Shown here piece by piece: positions 1 to 64,000 of a stretch of DNA of 64,000 nucleotides. Position 1 is the first letter of the stretch. The number at the start of each line of letters is the position of its first letter. Both the position numbers and the translations under genes were made by a program. The DNA comes from Octopus sinensis (Eukaryota): assembly GCF_006345805.1 (NCBI RefSeq), contig NC_043007.1:62992001-63056000 (forward strand), given 5' to 3'. The notes under the pieces are model-generated. The model was not told where the DNA came from. It was given only the letters and a program-made list of their open reading frames with translations, and made no database searches.

Positions 1-1055
1 ATTTCTGACCAAAATACACCCCTTATGTGTTTCAATTAATTTCTAACATAATCGTAAATTTAGTCTGGTTTCATTAAACAACTATAACTTTTTTATTTAT
101 CAATATATTAATGTGATTTTTGGAAGATAATTTAATGAAATGTTCTCAACCAATTCTATACTATAATTTTTGTCACAAAGTGACTCTAATTGCAGGTAGA
201 TACAGGTAAATTCAACAAAATATAAAATTATTAAAATTTTGTTCAAACATCGCTATAGAAAATGGGTTATTAGCTAATATTCAGTTGGGTATACAACAAA
301 ATTTTATGATAGAATTTGTTATTCTGGGTAACTTTCTGATACCCATAATAATATTTAAGGCAAAATAGTCTTAATTTCATTTAAGGTTGTGGGAAACCAC
401 TAACTATCCTTTCTTTCACTTTGTTTACATTTAGCGTAACGGTTCGTTTCCGCCGTAATGAGTTCAAATAGACTCATCGGAAAAAGTAAAAAGAAATAGT
501 CTATCACTTTACTCTCCTGGGAAAGTCTGTGGCTTGGTCCAGTTTCTTCAGAAAAATCATCGAAAGAAACAGTTTTTAAATTTTCACTCCATTCAGGTGC
601 CAATTCATTTTCTTTATCGCTGTTTTCACTGATTCACTGTTTTCACTTTCGGAAAATGAAACATCAGATCCATTATCAAATACCACGTGCTTTTTTTTTT
701 TTTTAAGTCATAGAGTTAGATTTCTTCAGTAGAAAATCCTTCGAATTCTGACTCGCTGCTTGATATAATGAAATTCGTATCCATTTTTTGTCATAATTAC
801 AAATTTTGAAAACACAATAGGAACAAATTTCAGAAAAAAATCTCCCAAAATTCACGGAATTAAAATTACACTTCGATCGTTGTACAAAACTGTAGATTAA
901 CTGTTTACGAAGTATAATCACTTGTTTTCACGAATGTACTAAAGGGATTTGCTCTGATATTCTCATTTAAATATGAATAGGTAAATACGGGCGGGTTTGG
1001 TCACATTAACCAAAATTTTTTTCGGGTGGCTTTGGGCAGTTTGGTAACGAAAGGG
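1..1055 (-). mobile_element. Internally deleted piggyBac-like DNA transposon remnant
   Basis: Minus-strand ORF 400-603 (FDDFSEETGPS...YFFLLFP..LFELITAETNRYA) resembles the piggyBac transposase N-terminal region. The element ends at cgaaaggg (1055) followed by TTAA (1056-1059), i.e. TTAA-CCCTTTCG on the minus strand. The other end probably lies just before the window (inference). Confidence 0.7.
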
Positions 1056-2749
1056 TTAATCATATTATTCAGTTAGGGCTGACCTGGGTCTAAACAACAA
1101 CTAAAGTCACTATGACTATTAGTGCAGTGAAACATATTGGTTATATAGTTAAAATTATGTTTCTTGCAATGGCTGTAGAGTAGTTTAAATACAAAACTCT
1201 ATGAGCAGTCTAACCACTCGGCTACCAATCTTAATCAATTATTTGTTAGTGACTATCATTGCAGATCTCCCATGTTATTCATTTACTAAAGTGATGCATC
1301 TAAGTTCCCTCTAATCTGATAGGGATATATTTATAAACTTTCAGAGGAAAACCTGAGGAAATACAGTGATATTGCCCAAGTTCTCAAGGGTGACAGTGAT
1401 GAATATAGAAATGTAGACAATATTGATATACTGCAAGTTCTGTAAGAAGTTGAAATGTGACTGGTTTCTTTTACTGCATCTTACTCTTCTCTTTAAAATT
1501 AGATTAGCAGTGGGAGGAGTCTTGTTTCTATTGAGTCTGGAAATAATTTGACAGCTAAATTTATAAATAAATAAAATAAATAAAACTGATTCGATATAGC
1601 ATTAAATTTAGTTTTCATAATTTGTCTGACAATTTAGCTTTGAGAAAAGGTTTAGACAAATGCAGTTTGTGAAAATTCAACATTGAATTGAGGACTTATT
1701 GAAATTTTTTATTGATATAAAATTTGAAACATTTAATCTTGAGTCTTTATATCCTTTGAGTGTTTTTCAAGTTTGATTAACACTTTAAATAAGAGGTGTT
1801 TGCAATAAGTAATATCACATGATAGTTGGAAGGCTGTTGACCAGAACCACTGAAGATTCTCTTGAATAAGAAAAGTCATGAGAAAAGGAGATTAATGTGG
1901 TGAAGTCAACTGGAAATAAAAAATATAAAGTTGTGTCATGTAATTCTATATATGTATGTAAATATAGATACTTAAACAAGTCACTTTATTGCATATGTAA
2001 ATGAGTGATCAAATTTATTTGTGAGTGAAATGAAATGGGTGTCACTCTGGAACTTAAAATATGATTATAGATTCATTTCAGAGAAGTCCTAACATTCTGT
2101 GATATATTTCAATATTAATTCATATTGCTCATAATTTTATATAACTCTTTTTTTTTTTCTTTTTCATGCTGGTAGTGGACATCATTAGATTTATTCTTGA
2201 AGTAGTTTAGTCTTCCAATCCAGGCATATTAGTGCCATTAATCCAGTAAAGAATCCAGTTGCAAAAATCTATTCATTTTCAAACAAAACCATTCAGAAAG
2301 GCCACTTATTGACAGTAACCAATTACTGCCAGGAAGCTGGTGGCTGTTGATTTCATAGTGATACTTGTGCTGAATTTGTTTTTTATTTGTTTTATTCATA
2401 CTAGGCTGCAAGAATTCCATATCAGTTGGTGGGGGAAGCAACTTAATAACTGTGATATTGGTAATGATATGACTTTATTACGAATGAAGCTCAGGATTGT
2501 GGAGATACTGAAAGTTAGTAGTTCATTCATGTTCAAGGATACCACTTTATTGACAGTTGCATCAAGGATTTTGACATCAAGCAATCAGCTCCAATTAATA
2601 GGATTACACTACCTGTTCCACTGAAGAGAGTTCATTCAAAACCAGCCTAGGAAAATGGTTATTAAAATAACCATCAAGTCAGCCACCTACTATTGACCCC
2701 AAATTGTCAATTAATTTTTTATAAATGCAGCTTCCATGAAAAAAAAAAC

Positions 2750-2905
2750 ATCCATTACACTATAAAGTGGTTGGCATTGAGAATGGTATCAAGCTGTAGA
2801 GACCATACCACAGCAGACATTGTAGCTTAGTAAAGCCCTCCAACTGAATCCTGATGGCACATCCAACCTATGCCAGCATGAAAAGCGGATGTTAAATGAT
2901 GATGC
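2750..2905 (+). mobile_element. 3' fragment of a common SINE-like element
   Basis: Ends ccaacctatgccagcatgaaaagcggatgttaaatgatgatg. The same 3' motif recurs near 17170-17222 and 50700-50750. Confidence 0.65.
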
Positions 2906-3207
2906 TGGTGATGACATACCAAGGTTAAATGGTATAATGTATATGACTTTTTCAAGAATACTAATAACATCATATCTCAAATTTTTTACTAAGTGTTAAT
3001 TTCTCTTTGCCAAGCACATATCACAGCAATCACTGATTAATTAATAGGCTTGAAACTTACAAGGAGAGAATAGGAGGCTATTATGTTCATACCTTTCTAA
3101 ATAACAATGTAAATGGAAATCAGAACAGTTGCAAACAACATGCTAGTACAATTCTCTTGGTAATGCAGACTTTAGGCATTACCAAGAAAATTAGTGCTAC
3201 TAATAAT

Positions 3208-3415
3208 CCTTTCTAATTTAGGCACAAGGCCTGAAATTTTGGGGTGGGGGCCAGTCAATTAGATTGACCCAGTACACAACTGGTACTTAATTTATCGACC
3301 CCCGCAAAACGATGAAAGGCAAAGTCGACCTCAGTGGAGTTTGAACTCAGAACGTAAAGACATGAAATACTAAGTATTTCACCTGGCGTGCTAACAATTC
3401 TGCCAGTTCACTGCC
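3208..3415 (-). mobile_element. tRNA-derived SINE with target-site duplication
   Basis: Minus strand shows an A-box-like tggcagaattgttag and a B-box-like gagttcaaact. Flanked by a 17-bp direct repeat ttagtgctactaataat (3191-3207 and 3416-3432). Confidence 0.85.
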
Positions 3416-4479
3416 TTAGTGCTACTAATAATGATAATAGTGATCATAAGTGATATACTTGACAAATAGACTATGATTGTGCTTGGTTAGAAATAATAAT
3501 GTTAATGATCTATTTTGATTAAGACAATTTTTGTAGAAGTATGGTTTCTTCAATCAAATCTAGTATATTACTGATACTTATATAATTGAGTCTAAGGTGA
3601 ATGTCAGGTAAAAATCAAACTCGACAGAAACAGTAAGTTACAGTTACCAAGTTAGATTTTATAAAATAACTCACTTGGAATTTTACTTCAAAGCCAGTTT
3701 GGTTGCCATAATTGGGATGAGGATAGGGGGAAAAAGAGTTGAAGAAACTGGAGTTGTTCTAACTAGGATGTTAGATATTCTTAGCAGGAGACTCTTCCAG
3801 ATTGTGTTCTCTAGGGAAATGTTTTTAAATAAATCCATATGCTTGTGAGCAATAAAGGAGATGATTGTAAAATTAAAAAAAAATAGCCAGTTTCATAGCA
3901 GCTTAGCTATATGAGAAGAGCTTATATTGAATAGAGTGCTCTCTAGTTTCAGTGCTCAGCTGGAACACCATCACTTACTTTATCTTTGGGAAAAGCTTAG
4001 ATTTCATAACGTCCCAGTTTCTTCACATTCTTTTAATACCCAATTGATTAATTATATATTGTCAAGAGATTCAATGGGCAAATAAAGTAAAATTTTTGAC
4101 AACCAGTTGTTTGATTCCTTCTCAGAAATTGTTTTATCACAGTCTTAGTAATACACTTTAATCTTAGCTAGGGTTTTGTATTCTTAAGAAATCATTTTTT
4201 TTTTTTATTACTGTAACTAATAGTAAAGTTTACTTTCATGGAATTTCCTTCTGCATTCAAATCTTGTCATGCAAACTTTGCTTGCCATCATTCTGAGTGT
4301 GATAAATAAAATAATCACCAGTCAATTACTGGGCTCAGTTGCTTCATCCCTTCTCCAATGTATGTAACCTTGTTCCAAAGGTTATTATTACAAATGTTCA
4401 ATTAATTTAGATGTCCTTTCTCAGAACTAAGATTAGTTCCTGGTTTGTTGGTAGCCTAAATTGAAGCAATTATCTTACC

Positions 4480-5560
4480 AGAAGAGATGATTGTCTTAAA
4501 TCAGTCCCTTTTACTCCCCCAGAAGCATTGGGTAGCAAGAAGTCTCCACACAGGCAGGTCTTCCTCTGCAGTCTTCAACTAGCTTTTGACAGTTCTGCTG
4601 CATCTGCTATGCCCTTCATGGGCATGTGTAGTACATGGCCAGGCATGTTCTGCCATTTCAGTGATGATACCTTGTAGGTTACTCAACCTGGCCCTTTCCA
4701 TGACTTCTTCATTTGTGATGTGGTGATGCCAAGAAATTCTTAGTATAGTTCTAAGTCAACTCTGTAGAAAACATCTGTTGTCCTATTGTTTCTGCTGGTC
4801 CTTTTACATGTCTCACAGGCATAAATGGCTGTCAATATAACATTACATTTATAGAAGCAGTGTTTGGTATTCTGTTTGGTGGAGGAGTTGGACCTTTCAG
4901 TTCAGATCCCGGAAGACAACTTCAGATTTGCTGAGTCTCTTTTCCACATCACTTCCTAAGCTTTTATTGTTTGCAGCGTTACTGTCTATATATGCGAATG
5001 AATGAATAGTCTCTAGAATTTGGCCCTTCAGCCAGAGATGTTGCCGCTGTGCAATACTTTGATCCTTTCATTGCTCCAAGGTTGACCTGAAGACCAACAT
5101 TGGAGCTGGTGTTATTGATATTGCTGGTCATCTCTTACATTACTATAGATGTGGTACTAAGGAGTCCTGGGTTATCGGCAAAGTCAAGATCTATGAATCT
5201 TCCCTGTCCCCCATTTGATGCTGAATGCTTGATTGCCTGTGGATTTCCTCATGTTGAAATCTACCACCAGCAGGAACCAAAGAAAGGGTAACAGTACACA
5301 TCCTTAAAGCACCCCTGTGACAATTCGTACCTTTTCTATGTTCTTATCTTTGGTTCTAACTTAGCAGTGTCTTTTGATAATCTGGTCACATAATATTGAT
5401 GTAGTAGGTGGGCACTTCATGCAACATGACAATTTTCTATAGAGACTTCTTGTGCAGGCTGTTAAAGGCCTTTTTGAAATAAATGACATTGACCACAAGT
5501 GGTTGCTAGCTCTCACAACTTGGTTTGATGGTGTGTAATGTGAAGATTTGTTCACTACAC
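4480..5560 (-). mobile_element. Decayed RTE-type LINE reverse transcriptase fragment
   Basis: Minus-strand FIDLDFADNPGLLS (~5158-5199) is a degraded RT (Y/F)ADD motif in RTE-like context. Many stops and frameshifts. Boundaries approximate. Confidence 0.6.
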
Positions 5561-5836
5561 AATCTTCCTCTTCTGAATCCCACCTCTTCTGCTCATAAAT
5601 ATGTCCTCCCTACTCACCTTCTAGTTGGACATTGGTAAGGAGTAAGGGATAATCAATGGGATGGGTGGAACATTTCCCTGCAGAGATTGTACAGTTAGTA
5701 ATTAAATTCAGTATATATATATTTTATTATTTTATCTTGCTTCTTTCTCTTTAACTTTAGCTCACTTAAAAAGCAGAGGACTTGGGCCATAAAGATTCTA
5801 ACAGAAGTTACGTGCTCTCTCTCTTGCTTTCTCTCT

Positions 5837-5838
<2 letters not shown>

Positions 5839-5874
<36 letters not shown>
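5839..5874. repeat. (CT)n microsatellite
   Basis: About 18 perfect CT units seen directly. Confidence 0.95.
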
Positions 5875-5879
<5 letters not shown>

Positions 5880-7470
5880 TCCCTCTCATAATAGATTTAA
5901 CCCATAACTGTGTGCTGTTTCTCATAGTTTTCATCAGTTAAATATTTATAACAGTTTGTATATGTAAGTGCCTCAGGATAATGAGAAACATTTGGCATGG
6001 GTTGATTTTGGTTTCCCAGTTATAACATTACTAATGTCTTTGAGAAAAGTATTTACATCATAATCTCATTTCCTCCTCCAAGAAATCTAATCATTGTCAC
6101 CCTTGTGTGAGAAACAATCATGCCACAGATATTGAAAATATGTGTATGTTTATGTTTCCATTATATTTTTGGAATTTAAAATGAAAATCAGAAATATTTC
6201 ATTTTTCATGTGGCAGTTCACCATCAATTCAATTAACTAAACATAATTTAACCAATACCATCTGGTGTCACCATGTAATTTAACTGTCATGGAAGCAATC
6301 TTCTGTAATAGTTTGTGCTAACAAAGCTTCCTGTCTGAACAATTGCTTCAACTATCCTATTATGCTATTTGCCTAATGTGGCCCATGCTCTGCATCTTCT
6401 CAAATTTGCTAAATATTTTCACTCCTAAAATCTGTAACATTTCAGATTGATTCATACAAAATATGTGCTATCAGATTAACTCATCTAAAATATGTTATTT
6501 TTATACCTGCCATGCTATTAAGAAATGCTTTTAGTTCATCATCATTTATTTATTTATTCATTTTCATATTGCAGTTATGTATACTGTTTCGTTTACTCAT
6601 TCTTTATTTTTCAATCCTGGCATAACTATGCCTTCACACTAAACCAGTCATGTATATGTATGGTTTCAGGTGTACATGCAATGGTATGTGTGCTTGTGTG
6701 TCATACTTTTTATGTAGAAGACATCCGTAGAAAATTAGACTTAATAAAATCTCAAAAGAAAAAGTTATGTCGGGCATGAAGGGGTACTGAATTTTAAACC
6801 CATTCGAATCCTGACAGTATGAAAAAGCTATCATTAAAATGTGTTGTAGAGAGGGTGATAGAAAATCAGGTACTATGTAAATATATCTTAAAGTTAGAAT
6901 TCTCTATAAAAAGTAATAAAAGTCATATTTACTTTCTACTAACTAGTTTTATATGATTTTATGGTATAATAGAAATTAAAAAAAAAAACTTTATCATTAT
7001 GGGATCATTATGGTTAAATGTTCACTCGTATAAATTTTTGTAACTCTTTAAAATTTATATATATATATATATCTTTTTAAAGCTTTACCTTAGTTTCATG
7101 TAGAAAGGTTAGAGGATAAAAAAATGATTTACCATACTTGAGAATATAAACATTCTGCAACTGGAAGAACTGTCATCTGTATTCTTAACTACCCAATCAG
7201 AAACCATATATTGACTTCATTTGACTCTGTTGAGGCATTGGCAATTTCAGTAAAACAACAGTCCACTTGCTATTGAGGTTTTTCAGGGTTTTTTTTAAGA
7301 ATATTGTAAAATTATATAAATTAAGTTGTAAATCTCCAGATTATGAGAAGTGTGTGGGGAAGGAACAATAAGCCAATAATTCATTTCATCTTGATTGCAG
7401 TTAAAATGGTAAGCTGGATGAATAGCATTTTATCTATACATCATTGCTTGCTAGCTTTCCACCCCCTCAG

Positions 7471-7500
7471 ATCATCAATTTGATAATGGCCGAAGAAATA
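7471..7500 (+). CDS. Candidate 30-nt Ena microexon (x-HQFDNGRRN-S/T)
   Basis: tgcttgctagctttccaccccctcag|ATCATCAATTTGATAATGGCCGAAGAAATA|gtcaga. Phase 1 to 1, open, compatible with exon 8558. Donor is weak. Confidence 0.45.
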
Positions 7501-8312
7501 GTCAGACAAAAATATATTGATGAAATTCTGCTATATAAAGAATAGACTGGTTTACTACTTGAGATATAATAATATTGTGTGTGTGTGTGTGTGCACGTGA
7601 ACGTATACATGTGTGTGTGTAACGTATGTATGTGTGTGTGTGTGTGTGTTCTGTTAAGAGATAATCAAAATGTTACTTTCATTTTCTACTGGTTAGCAAT
7701 TATTCCTTATAAAAGTTGTGACTTATTTCTTTAACTGAAATGTGGAGGTGTTGCTAAAAGCTATATAGCTGTTGCACCCTGAACACTACATTTATGTATT
7801 TCTGTATCACATGTTCATTTAATTATACTTAAAACTCTACTAAGCACAGATATTTTATGCTAAATAAAATCCTTTTAAATTTATACTAAGTTATATAAAC
7901 CAAACTAATAGTTTTTGTATTTGTTACTCTTGCATAAATTTGCTTTTCATAAATATTAATAAAATTACTTTTTTATCCTTTTCTCTCTCTTTCTATTTGT
8001 CTCTTTTACTGACTCACTTCCCCTATCTCTCTCTCTCTCTCCCTATCTCTCTCTCTCTCTGTAAAAATAAATCATGTTAAAATCAACTTTGTATGTCTGT
8101 CGGAGAAATTTCCAATTGTTCTCCCTCTCTAGCTGGCATTTGAAATGATAAACTTCCCATGTTATTTTACCATTATTGTGTACATCTCTTGATCGGCATG
8201 GATTGTATGGAATGAAGTATTGATTGCATGCGGTTGGCTGGTAGCTGCTACTATTTCACGTTGTATACCGGCTTGGTCGTGGTCTTCCCTGCTCGCTCTT
8301 CCTCTGTCTCAG

Positions 8313-8324
8313 CAAATGGGAATT
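8313..8324 (+). CDS. Candidate 12-nt Ena microexon (x-NGN-C)
   Basis: cctgctcgctcttcctctgtctcag|CAAATGGGAATT|gtcagt. Strong pyrimidine tract, TGC at 8290-8292, frame-preserving in phase 1. Confidence 0.5.
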
Positions 8325-8557
8325 GTCAGTCAGAAATGGAGTTTGAAAAATTCTCTCTGCCTTCATGTTGAAATATATGTGGAAAAAAGACACTTTTATT
8401 TTTAATTCAAAAAAATTAAGTCTAATTTTATGCCTTTGTACCTTGCATAGTGTCAGCTTGCACGAAAGCTCACACATTAGTTAAATGACTTGTGACTCAG
8501 TGAAAATGGTTGCTTGCACTAAAAAAGTAACAGAATGTGTGTATTTTGTTGTGACAG

Positions 8558-8666
8558 GTATGTACAGGACCCCACCTCCTGTGGCACCTCCACCTCAGCC
8601 ACCTCAGCCATCATCAATATATCAACACATTAATGTCAATGGACCCAAGGAACCAGAGACAGATAG
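8558..8666 (+). CDS. ena: Ena/VASP family protein, post-EVH1 linker exon (MYRTPPPVAPPPQPPQPSSIYQHINVNGPKEPETDR)
   Basis: gtattttgttgtgacag|GT ATG...GAT AG|gtaagt. 109 nt, phase 1 to 2, joins in frame to 56653. Proline-rich, with an NGP motif and R-split end like the vertebrate Mena exon after EVH1 as I recall it. Confidence 0.75.
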
Positions 8667-10599
8667 GTAAGTAGTACTAATACTTTTCCTTCTCCTCTCT
8701 TTGTTTGACTGCTTTCCTTTATCATTCTTCCTCTTTTCTTTGTTTCCATTGCATTATAAAGATATGTCGGAAGATGATGTTACTGTGGTCAACTATAGTA
8801 GTTATGTTTATGTACCGGCAACTCTTGTAATAAAGTCAGTTATATATTTCTGTGGATATCTTTTTCAAACTTGCATACTTCATTTTTCAAAAACACTCAT
8901 CCAGATTGTAGTTTTAAAGTGTTATCTCCTTTTTCTAATCTATAATTTTTGCATTATTTCATATTCTAGTTATGTATTCTACTTTATTTTAGGAAAATCT
9001 TGACTCTTTCAACATTATTATCAATATATTTCTGAAACCCACCATGCTTTATGCTCATGTATTTTAATATTAACTTTAAATTAAAGCACTATATTTTCTC
9101 AAAACAGAAAAAGTACAGCAATTTCATTAAAACCATTTTAAAAAGCACATAGCTTGAGTTTTCTGATTAAATCTTCATTCATAGATACTCTCAAGAGCTA
9201 CTTTCACTACCAACTACAGCATAAGCCAAGACAGCTTCTATATTATAACTTGACTTGCTCAGTGTAGCAGCAAAATTTTCTGCAGCAGACTTCCTATGTT
9301 AAAAACAGAAACTACATTTTCAGTCTTGAATCTTAGGACAGCATGGCCACAGTTAATGAGATAGCATCCTTTAAATATCAATAAATATGAGATAACGTGA
9401 AGGAAATTGAATTTACACATGTCAGATATCCTGTACACATGTCATATCCGGGAACGTGGTCTTAACAGTTTTACTTCAATATTTTGATTGGCTACCTCTG
9501 TATCATAGATTAGCTCAGTTGGATGAATGGGTTGTTCAACATCATTATCTTCAGCAAAGAAACCTTTATATTGTTTCTTGACTTGCTGGAAGTAGCAGCC
9601 AAATTTCCCTCAAACGACACTCCACCATTTTAAAACAGGACACATTGAATAATTTAATCCTAGATACACTGCTCTCCACCACTACCACCACTAAAAAAAA
9701 TATGAAAAAGGCAGGATGGTCATGGCTATAATAATTTTTATCATGGATCTACTCAATAAGAACTGATGTAAAGTTAACAACAAACTGCCCAGTTTAGTGT
9801 TATTGACTCAGCTGTCTCAACTTTGTTGACAAACAACAAAAAGTCATCTAAAAGCAACATGTACACTAATGTTATCAACAACAACGAGCAAAACAGTAAA
9901 GCCTATACACTTGTTAGAAATAACCAAATCACCTTTTAGTCATACCCTATTTTCTTAATATAAATTTGAGTGATGTTTCTCTGTCCATTACGTTTTTATG
10001 TTCGTTAACTCCTCCTAGACTGTTTATGCAAGGTCAACAAAACTCAAACCAGCAACTCCACTAATCTCAAGGAACGTCTTAAGGGCTGCCTAATTGGGGA
10101 CTCACTGACTCCCCCCACACCTTCAATTTTTACTGCATTTGAAACTAAATACAAGGCATTGGCAACCACATCAGAGTTATAAGAATGAGTTTCATACCAT
10201 GAGCTCCCAGGGAGTATCGTAAAGAGGTTCAATTTCTGAAGGGCTGTTTAAATATGGCCCCACTGACCCCCACCCATCTATATTTACTGTATTTACCTTG
10301 CTCCTACTCTTACTGATTAAACTATGATCAGCATCAGTGCTAAGCACTAAATTTGGGCATTCTAAATACCTTCATGTACATTCAAATAGAGATAAAAGAG
10401 TTATTACAGGTACATTTCAAGTGTGGTAGTGTGGATATTTATATTTTGTTGTTTATGAAACTTATCTAGGTGGAAAACTAATCTTCCTGTTCTGGTTACA
10501 TATTGATGCTTGGACCATCAGCCCCAGAGTTCTATAGTTTTTTTGTTTTTTTTTGTTTTTTGTTTTTTTTTTTACACCTGAATACCCAACAAAATTCCC

Positions 10600-11044
10600 A
10601 GCTAGCCTGAATGCCACCTAATGGGTGGCTTCAAGGCTAGAAACTTAGCTGTAAGTCAAACTAGAAACTAGCTGTATGTCTATCAGCAAAGCTGAAAGAA
10701 AGCAGACCAAGGGTTCATACACAGACAGTTACAGAGATGGAATTCATGTTACATATTGAATGAACAAGAAGTTAATGGGACATGGGGTTTAGGTATGAGT
10801 GCAAGTGAAATATAGGTATTGAGTGTATGGGTTTGAGTGTGGATATATGTTGGGTAGGGAGTTTAGAATGGGGTATCGGATAATTAATACCAGGAGATAC
10901 ATATACAATGAATGTGTTTGAGCCCATTACATTACACAAGGGTAGAGGGCCGTTAAATGGTCCAATAGTGGGGCCAAAGGCCTCAAAGGTGCCCTCCGCA
11001 GGTGCTAGGCTGAATGCCACCCAAAGGCCAGCTTCAAGACTAGT
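10600..11044 (+). mobile_element. Helitron-like non-autonomous element(s) with repeated 3' ends
   Basis: Hairpin GCCACC-taatg-GGTGGC (10613-10629) followed by CTAG (10637-10640). A diverged copy ends CTAG (11040-11043) followed by T. Hairpin plus CTAG-T is the Helitron 3' signature. No 5' TC end identified. Confidence 0.5.
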
Positions 11045-12639
11045 TATTTAAAAGTGGGAAAATACATCAGAAAGTATTGTCCTTGATGCACTGTCTGAAA
11101 AAAAGACTAGTTGGTCATAGTTGGATTTTATTTTGAATTATAGGTTTGTTGAATTAGTATCAGCCTGGAGCTAAACAACAGCAACAAATAAAAATAGCTT
11201 GCATGAATTTTTTTTCTTTCTTCAATGTAGCAGCTAAATTTCCAGTGACATGCACAGCAGTCTTTAAGAAGGAAAAATAGATTCTGACTTTCAGTTCTCT
11301 GTGCATCTAACTGTATATCTGAGGTAGTGGATCTATAATTGTTGTGTAACACCAGATCAACTTTGACTGAGCAGACTTAAAGCACATAGGTAGCCAGCCA
11401 GATAAATAAGTGCAACCCACAGATCTATTGTTCAGAAATGTCAGGTTGCTTACTCTTTGATGTTTACGTCTATTCAGGTAGAGCTAACCGGAACTAGTCT
11501 GCAACATCAGTAACAATGAAACAACAAAACAATGTATGATTTATTTTACACTTTGCTATAGTTGCCTGGGCCTCCAGTACCACCCTGCACCACCACCAAT
11601 ATCTAAAATAACACACTCAAATTGTCACATTTACACACTTGTCAAAACAATAAAATTGAAACTAAAAGGACATCAAAAGACAGCAAATATTTGTGCAGCC
11701 ATCTGTAGACATTTAGACACCTTAACAATACATCAGAACTATTAAAGCATTAGATTCAAAACATTATTGCTTCAGTTTAATTCAGGCTATTTCCACTATT
11801 AATTGCTGTAAAGCATCTAAATAATATACTACTTTCTTACCATCAAGGATGACAGTGCTAACTTCATTATTATCTATGTCATCTATTATCATTGATGGTG
11901 TCACAGAATATAGGCATTGGTGATAACCACTAATAATTATGCAACACCTTATTCATAAAAATAATAGTAACACCATCACAACACTACTATCAATAACAAT
12001 ACCTCTACCAAAACACCCCTATCTATAACAACACTCCTATTGACAGGAAACAAATGACAAATCAATGACAAATGTCACCTGTCCTGTTCCCCCACCCACT
12101 CACCCAACTCAGTGGCAACAAATGCTTCTGTCTCTCACCTTTGAATAACAAACTCCATTTCCTTTTGGTCATATTATTGTTTCTATTGATGGTAACCCAC
12201 CTTATGAGCTGGTAATGGGCCTCCTATATTGTTACCCAACTAACTACAAATAGTAATCAAATTGCCTTCAATCATATTCTTGTTTTCAAAAAAAACAAAG
12301 AAGAAAGAAACATTGGATTATTATGTTTATACCAGTCTAATAAACAGGAAACCTTAAAACTTGTAGGCTCATAACTTGCCTTTCTGCAATCAGTGGGTGG
12401 GGGATGCTTCCAGAAGAGGAGGTGGAATGCTAAAAAGCCTTCTTGACACATCTTGGTATGTTTCGTTATCTGTAAAAACAAAAGGCTTGTTCAGATAGTG
12501 CTGCTTGTGTTTAGTTCTCTGTGTAACCATATCTTGATTGTTCATTGTTTGATGGACTGAGTGATGATTACCTTGCTTAGAAACAGATGAAGATTATTGT
12601 CAGGAAGGGTATCTAACCGTAGAAAATTCTGCCCCAATA

Positions 12640-15480
12640 TAGTCTTGTCTGACCTATGCATACATGGAAAAGTAGATGTTAATACAGTGTTGATGGTGAT
12701 TAAACACATCATGAGTAAATGGTAAACAATTTTGTAGATATAGACTAGAGAAGGTTACATTTATAATTCCAACTCCATTAGAAACAGAATACTTCAGAAG
12801 GAGACCCTCCCTCCATTCCTTTTCTGGTTGGCATGAGCGTCTTTTTGACCAACATGTTAAGACGAGACTGAACTCAGATACAAATGCTATGGCAGAACCA
12901 CCTTTTGCATATGGATAACTCCAAGTAGTTCGTTACAATGATAAACTACTAGAAATATTGCTGCAGATAGTATATGGATATACAAGAAGAATTGATGAAA
13001 TTTGAATCAGAAAACTGTGTCAAGACAACCTTGAGGAGAGAAAAAATTAAGAATATGAATTAATGCACTTGAAAGTGTACAATGTAGATGAAAGAAAGAA
13101 AAGGTGAACATGGAATATTAGAGACACATTTAATTAATACTTAAAACAGAACTAAAACATTAAAGAGAAATGGTAGTTAGCACCAATACACTAGCTATTT
13201 TGGTAATGTTATAATTAGAACATTCTCAGTTGGATGCTAAATAAACTATCAAGACAAGACAGAAAAACAATAAAAGTTTAGAATACACCACCCAAAATTA
13301 AACAAAATAGTATTTGCTGTGAATATAAGTGGATAGGAGACTTAGTTAACTAGAGAAATATTACAAAATATCCACCATAGGACTTCAAAAATATCTAATA
13401 AATATTAATGGAAACAACTACAAAACAAACAAATGAAATTTTTTTTTTTTTTTTCACCTGTCTTCAATAATGCCAATGAATACAAAAAACAGAAGCTGAA
13501 ATGACTACAAATAAGACTATAGGATACTATGTGTGTTAAAGTGGTAGCAAGAAAACTCCTACATGGCCAGTATCCTAAAAAGTAAAAAGAGATGGGCAGT
13601 ATATAGAAATTGACAAAGATAGTTTGCAACACCAGCTGAGAATAGCTGGACTAAGCTGAAACTTGAACAGTTTTTAATTGAGACACAAAATCAAAGCCTT
13701 CCCACCAAAAACCACTAGAAGCATGTGATGGAGCTTTAACCAAGAAAGAGTACATTTACAGGCATGACAGAGTTAGGGTGTTCCTTACTGGCAGTTATTC
13801 CAGCATTATGAAGTATCTATAGAAAATAGCTGATATATGCCAGAAAAGGTTTCAGGGAATAGCAAAGCAACCATACTCTTGGATATATTGGGTTGGCAAC
13901 TAAGTTCCCGCCATTTTTTTTTTAATTTTAATTTTTTAAAAGGTTTAATAAAAATTAACAACTAATTAATCAATAATGTATTCACCGTTGTTGTTTACAA
14001 CTTCTTCCCAACGTTCAGCAAGATTTTCGATACCTTGGTAGAAACCACCGATTTCGACTTGAAACATTGATCCAACCAAGCTCTCAATTCTGCATCAGTA
14101 TTGAACGAAACTCCGCGCATAGCATTTGAAAGATATCAAAAGAAATGGAAATCCGTTGGTGCCAAATCAGGAGAGCACGGTGGGTGTGGCAGCACTTCCC
14201 AGCCATGCACTTGAATGGCTTCCTTGGTCATATTGATGATATATTAGGGTGGGCATTGTTATGCAACAGAAGAACTCCATGCTGCCGATTAGATCTTTTC
14301 TCATGAATAGCCATGTTGAGTCGTTCTATCTGTGGAACATAGAGTTCTGCATTGACTGTTTGGTTCTGTTCAAGCAATTCGTAATGGATAATCCCTTCCC
14401 AGTCCTACCATATGCACAGCATTGTTTTATGGGGATGAAAATCTTGTTTCACGTGCAGTGTCGCTTGTTTACTGGGGCTAAGCCATTCCTTACGCTGCTT
14501 CATATTGATGTACAGGCACCATTTTTCGTCACCAGTAACGATTCGGTAAAGAAATCGTTGCTTGTGTCCATGAGTTGAGCGGTGACAAGCAAACAAACCA
14601 GCAGAGATTCTGACTCGTTGATTTTTGTTGTTGTCACTTAAAGCATGCGAAACCCATGCTCCATACTTCTGAACCTTTCCCATTGAGTGAAGATGCTTCT
14701 CTTTAGCAGTGTGGGAGCATTCCATTTTCTCTGCCAGTTCCCTTGTCATTTGAGAATTCTCATGCAAAAGTTGGTTTAATCGTTCTTCATTGAACTCAGC
14801 TGGACAGCCAGAACAAGGTATGCCTTTGAGGTCAAAATTTCGTTTTTGAACTTCGCATACCAATCACGAGTGGTTCTTTCAGCTATGGCACCGTCTCCTT
14901 ACACAGCACAAATGTTGCAAGCATCTTTTGTGGTCTTAGAACCTTGATTAAAAGCAAAAAGATGTCGAAAATGCTCGTTTTTCTTAAGTTGACATTCCAT
15001 TTTAATTATCTGAAAATAAACAAAAATTAACTAAAATTAACTCGAAAAAAGAACCAAAATAGATTCCAAAATTATTCAAAAATAGACTTCTCAATAAAAA
15101 TAGATTCCAAAATTTAAAAATGTAATAAATTCCAAAGTTTAAAATAAAACAGCGGGAACTCAGTTGCCAACCCAATACTTATCCATACAGGTGGAGATTA
15201 AGGCTAAGAACAACTAGGAAGGGAAGCACCTCCTAATCAAAGTATCAATCTCATTAAGTGATATTGTATCTCCCAAAGAGGTGGGATAATTACTCAAATA
15301 TAAAGAAACATAGATCACCTGAATGTGGAGGCTGAAGATAAAAACAATCCTGTAATAATGGGTGCATTGAAAATGATTTTAAAAATATGCAAATATATAA
15401 TCTAAACCCAGGGACTTAGACACAGCCTAGAGTAAATAGTAACTACTATGCACTGCACACACAAAGGCTACTGAAAAATA
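12640..15480 (+). mobile_element. Decayed R4/Dong-like LINE, interrupted by a mariner
   Basis: RILQKETLPPFLFWLA and NHLLHMDNSK resemble RT motifs QGDSLSPLLF and HLLYMDDLK (~12780-12930). Sequence after the mariner (15178-15480) resembles the C-terminal endonuclease region (PVIMGAL). Boundaries approximate. Confidence 0.55.
13888..15175 (-). mobile_element. Full-length (1288 bp) mariner transposon with pseudogenised transposase
   Basis: TIRs ttgggttggcaact(a/g)agttcccgc with one mismatch, TA on both sides (13886-87, 15176-77). Transposase ATG at 15000, stop at 13966-68. Motifs WVSHAL, VTGDEKW, LHNNAHP and HPPCSPDLAPTD, with in-frame stops and frameshifts. Confidence 0.95.
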
Positions 15481-16169
15481 ATAATAAGTGATAATTTTAG
15501 GACAAGGTACTCAGTCAATAACATTAGCTCTAGTATTTGATGGTAATTTATTTTATTAAAATCAGGGAGTGAAAGGCAAAGTTGACACCAATTGAGAAAT
15601 GGCTACAACAAAAAGAAACGATATTTTTAGTGACTGTATTATAATAGCAGCTTTAGAGGGTATTATTGGTTTATTTAATACCCTGAGGTGAAGTTTCAAA
15701 TCCTGACTGTCTCTACCTTTATGATTCGCTATGCATTATTTGTTTGGGAGTGGAACTCATTTAGCTAGCAGCTTATCACTAAACAAAAATAGTCTGAATT
15801 ATATTTTACTTGGTGAGTCTGTTTAAGATAAAATGATCTATCAAGGTTTGTCTGTAGGGTGAGTCTTCAGAAGAATTCTTTACCAGGCAAGTGAACTACT
15901 GGTTTTAGTAATAATGGTATATCTGCTGTTTTAAGTGTGATTACTATTATTCTTGTATCACCATCATAAATACAAGAACAACAAGAAGAGATGTAAACTG
16001 GTCAACACCCACTTGTTTGACTAAACCTTCCAGCTTTTGGGAGTGCCTTTCAAGTCTTCATTTAAAAGTTAATTTGGAGTTTTTTTTCATTTTATTTAAG
16101 CTTTTTTTTTAAGCTTTTTTCTTATTCAGCACACATTCCAGTCATGCTATGGTACTACTACATCATTAA

Positions 16170-16389
16170 CCCTTTAGCTTTCAGATTATTCCATCAGATG
16201 TAATGCTTATTTATTCACCTTGTTTTGAATTAATCATGCATTATCTCATAGCTTTAAGATTTCAATGATGTGATTGCTTATTTTTAGAATAACATTTTAG
16301 GTTAGGTGTGATAGGCCAAATCTGACTGGTTTGAACACAAAACAGACAGAATATTTGGGCTGGATATGGCTGGTTTAAATGCTAAAGAG
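16170..16389. mobile_element. TTAA-flanked piggyBac-type MITE (220 bp)
   Basis: TTAA (16166-69) ccctttagc ... gctaaagag TTAA (16390-93): short TIR with one mismatch and TTAA duplication. Confidence 0.8.
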
Positions 16390-16585
16390 TTAACATTATT
16401 TTAATGTCCACTTTTCCATGCATTCATGGGTTCAACAGAATTCATTGACTGCAGTCAAATGTCTTTGCTGTTACTATCTTCAACCTGCTTCCAAGTAAGG
16501 TAATATTTCCTCATGCTCAGACATATGTTCACTGAATCAGAACTGCTTGTATGACTTGTATATATATATGTGTGTGTGTGTGTGT

Positions 16586-17222
16586 GTATCTACACCACCT
16601 GTCTTCGTGCCGGTGGAATGTTAAAAGAACATCCAAGCATTGGGTGTAACCAGCCCACTTATGAGTACCCTTCATTCATTGAACAATAAACTTTGCTTGT
16701 GAAGACCTATTGAGGCAAGTGAAATCAAATCGAAATCGCTGACTTAGCCGATGACACTACTGCCTGATTAGCACTCGTACCAGTGGAACATTAAAAGCAC
16801 ATCTGAGTGTGATCATTGTGGGGGCCACAGATTGGCTCCTGTGCTGGTGGCACGTAAAAAGCACTATTCGAGCATGATCGTTGCCAGCATCGCCTTACCA
16901 GCACATGTACCGGTGGTACATGAAAACAACATTCGAGTGTGGTCGTTGCCAGTTCCGCCAGACTGGCTCCCATGCAGGTAGCACATAAAAAGCACCTTTT
17001 GAGCATGGTCATTGCCAGAACTGCCTGACTGGCCCTCGTGCCATTGGCATGTAAAAGCACCCACTACACTCTCGGAGTAGTTGGCGGTAGGTAGGGCATC
17101 CAGCTGTAGAAACTTTGCCAGATCAGATTGAACCTGGTGCAGCCTTCTGGCTCACTAGTCCTCAATCAAACCGTCCAACCCATGCCAGCATGGAAAGCAG
17201 ACGTTAAATGACGACGACGATG
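16586..17222 (+). mobile_element. SINE-like element with internal ~60-bp tandem repeats
   Basis: Several diverged units of (gtgc..gtggcacgtaaaaagcac..ttcgag..tg.tcgttgccag) followed by the catccagctgtagaaac...ccaacccatgccagcatggaaagcagacgttaaatga(cga/tga)n tail. Confidence 0.75.
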
Positions 17223-17224
17223 AT

Positions 17225-17400
17225 ATATCGTTAGCATCATTTAGCATTTGTTTTGTATGTTTGCATGGATTGAATGGTTCAGTGTGCCATTCAACAGCCC
17301 AGAGTATTGCACTTGACTCCAATGTCTGTTTTGGTATGGTGTCTACAATTGAACCCCTTACTAATGTCAACCATTGTAGGAGTGTGTGTTGGGTACATTC
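17225..17400 (-). mobile_element. 3' part of a related SINE-like element, tail-to-tail with the previous one
   Basis: Minus strand reads ...attgtagacaccataccaaaacagacattgga...caatccatgcaaacat...aaatgatgc, similar to 2750-2905. Confidence 0.55.
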
Positions 17401-17797
17401 TTTTTTCTTTTTCATGGCACTAGCATTAGTGAGCTCAACAACTAATTCACATGGGAGGTCCCTTCAACTGAGTAGCAATATCGTATAGAGGGAGGCGGCT
17501 TGACAACAGATGTTTAAGAAGTTAAAGTATGAAAGAGGAACAGTGTCTTGTTGAAGAGGAAATATAAGGCTTCCCTTAAAGATAGGTAGATACAGATAGG
17601 TTAATAAATGTAGCTATATACATGATGATTGCTTCATCTTGGCTAATGATAACCATCTCAACCTACATCTTTCCAGTGATCTCTATTACATTTATGTGCT
17701 CTGAGGTGACTCTTAAGATCTACAGTTGAGCCGCAAGGTTTCAAATATACGTGACAGATAAGATTCAAAACTTTTTGGGAGTTTATGTACTTTATTT

Positions 17798-17799
<2 letters not shown>

Positions 17800-17830
<31 letters not shown>
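17800..17830. repeat. Poly-T run (31 nt)
   Basis: Seen directly. Confidence 0.9.
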
Positions 17831-17832
<2 letters not shown>

Positions 17833-20063
17833 ATACATATGTGAGGTATGTTAATCTCATGTGCCTTTTGAAACAACAGTTACTCTAACTGATTTTGCCA
17901 TGTATTACATAGGTATTGTTAGCATAATAATTTTATGTGGCTTACATAAGCAGCTTTTAAAGGGAAATTTCCATCACAAAGACTGCATTTCCAACTCTTA
18001 ATTTCATCAGGTGCATCCATGATACCCACATCTCTCAAAGTAGGTCTTAACTATGCATGCCTCCTTTTGGCTACCTCAAAGCTAGTAATACCTTCCATCC
18101 TTTTCTATTAGTTGCTTTCTCTTCCCAAAATTGGAATCCATTGTCAGTCTAGTGACTGTAACAAGTAAAAGATAAAGGTAAAAGACACACACACACACAC
18201 ACTCGAATTAGTGAATAAACAAAAGATAGTAGCGCTGAACACATTTGGAATTACATGTATTTAATAGCAGTTTGACTCTGCTCCTCATGACTTAGTTTTA
18301 TAGATGTTGTTACACAGGCACCTCAATATATATACATGCAGAGATAGATAGATACAGACAGACAGACAGTGACTAACTTACTAGAATTGTCCAAGTTTTC
18401 CCTGTTTCCATGGATTATTCATGACCATTATTTGTCTAGGCACCCTTCAAATAAATTATAATTCCATATTGGAAAGCTATTTCTATAGGACAGTTTATTC
18501 ACTGTTCGTGTATCTCTTGACATTAGATTAGTATGTATGAGTTTTGTAGCTTGGAGGATTTTCAGTAATTCTATTAGATGAATATTTTACGAAAATCAAT
18601 AGTCAAACATTAACACATTGATTTGTATTATTATAGATATATATCATAGCGAAGAGTCAGTTGTTCTAGTGAACTTTTAGCATATTTGTTTTTATAATAC
18701 TTGACAACCATCAACTGCTGGTGAACATCAAACATAAAAACATATTTGTCCATGTAACTTAAATTTTCTTATTTATTTATGAATGTGTCTGTTAAAAGTA
18801 AAATATATCTTGTTTCCTCTTAGCTACATATTTGAAAAACGAAAAGGCACAAAGGAAGTTATGTAATTATACAAAACCTCAAGGTACCCAAATGCCCTTT
18901 TAAACTGAACTTTGACAAAGGAACATGATAAAAGGGTTTTTTTTAAAAAAAAAGCTGTTCTCACAAAGTAGATATGCTTGGAAGACAAACTAAAGTTGAC
19001 ATCAATTTTGTATTTGTTTTAGAAATTTCATGTCTTTATGAAGCTGAATTTAGAAGAAATATTGCTTGGTGATGATAGTGATGATGTAAGCAGTAAGACG
19101 GTATCAGTTGTACAGATTCAGGATCACTAGTCAAATGGAATTTCTTATTGCTGCTGTTCTAAATAAATTAGCAATGATGTGGATTTGTGATAATTGTATG
19201 AGACAAACTAGGCTTTTATTATGCCATTATAATATGCACAGATTACTTAAATTGAAGAAACTGGTGATAAACCTGAGCAAGTCAGTGAGTTGGTTAATTC
19301 TTCCATTCCTTAATGCAGATCAGTTTACTTGAACTCTCAGTTGCTAAGGTTAAGTCAGTTGTATTGCTTACATATTTTTACTGGGACAAATCATCACTTT
19401 AGAAATTCTGACATCTCTGAAAAAAGAAATCACATCTATTTTATAGATTTTTCTTACTTGATTGAATTACATACTTCAGGAATTTATATATTTTGTCTAT
19501 AGTATGGATAAAAAAAGGAAGATTTAGAGACATAAAGCTGGATATTTGACTGATTGTTTTTGAAACAACAGAAACAGCAGTAATAATAATAGTATTTTCA
19601 TTTTTTTTTCCATGTGAAATATTTCATATGAAGTCAGTATTGATTGATTTTTACCGATATTATGATTATTTTTTTTTTTTTTTTTTGAGGAGGGGTAATT
19701 GTTTCAATACTATAGATTCTCCGTTCTCTCTGCTTTTGGGAAACTTTTCTATTGTTAAAGAATATTCGACTTTTTATTTAGAATACTTTTGTCTTCTCCA
19801 TTGAATAGGTCTTTTCTCTTTACATAATAATGCATTGTACTCTTTCTAAAAACTGACCGGGAACTACATTCATTATGTAATTGGATATTTAAGAAAATAA
19901 ATGGAAATGTTGTATATTGAAGGAAAAAGGTTAAATGTGGTAATTACTATATATATATAAGAAACACTGCATTTCTAAATCTCTCAGAGGGTTATACAGT
20001 AGCAACATGATAAAGTGGTTTGTTCCCTTTCCTGGGACTGCCACATTAAGTTGGCAACAAACC

Positions 20064-20068
<5 letters not shown>

Positions 20069-20134
<66 letters not shown>
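20069..20134. repeat. (TA)33 microsatellite
   Basis: Perfect TA array seen directly. Confidence 0.95.
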
Positions 20135-20139
<5 letters not shown>

Positions 20140-22145
20140 CATTTTGTCATTTATTTTTCATTTGTATGTTAGATAACTGTAACTAATTAGTAATTTTTGA
20201 TGTATTATAATTTATACTTATTCTGAGAATATCAGAATATACTTTATAGGACTTTTTTTTTTAACGTAGTCATTAAATACCAGTGTCATTTTGAAGTCAA
20301 GAAGTTTAATATTGACACAAGTCTTAACAAAAGGGTTTCTTATTAATACAAATAGATATAACAGATATGAGCAAAATTATCTTAAAGGTGTCAAAAATTC
20401 TTAAGATTAGAACTAGGAGCTATTTCTTGTTAGTATTGTTGATATATAAATAATAGCTATCTTAACTTTGAACCTAGTGTAGCCTTACTGCAGGAATACT
20501 ATACATGGAGACTATAGAACTGGGGCTTGGAGTTCAACTGCTTAAAATATATTGAGTTACAAAAATCATCAACAACAACATTCAACATACATTTTCCATG
20601 TTGGCATGGGAGGTAACAACAAAGTATAGTTTCTAAAAATAAAATTCTTATGAATTAACTAAATGTGGTATAAAGACTATACCCAGGATGTTTTAAGTGA
20701 TTTACAGAAATATGTAAATTTGCTTGAAGTGAATTGTACCAACTCTCAAAGAACTGTTTAATTTGAGAGAGTATGATCACTAAAAACAAGATATTTCTTG
20801 GGTATTCCCTTTGCAAAAATTCTAGTATTGAGAGTTATCATAGTTAACCAGTTAGCAAGCTTGCTTGCTATGCTGCACTGGAATACATAAAACTGATTTG
20901 CTACTGGCTAATCTAAAAATGGTAAGTGAAGAAAAACCCAGAAAAACTTGCAGTACATAGGTTTATGCATGTGATTTGTCAAATGTGACTCTAAGAATAC
21001 AGACAAAGTGAAATGCCACCTTTCAGTATGTAGATTAACATTGCTACATTGCAGCATGTATTACGCATTTGCTATATTTTGTACATTTGACATGGTCCAA
21101 TGCATAGAACTAAAGGTGTCCCAGGTGGGTTGCTATCTAAAGGGTTAAACAAAATCCTCTTAGCATGAAGTTTTGCTTTTAGTTGTGGTTTAGTTAGTAA
21201 ACCTTCACTACCAAACTGTTGAGATCACTGATTGGTTCATTACTGGTAATACTAAATAGAAAAAACTGCTATTTGAACTTCTCTTGTTAGAAAAACCAAG
21301 TAAAAAATATATTAAATGAAAATGGGTTTATAAATGCAAATAAAACAATTCCAATGTAATCCAGATGGTATTATCCTCAGCACTTTGTTCTATATGTGGA
21401 ACTGGTTCAAATCTTCATTATCTACATGAGTGATGGATAATTTTAATTTCATCTTGAATGCTTTGAAATCATATACTAAGAAACAGTTTGTTCTTTTCCC
21501 TGCAGTTTCAATTTAGATTCTTGAGATGGCTATTTACATCAACTAAAAATGCTAAATAACTAATTGTTAAAACATAAAAGGGTTCTTCCTTCAGGGCACT
21601 CTTTGTTCTCTCCTAGAAAATTATGAACAGTATATTTCAGTTTCCAAAATCTGTTCAGAACAAGTTTGAGAAAGCTAGCACAACTCACAATGGAGGATTA
21701 GATTGCCATATTCCAAACCTGATATTTTAGTCACACATTTCACAACCAGTAACATAACATGTTGCAAGTTTGAAGTTTTTGTTTACAGTGACTCTCGAAT
21801 TGGTGGTGATGGATCTCTGTTGTTCAACAAAAAAGGTTCAATAGTTCTATCAATTAATAGCCTGTTTCTGAATTTATATATATAAGTGGCTGACTATTCC
21901 ACAGATATTAACATAGTTCCCAGCAAAATCTGTGTGACATTACATGACAAGGCTGTACCTTTTTTTTAATAACAGTTAAAAATTCAACCGACAGGCTTCT
22001 ATACAATTTCCATCATCATCCCAATTTTACTTACAAGGTTATAGAAAATGGCATTTCTTTTGTATCAGAGAAAGGCTTCAACACTAGTTTCAATTCTCCC
22101 ATTTTGTTCTGATGGTGCGTTTTGTAGTATTTATATGATCATCTA

Positions 22146-22648
22146 CAAGGGTGGGCTGAAAAGTTCATAGGCTGACCATGACGCAGTGGTTGAACTTGAC
22201 CAAATGTGTTTTATTTTTCAACATAGTCTCCCCTGCAGTCCCTACACTTCTTCCATCAGTGTTGCAGTGCTTGGATTCCTGTGGTATAGAAGTTCTCATC
22301 CTGACCCTCAAAAATAGTTCTCAACAGCAGATATGACCTCATCATTAGTCCAATACTACTTGCCAGCCAAGTGTTTTTTCACATTGGGGAACAGAAAATA
22401 GCCAGATGGTGCCAAATCAGGAAAATATGGAGGGTGATCAACCAGTTTAAAACCACTGTCACAGCTGCAATTGCAACCACAGATTTGTGTGTAAGAGCAT
22501 CGCCCTGGTGAAGCATAACACCCTTCATCAGTTTTCTGGAAATAAAAAGTGCAGTTAATATCAGTAACGGTTGAATTTAATGCATGCCAAGTTTAATTAC
22601 TGTATGATAACTCCTTAGTCAGCCTATGAACTTTTCAGCCCACCCTTG
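22146..22648 (-). mobile_element. Internally deleted mariner (503 bp), irritans-like
   Basis: Perfect 31-bp TIR caagggtgggctgaaaagttcataggctgac with TA at both ends. Minus strand keeps HPPYFPDLAPSGYFLFPNVKKHLAG and the transposase C-terminus. Confidence 0.92.
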
Positions 22649-23057
22649 TATACTGTTTTGTAAGAAATTGTTTTTTCAGAAACAACTTTCAGTGGGTTTT
22701 CTGAAAAACTTTCTATGAATAAGACCTTATTGTCTTACTGTTCATTGAATTAGTGTGTACTTTCTGCTTTTTGTTTGCACTGTGATGGATAAAGTGAAAA
22801 CAATGCACTTTTGGCACAACACTATATGTTGACCATTCCTGATTTAGCAACCATTTCTATAGATTTACATTATATCAGGCTTTTGCTACTAAATGTCAAA
22901 TACAATTACTTTCTGGACTAATTCTTATTTGACAGTCCTCTGGTTTAAAGAGGTTTAAAAGCATAACATCTAGTCTCAGTTGAAGATTTAAATCCAAAAT
23001 GGCCATTCCTAAACTTCTGGCCCCATCTTAAAATTTTTCTCACATGCAGAATATTTA

Positions 23058-23460
23058 ATCTTTATCTTTTTATCTTTTATTTGTTTCAGTCATTAGGCTT
23101 AAGCCATGCTGGGGCACTGCCTTGAAGAATTTTTTAGTCAAATAAATCAGCCCCAGTAGTTATATTTTTTAAGCTTGATACTTATTCTATCAGTTTATTT
23201 TATCAAACTGCTAAGTTACAGGGCTGTAGACACACCAACTTTGGTTGCCAAGCAGTGGCAGGGGGACAAACACATGCAAAGACACGTGCGCACACGCACA
23301 CACACACACACTCACACGCACAATGGGCTTCTTTCAGTTTCCGCCTCCCAAATCAACTCACAAGGTTATGGTTGGCCTGAGGCTCTAGCAGAAGATGCTT
23401 GCCGAGAATTATGTGGTTGGGAAACAAGCTTCTTACCACACAGCCATGCCTGTACCTATG
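23058..23460 (-). mobile_element. tRNA-derived SINE with internal (CA)n
   Basis: Minus-strand head ggcatggctgtgtggtaagaagcttgtttcccaacca, body ggcttctttcagtttcc and cagtcatt...catgctggggcact. Same family at 29040 and 44085. Confidence 0.85.
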
Positions 23461-26400
23461 ATATAAAGCCTATAATATAAATTATTCCAATGTTCCATGC
23501 AGCACAATAATTATGGATCTAAGTTCAGTATGTTTTTCTGGAGTTGATTTTAATTGATTCTTACCTTTTCTTCAAAATGTGTGTGGCTTTGTGCCAATAT
23601 TAGAAGCCAGTGTTTAGAATGTATGTGTCAAGGTACCATAAATTGTCTTCTTAGAATCTTTTTCAAGCCTTAAGCTGAGACAAAGACAGTCTTAAAGAAT
23701 TTTTCTTGAAGTGTTATGAATATTACAATGTGGTCAATGGTGGGATAGAGTTTTCTGCATACCACAGTCTTCCTCTGTACCATTCTTACAAATCTTAATC
23801 TGTCTAATTAGCAGCTACCAAAATTGCCAAAGACTTAATTGAAAATATTTAAGTTTTAATTTATTAACATGATTTACAGAAGAGAAAAATGTAGAAACCC
23901 ATTACACGAGTAGCTCTAAATAGCTTGGTTACAGAATTTATAGTTAAAATAGTTTAATAGTAGTAGCAGCCATTACACAATGCTGCCATCAGCTGTTATC
24001 TCTTTGACAAGATTTACCATTAGCATAACTTAGAACAAATGGAATAACTATAAATGTATTACAAGCTTTACATATTCTGTATATCCTGTGTAGACTATTC
24101 CCACCTCATAGTCTGGATATTAACCTAAGAAAAAAATTCCATTTTTAAATACTTTTTGTGACAGTACTTATAAATCTTTGAATTTAAAATCCATTCAATT
24201 CCATAATAGCATAGAAAATAAAACTGGTATTGTGTTAAGACTGATACAGTATTGAGAGGTTGGAGATAGCTTTTAATTCTGTCTGGACAGAGCATTCTAA
24301 AAATATTGTTTCATTGTGCTGTGCATTGATATGATGAAGGAACGAATGCAGATTCTTGTGTTGTTGATGGGTTGTTTGTGTATATAAGTGCAGAAACCTA
24401 AAGGCAACTAGTGTGGCACTTGAGGTAATATTCCTCCATTAAAGACTATAGTGGACTGATGATTACATCAGAATATTGACTTGTCTATTTGTAGGGTTGT
24501 TTTTAGATTAAATGTATTTAAATATTTTTACTTCTCTTTTTAAGGGGGGGAAAAAAAAGCTCATATTCTTGAATGGTTATTTATATTTAGACTTTTGAGA
24601 ATTGAGGTGGAATTTTATCTTGTGTATGATTGTGAATTTAATCTTTAAAGTACTACAGACTTCTTCATAGCATTTGAACATTAGTGCCAGTCTATCATTA
24701 GAATTTAGAACATCAGCTTGGTGTTTGTCACAAGATTTAAGAGCTTTAGTTTGATATCTATTGCAGCTAGAATTTGGAATGCCAGCCTGATGTCTATCTA
24801 TTATTAACTCATTTTTGTCACTTGTAAATATACATTACCATGCCACTTATCCTATGTCATCACACTTGTTAATCGCAACACTCTTTTATACCACTGCTGC
24901 ATGGTATGATCAAGATTTAATACCTTAAAACACTCACAATTACATTGCCCGTACATGAGTTTTGGTATTTTATTTAATTCTTTATTTTATTTGGGTTTTT
25001 TTAATATTTTCTTTGATTTATCTACTTATAAACTTTTAATTTGTATTTTCTTTCCATATTGTAAATTTGGTTTGGGTTGTGTGGTGGGATCTAAAGTTGT
25101 GTATACTCAAAAAGGAGTGCTTAAAATTGCAAGTGAGCTTCCTACTGATAACTTATCAGTGCTATCATGAATTTTCCAGATGTTTGAACTGGATAGAAGG
25201 ATGAACATGCTAGACCAGTAATGGAAGCAGTCGCCTATCCTCCTATCTGTGTGTGTGTGTGTGTAAAAGTGTCACAAATATTCTTAAGTGATAATATGAA
25301 TATTTTGGAATTCCTGTTTTCATTTATTTTATTCATCTCCTCCTCCCTCCCCTATGCCAAATTTGTTTTGGCTCAAGTAGGTTGCAGAAGGCTAAAATCA
25401 ACATTATGTCAGCCTTCTTGCTGAAAAGTCAACAGTTTTTCACTGGTGTAAATAATGCATCCTTGGTCAAAACACTTAACTCTCAATGGCCCAATCCTCC
25501 AAGTTGTAAATAACTATTATGAGAAGGTACAACATCTATTGTAAGAACAGTATTATATACTTGAAGAGTGGGGTTTTTTTTTTTTTTTTTATATCCTTTT
25601 CTCCCACTGTTAGCCTCAAATAGTCGGCTGAAATTCCCACATGAAGTTAGCTTCAAAAGGAAAGGCTCCAACTGGTTAAGATGCACTATCAAGTGAGATT
25701 CTTGAACCAACAATTAAAATACTTGGGGAATCATATCTCTTAGTATACTGACTCTCAAACTGACAAATACCAATTCCTCCCCTCAAGTTATTAGTGATTT
25801 TTTTACTCACTCCTTTATTAATGAGAAGACAATGGAGTTTTCATCAATGCTTTCTTTGTCATGGAGTTGGGCCTATTTAAAACCTCTTTAATTTTATTAA
25901 ACATAGCAATTCATCTAACCCCATCCTTTTCAATTCTCACAACCATCCTGCAAGTGTCTTAACCTTGTTTCCCATGATGAATGCTGGTTTAGTTGGTATT
26001 TGTCATTTTCTTGGAAATTGCTCTTTAATGACCATCTGGGGAATTATTCTCAATGTAATGGTTACAGTTTCACCAGTTTAGATATTTTATTTTAAAAACA
26101 ACTAAATGCCTTTAAAACTTTTTTTTGTTTGTTTGTGTATTCCATAAGTTAATCAGAAAAGTATGTCTATGACCTTTACATCCTTTCTCTAACTGGTAAG
26201 CTTGGTGCAGTTGATGGTCAGCTTTGACATTAGCGGGATAGTATTTGCTGAGAAAATTGTAAAGGGGGTGGGCAAAAGGTGGAAGGAAGGAAAGAATTAT
26301 TTTGTGCAGTATCCTGGATATGAGACAATGAGAGACAAGTGAACCTAGATGAAGAGGGTATGCTGTTAACTATTTCAGGGGAAGAGAAATTGTTAGCAGC

Positions 26401-29039
26401 AAAGAGAGGAAACTGCATGTATGTGTGCTGATGATTGAATCACTTTATTGGTGACAGTCAATCGGCTATCTTTTGGATATGGCTTTGGGTCTTTGTGCAT
26501 GTGTAACAGTAGCAATACAGAACCATACATGTGAGCAGTTCTTCAAGATTGGACTTTATCCTTGAGTCTTGTAGAAAAATCAGCAGCTGATCAGGGCTGA
26601 ATTAATCCTAATCTTTGTGATGAACTTTTGGCAACGATTTTTATATCTTTTCAGTTACAAAGTTAAACTGCTATCTTTTATCAGTTGCATAATTAAAGTA
26701 GTGCTTTAGTTACTACATAATGAGCTCCTAGCCATATTAGTTGTAGTCTAGTCAATGTACCAATACTGTGTATAGTAGAAAGGGTGTTTTTCTCTGTTTC
26801 TTTTAGACTTTATACACATTATGCATTTTTCTTTATATAATCATATTATTGACTCTGTATGTTTACACTAATTTCTTTCAAATTAAATATAGCCACAGCA
26901 TGTTACTTTGCAACAATGTCAACAATTATTTTCTTTTTCTGATTACATAAGTCCTATTCAGCACCTGTTAGAAATTGCAACTTGATTGCTCTTGGGTGAG
27001 TCCAGATGATATAGAAATAGTTTTTACACAAAGTAGTATGTTATCAGCATTCTTGTTTTGTAAAACTTGCACAGACACAAAAAAAAACTTGTTTGAAAAA
27101 TATACATGTACATTTGTTTGTTGATGTACATACATGTATACTTATATGCGCACACAAATGTACATATATATAAAAAAAGACAGTATCAGTTCTCTAAATC
27201 AGCAAACTTTTATGGGGGTGTATGGGATACAGGAATTTAAAACTAGATGAAAGAAATATATAATTTCCAGCTTAATTGGTCATTTCTTTTTATCTAATTA
27301 CATTATCTACAGTATATATTAAGATTTTTAGATGGTGTTGTTCACCACCATATGTCTACATTGGTAAGTGCTACAAACAAGTGCAGTTGCTTTACATTGT
27401 CTTTATTTTCTTATTCACACACATTTGGAGTTACAGATATCATTCTTCAAAAGCTAGGTTTTTCTTTACTTATTCATTGTTAAGCAGTTAAACTGTTTAA
27501 GATGGTCTCTGTTTTTGTTTTGTATTTTATTGAAGTGGTGGTCTTTTGTTTTTTTTTAAGGTTTTTTAAAACTGTTTTGTTAAACAAATTAAGATCAAAC
27601 ATATGTGGAAAAATTTTTGAAAGAGCAATATAATTTATGTAACATCTTTAAAGCTTACTCAGCATCAATCTTCTATTTCTACAAACTTTTTACCTATCTA
27701 ATGGTATCACATACAATATGCCTTACATTTACCACTAGACAGTTGCACAGAGAACTGAAATGTGTCACTTTTAAGAATATTATGTATTACATTATGACCA
27801 ACACATTTACTCTCTCCACCCTACTAAAACTTTGAATGAACTATAACAATATAGAAAAATAATGCATGTAAAGAAAAAGTGATTTGATGTAATTATAATT
27901 TCATTTTTTTTCTTTCAGAATTACATTTTTTTAATATATTTTCATGGTGATGTTTTTATTTAGTTTTGCAGTTAGATTATCTTTATATATGAAAACAATA
28001 TTGTTTGGTTAAGTAATATTTGATAAAACTTAGTGAAAATTATGTAATAACTGAGGGTGTTGAAGAAAAATAGAAAAGAACTATAGTTGAAATATGGAAT
28101 GGTTTCACATTCTCTCTATATGTATGTGAGAGACATTTTAATTTTAAAATAAAGACAAAATTCTGAAAGTAAAATATAAAAAAACTATGTAGTTTGATGA
28201 GACAGTAAAAATGGTTTCAAATGTGCATAATTTCCCACACAAAGCTGCAACAAGCATTGCGTAAGAAGCAACACATCTACAGTTTTGCATTTGAAATTTT
28301 CAACAACAGAAAATTAGTTTATACTATGTCTAGGATCAAGTTACACTTTGTCAGTTTCTGCTTATGGATGTTCTCTCTCTCTCTCCCTGCTTTTTTGCAC
28401 TATTTTTAAGATTAAGATCATCCTATATTTTTTATACATGTGGCATGTTATTTTTCTTTTATTGTTTACCATCTAGTAGAAATAAATTTTGGGGGGATTT
28501 GTGTGTGCCTCGTAAAACTAATTATTGTTCAATGTAAAGCCATATAGGGAAGGTTCCAATCTAATCAAAGTTAGATATGTTTCAGGGAATTTTGTTTCTC
28601 CACCATCTTTTCCCAGTGAAAAACAATTATCACTTTATTTTATAGGGAATATAAAGACTAATTTCTCTTAAAAGTAAGTTTGGTATATGATTCAAAATAT
28701 GTATTTTTATTTTCATCGTAAAACAAATATCATCATAAGTGATATCTACGCTACAGTGGAGAGGTCAAACCACTAGATTTGGTTAAAAAGAAGCAATGGC
28801 TAGGAGAATACTGAGTGAGGCCTAGTAACCAGTTGATCTAGCAAACAGGGCCTCCTCTCAGTGGGGTGGTGGGGGACTGCACAATAATGCCATCAAAAAG
28901 ACAACCTAGAAACAGTATGCATTCTCTCCTGATGACCACATAAGCCTGCTTGCGTCAGGTATGTGGAGCTTTCAGCTGGAAGCACTTACATTTTGTTATC
29001 ACTTTTTCACCTAGTCAAAGTATGTCACTTTTATTTGAG

Positions 29040-29345
29040 TTTATCTTTTATCGTTTGTTTCAGTCATTAAACTGTGACCATGCTGGGGCACTACTTTAAA
29101 GAATTTTAGTTGAACTAATTCACCCCTGTATATATATATTTTTTTAAGCCTGATACTTATTCTATCAGTCTCTTTTGCTGAACTGCTAAGTTATGGGGCA
29201 GGGATATATGTAAGTGCACACACACTCATGCACACCCACATGCAAATGGAGTTCTTTCAGTTTCCATCTACCACATCTACTTACAAGGCTTTGGTCAGCC
29301 TGAGGCTATAAAAGTCACTAGCCCAAGGTGCCAAATCTGTACCTA
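29040..29345 (-). mobile_element. SINE, same family as 23058-23460, 5' truncated
   Basis: Colinear similarity (tttatcttttatcgtttgtttcagtcatt...catgctggggcact...ttctttcagtttcc...acaaggctttggtcagcctgaggcta). Confidence 0.8.
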
Positions 29346-30194
29346 TTTCTTTTGAAATATCATCAATTTTGCTTTGATAATACTTAACTCTGACCACAGA
29401 CCAATTTTTCTCCTTTTGAAATAATTTCACATTGATACAATATGAATTAGTTCTTTATATATTTCTCTTTATTCAAATATTCTCATAACTCTTCTGATTT
29501 GTTTTGTGTGTATCTATAATCACAAAGAAAATATACTACAGTATATGTTGTATAAGTACACCTGTACAAACTGTATTATAACAGTGACCCCTTTCAACTT
29601 CACCTTTCCTTTGGACTCCTTAAATGAATCAGGGCTCAGCTGAGAAACATGGCTTGAAGTTAAATGCCAAACTTAGAAATGTTGCTATCAATAGAGAGAA
29701 GTCAGCACAGTTTTCTTGAAAGCTTTGTTGCTCTAGGTTAGGCCTTGACCAAGCATATTTATGTCACATAGATTTTCAACTGAGTGACTAAGCATGATTT
29801 ACAAATCCATAGCTCTGGACATGCCATATTTCTGTCCGGTAGGGAACGATATTATACAGTGGTATGCAGTTGTTAATTGTATATGGTGTAGTGTAGTAGT
29901 ATAGGAATGTTCCGCTTTCTCCATTGTCCAGTAGGTTTCTATCTTTTACTGGAACTGCCTTTACTATATCCACCTAGAATTGGCATGAGCAAAGGACTGG
30001 CTACTAAATGAGAAATTAGATCTCCTATGGAATGTTACAATGCATTACCACAACTTTATAGTTGCTCCCAGAAGCCGCTTTTACTTTATGTTCATTATGC
30101 ACAGTATGTCAGCTGTACAGAGATATGTATATCAATGTAGCATCTATTTTACAATAGCTACTCTTTCTAGATGTCCAAAGCAAGGCACAATATA

Positions 30195-30326
30195 CAGGGT
30201 GATTCAAAAGTCGCCATACATAGGAACAATAAGAGGGGTCAGATCAGAAGATCTAGGAGGCCTTATAAACTGTTTCTTAGGAAAAAATAAATTTTTCCTA
30301 CGTATGGAGACTTTTGAATCACCCTG
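30195..30326. mobile_element. Tc1/mariner-type MITE (132 bp)
   Basis: 32-bp TIR cagggtgattcaaaagtc(g/t)ccatac(a/g)taggaa with two mismatches, TA on both sides. Confidence 0.9.
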
Positions 30327-31515
30327 TATAACACTCATAAGAGAATGTCAGATTGAGACATAACAAGAATATACTATCATGCCCATATAACTAAGTGATA
30401 TTATGTCTTAAACAACACTCCCATTTGATGCTTGGCTTTTGTTGTACCCCAAATTACTCAATAAAATAGTGTAATTTGTTTCATACATGACTATATCCAG
30501 AAAGTTTTGGTGGATCAAATAGTTTGTTTTATTGAGAAAACATCTACCTAATTCAGTTGTTAGACTAATATATGGCTGGTTGAACATTGAAAGAATTAGT
30601 TAGCATTCAGTCACTAGGGTTAAATAATTTCTATGAATTAGGTATGTAAAAAAAAGGTATTAAACATGATGTTTGTTAGATTTAACAAATTACTAATAGA
30701 AAATATTTATAGTTCTACAACCAAAAACTCAGCCAGGTTCAGCTTGATTACTTATGATCTCAGCAAAATAAGAACAATTAAAGCAGTGCAGTAGTTAGTT
30801 AGGCCTCTTGCTATCAAAGTGACTGAACCACACTTTGAACATTTCTCAAAATATAGTTTAAACAATAAAGTGATGTATACTGATGAGGTCTATAACAACA
30901 CAAACGTCCAATACTGTCTCATCTATTTGCTAAAGAATTAAGTCATTGATTATTATTTTATTGTTTGTTTTTTCTTGTTGCTTAATTATTTTTAAGTATC
31001 CTTTTATGCTCCATTAAACATATTAACATTAACTAAATAATTTACTTATTAATAAGTAACCTAATTTGAAGCCAGCAAGTTTATTACTTATAAAGAAAAA
31101 TGTTTAGCAATTGTAAATATCGTACCAGATGAGAGCCAGAACTACACTTGGGAAAGGTCAGACTTCCTGTACTTTGTGAAACCAGATCAGCTATTTCCCT
31201 TCTCCAGTACTACTAAATAAACTTAATACATTTACTATTTCCATGTGGTCTTGACTCTCTTATATGAATTGGTCTGATGAGAAGGCCAGTGTTGTGACAT
31301 TACTGCTGTTATCCTTTAAAACTATTATTGGCAGACTCAAATTGTTTGTAGATCAGCTGATTCCTATCTGATGGCATTTAAATACTCTGTTTTAATTGTT
31401 TGTGCTCTCTCTCTCTCATTAGCAATTAAAGCTTGATATCCTGTTGTTTTTTCACTATTCATAATGACAACATTGTATTTTTCATATATCTTTGTATATT
31501 GCTGTTCACCAATAG

Positions 31516-31530
31516 GAGTGTACTAATGAG
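31516..31530 (+). CDS. Candidate 15-nt Ena microexon (R-SVLM-R)
   Basis: tttgtatattgctgttcaccaatag|GAGTGTACTAATGAG|gtactt. Phase 2 to 2 and open. TGC at 31500-02. CU-rich tract follows the donor, as at the main exons. Confidence 0.55.
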
Positions 31531-32959
31531 GTACTTTCTTCTCCATCCTTTCTAAAATTTTCCCCTCCTTCCTCTCTCTTTATTTCCATGCATTTCCTAC
31601 TAAAAAAATAAATGAATTGGGATTTTTGTTGTTGGTCTTTCTTTTCTTTGTTTTAAGTTCCTGTTATTATAAGTGGTTTCACTAAAGACTGACCAAGTGG
31701 TTAGCATATTAAGCTATTGGTTTACAAGTTAAATTTTCAGAGACATTTGTTTTGTGCCTTAGCCTATTAAAAATAAACAAAAAAAGTTATTTCCCATGTT
31801 CTTTTTGAAAGTGAGGACGTCTTTTTAAGACAGTGGCTGTAATAGATTAAAAGTAGCACAATTAGCATCATCACTGACTATACCTACAGACCATCTGCCT
31901 CTGCGTGTTCATTCACTTTCAAATGTTTGCACATCTGCAACAGAACAATAATACTACTACAAACCATCCTAAGAACTCTATTTTTTCCACTTAGCTAGGC
32001 AAAAATTAAAAACATATATTTAGCAAAATAGCTGCAGCATCAATAATTTCAGTAGACCCCACTCCAATACTGTGTAGGGATGCACAACAACAACATACTA
32101 ACAGCAATTCAGTACATCTAGACTTCCTGGCTGCACCCAACACAACACATGTCAGCATGCAGTGTTCTTCATCCAGGCCAAAATGGAATATACCTGGAGT
32201 GCTGGGTCTTAGGACTGCATTTAGTCACGCAGCTATCTACATGCCATATGTTTTCTTTACTAAGGTTGAAAGAAAAGCTTCAGAAGAGCTATCTTTTTGT
32301 TGGAAGAATGATACACTTATCAAATATTTTCAGCAAAATTTATATAGATATCTGTTTTTCAGAAGCATTCATCAGTGTTAACATGGAATGCTTCTATTCT
32401 AATGTTTTAGCCAAGAACTATTATTTCTCAAGCAATTATGGCTTGATTCTTACTTCCTTCATTCATCTATATTCCAATCCTTAGAATATTGATTTGTACA
32501 AATACACTAAAACCTTTCAATAATCCTAGCTGAAATGTGTAATTCGAATCTCAGCAAATTATGTTACTATTGTTTCGTTATAAGTATTTCTACTGAAATA
32601 GCACAAAGCAATTTGAAACAAACCCTCTTCCTCAAATACTGTCAGTTCTTAGCTAATATTCTTATGTATTTGAACCAATCTTTATATTTCATCAATTCAT
32701 CTTTATTATTTGGCATATGTCCATTTTCTTTTATTAGTTGCTCATAGGAAGTTTTTACGAAAATTACATTCCTTATTTTTCCCTTCCCTATCTCTTGGTT
32801 TTCTTCCATGACGTTCATCATCATGTTTGATAACCACCACTCCTCTTACACAGCCTAAGTCTGTTATTGTCAAACATAACAGCTTAAGATTGATTCACAA
32901 TCCTTAGATACAATGTACAAAGCCTATTCTAGAGTAGTTGTACTCTCAAAATTATTATA

Positions 32960-34290
32960 TAATAATATTAAGCTTTTGGCACACTTGTCTCATCATGCAT
33001 ACACATCCTTGATCTCTTTCTAACCACCAAACCCAGCCTTTACCAAATTACAATTATTTCTACACCTGTTGCATCCTCTGACCACTGTCTAATAACCATG
33101 GCTACCTCACCACACATTGACATACTTACTCTGTATCTCTTCACATCAGCTAACTTGTCGGATTTCTACCAGTTTTACACTAATTATCCCTGGAACATCT
33201 GTACTTTACTCCTGACTGATCTACTCAAGGCAAACCAGTGGGTAACTTAAGCCATCATCCTAGGCATGTCCTTTAACATCCCTCACACAAACAAATCCCA
33301 CAAGTGGTTCACATGGAGCTGTGCTGCAGCAGTACAGTTGAAAAGCATTATTTACATTGCCTTATAAAAATTATCCATCTTTACCATCTTGATGGCTTTT
33401 ATGCATGACCACAACTGGAAGATTACCATCTGTAAAGCAAAAGACACTTTGTGCAACCTGCAAGATCCTTTGCTGAAAAAGATCTGTAACAACTTTATAG
33501 AATCTTCTGGCCCACCACTTTTCAACCATGATGACTTCATAAGCAGCTTTAACAATTTCCTTTACCATACCCTGACATCCCTCTCCTTCCTCACTGGATA
33601 CCTGCTGGCATATGTCTGTCACCAGTGTTCCCATAAGAAATTCAGCAATGCTGCTATTAACATCAACAAAGCATTTGGTAGTCTGGCATATGATTCTTCT
33701 GATTAAACGATTCATCTATGGACTTTAGTGATCACTTGGGTTCAAAAATTGAGTTCATACCACACCATCACAGCTCGTCTTAATAGGACTTTCTCTGCAA
33801 CCCAAACCTGATCGACTATGGTGTACTACAAGGTTTGGTTGTGACCCCACTACACTGTTCTTCCTATGCATTAACCACTCATTTGCTATCACCTCTAATA
33901 ACACTCACTCTTATACAAATGATACCTCTCTTCAGTGCTTCAGCACAAAGGTGTCTTCCATATACTACCTACACACCTCACTTCAAATTTGTATTAACTC
34001 CATAAACACAAACTTTGTTTCACATTCTCTTATGGTGACATGATAATATTACCTCCTTTAACAGCACAAAGTCATGGTAACTGCTCATATCAAGAAAATG
34101 CCTTTTATCATAGGTCTGCTCAATCAAGGCTGACCTTTGACTAAACAGAAATTATCCTGTTCCAAATATGGTTGTGTTTATGTTTATGGCTGCTATCCAG
34201 TGAGCATTAGAATTGATAGTATCTACTCCATGCCTGCTGTTCATCATTTCTAATGTTACTAAGCCTCACTAGGCTCCATATCCTGAAGAC
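32960..34290 (+). mobile_element. Decayed CR1/L2/Jockey-group LINE fragment
   Basis: AAININKAFGSLAY (like LDISKAFDRVWH), GVLQGLVVTP (like GVPQGSVLSP) and HSYTNDTSL (like HSYADDSTL) occur in RT order. Boundaries approximate. Confidence 0.65.
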
Positions 34291-36439
34291 AATTTTCCAG
34301 CCATATTTTTGTGTACTGCACAAGTTTATTTTTTGAAGTTTGTGTATATGTGTCAGTGTATACAGATTCATTATGCTTGTGCATCAAATGCCTTAAAAAA
34401 TGTTTTTCAAAAATACTCCCCAAGAAATTATCTCATTTGGAGCAAGTTTTGAGGTTAAGGATGGTGTTTTTGAAAACAGTCCTTTACCTTGAAATGATTA
34501 GATATTGTTACTCTAGTCAACGTGCACATAATACTACACTTAAAAATTATTTAATTTCTCACCACCAACCAATATAGAACAGTAATGTCTATTATTTTAG
34601 TTTAAAAATAGTTCAGTCTCTATGAATGATATAGTAACATTGTGTTAAGACTTTGTCTTAAAATTGCATTATTTTGATTTTTAGTCTCTTACTGTAAAGG
34701 TCAAATTGTTAATATCATATAGGCATAATCTTTTTCTTATTCTCATACATCACTCAGAAACACCAAATATACTATTTGCAGCCATTCAATTATTCACGAA
34801 ATGCTTAAAATGCTGCAAAGTTATTGTTTCAGCTGGTTCAATATAAAAGCATTTGATGGTGAGAGCCATATTAAGAATGTAATATAGTAGCAACCTGATT
34901 TCAATTTTTTTTTAAATTTAATTTTTCTTATGTTGTTTACTAATATAAAAGTATAACTCCAAAATGTTAAAATTATATTCAACATTTAAACACTACTTTC
35001 ATTTTTGTATTTCATGGTATTTGATGACCTCTGTGTAAGTGAAAAATACAACCTTAGCTTTGCTATGTGTTGATTGGTCTGGTTTTAAGGAATGGAAAAT
35101 ACCAACCAACCAGCCATTTGGCCAGCCATCAGTTATCTTTCATTAGTAATTCATCTATAAGTCAATATCTGCTTCAGCAGAAACAGCACTGCAAGATATT
35201 TCCACATTATGTTCCATATGACACCACTTTCCAATATTTGCTGCTGTTTACTTTCTCAATGTATAACATTTTGTATCTGTCTTCATTACACTTTTACACA
35301 TTTATCAAAATATACTACTTTTCACTTACTGCATAGCATTCAGTTTTTGAATACAAAATATATCTCACTTCCATTAACTCACACCCACATATGTATACAT
35401 ACATGTGAACACAGAATTTAGGCCCAAGCTATTTGATAATCAACCAAGTTAAAACAATATGTTATCACAATATAACTTTCAAAAATATAAACTCTACACA
35501 CTAAAGCAAAACCATAAAGGGGAAAGACTACCATATGACTCTAAAATGGGTACATATGCACGCTATATATTAAGGATAGTGGAGGAAATATCATTGCCTT
35601 TTCATACAGGAATTGAATAACACTTTTCACTCTCTTTCTTACTGTCTCCCCATCCTCTCTCATCTAGCTAACCAATCTTTCTATCTCTGTCTATCACTTT
35701 ATTTCTCTACCTCCATCTATCTCTCTCTCTCTACGCACACACACATCCATGATCTGACACTTCTGCACAGGACAATTCAGTGCACAACTCTGCATGTTTT
35801 GCAGGTTTCATTAAATGACTTTCATTTAATTTTATCTCTAAAGTGAGGCTGTAGAGTCGGCACTCAAGATCTTCAATTACAACTCCTCTGTGATTAAGCT
35901 AATAATTTCTTACATTAATTGAAAGTATACAAATTACATGACCAACATGATCCATCCTGTCATTTTTTACCACTCTAATCTGTTAAAGCTTTGACGAAGT
36001 ACACAATCTTTTCTTTCCCAGATTAAAGTATTGTTTGAATATAAAATTTAAGTGAATGATGCATGAAATAATACATGAGATGAAATTAAAATATTGTAAA
36101 GGATTGAAAAGTTTATCTCTACAAAATTATAGAAACATTGTATCCGCTGAACAGAGGTTGAATCAGAAAATCCAGATCCAAAATTTACTAACATCTTACT
36201 CTTAGATTTGCTTCTACCAGATCCTCCTTCATTTGATTATAATGCATGTATTACATTTAACATTTAATCAGTCAAAACATATTTACTGACTTCAATTCCA
36301 GTAACCCCATAATTAATTCCAACTCCACAGCTTTGCTTTTGTATTTTTCTGAACTTTTTGTCATTAACAATATTTTTCTAATCTTAACATCCATTGCAAA
36401 AGTTTTAATTAACCTTGTGGAATGGATTATATCAGACAA

Positions 36440-37600
36440 AAGGCAAAATCGCATTCTGCTAAATGAATTTTACTACTGTTTAGATAGAAAAATTGGAAAT
36501 AGAAAAAAGTCTTGGCATTGTGTTGAAGAGAAATGCAAAGGCCACATCTACATTAATGGAAGTTTATTGAAAAATGTCATGGATCATGGCCATGTACTGC
36601 AGCCAGCAATATCACCAATGAAATAGACACTTTCAAATATTCATGAGAGGACTGGAGCATCTAATAATATGCTAGGGAGAGTTATCCAACAGATAGAAGC
36701 CTCTTTGCCAGATAAAGCAAAGATTCTACTTCAGCAATATGCTTCATTACAACAAACTGTTCAGCATCATAGAAAAGCAGATGGTAAGCCAAATCCAGCG
36801 TCTGATAATGTGGTATTTTATTATCTGAATATTTAGTTGCGCACAGTGTTGAAGCCAACAATAGCATGAGATTGTTTGTATTTTATGTGCATCAAAAATA
36901 TTGAACTCCTTAAAGAATACTGACACTGCCTTGCAGATAATACATTTAAAATAGTCTCTAACCCCTTACCTTTTCTATAAACCATGTAATTCATATGGTT
37001 TTTGAAGGTTATGTATTTCCACTGTTATATGTACAGACATACACATTGCAAAATAAAACAAGATTCATGTGAAAGATTACTAATGAAATAATTTAATTTT
37101 AAGCCAGATACTCTGCTCACTGAATTTGAAAAAGCACTCCAAAATGTGTTTCCAACTGTTTTGGGGGACATTCAAAAAGTGGGGTCCTTCTTTCACCTCA
37201 GCCAAAAGAAGAATGGATGAATATTCAAAATATCTATAATTCAACCTCATTTAAGGATATAACATTGAAGGATATTTACCAGCCTTAACTTTTGTTTTAA
37301 GTAATTGAATCTCAGCAAGATGTTATCCTTCCTAAGCTAGAAGAATTAACAAATTATTTCAAGGACACATTAATTGCTTACTATTTCATTACCATTATGA
37401 AAGAGAAGCTGTTTTTTAAATTAGAATTATGGATTCTGGTTTCAAGGAGAGCTACCAAAGATCACCATTTCATTAAAAGTGTGGCATTAAAACATTGAAG
37501 TATTGTTGGGTATAACCACTCTTTGTAGGTTTATAGATATTATATTTGAGTTGGATCATATAGAAAAGACTAAATTAAAAATACAATTAAAACAAAAGTT
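36440..37600 (+). mobile_element. Mutator-like (MULE) transposase pseudogene with FLYWCH-like zinc finger
   Basis: YYCLDRKIGNRKKSWHCVEEKCKGHIY...DHGH (FLYWCH pattern) and KPDTLLTEFEKALQNVFPTV...GSFFHLSQ (~37100-37205, MULE DFE.A...FP...CxFHL pattern). Disrupted. No TIRs found. Confidence 0.75.
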
Positions 37601-39489
37601 AGCAATATTGGAATTAAAAATGATAGACTGGCAACTGTTTCCACATTGAACTACAGAAATAAACTGTGTAAAATGTATAATGTATGGGTGTGTCAGTGTA
37701 GATATGTGTGCGTGTATACATCTCATTTTGTCTTTCTATGGTTCTCACACAAAAGAAGCAAAAATTATATAAAGTTTTAAGAACCTTGGAATTTCACCTT
37801 TAGTTTATGTTACAAATTTTCAAAACTATTGACTCAGTTGGATTTCTCTTTGAGTTCTAGTATCTAACTGGGCTCTTTTCATGATGTCATCAAATATAAA
37901 ATATATATCAGAGCCAACCATTATGTCTTATTCAAATTATTTGGCCATCCTCTTTCCAAGTATTTTCCATCCTTTTCCACCTCCCCATTTCAGTCACTGT
38001 TCTTTACTTTCTGAATCATCTGTAAATTCATATGCCTACTTATGCATTTGCTCAAATCAATTTAACCAATACACATAGATATAGTTAAGCAATTGATAAC
38101 CAAACTAATCTATATTGCCTGACTGACTGTAGAACATACAAATGAGTGATTACTTCCAAGTAGAATAAACCATTGTCTGCTTATTTTCTGCTAAATAGAT
38201 TTAATTTTTTATTTATAATCCTTAAGTTACCAATGGTTTTAATAATCAAAATGTGTCAGAGCAATATTGGTTATATGCAATAGAAAGTCCAATGAAGTTG
38301 GGTATATTCACTGAAATTCTGTTATCAGAAAGCAAATTAGGCAAACCTATATATGGACTTGAGTAATGTCTTTTGTTGAGTACATATGTAAAAAGGAATA
38401 CGTAATGCCTGAGTGGTCTTCCTGAATCAGCTGTTTTGATGTAGTTAAGGGGAGTGGGCATGCAAGAAAATTTGGGTCGGTTTTTAATCTGAGTATTAAC
38501 ACTTATCATAAATGCATCACTGGATTCCTAGCCATTCATTGAAACCATCTAAATCTTTGAGTGTTGCATCAACTACTTCAGAAATTTCATTTGAGTTTAT
38601 GTTCCAAATTATTTCTCACACACAAGCACACGTTTGATTTTTGTTTTGCTACATGAAATCTGAATTAGCATATCTACAGAGAGAGAGAAAGAGACATACC
38701 ATTACAAAGACTACTAGATGCTGATCTTGGAACATATGTAGGATTCTAAACTAAACTAATAGCAAGCAGCCATTGTGAATAAATAATGAATGAAATATGT
38801 ACAGATCTTTTTTTTTTTTTTTTTGTCATGAAAGGTTTATTGTTCATGACATTTAAAGTAAAATTACATTTCAGCTGAATTGTGTGTGTGTGAGAGAGAG
38901 AGAAAGAGAGAGGTATTAAATAAAGATAATTTGTTATAGCTTGAATTAAGATATCGGTTTTTAATACAAACCTATTTGGGTTAATTAATAAGAGTATAAA
39001 AAGAAGGAAGGTAAGAATGAAGTGTATAAAATCAGTAACAGCTACACCACAAATTATTGTAACTTAAACTACCTCATATATTGCCTTTAAATTCCAATAC
39101 TTAATCAAAGTAGGACATAAAAATGTAATGTCCTAATCTGAACAGATCAAGATCCTTAAGCATACATGGTGAATAAAAAGATGTGGGTTGTTTGATAAAT
39201 GCATTTGCTTATATTGTAACTTAGATTCAATACCAACCTAACTATCTCTGTGGAATTAATAAAATATGCAGAAATAAAATAATGGAATGTGACAGCTGAT
39301 TAAACTTAGTTTAGATTGCCATGTAATTAGTTTCTTCCCGTAGGCCCTATAAGAAAATTCAAATTACTCTGCTCTGTTTTAGACCATTACCTTACTAATT
39401 TATATTACATTTTGATGGCAGGACAGCCTGATTTCCTTGAAAGAGGGTTAAGCATACACACAATTTAACCACACACATTGTGATCTAAT

Positions 39490-40570
39490 GCTGGAATAAC
39501 AACCAAGCTATGTTGAGTAATTTTCTCGTATGAGTACAAACTGGGTCACTCTGTTGCAGAAGTTCTATGGAATATCAAGCGGGCCTTTGGTAATGGTTTT
39601 GTTGACATCAGAACTGTTCAGAGAGGATTCCAAAGTTCTTGTTCAGGAGATGATAGCCTTGAAAATAAACCGGAGGCTAGGCCAAAATAAGTTATTCATC
39701 ATGATGGATTGAATGCTTTGGTTGAACAAAGGTTCAAAAACTTTGATCAGAACTCCAAACATCTCGCACAACTATTTTTGGACACCTGTAAAAAATTGGA
39801 GAAGTCAAGAAAACGGATAGGTTTGTTCCATATCGATGAACGAGATTCAGAAAAACAGATGCCTTGAAGTGTGCTCCTTATTGCTTTCTCGATTGGAAAA
39901 AGACCATTTTTGCATCAAATCATTACTTGTGATGAGAAATGGATACTCTTTGACAACAGCAAAACAGGACCGCGATTAGATGCAGGAGAGTCACCTAAAC
40001 ACTACCCAAACCCACCATTGCACCCTAAAAAGTTAGTAGTCATTGTATAGTGGTCTGCGAAGGGAGTTATTCATTATTCATTTTTGCAACAAGGAAAAAC
40101 TGTAACAGCAACATTGTATTGCCAGGAAATTGATTATATGCATGAGACTTTGAAAAAGAAGCAACCCAGGCTAGTAAATAGTGATGGCCCAATTTTGCTC
40201 CACAACAATGCACATCCTCACATTCTTCAAGCTACGGTCCAAAAGTAGCAAAACCTGAATTGATATTTTGCAACATCCTCCCTATTTCCCTGATATCGCT
40301 CCTAGTGATCATCACTTTTTAAAATATTTTGAACTTTTCATAAGTAATAAAACATTCTTAAATAAAGAAGTAATTGAAGCATTCGGACAGTTTATCACAG
40401 GAAAAAGATGAATTTTTTTTAAAGATGGAATATATGACATAGAGAAACATTGGGTAAACATCATAAATGAACATAGATCATATTTTGATTTTAAAGAATC
40501 AGTTCTCTAACACTTCTGAAACATTCTATTGTTACCTTTCAAATACGACATTTCATGTGAAACAACCTAA
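39490..40570 (+). mobile_element. Decayed mariner (Hsmar1/cecropia-like transposase)
   Basis: YEYKLGHS, IITCDEKW, LHPKKL, LLHNNAHPH, HPPYFPDIAPSD. Right TIR-like end aacaacctaa-TA at 40561-40572. Left end not recognised. Confidence 0.85.
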
Positions 40571-43500
40571 TATATTTGATAAATATTTGGAGATTCAACC
40601 TATTATTTGTTAATAGCTGTATAGCATACCCATAACTCTAATTTTGTTATATTTAGGTTTTGTTTCACTTATTTTATTTGTTATATTAAGATTTATTTTT
40701 GTTTGTTTTTCCCTAGTCCCATTGTTGACAAGAGTTTTCTATCTTTATCACCAATCTGCATCAGATCTAGCCCATAGCAATGTTTACTCTGGCCTCCAGC
40801 TCAGTTTTATAAAAAAAAAACACAAAATGTTTTTAGTGTTTTAATTTTAAAATATTCTCTAAAATATCACCAGTATATGTTCAGAATCAGTGCATTCTAG
40901 AAAATCTTTTGCTACCTTGACCAGCGAAAAACAAAATGCTTATGAATACATATATTAAAAGAAGTGACATCTTTCTCCTTTATTTTGTCTTTACATAATG
41001 TGCCAAACAAGATTTTTTTGGTTTTGTTTTTTCCTTCATGTTTACTCTCATGTTTGTCCAAATGGATTCTAGTGATATGAATGATATCGAAAGGTTTTGC
41101 AATTGAAACAATGCAAGCTTTCTATCAAGCATTTGGTTTTTCCCAAGAACTATTTATATTCATTTGCACAGATTCTATCTCCATTCTTACTCTAAGAACT
41201 TTTACTTAATAGGGCTATATATATATATCATGTGGATGAGCTTTTCTTCCACATTTCTGCTCATAAACTTTACTAACGCTTTACATTAATTCCTTTCTTT
41301 ATTGTTAATAAAAGTGTTATAATGTATATTCATCTACTATGACTTGCATAATGAATAGGGTGTTATGAATAATTGTTGCTATCTGACCCTCAAAACCTAG
41401 TGTATACTTTAATCTGAGCCCACAACATCTGGCTTATGCTTTTATCTGGCCCACAAAGTCAATCAAATTTAACACCTTCATTACTTTGCTTTTATTATTA
41501 TTATTAATATTTGTTCAGCCTGGTTTTAATAATATAGTTGAGATAATTTGATAGATTATTTAAATAGTCCCCAGAATGTATGACATTGTTAGTATATAAT
41601 TATTCATTTTTTTAAAAATTGTTTTATTCGTAATGTCATAAAAATTACTGCATTGAGTAAGAGTGGACATGATATTCTCTTTAGTAATAATAAAATGATG
41701 GTGGAGCTGTGTGGTGTTGGGGTATCATCTACTCCTCTAATCTTGAGTGTTTTACATATTAAAGTACTTCCTTCCTTTGACACTATTATCAGTCCAAGAT
41801 AATTTTAAAGCAAGTCTATAAATGTCCCTTGTTATGTAGTAGAGTTCCTAAAAAAAATAAATCAGGCAGTGTTGCTTCTCTTTTGCACTATATAAAGTTT
41901 TTTTTTTTTCTTTTTTTTCCCTCTCTATTGCAGCTAATTTGCCTGCCATGATTAAAATGATATGCTTATCAAATTTACAAATCCTTAAAGTAATTCAGGT
42001 TTTAAATATTTCTCTGAACTTCATCCCTAGTTTCAGTACATCATATACGATAACTGGAGGTGGTGAGACCTATAACACAGTGAGTAATCATTTGTTAGAA
42101 GTAAAGTTTTTGGGAGTTTTTTGTTATTTTTTTAATCCTTGTTCTGGATAAAAATTTTATTCCTTTAATGCAACAAACCTGCTGATAATCTGTCTTGTGA
42201 TAACATACTCAAACTAACTTTAACAGCCAATTCCTTAACTTCTCATGAGATTACTTTTCCAAGCCAAAACACTGTACCATTGTACCTAACAATATTTAGG
42301 TGGTTCTGATTTATTTTGTTTTGTTTTTTCAAATTCTTGAAATTATTTGATAAAATTTCTTTTTACTTCCAGTTTATCCTCCTACACTTTTACAATTAAT
42401 ACTCTTGAGAGTTAATCTTTATTTTCAAACAAGAAATCTATTGATCTATATTTAGCAAGTTTACTGACCTGGAAAACTTGATTTGACAATTTGAAATAAA
42501 GTTGTTTCTGTTTGCTCTTATTTGTTGTTATTGATTTATATTTTTCTTTGATTTTATCTTTATTGTTTCAATTCTTATTACATTTTACTTTATAAGGTTT
42601 CTTATTGGCCGAGCACTACTCTCTAAATTAAATGTATATAGAATTTTTTTTTTGTTCATTTAAATTTTTAGTTCACTCACTAAGTAGTAGATTGCAGCAG
42701 ATGATTTTAAATTATTTTCAATTATAGTTGATACTATTGGTTTCTGTCTGTTTTGAGTGTCTATATCTATTTACATTCTATAGTAACAAATCCTTATATA
42801 TTACTAGGCATAATTAAGTCATCTACAGAAGTACATAACTGACATTTAAAAATAAATTGAAAGTGAAGCACTCAAATTAAAAAAAAATATTGACACTTAA
42901 TTGGAAATATCAAATAAATAACTATGTCATGCTCATAATTATTCTGTTAGTAGGGCTAATTAAAACTAAAAACCCAACTCTGATGTAAGTTTAGCCATTA
43001 CGTCTCTCATTTGAAATAATAATTTATGTATATATTTAGGTCTGTGATGTCAGTGGCTAAGTTTAAGTGAAGGCATTCAGTGTTTATGATGAAGTTTGCA
43101 AGAATCTCTACAGAAGCTAGATTACTTATTCAGGGAAGTTGCCAGTAAATCATAAATCCATACATAAGGTGTCATAACTCAGTCTGGTTTAACACATGCT
43201 TTACTTATCTCACTTGATGTTTGCTTGTGGAAAGTGCCTGGATTTTCTTTTATTTTGTTGCTCTATTTCTCCCTCCCTTTGGTATATATATGGATTGATA
43301 TTATTCTTTTTTTACCAGTTAAGTATGAAACTTTGAATTTGTAGAAAACCTGGAATAGAAAGTCAATTCCTTCTTCATATTATTGTTGAATTTTTTTTCT
43401 TTCAACCTTTTATTTTAGGGGTTGGGTAACTGAAATTACAAGATACCTTCCTTTTGAATCAATATTATTAAATGGGTGAAATAAAAACTTGGATCCCAAA

Positions 43501-43789
43501 CTTAGTCTGGAAGGAATTTACCTCTAACTTTACAACAGTTACCAGATTTCTAATATTGGCACAAGGCCAAAACTTTTCAGGGTACTTTAGTCATGTGAAA
43601 TGCCTATAGTGTTTGACTTATAATTTATTGACCCCACTCCTCAAAGAAGAGAAAGGTGATGTTGACTTAGGTGTGATTTAAGCTCGGAATATATAGGATT
43701 GCAATTATGCACAGAGAGGTATTTCATCCAACATGCTAATGGTTCACTTAATTCACCACCCTGTATTCTCATTAATAGGCTTCTTGGGA

Positions 43790-43925
43790 CATTAGACTGG
43801 CAGAATTGTCAGAATGACAAACAAAACGCATTGTGATATTTCATTGCAGCTTTTGTCTCAAAGTTCAAATCTCACTGAGATCAACATTGCCATTCATCCT
43901 TCCAGCCTCAATAAAATAACTGTAA
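43790..43925 (+). mobile_element. Diverged SINE of the 3208-3415 family
   Basis: actggcagaattgtcag ... aagttcaaatctcactgagatcaacattgccattcatcctt ... aataaaataa. Confidence 0.6.
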
Positions 43926-44084
43926 AAGTCAAGAATTGCAGGCAATACAATAAACTGTTCCCACATTTGTAGCCTTGTGCTTAGTTTTTATATCAAGTAA
44001 AAGAAGGACTATTAATGAGTTTGTTATATAGTCCTTGTAGTAATTGATAGTTAATGAACTAGTGTGTATGTGTGTGCATGCACA

Positions 44085-44235
44085 CAGGTATGGCTGTGTA
44101 GTTAAGAAGTTTTCTTCCCAACCACATGGTTTCAGGCTTATTCCTACTGCATGGCGCCTTAGACAAGTGTATTCTACTGCAGCCCAAGCCAACCAAATGC
44201 TTATGAGTGGGTTTGATAGGTGGAAAGGGAAAGGA
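44085..44235 (+). mobile_element. tRNA-derived SINE head, family of 23058-23460
   Basis: ggtatggctgtgtagttaagaagttttcttcccaaccacatggtttcagg (A- and B-box-like). Confidence 0.75.
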
Positions 44236-45284
44236 ATCTGTTTTATGTGTGTATGCATGATATATATACACATATATCATGAGAATCAAATAGTTCTATA
44301 AAATCCAGTTTATCTATTAGTGGGTCATTTAATTTTTATTTATTCTGGTGCTTCTCATGCAATGAAATTTAGAAAATTTCAGATAATTTCCTCTTCCTGT
44401 TAAAAGACTCATATATGTTATAATAACAGTATTAATTATACCAATCATACAGAACTAGCAGTAGAACTTCTATAATTATGCATATCAGTTTGTCATGGTA
44501 GTCTAAAGAGTGAATAGGAGTTTAGATCTATTTTGCTTGCCTTCTGTAAGCAATTTGCTATTTTATTTTTAATAGAAGCTTTTCCTAATAATTATCATAG
44601 CTTTGTTACAATTAACATACATTACCAGAATGGGTCAAAATCACTACTACTACTACTACTACTACTATTTTTTTAAAAATTACTAATTCTTCAGATAAAT
44701 TGTTTCAAAATTAAAGAAGTTTTTTTCCTCCAATGATTGGATTGCACTTCTGGTAATTTTTGGTTCCTTTTTGAAAGTGTGTACCAAACATTTCCTGGGT
44801 TTTTTTTGTTGTTTTTTTTAATGATCAAGTTATATACCCCAAATTTTCTTCTGTCAAATTCCACTGATACCTATTTTTACTGTAAGCCAAAATGGGACCA
44901 GCTTTGTGACTACTTGGTGTTCAAGTAACAGTAGCCAAATCTTTAAGTCACACCCTACTGTCTGAAGAAAAGACACCTTAGATATAAATAAGATGGGATT
45001 GTCCTGGCTGGAACAGCTTGATCAAAGCTTTGTTCAGTCAGAATTGACCTGGAACTAAACAATAATCTGTTTCACTCAGGTCATAAAACATACAAAATGC
45101 AGTAAGATGCTCCTTAATAATGTATAATTATTCATGTGGATTGTCAAAACAATACTTAACAGATGCTATTTGTAATTCAAACTAGTTGACTGCAAAATAG
45201 CATATTTACTGGCAAGTAAACAGAGCCCAAGTTTGAGTCACAACAAATGATGCTAATAATAATCTACTACATATGTGGAAAATT

Positions 45285-45815
45285 GGTGTGTGTTTGTTTG
45301 TGGAGTTGTTAGCTAACTCCTCCTACATCGTTTTATTGATTTTGATGAAACTTGGCATATGAGTAGAACTCGTGTCTGGAAACCTCGTGACATACTTAGA
45401 TTGCTGAAAAAATCGATAATACGGCTCTTTGAAGGGACCTTTATATCTACCTCATATAATAATTTTTTAAACACCCAAGGGAAATAACCCATAGCACCTG
45501 TACAATGTTTTTTAAACACTCAAGGGAAATAACCTGTTTCATTGTTTATGTTCGATTACTTTGAATATTGATTTTTTGTGTCCTATTTCTAATTTTTGCA
45601 GACAATGTAACTTTTATACTTAGACACCTGAGTAGAACTCATGTCTGGGAACCTAGTGACATGCTTAGATTGTTAAAAAAAAAATCAATAATAGGGCCCT
45701 TCCAATGGATCCTTCTATTTACTACATATTACTAATATTTTATTTAAGCAACCCAAGGGAAATAACCTATATCACCTGCAGATTTTAGCGAAGCGATCAA
45801 TATTTGATTCTCATG
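45285..45815 (+). repeat. Element with internal ~150-bp direct duplication, possibly Helitron/Helentron-derived
   Basis: tgagtagaactc.tgtctgg.aacct.gtgacat.cttagattg...cccaagggaaataacc occurs at ~45360-45500 and ~45629-45780. The motifs gattttgatgaaacttggca and agcgaagcg resemble non-autonomous rolling-circle elements (recollection). Confidence 0.45.
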
Positions 45816-45879
45816 ATCAGCTGACCTAATTCTGCATTTCACTACTCAGTTTTCAACTGCTAAACATTATTGCTCTTTG

Positions 45880-46740
45880 ATGATGCAAGAGTAAATGCTG
45901 TCCAACATCCACAGACAGTTACAGAGATGACTCAAATGGCAAGAGCAATGTGCACAGATGGATGAAGTTTAAAGAAGAAACCACCATTGAAGACCATCGA
46001 CTGTGACTATTGACATTAATTATTGGTGAGTAGGTAAACTAATTCACCCAGGCAGACAAGTCACAGTCTCTGAGCTTGCTGCACAACTGGACTGTGGTTA
46101 AAATGCATTACAAAAGAAGGTAGAAAACCTGGATATTAGAAAGTGTGCAAAATGGATACCTTAGCAACTGATGACCAATTTGAAAGAAAAGTGTAGAAAT
46201 CTGATCTGCTGGAAGCATTTGAAGCCAATGAAGATAGGTTTTTTTTTGTCTTGATCTGATGGAACTTGGACATATCTTGATGATACTAAAATGAAGCCTC
46301 AGTCCATAGAACAGCATCACACCTCTTCTCCATAGCCTAAAAAGTTCAAGCTGGCACAGAAAGTTATGGTGACTATTTTTGTTGATCATCATTCTCTTGG
46401 CTTTTCTGGAGTGTCATTGTACCATGCACAGCAAGCAGTACATTGAGACACTCAATAACGTTAGAGAAGCCATTTGAAGGAAGAGACCAAACAAGAATCT
46501 GAAATCAGTCTGCATATATCATGACAGTACACATTTTTGGCAGAAAATCAGGCAATCAGTAAATTTGGTTGATCACTAGTTCCCCATCCACTGTACAACC
46601 CAGATCTAGTGCCCTCCTCCTTTCACTTGTGCAGTTCACTGAAGGACAGTCTTGATGGAAAAGGCTTTGATGACACTTAACAAGGTGAATGTAGCTGTGG
46701 AGGAGAAGTGAGTACTAAAGAAGACGGGTCTGAAGAGATG
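45880..46740 (+). mobile_element. Highly decayed irritans-like mariner transposase
   Basis: RKCAKWIP (~46138), PKKFK, RKRP and PHPLYNPDL (~46581) in the expected order. No TIRs seen. Confidence 0.7.
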
Positions 46741-48689
46741 ATGCAAAAGATGATCAATATTTTAGATGTTTCATAGCTGATCTGAGGCCCTTCTTTTGGT
46801 TCTCGTTCCCTTTAACTTCATGATGCTCTGGAAATCAAAAAAAAAAATTTACTGAAGTTCTTTAGATGGAGAGTTTTTTAAAAAATGTTTTAACATTAGA
46901 AATTGAAGAAAAAATATAGACAACTATGCTTACTTTGTTTTATTAATCATACTCGTGTATAACAACATTATCAATGATATTTTTCAAGATACTCAAGCAT
47001 TAATATGGATTTTACTACAGCAAGTTTTCCTTAATTCCCTTGATAGCTAAAAATAGATAAAATTACACTTTAATGGTTTATCCTTTCATTAGCTGCAGGA
47101 TACAAGATGCTAAAACTTTGGCTTGGGACCTCTGAGAGGAAGTGATGATAAGTTGAATCACTTGGTTACTTTAAGCTGTATTTACATAGCCCCTCCACCA
47201 CCACCTCATCTGTGTTCCATTATTTATCTTTATGATAAACTTAGCCCTCAGTTTTTTGTCACTCAGCTAGTTTACAAACAGGTTTGTTATAGAAAACCTG
47301 AGGAATAAATTATGCCTATAAGCTTAATTATCAATCTTAAACATGTTCTAGTTGCTTTACAACTATCTTCCCTTTTTTGCATGCAATTTATTCTTGATCT
47401 TAACAATCTTATGTTAATTTTGAGACTGTTAATTGATAATGCAGCTTAATAACTTGCTCTTTCTTGTTGGATAGATAAGTGATTGGTGCTATCAGTGGAT
47501 CTCTAATTTTAATTGGCTATAATGTATTACAACTTGTTTGTTAATGGCAATGATTTTTATCTTTTTTTATATATATAACTAGTGACAACTAGTTTGCCAT
47601 TGGGACATCAACTGATATTTGAGGGTTTTTTGTTTTCTTATTGGGGTGGGGTTAAACTACCAGTCTCAATCACTACCTGTTTATAACCACTTCTCCCACT
47701 AACTGTCTCACCGATTTGTGTCAGATCAGCTTTGTATCCTCCCACTTCTCTTCATGATTCTCTACTTCTATCCATCTTTTATTATAGTTATATTCCTATA
47801 TTCCAAATTCATTTACCTAAATTGTTGCTACTATCAATAACCAGCATATAATTCCTGCTCTGTTTCTTTTCTGAGTCCATATTTTTACTTGCTACAAAGA
47901 TTCAGCTACTTTGTAAAGTCATTAAAATTCATCATTTTCTACCAATTGCTATTGTATGAATTTCAGATGCAAAATGTTAGTTTAATATTTCTATTGAAAC
48001 ACACTCTGTTTGCTCTAGTTTTGGAAATAATCAAGAATTTGGAGGGTTTTAGTAAAATAGCTAACTTTTTTTATGAAGCTAGTGTTAGGAGCACAGTGTG
48101 AATAAATAAGCATTACATTTGACAAAGTAACCTGAATGCTAAAGGGTTAAATACAAACACAGAAGCTGTTTGTGACTAGTTGACATCACATGAGTTAAAT
48201 AAGTTGGTCTTAATCCTATGTTCTTTTAGCTTTGTGTGTGTGTGTGTGTCTTTTCCAGACAATCATTTGTGAAAATTGACAAAGATTTATTACTTCTTGA
48301 TGTTCAGATGTGATAACTTTTAGTCAGTTAAGTAGACTGTGTACGTTAGTAGAATCTACCTTGTCACATTGTAATACCTGCAGCAGTCCACCATCATATC
48401 ACAGCTGTTATAAATTTCTTTGTACTTATTGTACTTATTGATATACTTTTTTATAATAAAATGTTTAGGAAACAGGTTGCCATAGTTGAAAAATAGCTCA
48501 TCATGGTTGGATGGTTAAAATTTATATCTACTACAAAACTTTCAAACTTGTTTTATTAACTGATAGATTAAACTTCAGAATATAAGAAATAAGCAGTGTT
48601 GGTGGTTGCTGATATTGCTATTTCCAGCAACTTGTTACATATGTTACATTGTCCTTTAGAAAGGTGTGTTCCCTTATAACTTCAGTCAG

Positions 48690-48850
48690 ACTACTCATAG
48701 CTTGGACATACAGTTAAGAAGCTTGCTTCTCAATCACAAGGCTCTGGGTTCAATCCCCACCATATGGCCTTTGGGCAAGTGTCATATGTCATAACCTCAG
48801 GTCAACTTAAACCTCATGATTGAAACTGACTAGACAGAAACTATTTGGAA
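48690..48850 (+). mobile_element. tRNA-derived SINE head
   Basis: gttaagaagcttgcttctcaatcaca...gggttcaatccc (B-box) ...gggcaagtgtc. Confidence 0.7.
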
Positions 48851-50009
48851 GATACACTGGGTGGTTTGTACCAGTAATTCAAAGTTCCAGCTTTATCACA
48901 CATGGTGTCATACTGATTCTACCTGAGGATTCGCATGTCTGTTGAATACTCAACCATTTATTTAGTGAGCAGGTACTTCAGTTTAGTTGATTGAAGAAAT
49001 GAATACTTATATTTCTGTGTATCAATCTTGTTAGGGTGTGTACTTTGTAGAAACATCCAGCCCACATTAGCATAGGGAATATGAGGACAAAGGTTTGCCA
49101 ACACTATAAGGTGATCTTGCTGTATAGCATATGATTTGATCAAAGAAATCGAGTTACTATTGCTTAATACTAAAAGTGGGAAGATATTTTTGTGTTATTG
49201 AAAAAAAATATTCCTTTTACTCAGAGAAAAGCTTGTTGTCCATCAAGTGTAGTGATATTATCCAGTTATGTGGAATCTAAATGGAAAAATGTACAAGTGT
49301 TATAAAGATGTTATATAATTAAGCCATATACCACAATAACTTAGTATCTTTGTATACTCTACATCATTACTTGCTTCTCTATTAATCAATGGCATATAAT
49401 AGATAATGGAAAAAATTAATTGCTGATACCTTACGAAAGAGTTCTGAAGAACAGTGATTGATTAGAATGCAAGATCTTTGGAAACAAAATAGATAACTTG
49501 ATACCTGAAAAACAGTATTTTTGCTTGGAGGCAGAAGCTGATTGCAGTAAAATTGCTCAAGCCATTCTTTACCTGTTTTGTATTGTTTGTTTGGGAGAGT
49601 GGGGTGGCAGTTCTGTTTCAAACTTTCAAGTAAAATAGACTTGATTAAGCATCAGTTTGCTCATGTTTATCACTAAAACCATAATTTTGAAGGGAGAAAA
49701 TATTTCAAATAGATATAAAATGAAATTTATGAAGAAAAGCACTGAAACTTCTGCTGTCATTATCAAAAAGGAAGAAAAAATTTTTTAATTTAATGATTCT
49801 TAAAAAGGAAAAGAAGATAGTGAATATCTGATTTGATTGGTCATTACAATTTAACTTTCCACATCTCAACAGCAGTAATTATATCTCATAGTCATGACAA
49901 TGTAATACATTGTAGCTACAGAAAGCATGCGCATAGAATGAGTACATAAGGAATGTGTGCTTGCATTCATACATACAAACAGTTATACACACATGTATAC
50001 ATTCATGCA

Positions 50010-50285
50010 TCCTGTTGTTGTTTAGCCCCAGGTCAGCCCAATCAAGCAGTCCTATTATTAAAGGTGTTTCAACTATAACTATCCTGTTTTATTGTCTCAG
50101 AGATTATGTTGTCTAAAATATCCTTCTTTATTTAAAATAGTACCATACAATTTGAGGGACATATGACTGCTATTGCTAGCAGATCAATCCAAGTCTATAG
50201 TGGAAGAAACTTGTCCAAGATGCCAGGTAGTGGGATCAAGCCTGAAACCATGTGGTTATGAAATTAACTTAATCACAGTCATCTC
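50010..50285 (-). mobile_element. SINE (variant body)
   Basis: ttgttgtttagccccaggtcagccc...aacttgtccaagatgcc...cctgaaaccatgtggtt. The related tail recurs at ~53710-53880. Confidence 0.6.
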
Positions 50286-50564
50286 TTACCTTTAAATTGT
50301 TCAAGAAAAATTTATAGAACTCTTTAATTTATAAGATGGATGTGGAGCAATCTATAAAAGAATGGAAAACAACAAATGCCTGATATATTTCCTTGTCTAA
50401 ATTTCTTAAAATATCGATTACACCTCTTTAGTAAGAAGTAGAACTCATTTCATAAATGAATTTTCCAAAGAGTGTAGCTAAATGGGCAGAGGGTTATTGT
50501 GTTTCTCTAGTCCTGTTTCATCAAAGACTATTCAACTTCTCAAGTGTTAGTATTGAAAAAAAAT

Positions 50565-50750
50565 GTACCCAGTATCCTATATAAAGTGGTTGGAGTTAAA
50601 AGAACAGCATCCAGCCATAGAAACCAAGCCAAATGACACATACAAGCACATAGTCTTTTGGAGCTGTAGTCCCAATGGTAGTTGACTTAAGCTGTGATGA
50701 CCTATCCAACCCATGCTAGCATGGAAAGCGAACATAAATTGATAACGATG
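50565..50750 (+). mobile_element. 3' part of SINE-like element
   Basis: gcatccagccatagaaaccaagccaaa...tccaacccatgctagcatggaaagcgaacataaa. Confidence 0.65.
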
Positions 50751-52121
50751 TTAGTCTCTAATCAAGTTATTGGATTGTTCATATGATGAATTCAGAAATG
50801 GAATGGTAGACTTTCTATACAAAAGATTAAAGCGGAAATGTTTTAAGAAAGGTGTGGGCTTGCAGTCTACAGGAAAGTCAAGTGATACTTTTCTCAAAAA
50901 CAATAGAAAAGAAACTTAGCTGAAAGAGAACTTATTCCTGGAAGCTACACCTTAGATATTAAGCTGAACATCCTACTAAATGATAAGTATGTAAAATGTG
51001 TAACACTTCTGTTGGATAGATAGGCGATTTACCAACATGTCATGTGAGAAAAATACAATGAAACCACTGTGACCCTTTACATCTCTTAGAATAAAAAGTT
51101 CTTTGTGTTTAAAAAAAAGAAAAAAGTAAATAAGTACATAATTTGTCCTTATACTCAGTTTGTTTGCTTCATCCAAGAGAGCGTTTCTGCACTCAAGATT
51201 TGCTGGATTTATTTAACTTTCTCCTACAAATAATTGTAACACTGATATTTTGCCTTTAAAATCTGCTACACTTTTTACGAGATCAGTAAGTATATATGGA
51301 TTAATAATAATCATTCTGCTTTAACTTCACACTGTTTCATAAATTCAGTTTTCTTACCGTCTAAGAAAGAACTGCTATATATATATATATATATATATGA
51401 AGAATATTGCTTAGATTACCAGAAATGAATTATATTTCAAGCAAATTTTTAATTCTCTGCAGTGAGGGAATCTCTTCTTGCTATCTCCCTTCCTCTTCCT
51501 TATCACCCATTCTATAACTTCCTCTATCAACTCCTCTCTCTCATCTATCTATTCTCCCATCTCTCTCCCTCATCTCTTATCTTTTTAATGTCTCTCTCTT
51601 TCATCTCCTTTCTCTCACTCCTCTCTTGCTCTTAGACACACACACACCTTTAAAATACTTCCATTCTGTCTTGTGAAATAATGGTTTCCATATTTTTTAA
51701 CTGTTATCAGTATACCAAATGTAGTGGATTATGTAACGTATAGAAAAGTTTAGATCAAGTTATTTTCAAATAATTTATCCTTGATAAAATGTTAATTGTT
51801 AACTGCTGTCATCTTAAGAGTTAAGATACTCTAAAATATTATATCAAAAATTGTTATATTACACTTTAAAAATATTTATTTCTTGTTTTTGTTTCTTGTA
51901 AACCTGTGATAACTTGAATAATCTTGTAAAGTATTATTACTATACCATTAATTGTTAGTTTTTCTTTTTCAATTTTAAATGTTATGAAGTAGGGAGTAGG
52001 GTAAGAGGTAGTCAGCTTCATCAAGTTTAATTTGTAATTTGTTTTTTTTTAATCATTATTTATTCTGCTTTGTTGGGTTAATTCGTCTGTTTACACAATG
52101 GTCAGCTTTATCTTTCTGTAG

Positions 52122-52130
52122 TTGGCACAG
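52122..52130 (+). CDS. Candidate 9-nt Ena microexon (S-WH-R)
   Basis: gctttatctttctgtag|TTGGCACAG|gtaatt. Phase 2 to 2, open, good sites on both ends. Confidence 0.5.
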
Positions 52131-52879
52131 GTAATTTGCCAGCTTTAAAAAGTTTATTGCTCTAGTAGTTCATGTGAATATTTGCATTTAAAGACTCATC
52201 TCACTGATGCTATATCTACACAAACTTGTGCTGTGTAGCACTTAGAGTATACGATAAACAGTTCCCTTTTCATAAAAAGCAGGTCTATTGCGAGTAGCAT
52301 TCATATATGATCTAATGCCGATTTCTAATAGTTACATAGACTAACTTATCAAAATTTAGTAGCCTCACTTAAAGACACAATAGATATCCAGTTGACTTGA
52401 GTATGATAGCCAGGCAAAAAAAAAAAATATATATATATATATAATATATATATATAAAAAGGAAAAAAACAAGCTAATATAAAATTGTTATAATTCAAGT
52501 AAACAATTTCAAATCTGCATGACATTTTGTCAATTTGGCAAGTCTGCAATTATTTCCTGTATAGAGTTAAATCTGTAGCTTGTGCCTTCAATCTACTTCC
52601 TGTACTGATTGCTTATTTCCCTAATCTACAACTTCCATCATATCCACACAACCAGTTTTTCTCTCAATATAATAATACACACACACATAAAACTGATAAG
52701 TATTGCTAATACAAAAGGCTCAGAAATAATAAAAAATCATAGAAACACTATTTCCATCTAGAGAAACTTAAATGAAAAATCAAAATTGAGTTTTGCTTAT
52801 TTTACATATAGTTGGGGTACATAAACATTTTTGTCAACTGAACATCACTATGATTTCAGCACTTTTCCATAATATCATT

Positions 52880-53330
52880 CTCACCCTACTAAGTGTCTGG
52901 GTTCTTTTGGTGGCCCAGCATTTCTTTTATAGCTTCTACACTTAACCAGATACAGCTGAAGCCATTTCATAATCTCTGCAGCAACTATTATGATTTACTA
53001 CTTGTTGATGATGTATACTTAGCTTTCAGCTTTCTTTCACATGTCTTTGTTATATCCTTGAAACATTCTCTGTTTCCTTCAGCAGTTCACTGATCACTGC
53101 CCTGTTGTCTTTCCTATGTCTAATATCAGCCAGATAGAATATTTTGGATCTCGTTACAAATTCATGACATCCCACCTCAACTGAAAGTACTGTACACTAC
53201 CATTGTCATGCTTCACACAATTCCCTAAGTCCTTCATATTTTAGGCCCTTCTTTTCATGTGATCACTCCATATTGCCATCCCAAGATATTGTCATGTCAA
53301 TGTCAAGTTGGAGCATTCCTTTATTATTGT
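52880..53330 (-). mobile_element. C-terminal endonuclease fragment of a HERO/NeSL-like non-LTR retrotransposon
   Basis: Minus strand IDMTISWDGNME*SHEKKGLKYEGL...SVEVGCHEFV matches the IELTVPWE..ERK..KY...VEVG.RGF pattern of restriction-like endonuclease LINEs. Confidence 0.65.
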
Positions 53331-54399
53331 AATATGGTCTGAGAAAACAAATCTACTTGCACCTCCAATTATTTACACCATTCATTGGTCTGCATATTAA
53401 CTTCTTCATTTATGCTTTTATGTTGCTGTTTCTCAAAGAAAAAAACAGGGAGCAACTTGGTATTGATTTTCATTACATTACTGCTACTGCATTATTTTTT
53501 TATGCATCAGGAAGAATAGTCAAGAATTGGTTCTGCTGCCAGGCATACACTGTGGGAGATGACTTGCATGTTAGCAGAATGTTATAGCATTCACACTAAC
53601 GGAAATCAGCAATGTCACTCTAGCCTCATTGTCTAATAAAAGGAGCAAAAAGTTCTTGGATAACTAGCCATGTTCTCCTCAAAAAAGTTTAATCGATTTT
53701 ATATTCCTCTCCTTTTTAACCCCAGGTCAGCCCTGATTAAGCAAACTTTTGATAAAAGATGTTGGATCAGTGACTAACCTATCCAGGATTACATTGTCCA
53801 GTGTGACATATTTTAAGATGGTTTGGTGGGATTTCAAGGCAATTTAGCTGTCATTTCCAACAGGATGAATGACTACCTAAAGGTTCTTTCATTTGCTCAT
53901 TTAATAGGTTTTAATTTTATGTCCTGAGTTTGCTAATTTGTATTAATTTGGATCTGAACTGTTGGTCCATAAGTTTTTGTTGTAGAACATTCTTTCTAAA
54001 CACTGACCACTCAGGTATGGAACTGGATAATGGTTGCAGGTTTTCACTGCTGTGGTAACTTAAGTAATTAATATGCCTTGCTGTGGATGAGGTAACACTA
54101 TTGATACCATAGTAAAGTTTCAACACAGACTTACATTCAGTAGTTTAGCATTTTAATCTCAATTTTTTATTAGTTATAACTTTCTTATTGTTCATCTCAT
54201 ATCTCCTATGAATGTTGTTGTGGTTAACATTTTCTTTAATTTCTGGCTTTGTAAGAAATTCATCTATTAAATTTTATAATCTTCTAAATTTCTAGAAAAT
54301 AACATTTTTGTTGCTCCTTTTTAAACATGAATACATTAGTTCAACCTGAAAATTGATTGTTGTTGCTGCTGCTACCACATTCACAGTATGTCCAACATT

Positions 54400-54850
54400 A
54401 TTATTTCTACATATAATTTCACATACATGGAAATATTCAAGCAACCAGCATTGAAGTGCAGAAATATTAGTGCATATGCTTTCATTATTGGTGAATCCAT
54501 CACCTGGTTAACACTATTTGTCCCTTTAGTGAAATCCTCTATTGCAAGCATTTGAACACGCTCTCAGATTAAGGATAACTTGTTTTGATGTACAGCTGTT
54601 TACTGCAACCTCCCTTGCATAGTGTTACTGCTTGTTAGGAACAGGTGGGAGTTATTCTAGTAGAAGCTCACCATTGTATATGACAAGCTTAGCCCCTTGA
54701 ATGATACCCAAAGACTGCAACTCTATTTCCTAACAAGTCTTCATGCAATCTCAGACTTCCACCAACGCATAGGTTGTGGTGTCATCCTTTCTTTCTTCCA
54801 CCAATCCTGAAATATATAGGTACTACCTTTTGTCTTTATCTAGAGTGATC
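54400..54850 (-). mobile_element. Possible Helitron PIF1-like helicase remnant
   Basis: Only weak residual similarity (VILNL..VQMLAIE...IFLHFNAG) to a Helitron fragment I recall from octopus. Not verifiable here. Confidence 0.3.
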
Positions 54851-56652
54851 AGAGAAAAATTGTAATGCCTCATTTGAACTGGTGACTTAAAATTACTTCT
54901 AATTAAATTTCCTAATTGTTTTTGGATTTTTTGTTATTTCCTTACATTTTTTAATTCTTAATGTTTTGTATCCTTTATTTGCATAACTTTACCTAATTTT
55001 TACACTACTCACTCCATAGATTTATTTAAATCTCTACTGTAGGTTTCATTTTAACTTCCCTAGTGACATTCTGTAGAGTGACTCCCATAAAAGAAAGCTC
55101 CTTTATTTCTTACATGTAGTTGTTATTGCAGTTATGCTTAAGAAATTTGGGGATTGATAAATATTGATTTGCATTCCTGTGGTATTATCCCCCTATTGGG
55201 AGATTTTCTTTCGCAGCACATCCAGGCCCCAGTTCAAAGCAATTTCAATTAAGACTGTGCTTACATAAGATCTTGTAAAAATTATTGGTGATGGTCTGAA
55301 AGAGGTGTAAGCTTACATGGAAGGAATTAATGACTCCAGAAAAAATAAGAAAAGTCTAAGGCTATTCAATTTCTTTTCCATTAGCATAGGACAAGGTAAA
55401 TCAAAATTGATATTCATACCTTTTTCAAGGACATATGTAAAGCAAATTGCTTACAACTGGACATAAAAAGCCTATTCAAAGGCTTGTGTTGCTTAATTTT
55501 TACTATTACTGTCTATATAGTGGTGGTAAAATATGTAAGCAATTCATTCAGTAGTTCACAGTTTGATTTTAGTTTCCAGATTTTAGTTTCCAGATCGATT
55601 TACTTCAGTAACCAAAGCACCAATACATAAACATCCCAGTTACACTTCTTAACTCTAAATTAGATTGTCGTTATAACTATGCGTAAGGCAGTGGAGTGGC
55701 AGAAATGAGAGAGTTGGGACTTAATTCTTTTCTTGTTCTTCAATTTCTACTGTAGTCAGCTTTACTTTTCATGAAGCAAAGTTGACTCCTAGTGACAATA
55801 AGTACTTGTCATGTACTGAAGTTGACTCATTCAGCTGTATCTTTTCAATACAAAATTGTGGTCTTATGCCAAAGTTAGAAATCATTATTAGAAATAAACA
55901 ATTGTGAAGCATTCTCTAAGTTAAATTCATAGTCTAATTTCAATTCTTATTTCAGGCCATCAAGCTTTATTTATTTGCTTATACTCTTAGGAAATGTATT
56001 ATTGCATCAGCATTCAATAGCCTATATTCTAAAAGTTTCACATTATACAAGACTATTACATTTGTTATTACAAAGACAGTTGGAAATATATAAGGTTTTG
56101 CAAGTTTTCATGCCTCTTGGTGCTGAGTTGTTCACAGGTAAAGGAGATGGTGCTGATATGGTCATCAGATGTGATGAGATGTTCTGGCATGAGTCTAGGG
56201 AAGTGGATGATGAACCTAATTTAGCTCAGATGTTGAAGTAGCTTAAATATTTCTGGTCTGATGTTGTGACACAAGCTAGTAAACAGCCCAAATGAGATGG
56301 ATGTTAGTCAAGGTTAGTGAAACAATCAAACACACCAAGTCAAGTTGATCAGTCAAGGACTTCTATCAACATTCAATTCCAACTACTAATTTTTTTTTCT
56401 CCTTCATTTAATATGTCTTGAAATATTTTGGATATAATGCTTGTTAGTGTTTACATTCTGTTCAAAGAATTTCACTGGCTACCAACATGGTCATGCATAT
56501 AGGTGTATTGTGACTTGGACAACATAAAACAAATGTTTTACTTATTACTAATAGTAACACTATTAGTACCATTCTTGTTGCTATTCATGTTGGCTAATGT
56601 AATATATTGTGCGTTATATAATAATGAGGGTTTTAATCTCTATTCATTTCAG

Positions 56653-56717
56653 AATACAGCGAGATGAAATGAAAAGCCAACATCAACGTCAGCTGTCTGG
56701 TGGAGTTAACAATATAG
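56653..56717 (+). CDS. ena: Ena/VASP family protein, linker exon (RIQRDEMKSQHQRQLSGGVNNIG)
   Basis: ctattcatttcag|A ATA CAG...ATA G|gtaaga. 65 nt, phase 2 to 1, bridges exons 8558-8666 and 58941-59275 without a stop. Confidence 0.75.
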
Positions 56718-57570
56718 GTAAGAAACCATGGCTCAGAAAATATCTTCAAAATCCCTTACAATGGTAGTAGTCTTCATCTCCCACTTTGTCTCCTTTCCTC
56801 TTTCTGTTCCCCCCCTCTTTCTTCTATCTATAATTTGTGTGTGTGTGTGTGTGTTGGTATATTTCTTCATCAAAAACATTCCCTTGGTATCAGCCAGATG
56901 CAACAAATCAAGGAAATAAATATATTATATAGAAGCCTATTAAGCCATAATGAAAACATTTTCTTTGGGGTACTGAGTGTATTAAGACAGCAGTCAAGTG
57001 GGAAAGCTGCTCCCAATAGACAGTTATACAGTCACAGTTTCACTACAACAAAAGCAAGTAAACTCTATGAAGAGTTTACTCTTGCGCGATGCCCCCAAAC
57101 TGTTTGATGTTGGAAGGCCAACATGTTAGAAGTAGTACTGAAAAGTAGAGCTAATGATTTTTCTTAAAGTAAACAAAATAATATGACAAGGCTTTCTTTA
57201 ATATCATTTAATATTATTCTTTAGACATATCTTGGACCTAGACCTGTTTCTCCATCTTTAACGATATCTTGAGTTTGTAATACAAAATTAGTAATTATGA
57301 GGCAATATTTTTTCTGATATTGTCTATACAGGGTTGTTTTGTTTTGTTTTATTTTTTAATTGGTGGTATTGCAAGTACCACTCATAATATTGGTAAATAT
57401 ATTAATAACTTCTTACTCATCAGTTTCGGTGTCTATATCAGACACTCCTAGTATATTATGGTAACTGTTAGTTTGCAGGTGTGGAAATTATTCCAGACAC
57501 AAACTGAAAACAATTTTGACTTCATTCAATTTGTCCTGCCATGGCAGTTGCTATTTTCTTTGCAATTCAG

Positions 57571-57573
57571 ATT
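57571..57573 (+). other. Candidate 3-nt microexon ATT (would create a junction stop)
   Basis: gttgctattttctttgcaattcag|ATT|gtgagt. Consensus donor, pyrimidine tract, TGC at 57549-51 and 57561-63. Confidence 0.4.
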
Positions 57574-58940
57574 GTGAGTATTAGATTTGTGAGATGTACA
57601 TATAATATCCATTTTCAACAAATGTTGTACTTTTTTATGATTGGTGTGAGTTTTATATCCATTTACTATTTTTGCTTTTTCCATTCTAAGAGTGGAATGA
57701 TTTCAGCTGGAGTTGAAGCAATTGTTATAACAATAAAATGTCTTTCCTATTCCTAGCCATCCAGCTGTGAATGAAGTAAGAGTTGAACTTGCTTTTCTTG
57801 GTCAGGCAAACTGGGGCAAACTCAGTTATACATGCCTTGTCTAAGGACATGGTACAATGTATTGTGTTCAACTTTGCTGAGAAATGTACTAATTATGGTT
57901 CATTCTCAGCAAAGTATGATACTTTAAATAATGATCTTAAAATCTTGGACAAGTATAGAAGTTTTTTCTCGATACTTTCTGAATATGAACTCATAGCCTA
58001 GAAGTCATAAATATAGTAGATTACCCAATCAAACACCATACCTGTCAGCAATAATAATATGAATAATGAATTTATTTTATTAAACTTAGACTAATATGTA
58101 ATTATATATAGAATCTTAATTTGTATATCTCATCCTTGGTGCTTTGAAAGAGAAGAAATGGAAAATTATGATTTTACTAAGCATCAGGTTAATTTTTAAT
58201 TTCGGGGTACAGTCATTTGAATAAACCTAGTTTTTACTGTCATGTGATGGGGAATCTCGCATTTTTTAGTTCAAGTCCAAACAAGATCAACAGATACAAT
58301 CAACTGAATAAGCCATAGTATGTACCTAGCACATACTATGCTTAATTGGCTGCTAAGGTTTGAATACAATAAAGGTGAGATTAAAAGACAGCTTTTCCAG
58401 CACTAAGCAGCCTCTGACATCCCTGATGGTAAAGGTGTTGGTGATGCTTTAATTTCACTTAACCACAGAGCTGAAATATTTATGAGGACTGGAACTCAGA
58501 TATGTGAAACATCGATGCACCACCAAATATGAAGTAAGTTTTCAAAAAACTGATTCCACAACCTGTTTCTGATCCTTGGTGGGAAAATAAAGTTATTCTC
58601 ATTTTTCTTTTTCCTTTTCAATCTACAATTTGATCTGTGTTCTCTCTTTTTCTCTCCCTCTCTCTCCTCCCTCTTTTTCTCTCTCTCTCTCTCATTTTCC
58701 AGTTTCTTTAGTTTAAGCCACGTGCTTCACTCAAGATTACAGCAATACATCTGGGAGTGTTTAAGCTAAACTTATGACACTTAACCAATCAATCCAGAAA
58801 ACATTGAAATTATAATCTGCAGCAAAAATAAATGTGTTAAGCGTACTGCTGAGACTTGATTGGTTGACAGAAGCATAAAAATTATGAAAGGCCACATTCT
58901 TATGTTCAGTGTAATAACTTTTGTTGACTTCTCTTTACAG

Positions 58941-59275
58941 GAATGAAGGATCCTTCACCCCAGTCTATGATGATGGCAAACTCTGCTGGAACTCTTAATA
59001 GGGAACAGGTATCTTCTTCGTCTCAGCCGCCTGTAGCACCACCGGTGCCCCCTGCACCACCCGGGCCACCTCCAGCAATGACCGGTCCACCCAAGCCCCC
59101 AGCTGCTCCTACTGTGCCAGTAGCACCCCAGCCTCCACCTGTTGGAGCACCACCACCACCCCCTCCCCCACCACCTCTTCCAACAAATAGCTCGGCCGTA
59201 GCTGCACCTCTGCCGACTGGAGGAGGGGGACTTGCTGAAGCACTCCAGAAAGCCAAGTTAAAGTCTGTTGCACGG
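58941..59275 (+). CDS. ena: Ena/VASP family protein, proline-rich domain and EVH2 G-actin-binding motif exon
   Basis: ttctctttacag|GA ATG AAG...GCA CGG|gtaagt. 335 nt, phase 1 to 0. P9 poly-proline then GGGLAEALQKAKLKSVAR, comparable to Mena GLAAAIAGAKLRKVSR. Confidence 0.85.
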
Positions 59276-62200
59276 GTAAGTTACTTGAGGGAGACTTGTG
59301 ATATCTTTTTGATTCATTCAACCCTGGGTTGTATAAATATATACATGACGTGCTGATAGGCAAAACTCAGTCATGTTAGTCAAGCTCCAACTCTCAAATA
59401 AATTTTCTTCCGATACATATATTGAATACATTTTTCTGATGTTCATAATTATCAATGTTCACTCACATATTCATTGCACACACACACACACGTGTGTTTG
59501 TGTGGTGGAAGAATTCAAATAGGTGTATCATTTTAGTTGTTTATAATGATCTTTAGAGTTCTGATAAAAACTCAAGCAACTTTAAGTTCTTCAGAATGCA
59601 TAGATAGTAGATTAATATTGTTAGTAAGACTGGCTATGCATGAAACATCGTCAGGATAAAAGAAATAGCTAGTTGGATATACTTAATATGTAATGCGTTA
59701 GTTATATGTATTGTTCTCTCTTGGCACTTCATCATTAGTGAATACCGCATAAATTTGTATACTTATTCTTGAAAATGTTCACATTTCTTAAATAAAACAT
59801 TATGGAACATAATATAAAGACAAACTTTTTGTTAGTGGGGCATTTAAGTAATATTAACGCAATGTTAGGATATTTCATTTGGAGGTTTAATTAGTTGAGT
59901 AGATGACTGATTTGTCTCTTGATTAAAGAAGATAACAGGGAGAAAAATCTTAAAGACATTAATTTTTACATACATAAAAGAAGGGTTGCTTAATCAGCCA
60001 TTGTAGCTTAATACAACTGCAGTTAGTACCCAGGTTTGTAATCTCTTTAATTATAACTGAATAGTCCATTTTTTCCTTTGAATACAGTATATCTAAGACC
60101 TTATCATCCCAAGGGCTCTTCCTTTTTATAAGAGGGTAAGGCATCAATTTGGCTACTTCTAGCAGCTTCAACAAGTGCATAGAGGCTTCCCTTATTGGCT
60201 AGTTATACAGATGATTGCTATATAGAGTCGAGTGTAGTTGTAATCCAGTCACATTTCTAAATTATGTTGTAGGTATCTCTATAGAGTTGTACTGTCTGTC
60301 AGAGATATAGTTTCATGCAGTCAGTTGGATCTGTCATGACCTCTCAACTCTCATGTAACTACTTGACTTTATGTTGTAACCAACTTTTCTCCCTTCACTC
60401 AGTTTCAATCATTTAGTCTCTGCTTTAATATATGTGGCAAGAGGAATAAATGTCTGAGCTCTCTAGAATAATCTTGGCCCTTGAGAGTAATTTAGTAAAC
60501 AGCAAGTAAGGTGGTGTTTCCTTCAGTGTTGTTTATCTTAACATTTTTTTCTATTCTCTAGTGAAATTCATTCCCTTGCTCTTTGGCTTTTGTTGCTTGC
60601 ACCAAACTTCAGACAAGCATTTGTCTTCTTGAGAGAAGAATGTTGTTTTTTTTTCTAACTTAAAAAATTGTTTGATTGAAAGAAAACATTACATTTGGTT
60701 TGTGAAGCTTGTGGGTTGTGAGGCAAGAAACTACAAAAAATTAATATGACAGACCATTTTTTGCTGGCTGTACTTAAGTTTTAACATTTTGTGTGGTATG
60801 CCATTTTACTGATTGCAACATACTAACTATAGTTGAATCCAGACCTTCATATACGCAAATGGTTATCTCCCTTATTTCTAAACACTACTATTCTGATTGC
60901 TCTCTTGTTTCTCTCTTAATAATATTTGCAGTGTCTAATCTTTGAAAGTCATTTACTTACGGCTCCAGTTTTTGGTTAATGTTTGCCAACTTAATTCAGA
61001 CAAGTTCATGCATCAGTGTTCTGGCATGGTTGCATGTTGTTGTGAATCTGCATTTTGATGATTTTCTTTTCACTTTTTCATAAGAAATGCTTGTTTTGTC
61101 AATCAGATGAAATTAACCAATGAGTCTTGTGGATCTTACATGAAATATTGCACTCTTTATTGAGTTTTTTTTAATTCTTTTTCTCAAATTTGTTCTTAAA
61201 TGTTCCCTTTCAATTATCTTTGTTTATTTTTAATTATTATATGAGAGATCAATATTTATTTCATATATATATACACACACATTCTCAGAATTTAGTTAAT
61301 TCTTGAACTAAATGTTTGTTAATCATACACTACAAAAGTTTAATTTTAATCATTTTGATATATTTAAAGTGGATATAGATTAACTTTATCAATATTTGAT
61401 GAGTATTTTAAGATTTAAACCTTTTTATTTCTTACTATAATTATTCCTTCTAATTCAACATATCCTTCCACAAAGAAATTAAGTGCCTCACTTATTCTAT
61501 AGTATAGTTACTTCACTATCTATTCTGGCATCTCAAAAACTATCAAAGTTAGAAAATATTTTTGGATAAATTATTTACTCTGTAGGTTTCTTTCTTCAGA
61601 CAGCGCCCATGCTAGCGAGCTACCATTAAAAAAAAGTTTTGTCAGAATTTTTTCTTGTACAGTCTTTATTTTTGGATGTATGCATATGCTAAGTAAGCTA
61701 TCAATTGTAAGAAAAGTAAAATAAAATAGAAATACATTCTCAAGCATATTGACATGGAAACCTAATTTATTTCAGTTGTCAATGGTTATAGCCATTTAGT
61801 AGTATAAAATGCATTCAAATATTAACAATAGTTGAGAAACTTTTAGCTTTCACTTGGTTTTAATATAGGGTCAAATATTTCTTTTGCTAATGTAGCAGAA
61901 AGGGAGAATTATGCATAGAATATGCCTTGTTTGTTTTGTTTTTTTATGTCCAACTTTAGATTACTTGCCTACATACTCTTTCTTCCTGCTACTCAATTGT
62001 TCAGACACCAGCTCTTCTACTTAATGATTATTTTTTATACATGCCATTACCTGATCAATTTCTTGTATTTTCTTGTTTTATAGAAAATCAAAAGAATTTT
62101 CTCTATTAACCCAGCTGCATTTATTTAAAGACAGTACTAAAATTATTTCTTTTCAATAATTCTTAGTGCATTTAATTCTTGTGTTTTATAGAATAGCAAA

Positions 62201-62605
62201 TGAGCCATCTTGTCATTCTTGATTACTTATCACTTAAAAAGCTCTCTATATCTTGTTACTGACACTGTACTGTCACCCTGCCAAAGATGTTTTATATTCC
62301 ACGAGCCAATCCACATAACTGTGAAAAGAAGTACAGATCACTTTCATAGGTAACAAGTACTTTATTAGTGACATGCTACATTAGCTTTCAATTTGGGGTT
62401 CAGATCCTTCCTGGGAGGTAGCTAGTTCTCAATGACTAAACTATGTATAAGCTCCAGAATACTTTGCCTGTCAGTCAGAGTGAGCAATTTTTAGTAGCTA
62501 TCAACATTCACAGGAACCTTGTAATAGAAAATCGTGCTGAAATAATATTTGCTCACTCATCCACCATGCACTTGGATTCACTCTCCACATTCACTCCCAG
62601 TAGTC

Positions 62606-63400
62606 ACACACTAGCTCTTCCACTCGATCATGCATTAACTCTTCTACTCACTCATGTGCTAGCACTGCACTAGCTCACACAAACTCTTCCACTCTCACAT
62701 GCACTAGCTCTTCCACTCTCACATGCACTAGCACTTCCACTCTCACATGCACTAGCTCTTCCACTCTCACATGGACTATCTCTTTCACCCTCATGCACTA
62801 GCTCTTCTACTCTCACACACTAGCTCTTCCACTCTCACACACTAGCTCTTCCACTCTCACACGTACTAGCTCTTCCACTCTCACACACACTAGCTCTTCC
62901 ACTCTCACACGCAGTAACTTTTCCACTCTTGTGTGAACTAGCTCTTCCACTCTCGCGCACTAGCTCTTTCATTCCCATGTGCACTAGCTCTCCCGCATGC
63001 ACTAGCTCTCCCGCTCCCGCGCGCACTAGCTCTTCCACTCTCACGTGCACTAGCTCTTCCGCTCTCTCGCGTACTAGCCCTTTCATTCCCATGTGCACTA
63101 GCTCTCCCGCGTGCACTAGCTCTCCTGCTCCCGCGTGCACTAGCTCTCCTGCTCCCGCACGCACTAGCTCTCCCACTCCCGCGCGCACTAGCTCTTCCAC
63201 TCTCACGTGCACTAGCTCTTCCGCTCTCTCTCTCACGCACTAGCTCGTTCGCTCCCACACACACTATCTTGTTCGCTCTCACGCACACTAGCTCGTCCGC
63301 TCCCACGCACACTAGCTCTTCTACTCCCGCGCAGACTAGCTCTTCCGCTCCCATGCGGACTAGCTCTCCCGCTCCCACATGCACTAGCTCTTCCACTCGT
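62606..63400. repeat. GC-rich minisatellite, ~32 units of 18-24 bp (gcactagctcttccactctcacat)
   Basis: Core cactagctc recurs with a main period of 24 nt. A higher-order block of ~114 bp is present twice (~62945-63175). Confidence 0.95.
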
Positions 63401-64000
63401 ACTACCTCCGTTGCTCATCTACTCAAATACAATATGCATCCATCCACAGCCACTCGTAATAGGAAATTTCATTCTTATTCTAATGTTGAATGAGAATTTT
63501 GTATATAACGATATTTTAGATCTTTAAATAATCTATAGTAATATTACATATTGTCTCATTATGGATCTCATATTTACTATATGAACTAGCTTTATTAATT
63601 TGTTCAAAGCCAAAATTAATTTAGTGTTTTGTTTCTTTTTTCTTTTACTCTTTATTTATCATAATGTTCCTACTTGGCTCATCTTCAATTGTCGGTATTC
63701 AGTCCATCATTGTTGAACATTTCACAAGAAGCAAAATCAGCTGTTATCTTGCACTTGAAGTTTATCTTTAACAGCTTCTCTCAACTAGCACTATAAATGG
63801 GCCAAATTCTCCCAGCTGCTTGGCTTCATGCCAGCTTCGCTCTCTACTGGCAAACAATAGCAAGCTGGATGTATTGTGTAGTGAAAGTACATCAACTGAA
63901 TTCTTCAGTAATTTTATATCATAGGAAATTATTCTTCTACTTACACATACTTTTGTCCTAAAATGTCTAATTTTTAAAAAAAAGGTAAATCACTGATATA

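What the first reader, a model, noticed from the sequence alone, without database searches (positions are those of the whole stretch)
8313..8324. 12-nt microexon at the position of the vertebrate Mena '++' insert
Seen: strong acceptor, TGC at -23, gtcagt donor, 233 nt before exon 8558. It changes x-G-MYR to x-NGN-C-MYR. Established: vertebrate Mena has a 4-aa (++) and a 19-aa (INV) alternative insert right after EVH1. Inference: exon 8558 looks like the counterpart of the following vertebrate exon (NGP motif, phases 1 to 2, recalled from memory), so this is either a very old microexon position or a convergent gain.
Basis: partly seen in the sequence, partly recalled or inferred. Interest (0 to 1): 0.7.

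Follow-up and report, generated by a model that had tools for sequence, protein, structure and literature searches.

The report
Unsupported 12-nt microexon candidate, octopus Ena/VASP
The 12 bases really do look like a tiny in-frame exon, in the octopus Ena/VASP intron that matches the one carrying the vertebrate Mena '++' microexon, but no transcript or annotation includes them and a squid-side relative does not keep them, so they are most likely not a used exon.

Summary
The window is part of the 202-kb Ena/VASP gene of Octopus vulgaris/O. sinensis (XP_029642575.1). It holds three exons: 8558-8666, 56653-56717 and 58941-59275. The EVH1 exons lie upstream of the window.

CAAATGGGAATT (8313-8324) follows a very strong acceptor, has its only TGC at -23 and a 69-nt AG-free zone, is followed by gtcagt, and lies 233 nt before exon 8558. 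The upstream base is T, not G, so inclusion would insert SNGN cleanly (TLE-C-MYR becomes TLE-SNGN-C-MYR).

The positional claim holds. The intron is phase 1 in octopus, Patella, Lineus and lamprey. The following exon runs phase 1 to 2 everywhere, with the NGP motif. Bird ENAH isoforms carry the 4-aa insert VFYL exactly there.

Nothing shows the 12 nt are spliced in:
- The donor is weak (2 bits against 9-12 for the real exons).
- No cephalopod transcript or annotated isoform has an insert there.
- A decapodiform genomic contig keeps the acceptor-like site but only 7, 10 or 13-nt options.
- No isoform set from nine other invertebrate lineages has an insert at this junction.

Most likely this is a pseudo-exon inside a conserved intronic block. 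A real octopod-specific, convergent microexon remains possible (about 15%).

The parts
8313..8324 (+). Candidate 12-nt microexon CAAATGGGAATT. In phase 1 it would insert Ser-Asn-Gly-Asn before Cys114.
   Evidence: Sequence; frame check with upstream T gives SNGNC. No transcript support.
8244..8312 (+). Acceptor region: 69-nt AG-free zone, TGC at 8290-8292 (-23), pyrimidine tract tcgctcttcctctgtctc, then CAG.
   Evidence: Acceptor score 13.4 bits, top 3 of 3570 AG sites on the + strand. An acceptor-like site is kept in decapodiform L001 at position 307 (7.7 bits).
8325..8330 (+). Putative donor gtcagt (exon side ATT); weak.
   Evidence: 2.0 bits against 9.2-11.8 for the three real donors; 24% of all GTs score as well. 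Replaced by GCAAGC in L001.
8325..8557 (+). 233-nt interval between the candidate and exon A. It would be a mini-intron if the candidate were used.
   Evidence: Coordinates.
8133..8352 (+). Conserved non-coding block 1 (octopus against decapodiform) that embeds the candidate. Its core is an invariant 18-mer TGGTAGCTGCTACTATTT at 8239-8256 and a conserved GCATG at 8196-8200.
   Evidence: Local alignment to L001:142-347. 154 matches in 233 columns, 80% identity without gaps, score 127 against a maximum of 62 in 100 shuffles. Single copy in the window. No conserved reading frame. No Rfam family.
8485..8557 (+). Conserved block 2 directly upstream of exon A. It is an ORF MTCDSVKMVACTKKVTECVYFVVTG in frame with exon A, and equals the N-terminus of O. 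vulgaris model CAI9730135.1.
   Evidence: About 89% identity to L001 with no length change. 11 differences, 7 of them at codon position 3; 21 of 24 residues identical. P0141 sequence.
8558..8666 (+). Exon A of the Ena/VASP gene (linker exon, phase 1 to 2): (C)MYRTPPPVAPPPQPPQPSSIYQHINVNGPKEPETD(R).
   Evidence: 100% match to P0018 residues 114-149. Orthologous exon structure in Patella, Lineus and lamprey.
56653..56717 (+). Exon B (phase 2 to 1): (R)IQRDEMKSQHQRQLSGGVNNI(G).
   Evidence: tblastn and sequence.
58941..59275 (+). Exon C: proline-rich region and G-actin-binding motif ...GGGGLAEALQKAKLKSVAR.

Best explanation
The 12 bases are most likely not a used exon. They are an in-frame, splice-site-like pair: a CT-rich tract ending in CAG, followed 12 nt later by a poor GT. 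The pair lies inside a conserved non-coding block of the very long phase-1 intron between the EVH1 exons and the linker exon of the octopus Ena/VASP gene.

Shown:
- The gene identity and the exon structure.
- The phase-1 intron and its positional match to the vertebrate ENAH intron that holds the ++ (VFYL) microexon.
- The weak donor.
- The lack of any isoform with an insert.
- The lack of a conserved 3n exon in a decapodiform.

Inferred:
- The conservation around the candidate serves something other than this microexon. One candidate is regulation of, or transcription start for, an EVH1-less isoform that begins at the conserved ORF 8485-8557 (O. vulgaris model CAI9730135.1). Another is splicing control of exon A.
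For: - The window exons equal O. vulgaris/O. sinensis VASP-like P0018.
- None of the following has an insert between EVH1 and MYRTPPP: O. sinensis X1 and X2, two O. vulgaris models, the partial O. bimaculoides model, Argonauta, one Logan octopus transcript, and seven decapodiform transcript-derived isoforms from at least two species. The same set does reveal other alternative exons, so alternative splicing was detectable.
- Donor 2.0 bits against 9.2-11.8 for real donors.
- Decapodiform contig L001 aligns through the site but offers only 7, 10 or 13-nt options and GC instead of GT at the aligned donor.
- No insert at this junction in about 57 annotated isoforms from 9 invertebrate lineages.
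- SRRM-type microexons typically have strong 5' splice sites, with the UGC between the pyrimidine tract and the AG (10.1101/2024.09.17.613571). Here the 5' site is weak and the UGC lies upstream of the tract.
Against: - The acceptor is among the three best in 64 kb and has a long AG-free zone and a UGC.
- The summed site score (15.4) is within the range of the real exons (14.8-23.4).
- The acceptor-like site and its upstream flank are conserved across the octopus-decapodiform split.
- A 233-nt downstream mini-intron could tolerate a weak donor.
- The transcript sample for Octopus itself is very thin: one assembled transcript plus annotation models. 12-nt exons are easily missed by aligners and annotators, and tissue-restricted inclusion could not be tested here.
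Confidence: 0.6

Rival explanations
1. A genuine microexon that is octopod-specific (or specific to Octopus) and tissue-restricted, probably neural. It would insert SNGN right after the EVH1 domain. It would have been gained independently in the same ancestral phase-1 intron as the vertebrate Enah ++ microexon.
For: - Strong acceptor, UGC at -23, 69-nt AG-free zone, 3n length, open frame and clean insertion.
- Conserved upstream intronic flank.
- The intron is positionally orthologous to the vertebrate one.
- Microexon programmes are known to evolve convergently between phyla (PMC8797185).
Against: - No transcript or annotation with the insert.
- Weak donor.
- Not a 3n exon in the decapodiform relative.
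- The UGC lies upstream of the pyrimidine tract, not between it and the AG, unlike the described architecture.
Confidence: 0.17
2. The acceptor at 8313 is real but serves another product: a 5'-extended exon A (8313-8666) or retention of the 233 nt. In the EVH1 frame this stops after 19 residues (SNGNCQSEMEFEKFSLPSC*). That would give an EVH1-only or NMD-targeted transcript. It would also leave the downstream ORF from ATG 8485 as the longest ORF, which could be the origin of model CAI9730135.1.
For: - The acceptor-like site is conserved in L001.
- The O. vulgaris annotation has a second model whose CDS starts at window 8485 and reads through the exon A acceptor.
- The stop lies at 8369-8371 in the EVH1 frame.
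Against: - The transcript behind the model was not seen here. It could equally come from an internal promoter or from unspliced pre-mRNA.
- The tail peptide is not conserved in L001.
Confidence: 0.12
3. An ancient bilaterian microexon, homologous to vertebrate Mena ++.
For: Same intron, same phase, same 12-nt length.
Against: - The peptides are unrelated (SNGN against VFYL).
- Absent from decapodiform cephalopods, other molluscs, nemerteans, amphioxus and arthropods in the annotated isoforms.
- Fly and mammal microexon programmes share only four exon positions, mostly by convergence (PMC8797185).
Confidence: 0.02

Closest known systems
Vertebrate Enah/Mena '++' microexon (12 nt, 4 aa) and the INV/+++ exon (19 aa)
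   Same: Same gene family. Same intron by position: a phase-1 intron between the last EVH1 exon and the NGP linker exon. Same 12-nt length. Frame-preserving insertion just after EVH1.
   Different: The vertebrate exon encodes VFYL and is present in annotated isoforms. The octopus candidate would encode SNGN, has no transcript support and has a weak donor. No intermediate lineage shows an insert there.
SRRM3/4 (eMIC)-dependent neuronal microexons
   Same: Length of 27 nt or less and a multiple of 3, UGC upstream of the 3' splice site, UCU/CUC-rich tract, long distance free of AG.
   Different: The described architecture has the UGC between the pyrimidine tract and the AG, a weak 3' context and a strong 5' splice site. 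Here the 3' site is strong, the UGC is upstream of the tract and the 5' site is weak. Dependence on octopus Srrm234 is untested.
Intronic pseudo-exons (decoy splice-site pairs in long introns)
   Same: A good acceptor-like CT-rich tract with a nearby weak GT in a gene of more than 200 kb with huge introns. No expression evidence.
   Different: It sits in a block conserved between octopus and decapodiforms, which ordinary pseudo-exons are not.

Membership tests
Ena/VASP gene (host gene) | Encodes EVH1 (WH1) + proline-rich region + EVH2 with a tetramerisation coiled coil | tested here: met
   The window exons match P0018 at 100% (O. vulgaris CAI9730134.1 / O. sinensis XP_029642575.1). P0018 carries PF00568 and PF08776. 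The EVH1 exons themselves are outside the window.
Orthologue of the vertebrate Enah ++ microexon | Lies in the orthologous intron (EVH1/linker boundary, phase 1) | tested here: met
   Phase 1 in octopus (window), Patella, Lineus and lamprey. The downstream exon runs phase 1 to 2 with the NGP motif in all. The VFYL insert sits exactly before GPTLPRQ in bird ENAH. Daphnia differs: phase 0, three codons earlier.
Orthologue of the vertebrate Enah ++ microexon | Related exon or peptide sequence | tested here: not met
   SNGN against VFYL.
Orthologue of the vertebrate Enah ++ microexon | Present in lineages between cephalopods and vertebrates | tested here: not met
   No insert at the junction in the annotated isoform sets of Lineus, Tubulanus, Argopecten, Ruditapes, Patella, Gigantopelta, Branchiostoma, Daphnia and Schistocerca. 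This rests on annotations only, so tiny exons could have been missed.
Functional cassette microexon | Inclusion in mature transcripts | tested here: not met
   No insert in any cephalopod protein or transcript retrieved. Raw RNA-seq reads could not be searched with these tools, so tissue-restricted inclusion is not excluded.
Functional cassette microexon | Conservation of the exon, its frame and both splice sites in related species | tested here: not met
   Decapodiform L001 keeps an AG with a pyrimidine tract, but the exon options are 7, 10 or 13 nt and the aligned donor is GC. Other octopod genomes could not be fetched because the gene ranges exceed 100 kb.
eMIC/SRRM-dependent neuronal microexon | UGC between the pyrimidine tract or branch point and the AG | tested here: inconclusive
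   A single TGC at -23, lying between two pyrimidine runs and upstream of the main tract. Architecture as described in 10.1101/2024.09.17.613571.
eMIC/SRRM-dependent neuronal microexon | Strong 5' splice site | tested here: not met
   ATT|gtcagt scores 2.0 bits against 9.2-11.8 for the gene's real donors, using a crude matrix.
eMIC/SRRM-dependent neuronal microexon | Neural-specific, Srrm234-dependent inclusion | not testable with these tools
   Needs tissue RNA-seq or a minigene assay.

The most novel reading that the evidence does not exclude
Octopus uses a lineage-specific 12-nt (SNGN) neural microexon in the same ancient phase-1 intron, directly after EVH1, in which vertebrates independently evolved the Enah ++ (VFYL) and INV exons. 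This would be a case of convergent microexon gain at one hot spot of an actin regulator in two large-brained lineages.
Probability: 0.15. Interest if true: 0.55.

Novelty: not a real feature. Interest (0 to 1): 0.2.

Why it matters
If it were real, it would be a rare example of convergent microexon evolution at the same intron of the same cytoskeletal gene in cephalopods and vertebrates. That would bear on how neural splicing programmes assemble independently. As it stands, the solid results are ordinary:
- The window is the octopus Ena/VASP gene.
- Its EVH1/linker intron and linker exon are structurally orthologous to those of vertebrates.
- The 12-nt candidate has no expression or conservation support.

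The conserved intronic blocks, and the possible EVH1-less isoform start next to the candidate, may be the more useful leads.

Tried and rejected
- EVH1 exons in window 1-8312: none found with a recalled Mena EVH1 or with P0003. They lie upstream of the window.
- Protein search with the ORF containing exon A returned nothing, oddly. An exact look-up of that ORF also returned nothing.
- Fetching octopod genomic DNA (O. vulgaris, Argonauta, O. bimaculoides) failed because the gene ranges are 170-202 kb.
- Look-ups failed for the bird isoform that includes the microexon and for CAI9730135.1, because only the longest product of a gene is indexed.
- Recursive-splicing site: rejected, because the AG is followed by CAAATG and not by GT.
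- Longer exon from the same acceptor: the only 3n option (54 nt, donor CAT|gttgaa) scores -3.0 bits.
- Block 1 as coding sequence: rejected. The reading frames differ between octopus and L001, and the indels are not multiples of 3.
- Block 1 as a repeat or transposon: rejected; it is single copy in the window.
- Known RNA family: none in the whole window.
- The decapodiform 14-aa alternative exon and the Gigantopelta and amphioxus alternative exons were not found in the window.

Full report
**1. What is in the sequence**

Window 8313-8324 is CAAATGGGAATT. It is preceded by ...ggtcttcccTGCtcgctcttcctctgtctcag and followed by gtcagt. The TGC at -23 is the only one within 60 nt. The nearest upstream AG ends at 8244, so the AG-free zone is 69 nt. 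Exon 8558-8666 starts 233 nt downstream.

**2. Identity of the gene**

Two exon translations found only two Logan genomic ORFs at first. An exhaustive HMMER search then found a full-length 436-aa Ena/VASP protein, P0003. A profile of its cluster found P0018. P0018 is O. vulgaris CAI9730134.1 and O. sinensis XP_029642575.1, named 'vasodilator-stimulated phosphoprotein isoform X2', with WH1 and VASP_tetra domains.

The window matches P0018 exactly in three exons:

| Exon | Coordinates | Phase | Content |
|---|---|---|---|
| A | 8558-8666 | 1 to 2 | linker with NGP motif |
| B | 56653-56717 | 2 to 1 | IQRDEMKS... |
| C | 58941-59275 | starts in phase 1 | proline-rich region and G-actin-binding motif |

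The EVH1 exons are upstream of the window. The whole gene spans 202 kb in O. vulgaris.

P0018 reads ...SALETLE-C-MYRTPPP. The base contributed by the upstream exon is therefore T (T|GT). Inclusion of the 12 nt would give TLE-SNGN-C-MYR.

**3. Strength of the signals**

I scored sites with a crude consensus matrix written from general knowledge. It serves only as a relative yardstick.

| Site | Acceptor (bits) | Donor (bits) |
|---|---|---|
| Candidate 8313-8324 | 13.4 | 2.0 |
| Exon A | 7.0 | 10.5 |
| Exon B | 5.6 | 9.2 |
| Exon C | 11.6 | 11.8 |

- The candidate acceptor is one of 3 such sites among 3570 AGs on the + strand.
- 24% of all GTs reach the candidate's donor score.
- A Markov-1 model expects 0.025 equally good in-frame pairs per 64 kb.
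- Given the three CT-rich acceptors actually present, about 0.3 would be followed by such a donor in frame.
- The candidate is the best in-frame pair in the visible 8.5 kb of the intron, but it tops a continuous distribution.

Published SRRM3/4 microexon architecture has a UCU_CUC...UGC enhancer between the pyrimidine tract and the AG, a long branch-point-to-AG distance and a strong 5' splice site (10.1101/2024.09.17.613571). The candidate shares the long AG-free zone and a UGC. However, its UGC lies upstream of the main tract and its 5' site is weak.

**4. Expression evidence**

None of the cephalopod proteins retrieved has an insert between EVH1 and MYRTPPP. The set was:
- O. sinensis X1 and X2
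- two O. vulgaris models
- the partial O. bimaculoides model
- Argonauta hians
- one Logan octopus transcript
- seven decapodiform transcript-derived isoforms from at least two species

The same set does show other alternative splicing:
- alternative first exons;
- a 14-aa exon after exon A in decapodiforms;
- a 7-8-aa exon before the coiled coil. In octopus this exon is INPVVPVP and is the only difference between X1 and X2.

The Octopus sample is thin, and raw reads could not be searched.

**5. Conservation**

L001 is a 1317-bp genomic contig of a decapodiform relative. Its exon A translation is identical to that of P0003. It aligns to the window across the site.

- Block 1, window 8133-8352, aligns with 80% identity without gaps. 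The score is 127 against a maximum of 62 in shuffles.
- Block 2, 8471-8557, aligns at 89%.
- The flank downstream of exon A is no better than shuffled sequence.

L001 keeps an acceptor-like site (ctggcgtttgctctgtctag, 7.7 bits). What follows is ATGAGCGGTGGTGGCAAGC. The possible donors give 7, 10 or 13 nt, and the aligned donor is GC. The 12-nt in-frame exon is therefore not conserved, although its surroundings are.

**6. Orthology with the Mena ++/INV position**

- The ++ (4 aa) and +++/INV (19 aa) inserts next to EVH1 are documented (PMC3728509). A 12-nt neuronal Enah microexon is mentioned in 10.64898/2026.05.13.725022.
- Hummingbird ENAH isoforms differ by VFYL between ...NSQEA and GPTLPRQ.
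- In a lamprey Ena/VASP locus (L003), the last EVH1 exon ends GAC ACG A|gtaagc. The next exon begins acaag|GT CCC ACA. This is phase 1.
- Patella has AAT A|gtaagt ... cag|AT ATG TAT, phase 1, directly before MYR as in octopus.
- Lineus has GGT G|gtaagt ... gcag|CG TCT, phase 1.
- Daphnia has a phase-0 intron three codons earlier.
- The downstream exon has a length of 1 mod 3, the NGP+acidic motif and a terminal split Arg codon AG|gt in octopus, the decapodiform, Patella, Lineus and lamprey.

However, isoform sets from nine invertebrate lineages show no variation at this junction. These were Lineus (6 isoforms), Tubulanus (4), Argopecten (9), Ruditapes (6), Branchiostoma (at least 10), Daphnia (9), Schistocerca (9), Patella (3) and Gigantopelta (2). 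Several of them vary at the next junction instead. Fly and mammalian microexon programmes share only four exon positions, mostly by convergence (PMC8797185). Common ancestry of an Ena microexon is therefore very unlikely.

**7. Verdict**

- The positional inference is supported.
- The claim that this is a microexon is unsupported and, on balance, unlikely. I put a pseudo-exon within a conserved intronic element at about 0.6.
- A real octopod-specific convergent microexon is at about 0.15-0.2.
- Use of the acceptor for another product is at about 0.1.
- An ancient microexon is at about 0.02.

Junction reads from octopus neural RNA-seq would settle it.

Noticed in passing
window 8485-8557 (+), contiguous with exon A: The 73 nt just upstream of exon A form an ORF, MTCDSVKMVACTKKVTECVYFVVTG, in frame with exon A. 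This ORF is the N-terminus of the second O. vulgaris model, CAI9730135.1 (352 aa, no EVH1). Against the decapodiform contig there is no length change, 21 of 24 residues are identical, and 7 of 11 nucleotide differences fall on codon position 3 (p about 0.04). It may be a conserved EVH1-less isoform with its own start.
   Followed up: partly
window 8133-8352 (+): A conserved non-coding block shared with a decapodiform. Its invariant 18-mer TGGTAGCTGCTACTATTT (8239-8256) contains the palindrome GTAGCTGCTAC. There is a conserved GCATG (8196-8200), and a TGCATG (8225-8230) that is not conserved. The block is not coding, not repeated in the window and not an Rfam family. Its function is unknown.
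   Followed up: partly
outside the window (C-terminal part of the same gene); proteins P0138 against P0018, P0139, P0010, P0015: The only annotated octopus isoform difference is an 8-aa (24-nt) cassette, INPVVPVP, between the F-actin-binding region and the coiled coil. Variants occur in Argonauta (NIPVAPVP) and in decapodiforms (TNLACPAP, KSFAVPS). By my recollection this is about where Mena has its 11a exon.
   Followed up: no
junction after exon A (window 8666|56653) and its counterparts in other phyla: A recurrent alternative exon sits at the junction after the NGP linker exon: decapodiform SCQEDRKMAAETGS, Gigantopelta KALLMEWRK, amphioxus WGQDDQAISPYP, and 33 aa in Schistocerca. No counterpart was detectable in the 48-kb octopus intron in the window.
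   Followed up: partly
L003 14239-14250 (lamprey Ena/VASP intron after EVH1): A 12-nt in-frame candidate TATTTGGTTGCT (I-F-G-C) with acceptor acaTGCgttTGCag and donor gtaaat. It might be the lamprey counterpart of the gnathostome VFYL microexon.
   Followed up: no
window 39517-40245 (+): A degraded mariner/Mos1-type transposase with three in-frame stops, inside the long intron. It matches Pfam Transposase_1 (E = 2e-20) and HTH_48.
   Followed up: yes
window 62609-63398: A GC-richer minisatellite: period 24 (higher-order periods 69, 114, 124), about 34 copies, 76% matches. It lies in the intron after exon C.
   Followed up: yes
(tool behaviour): The word-indexed protein search reported no candidate sharing three 5-mers with the 61-aa ORF. 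Yet P0002, found, shares many words with it. The negative result of that call should not be trusted.
   Followed up: no
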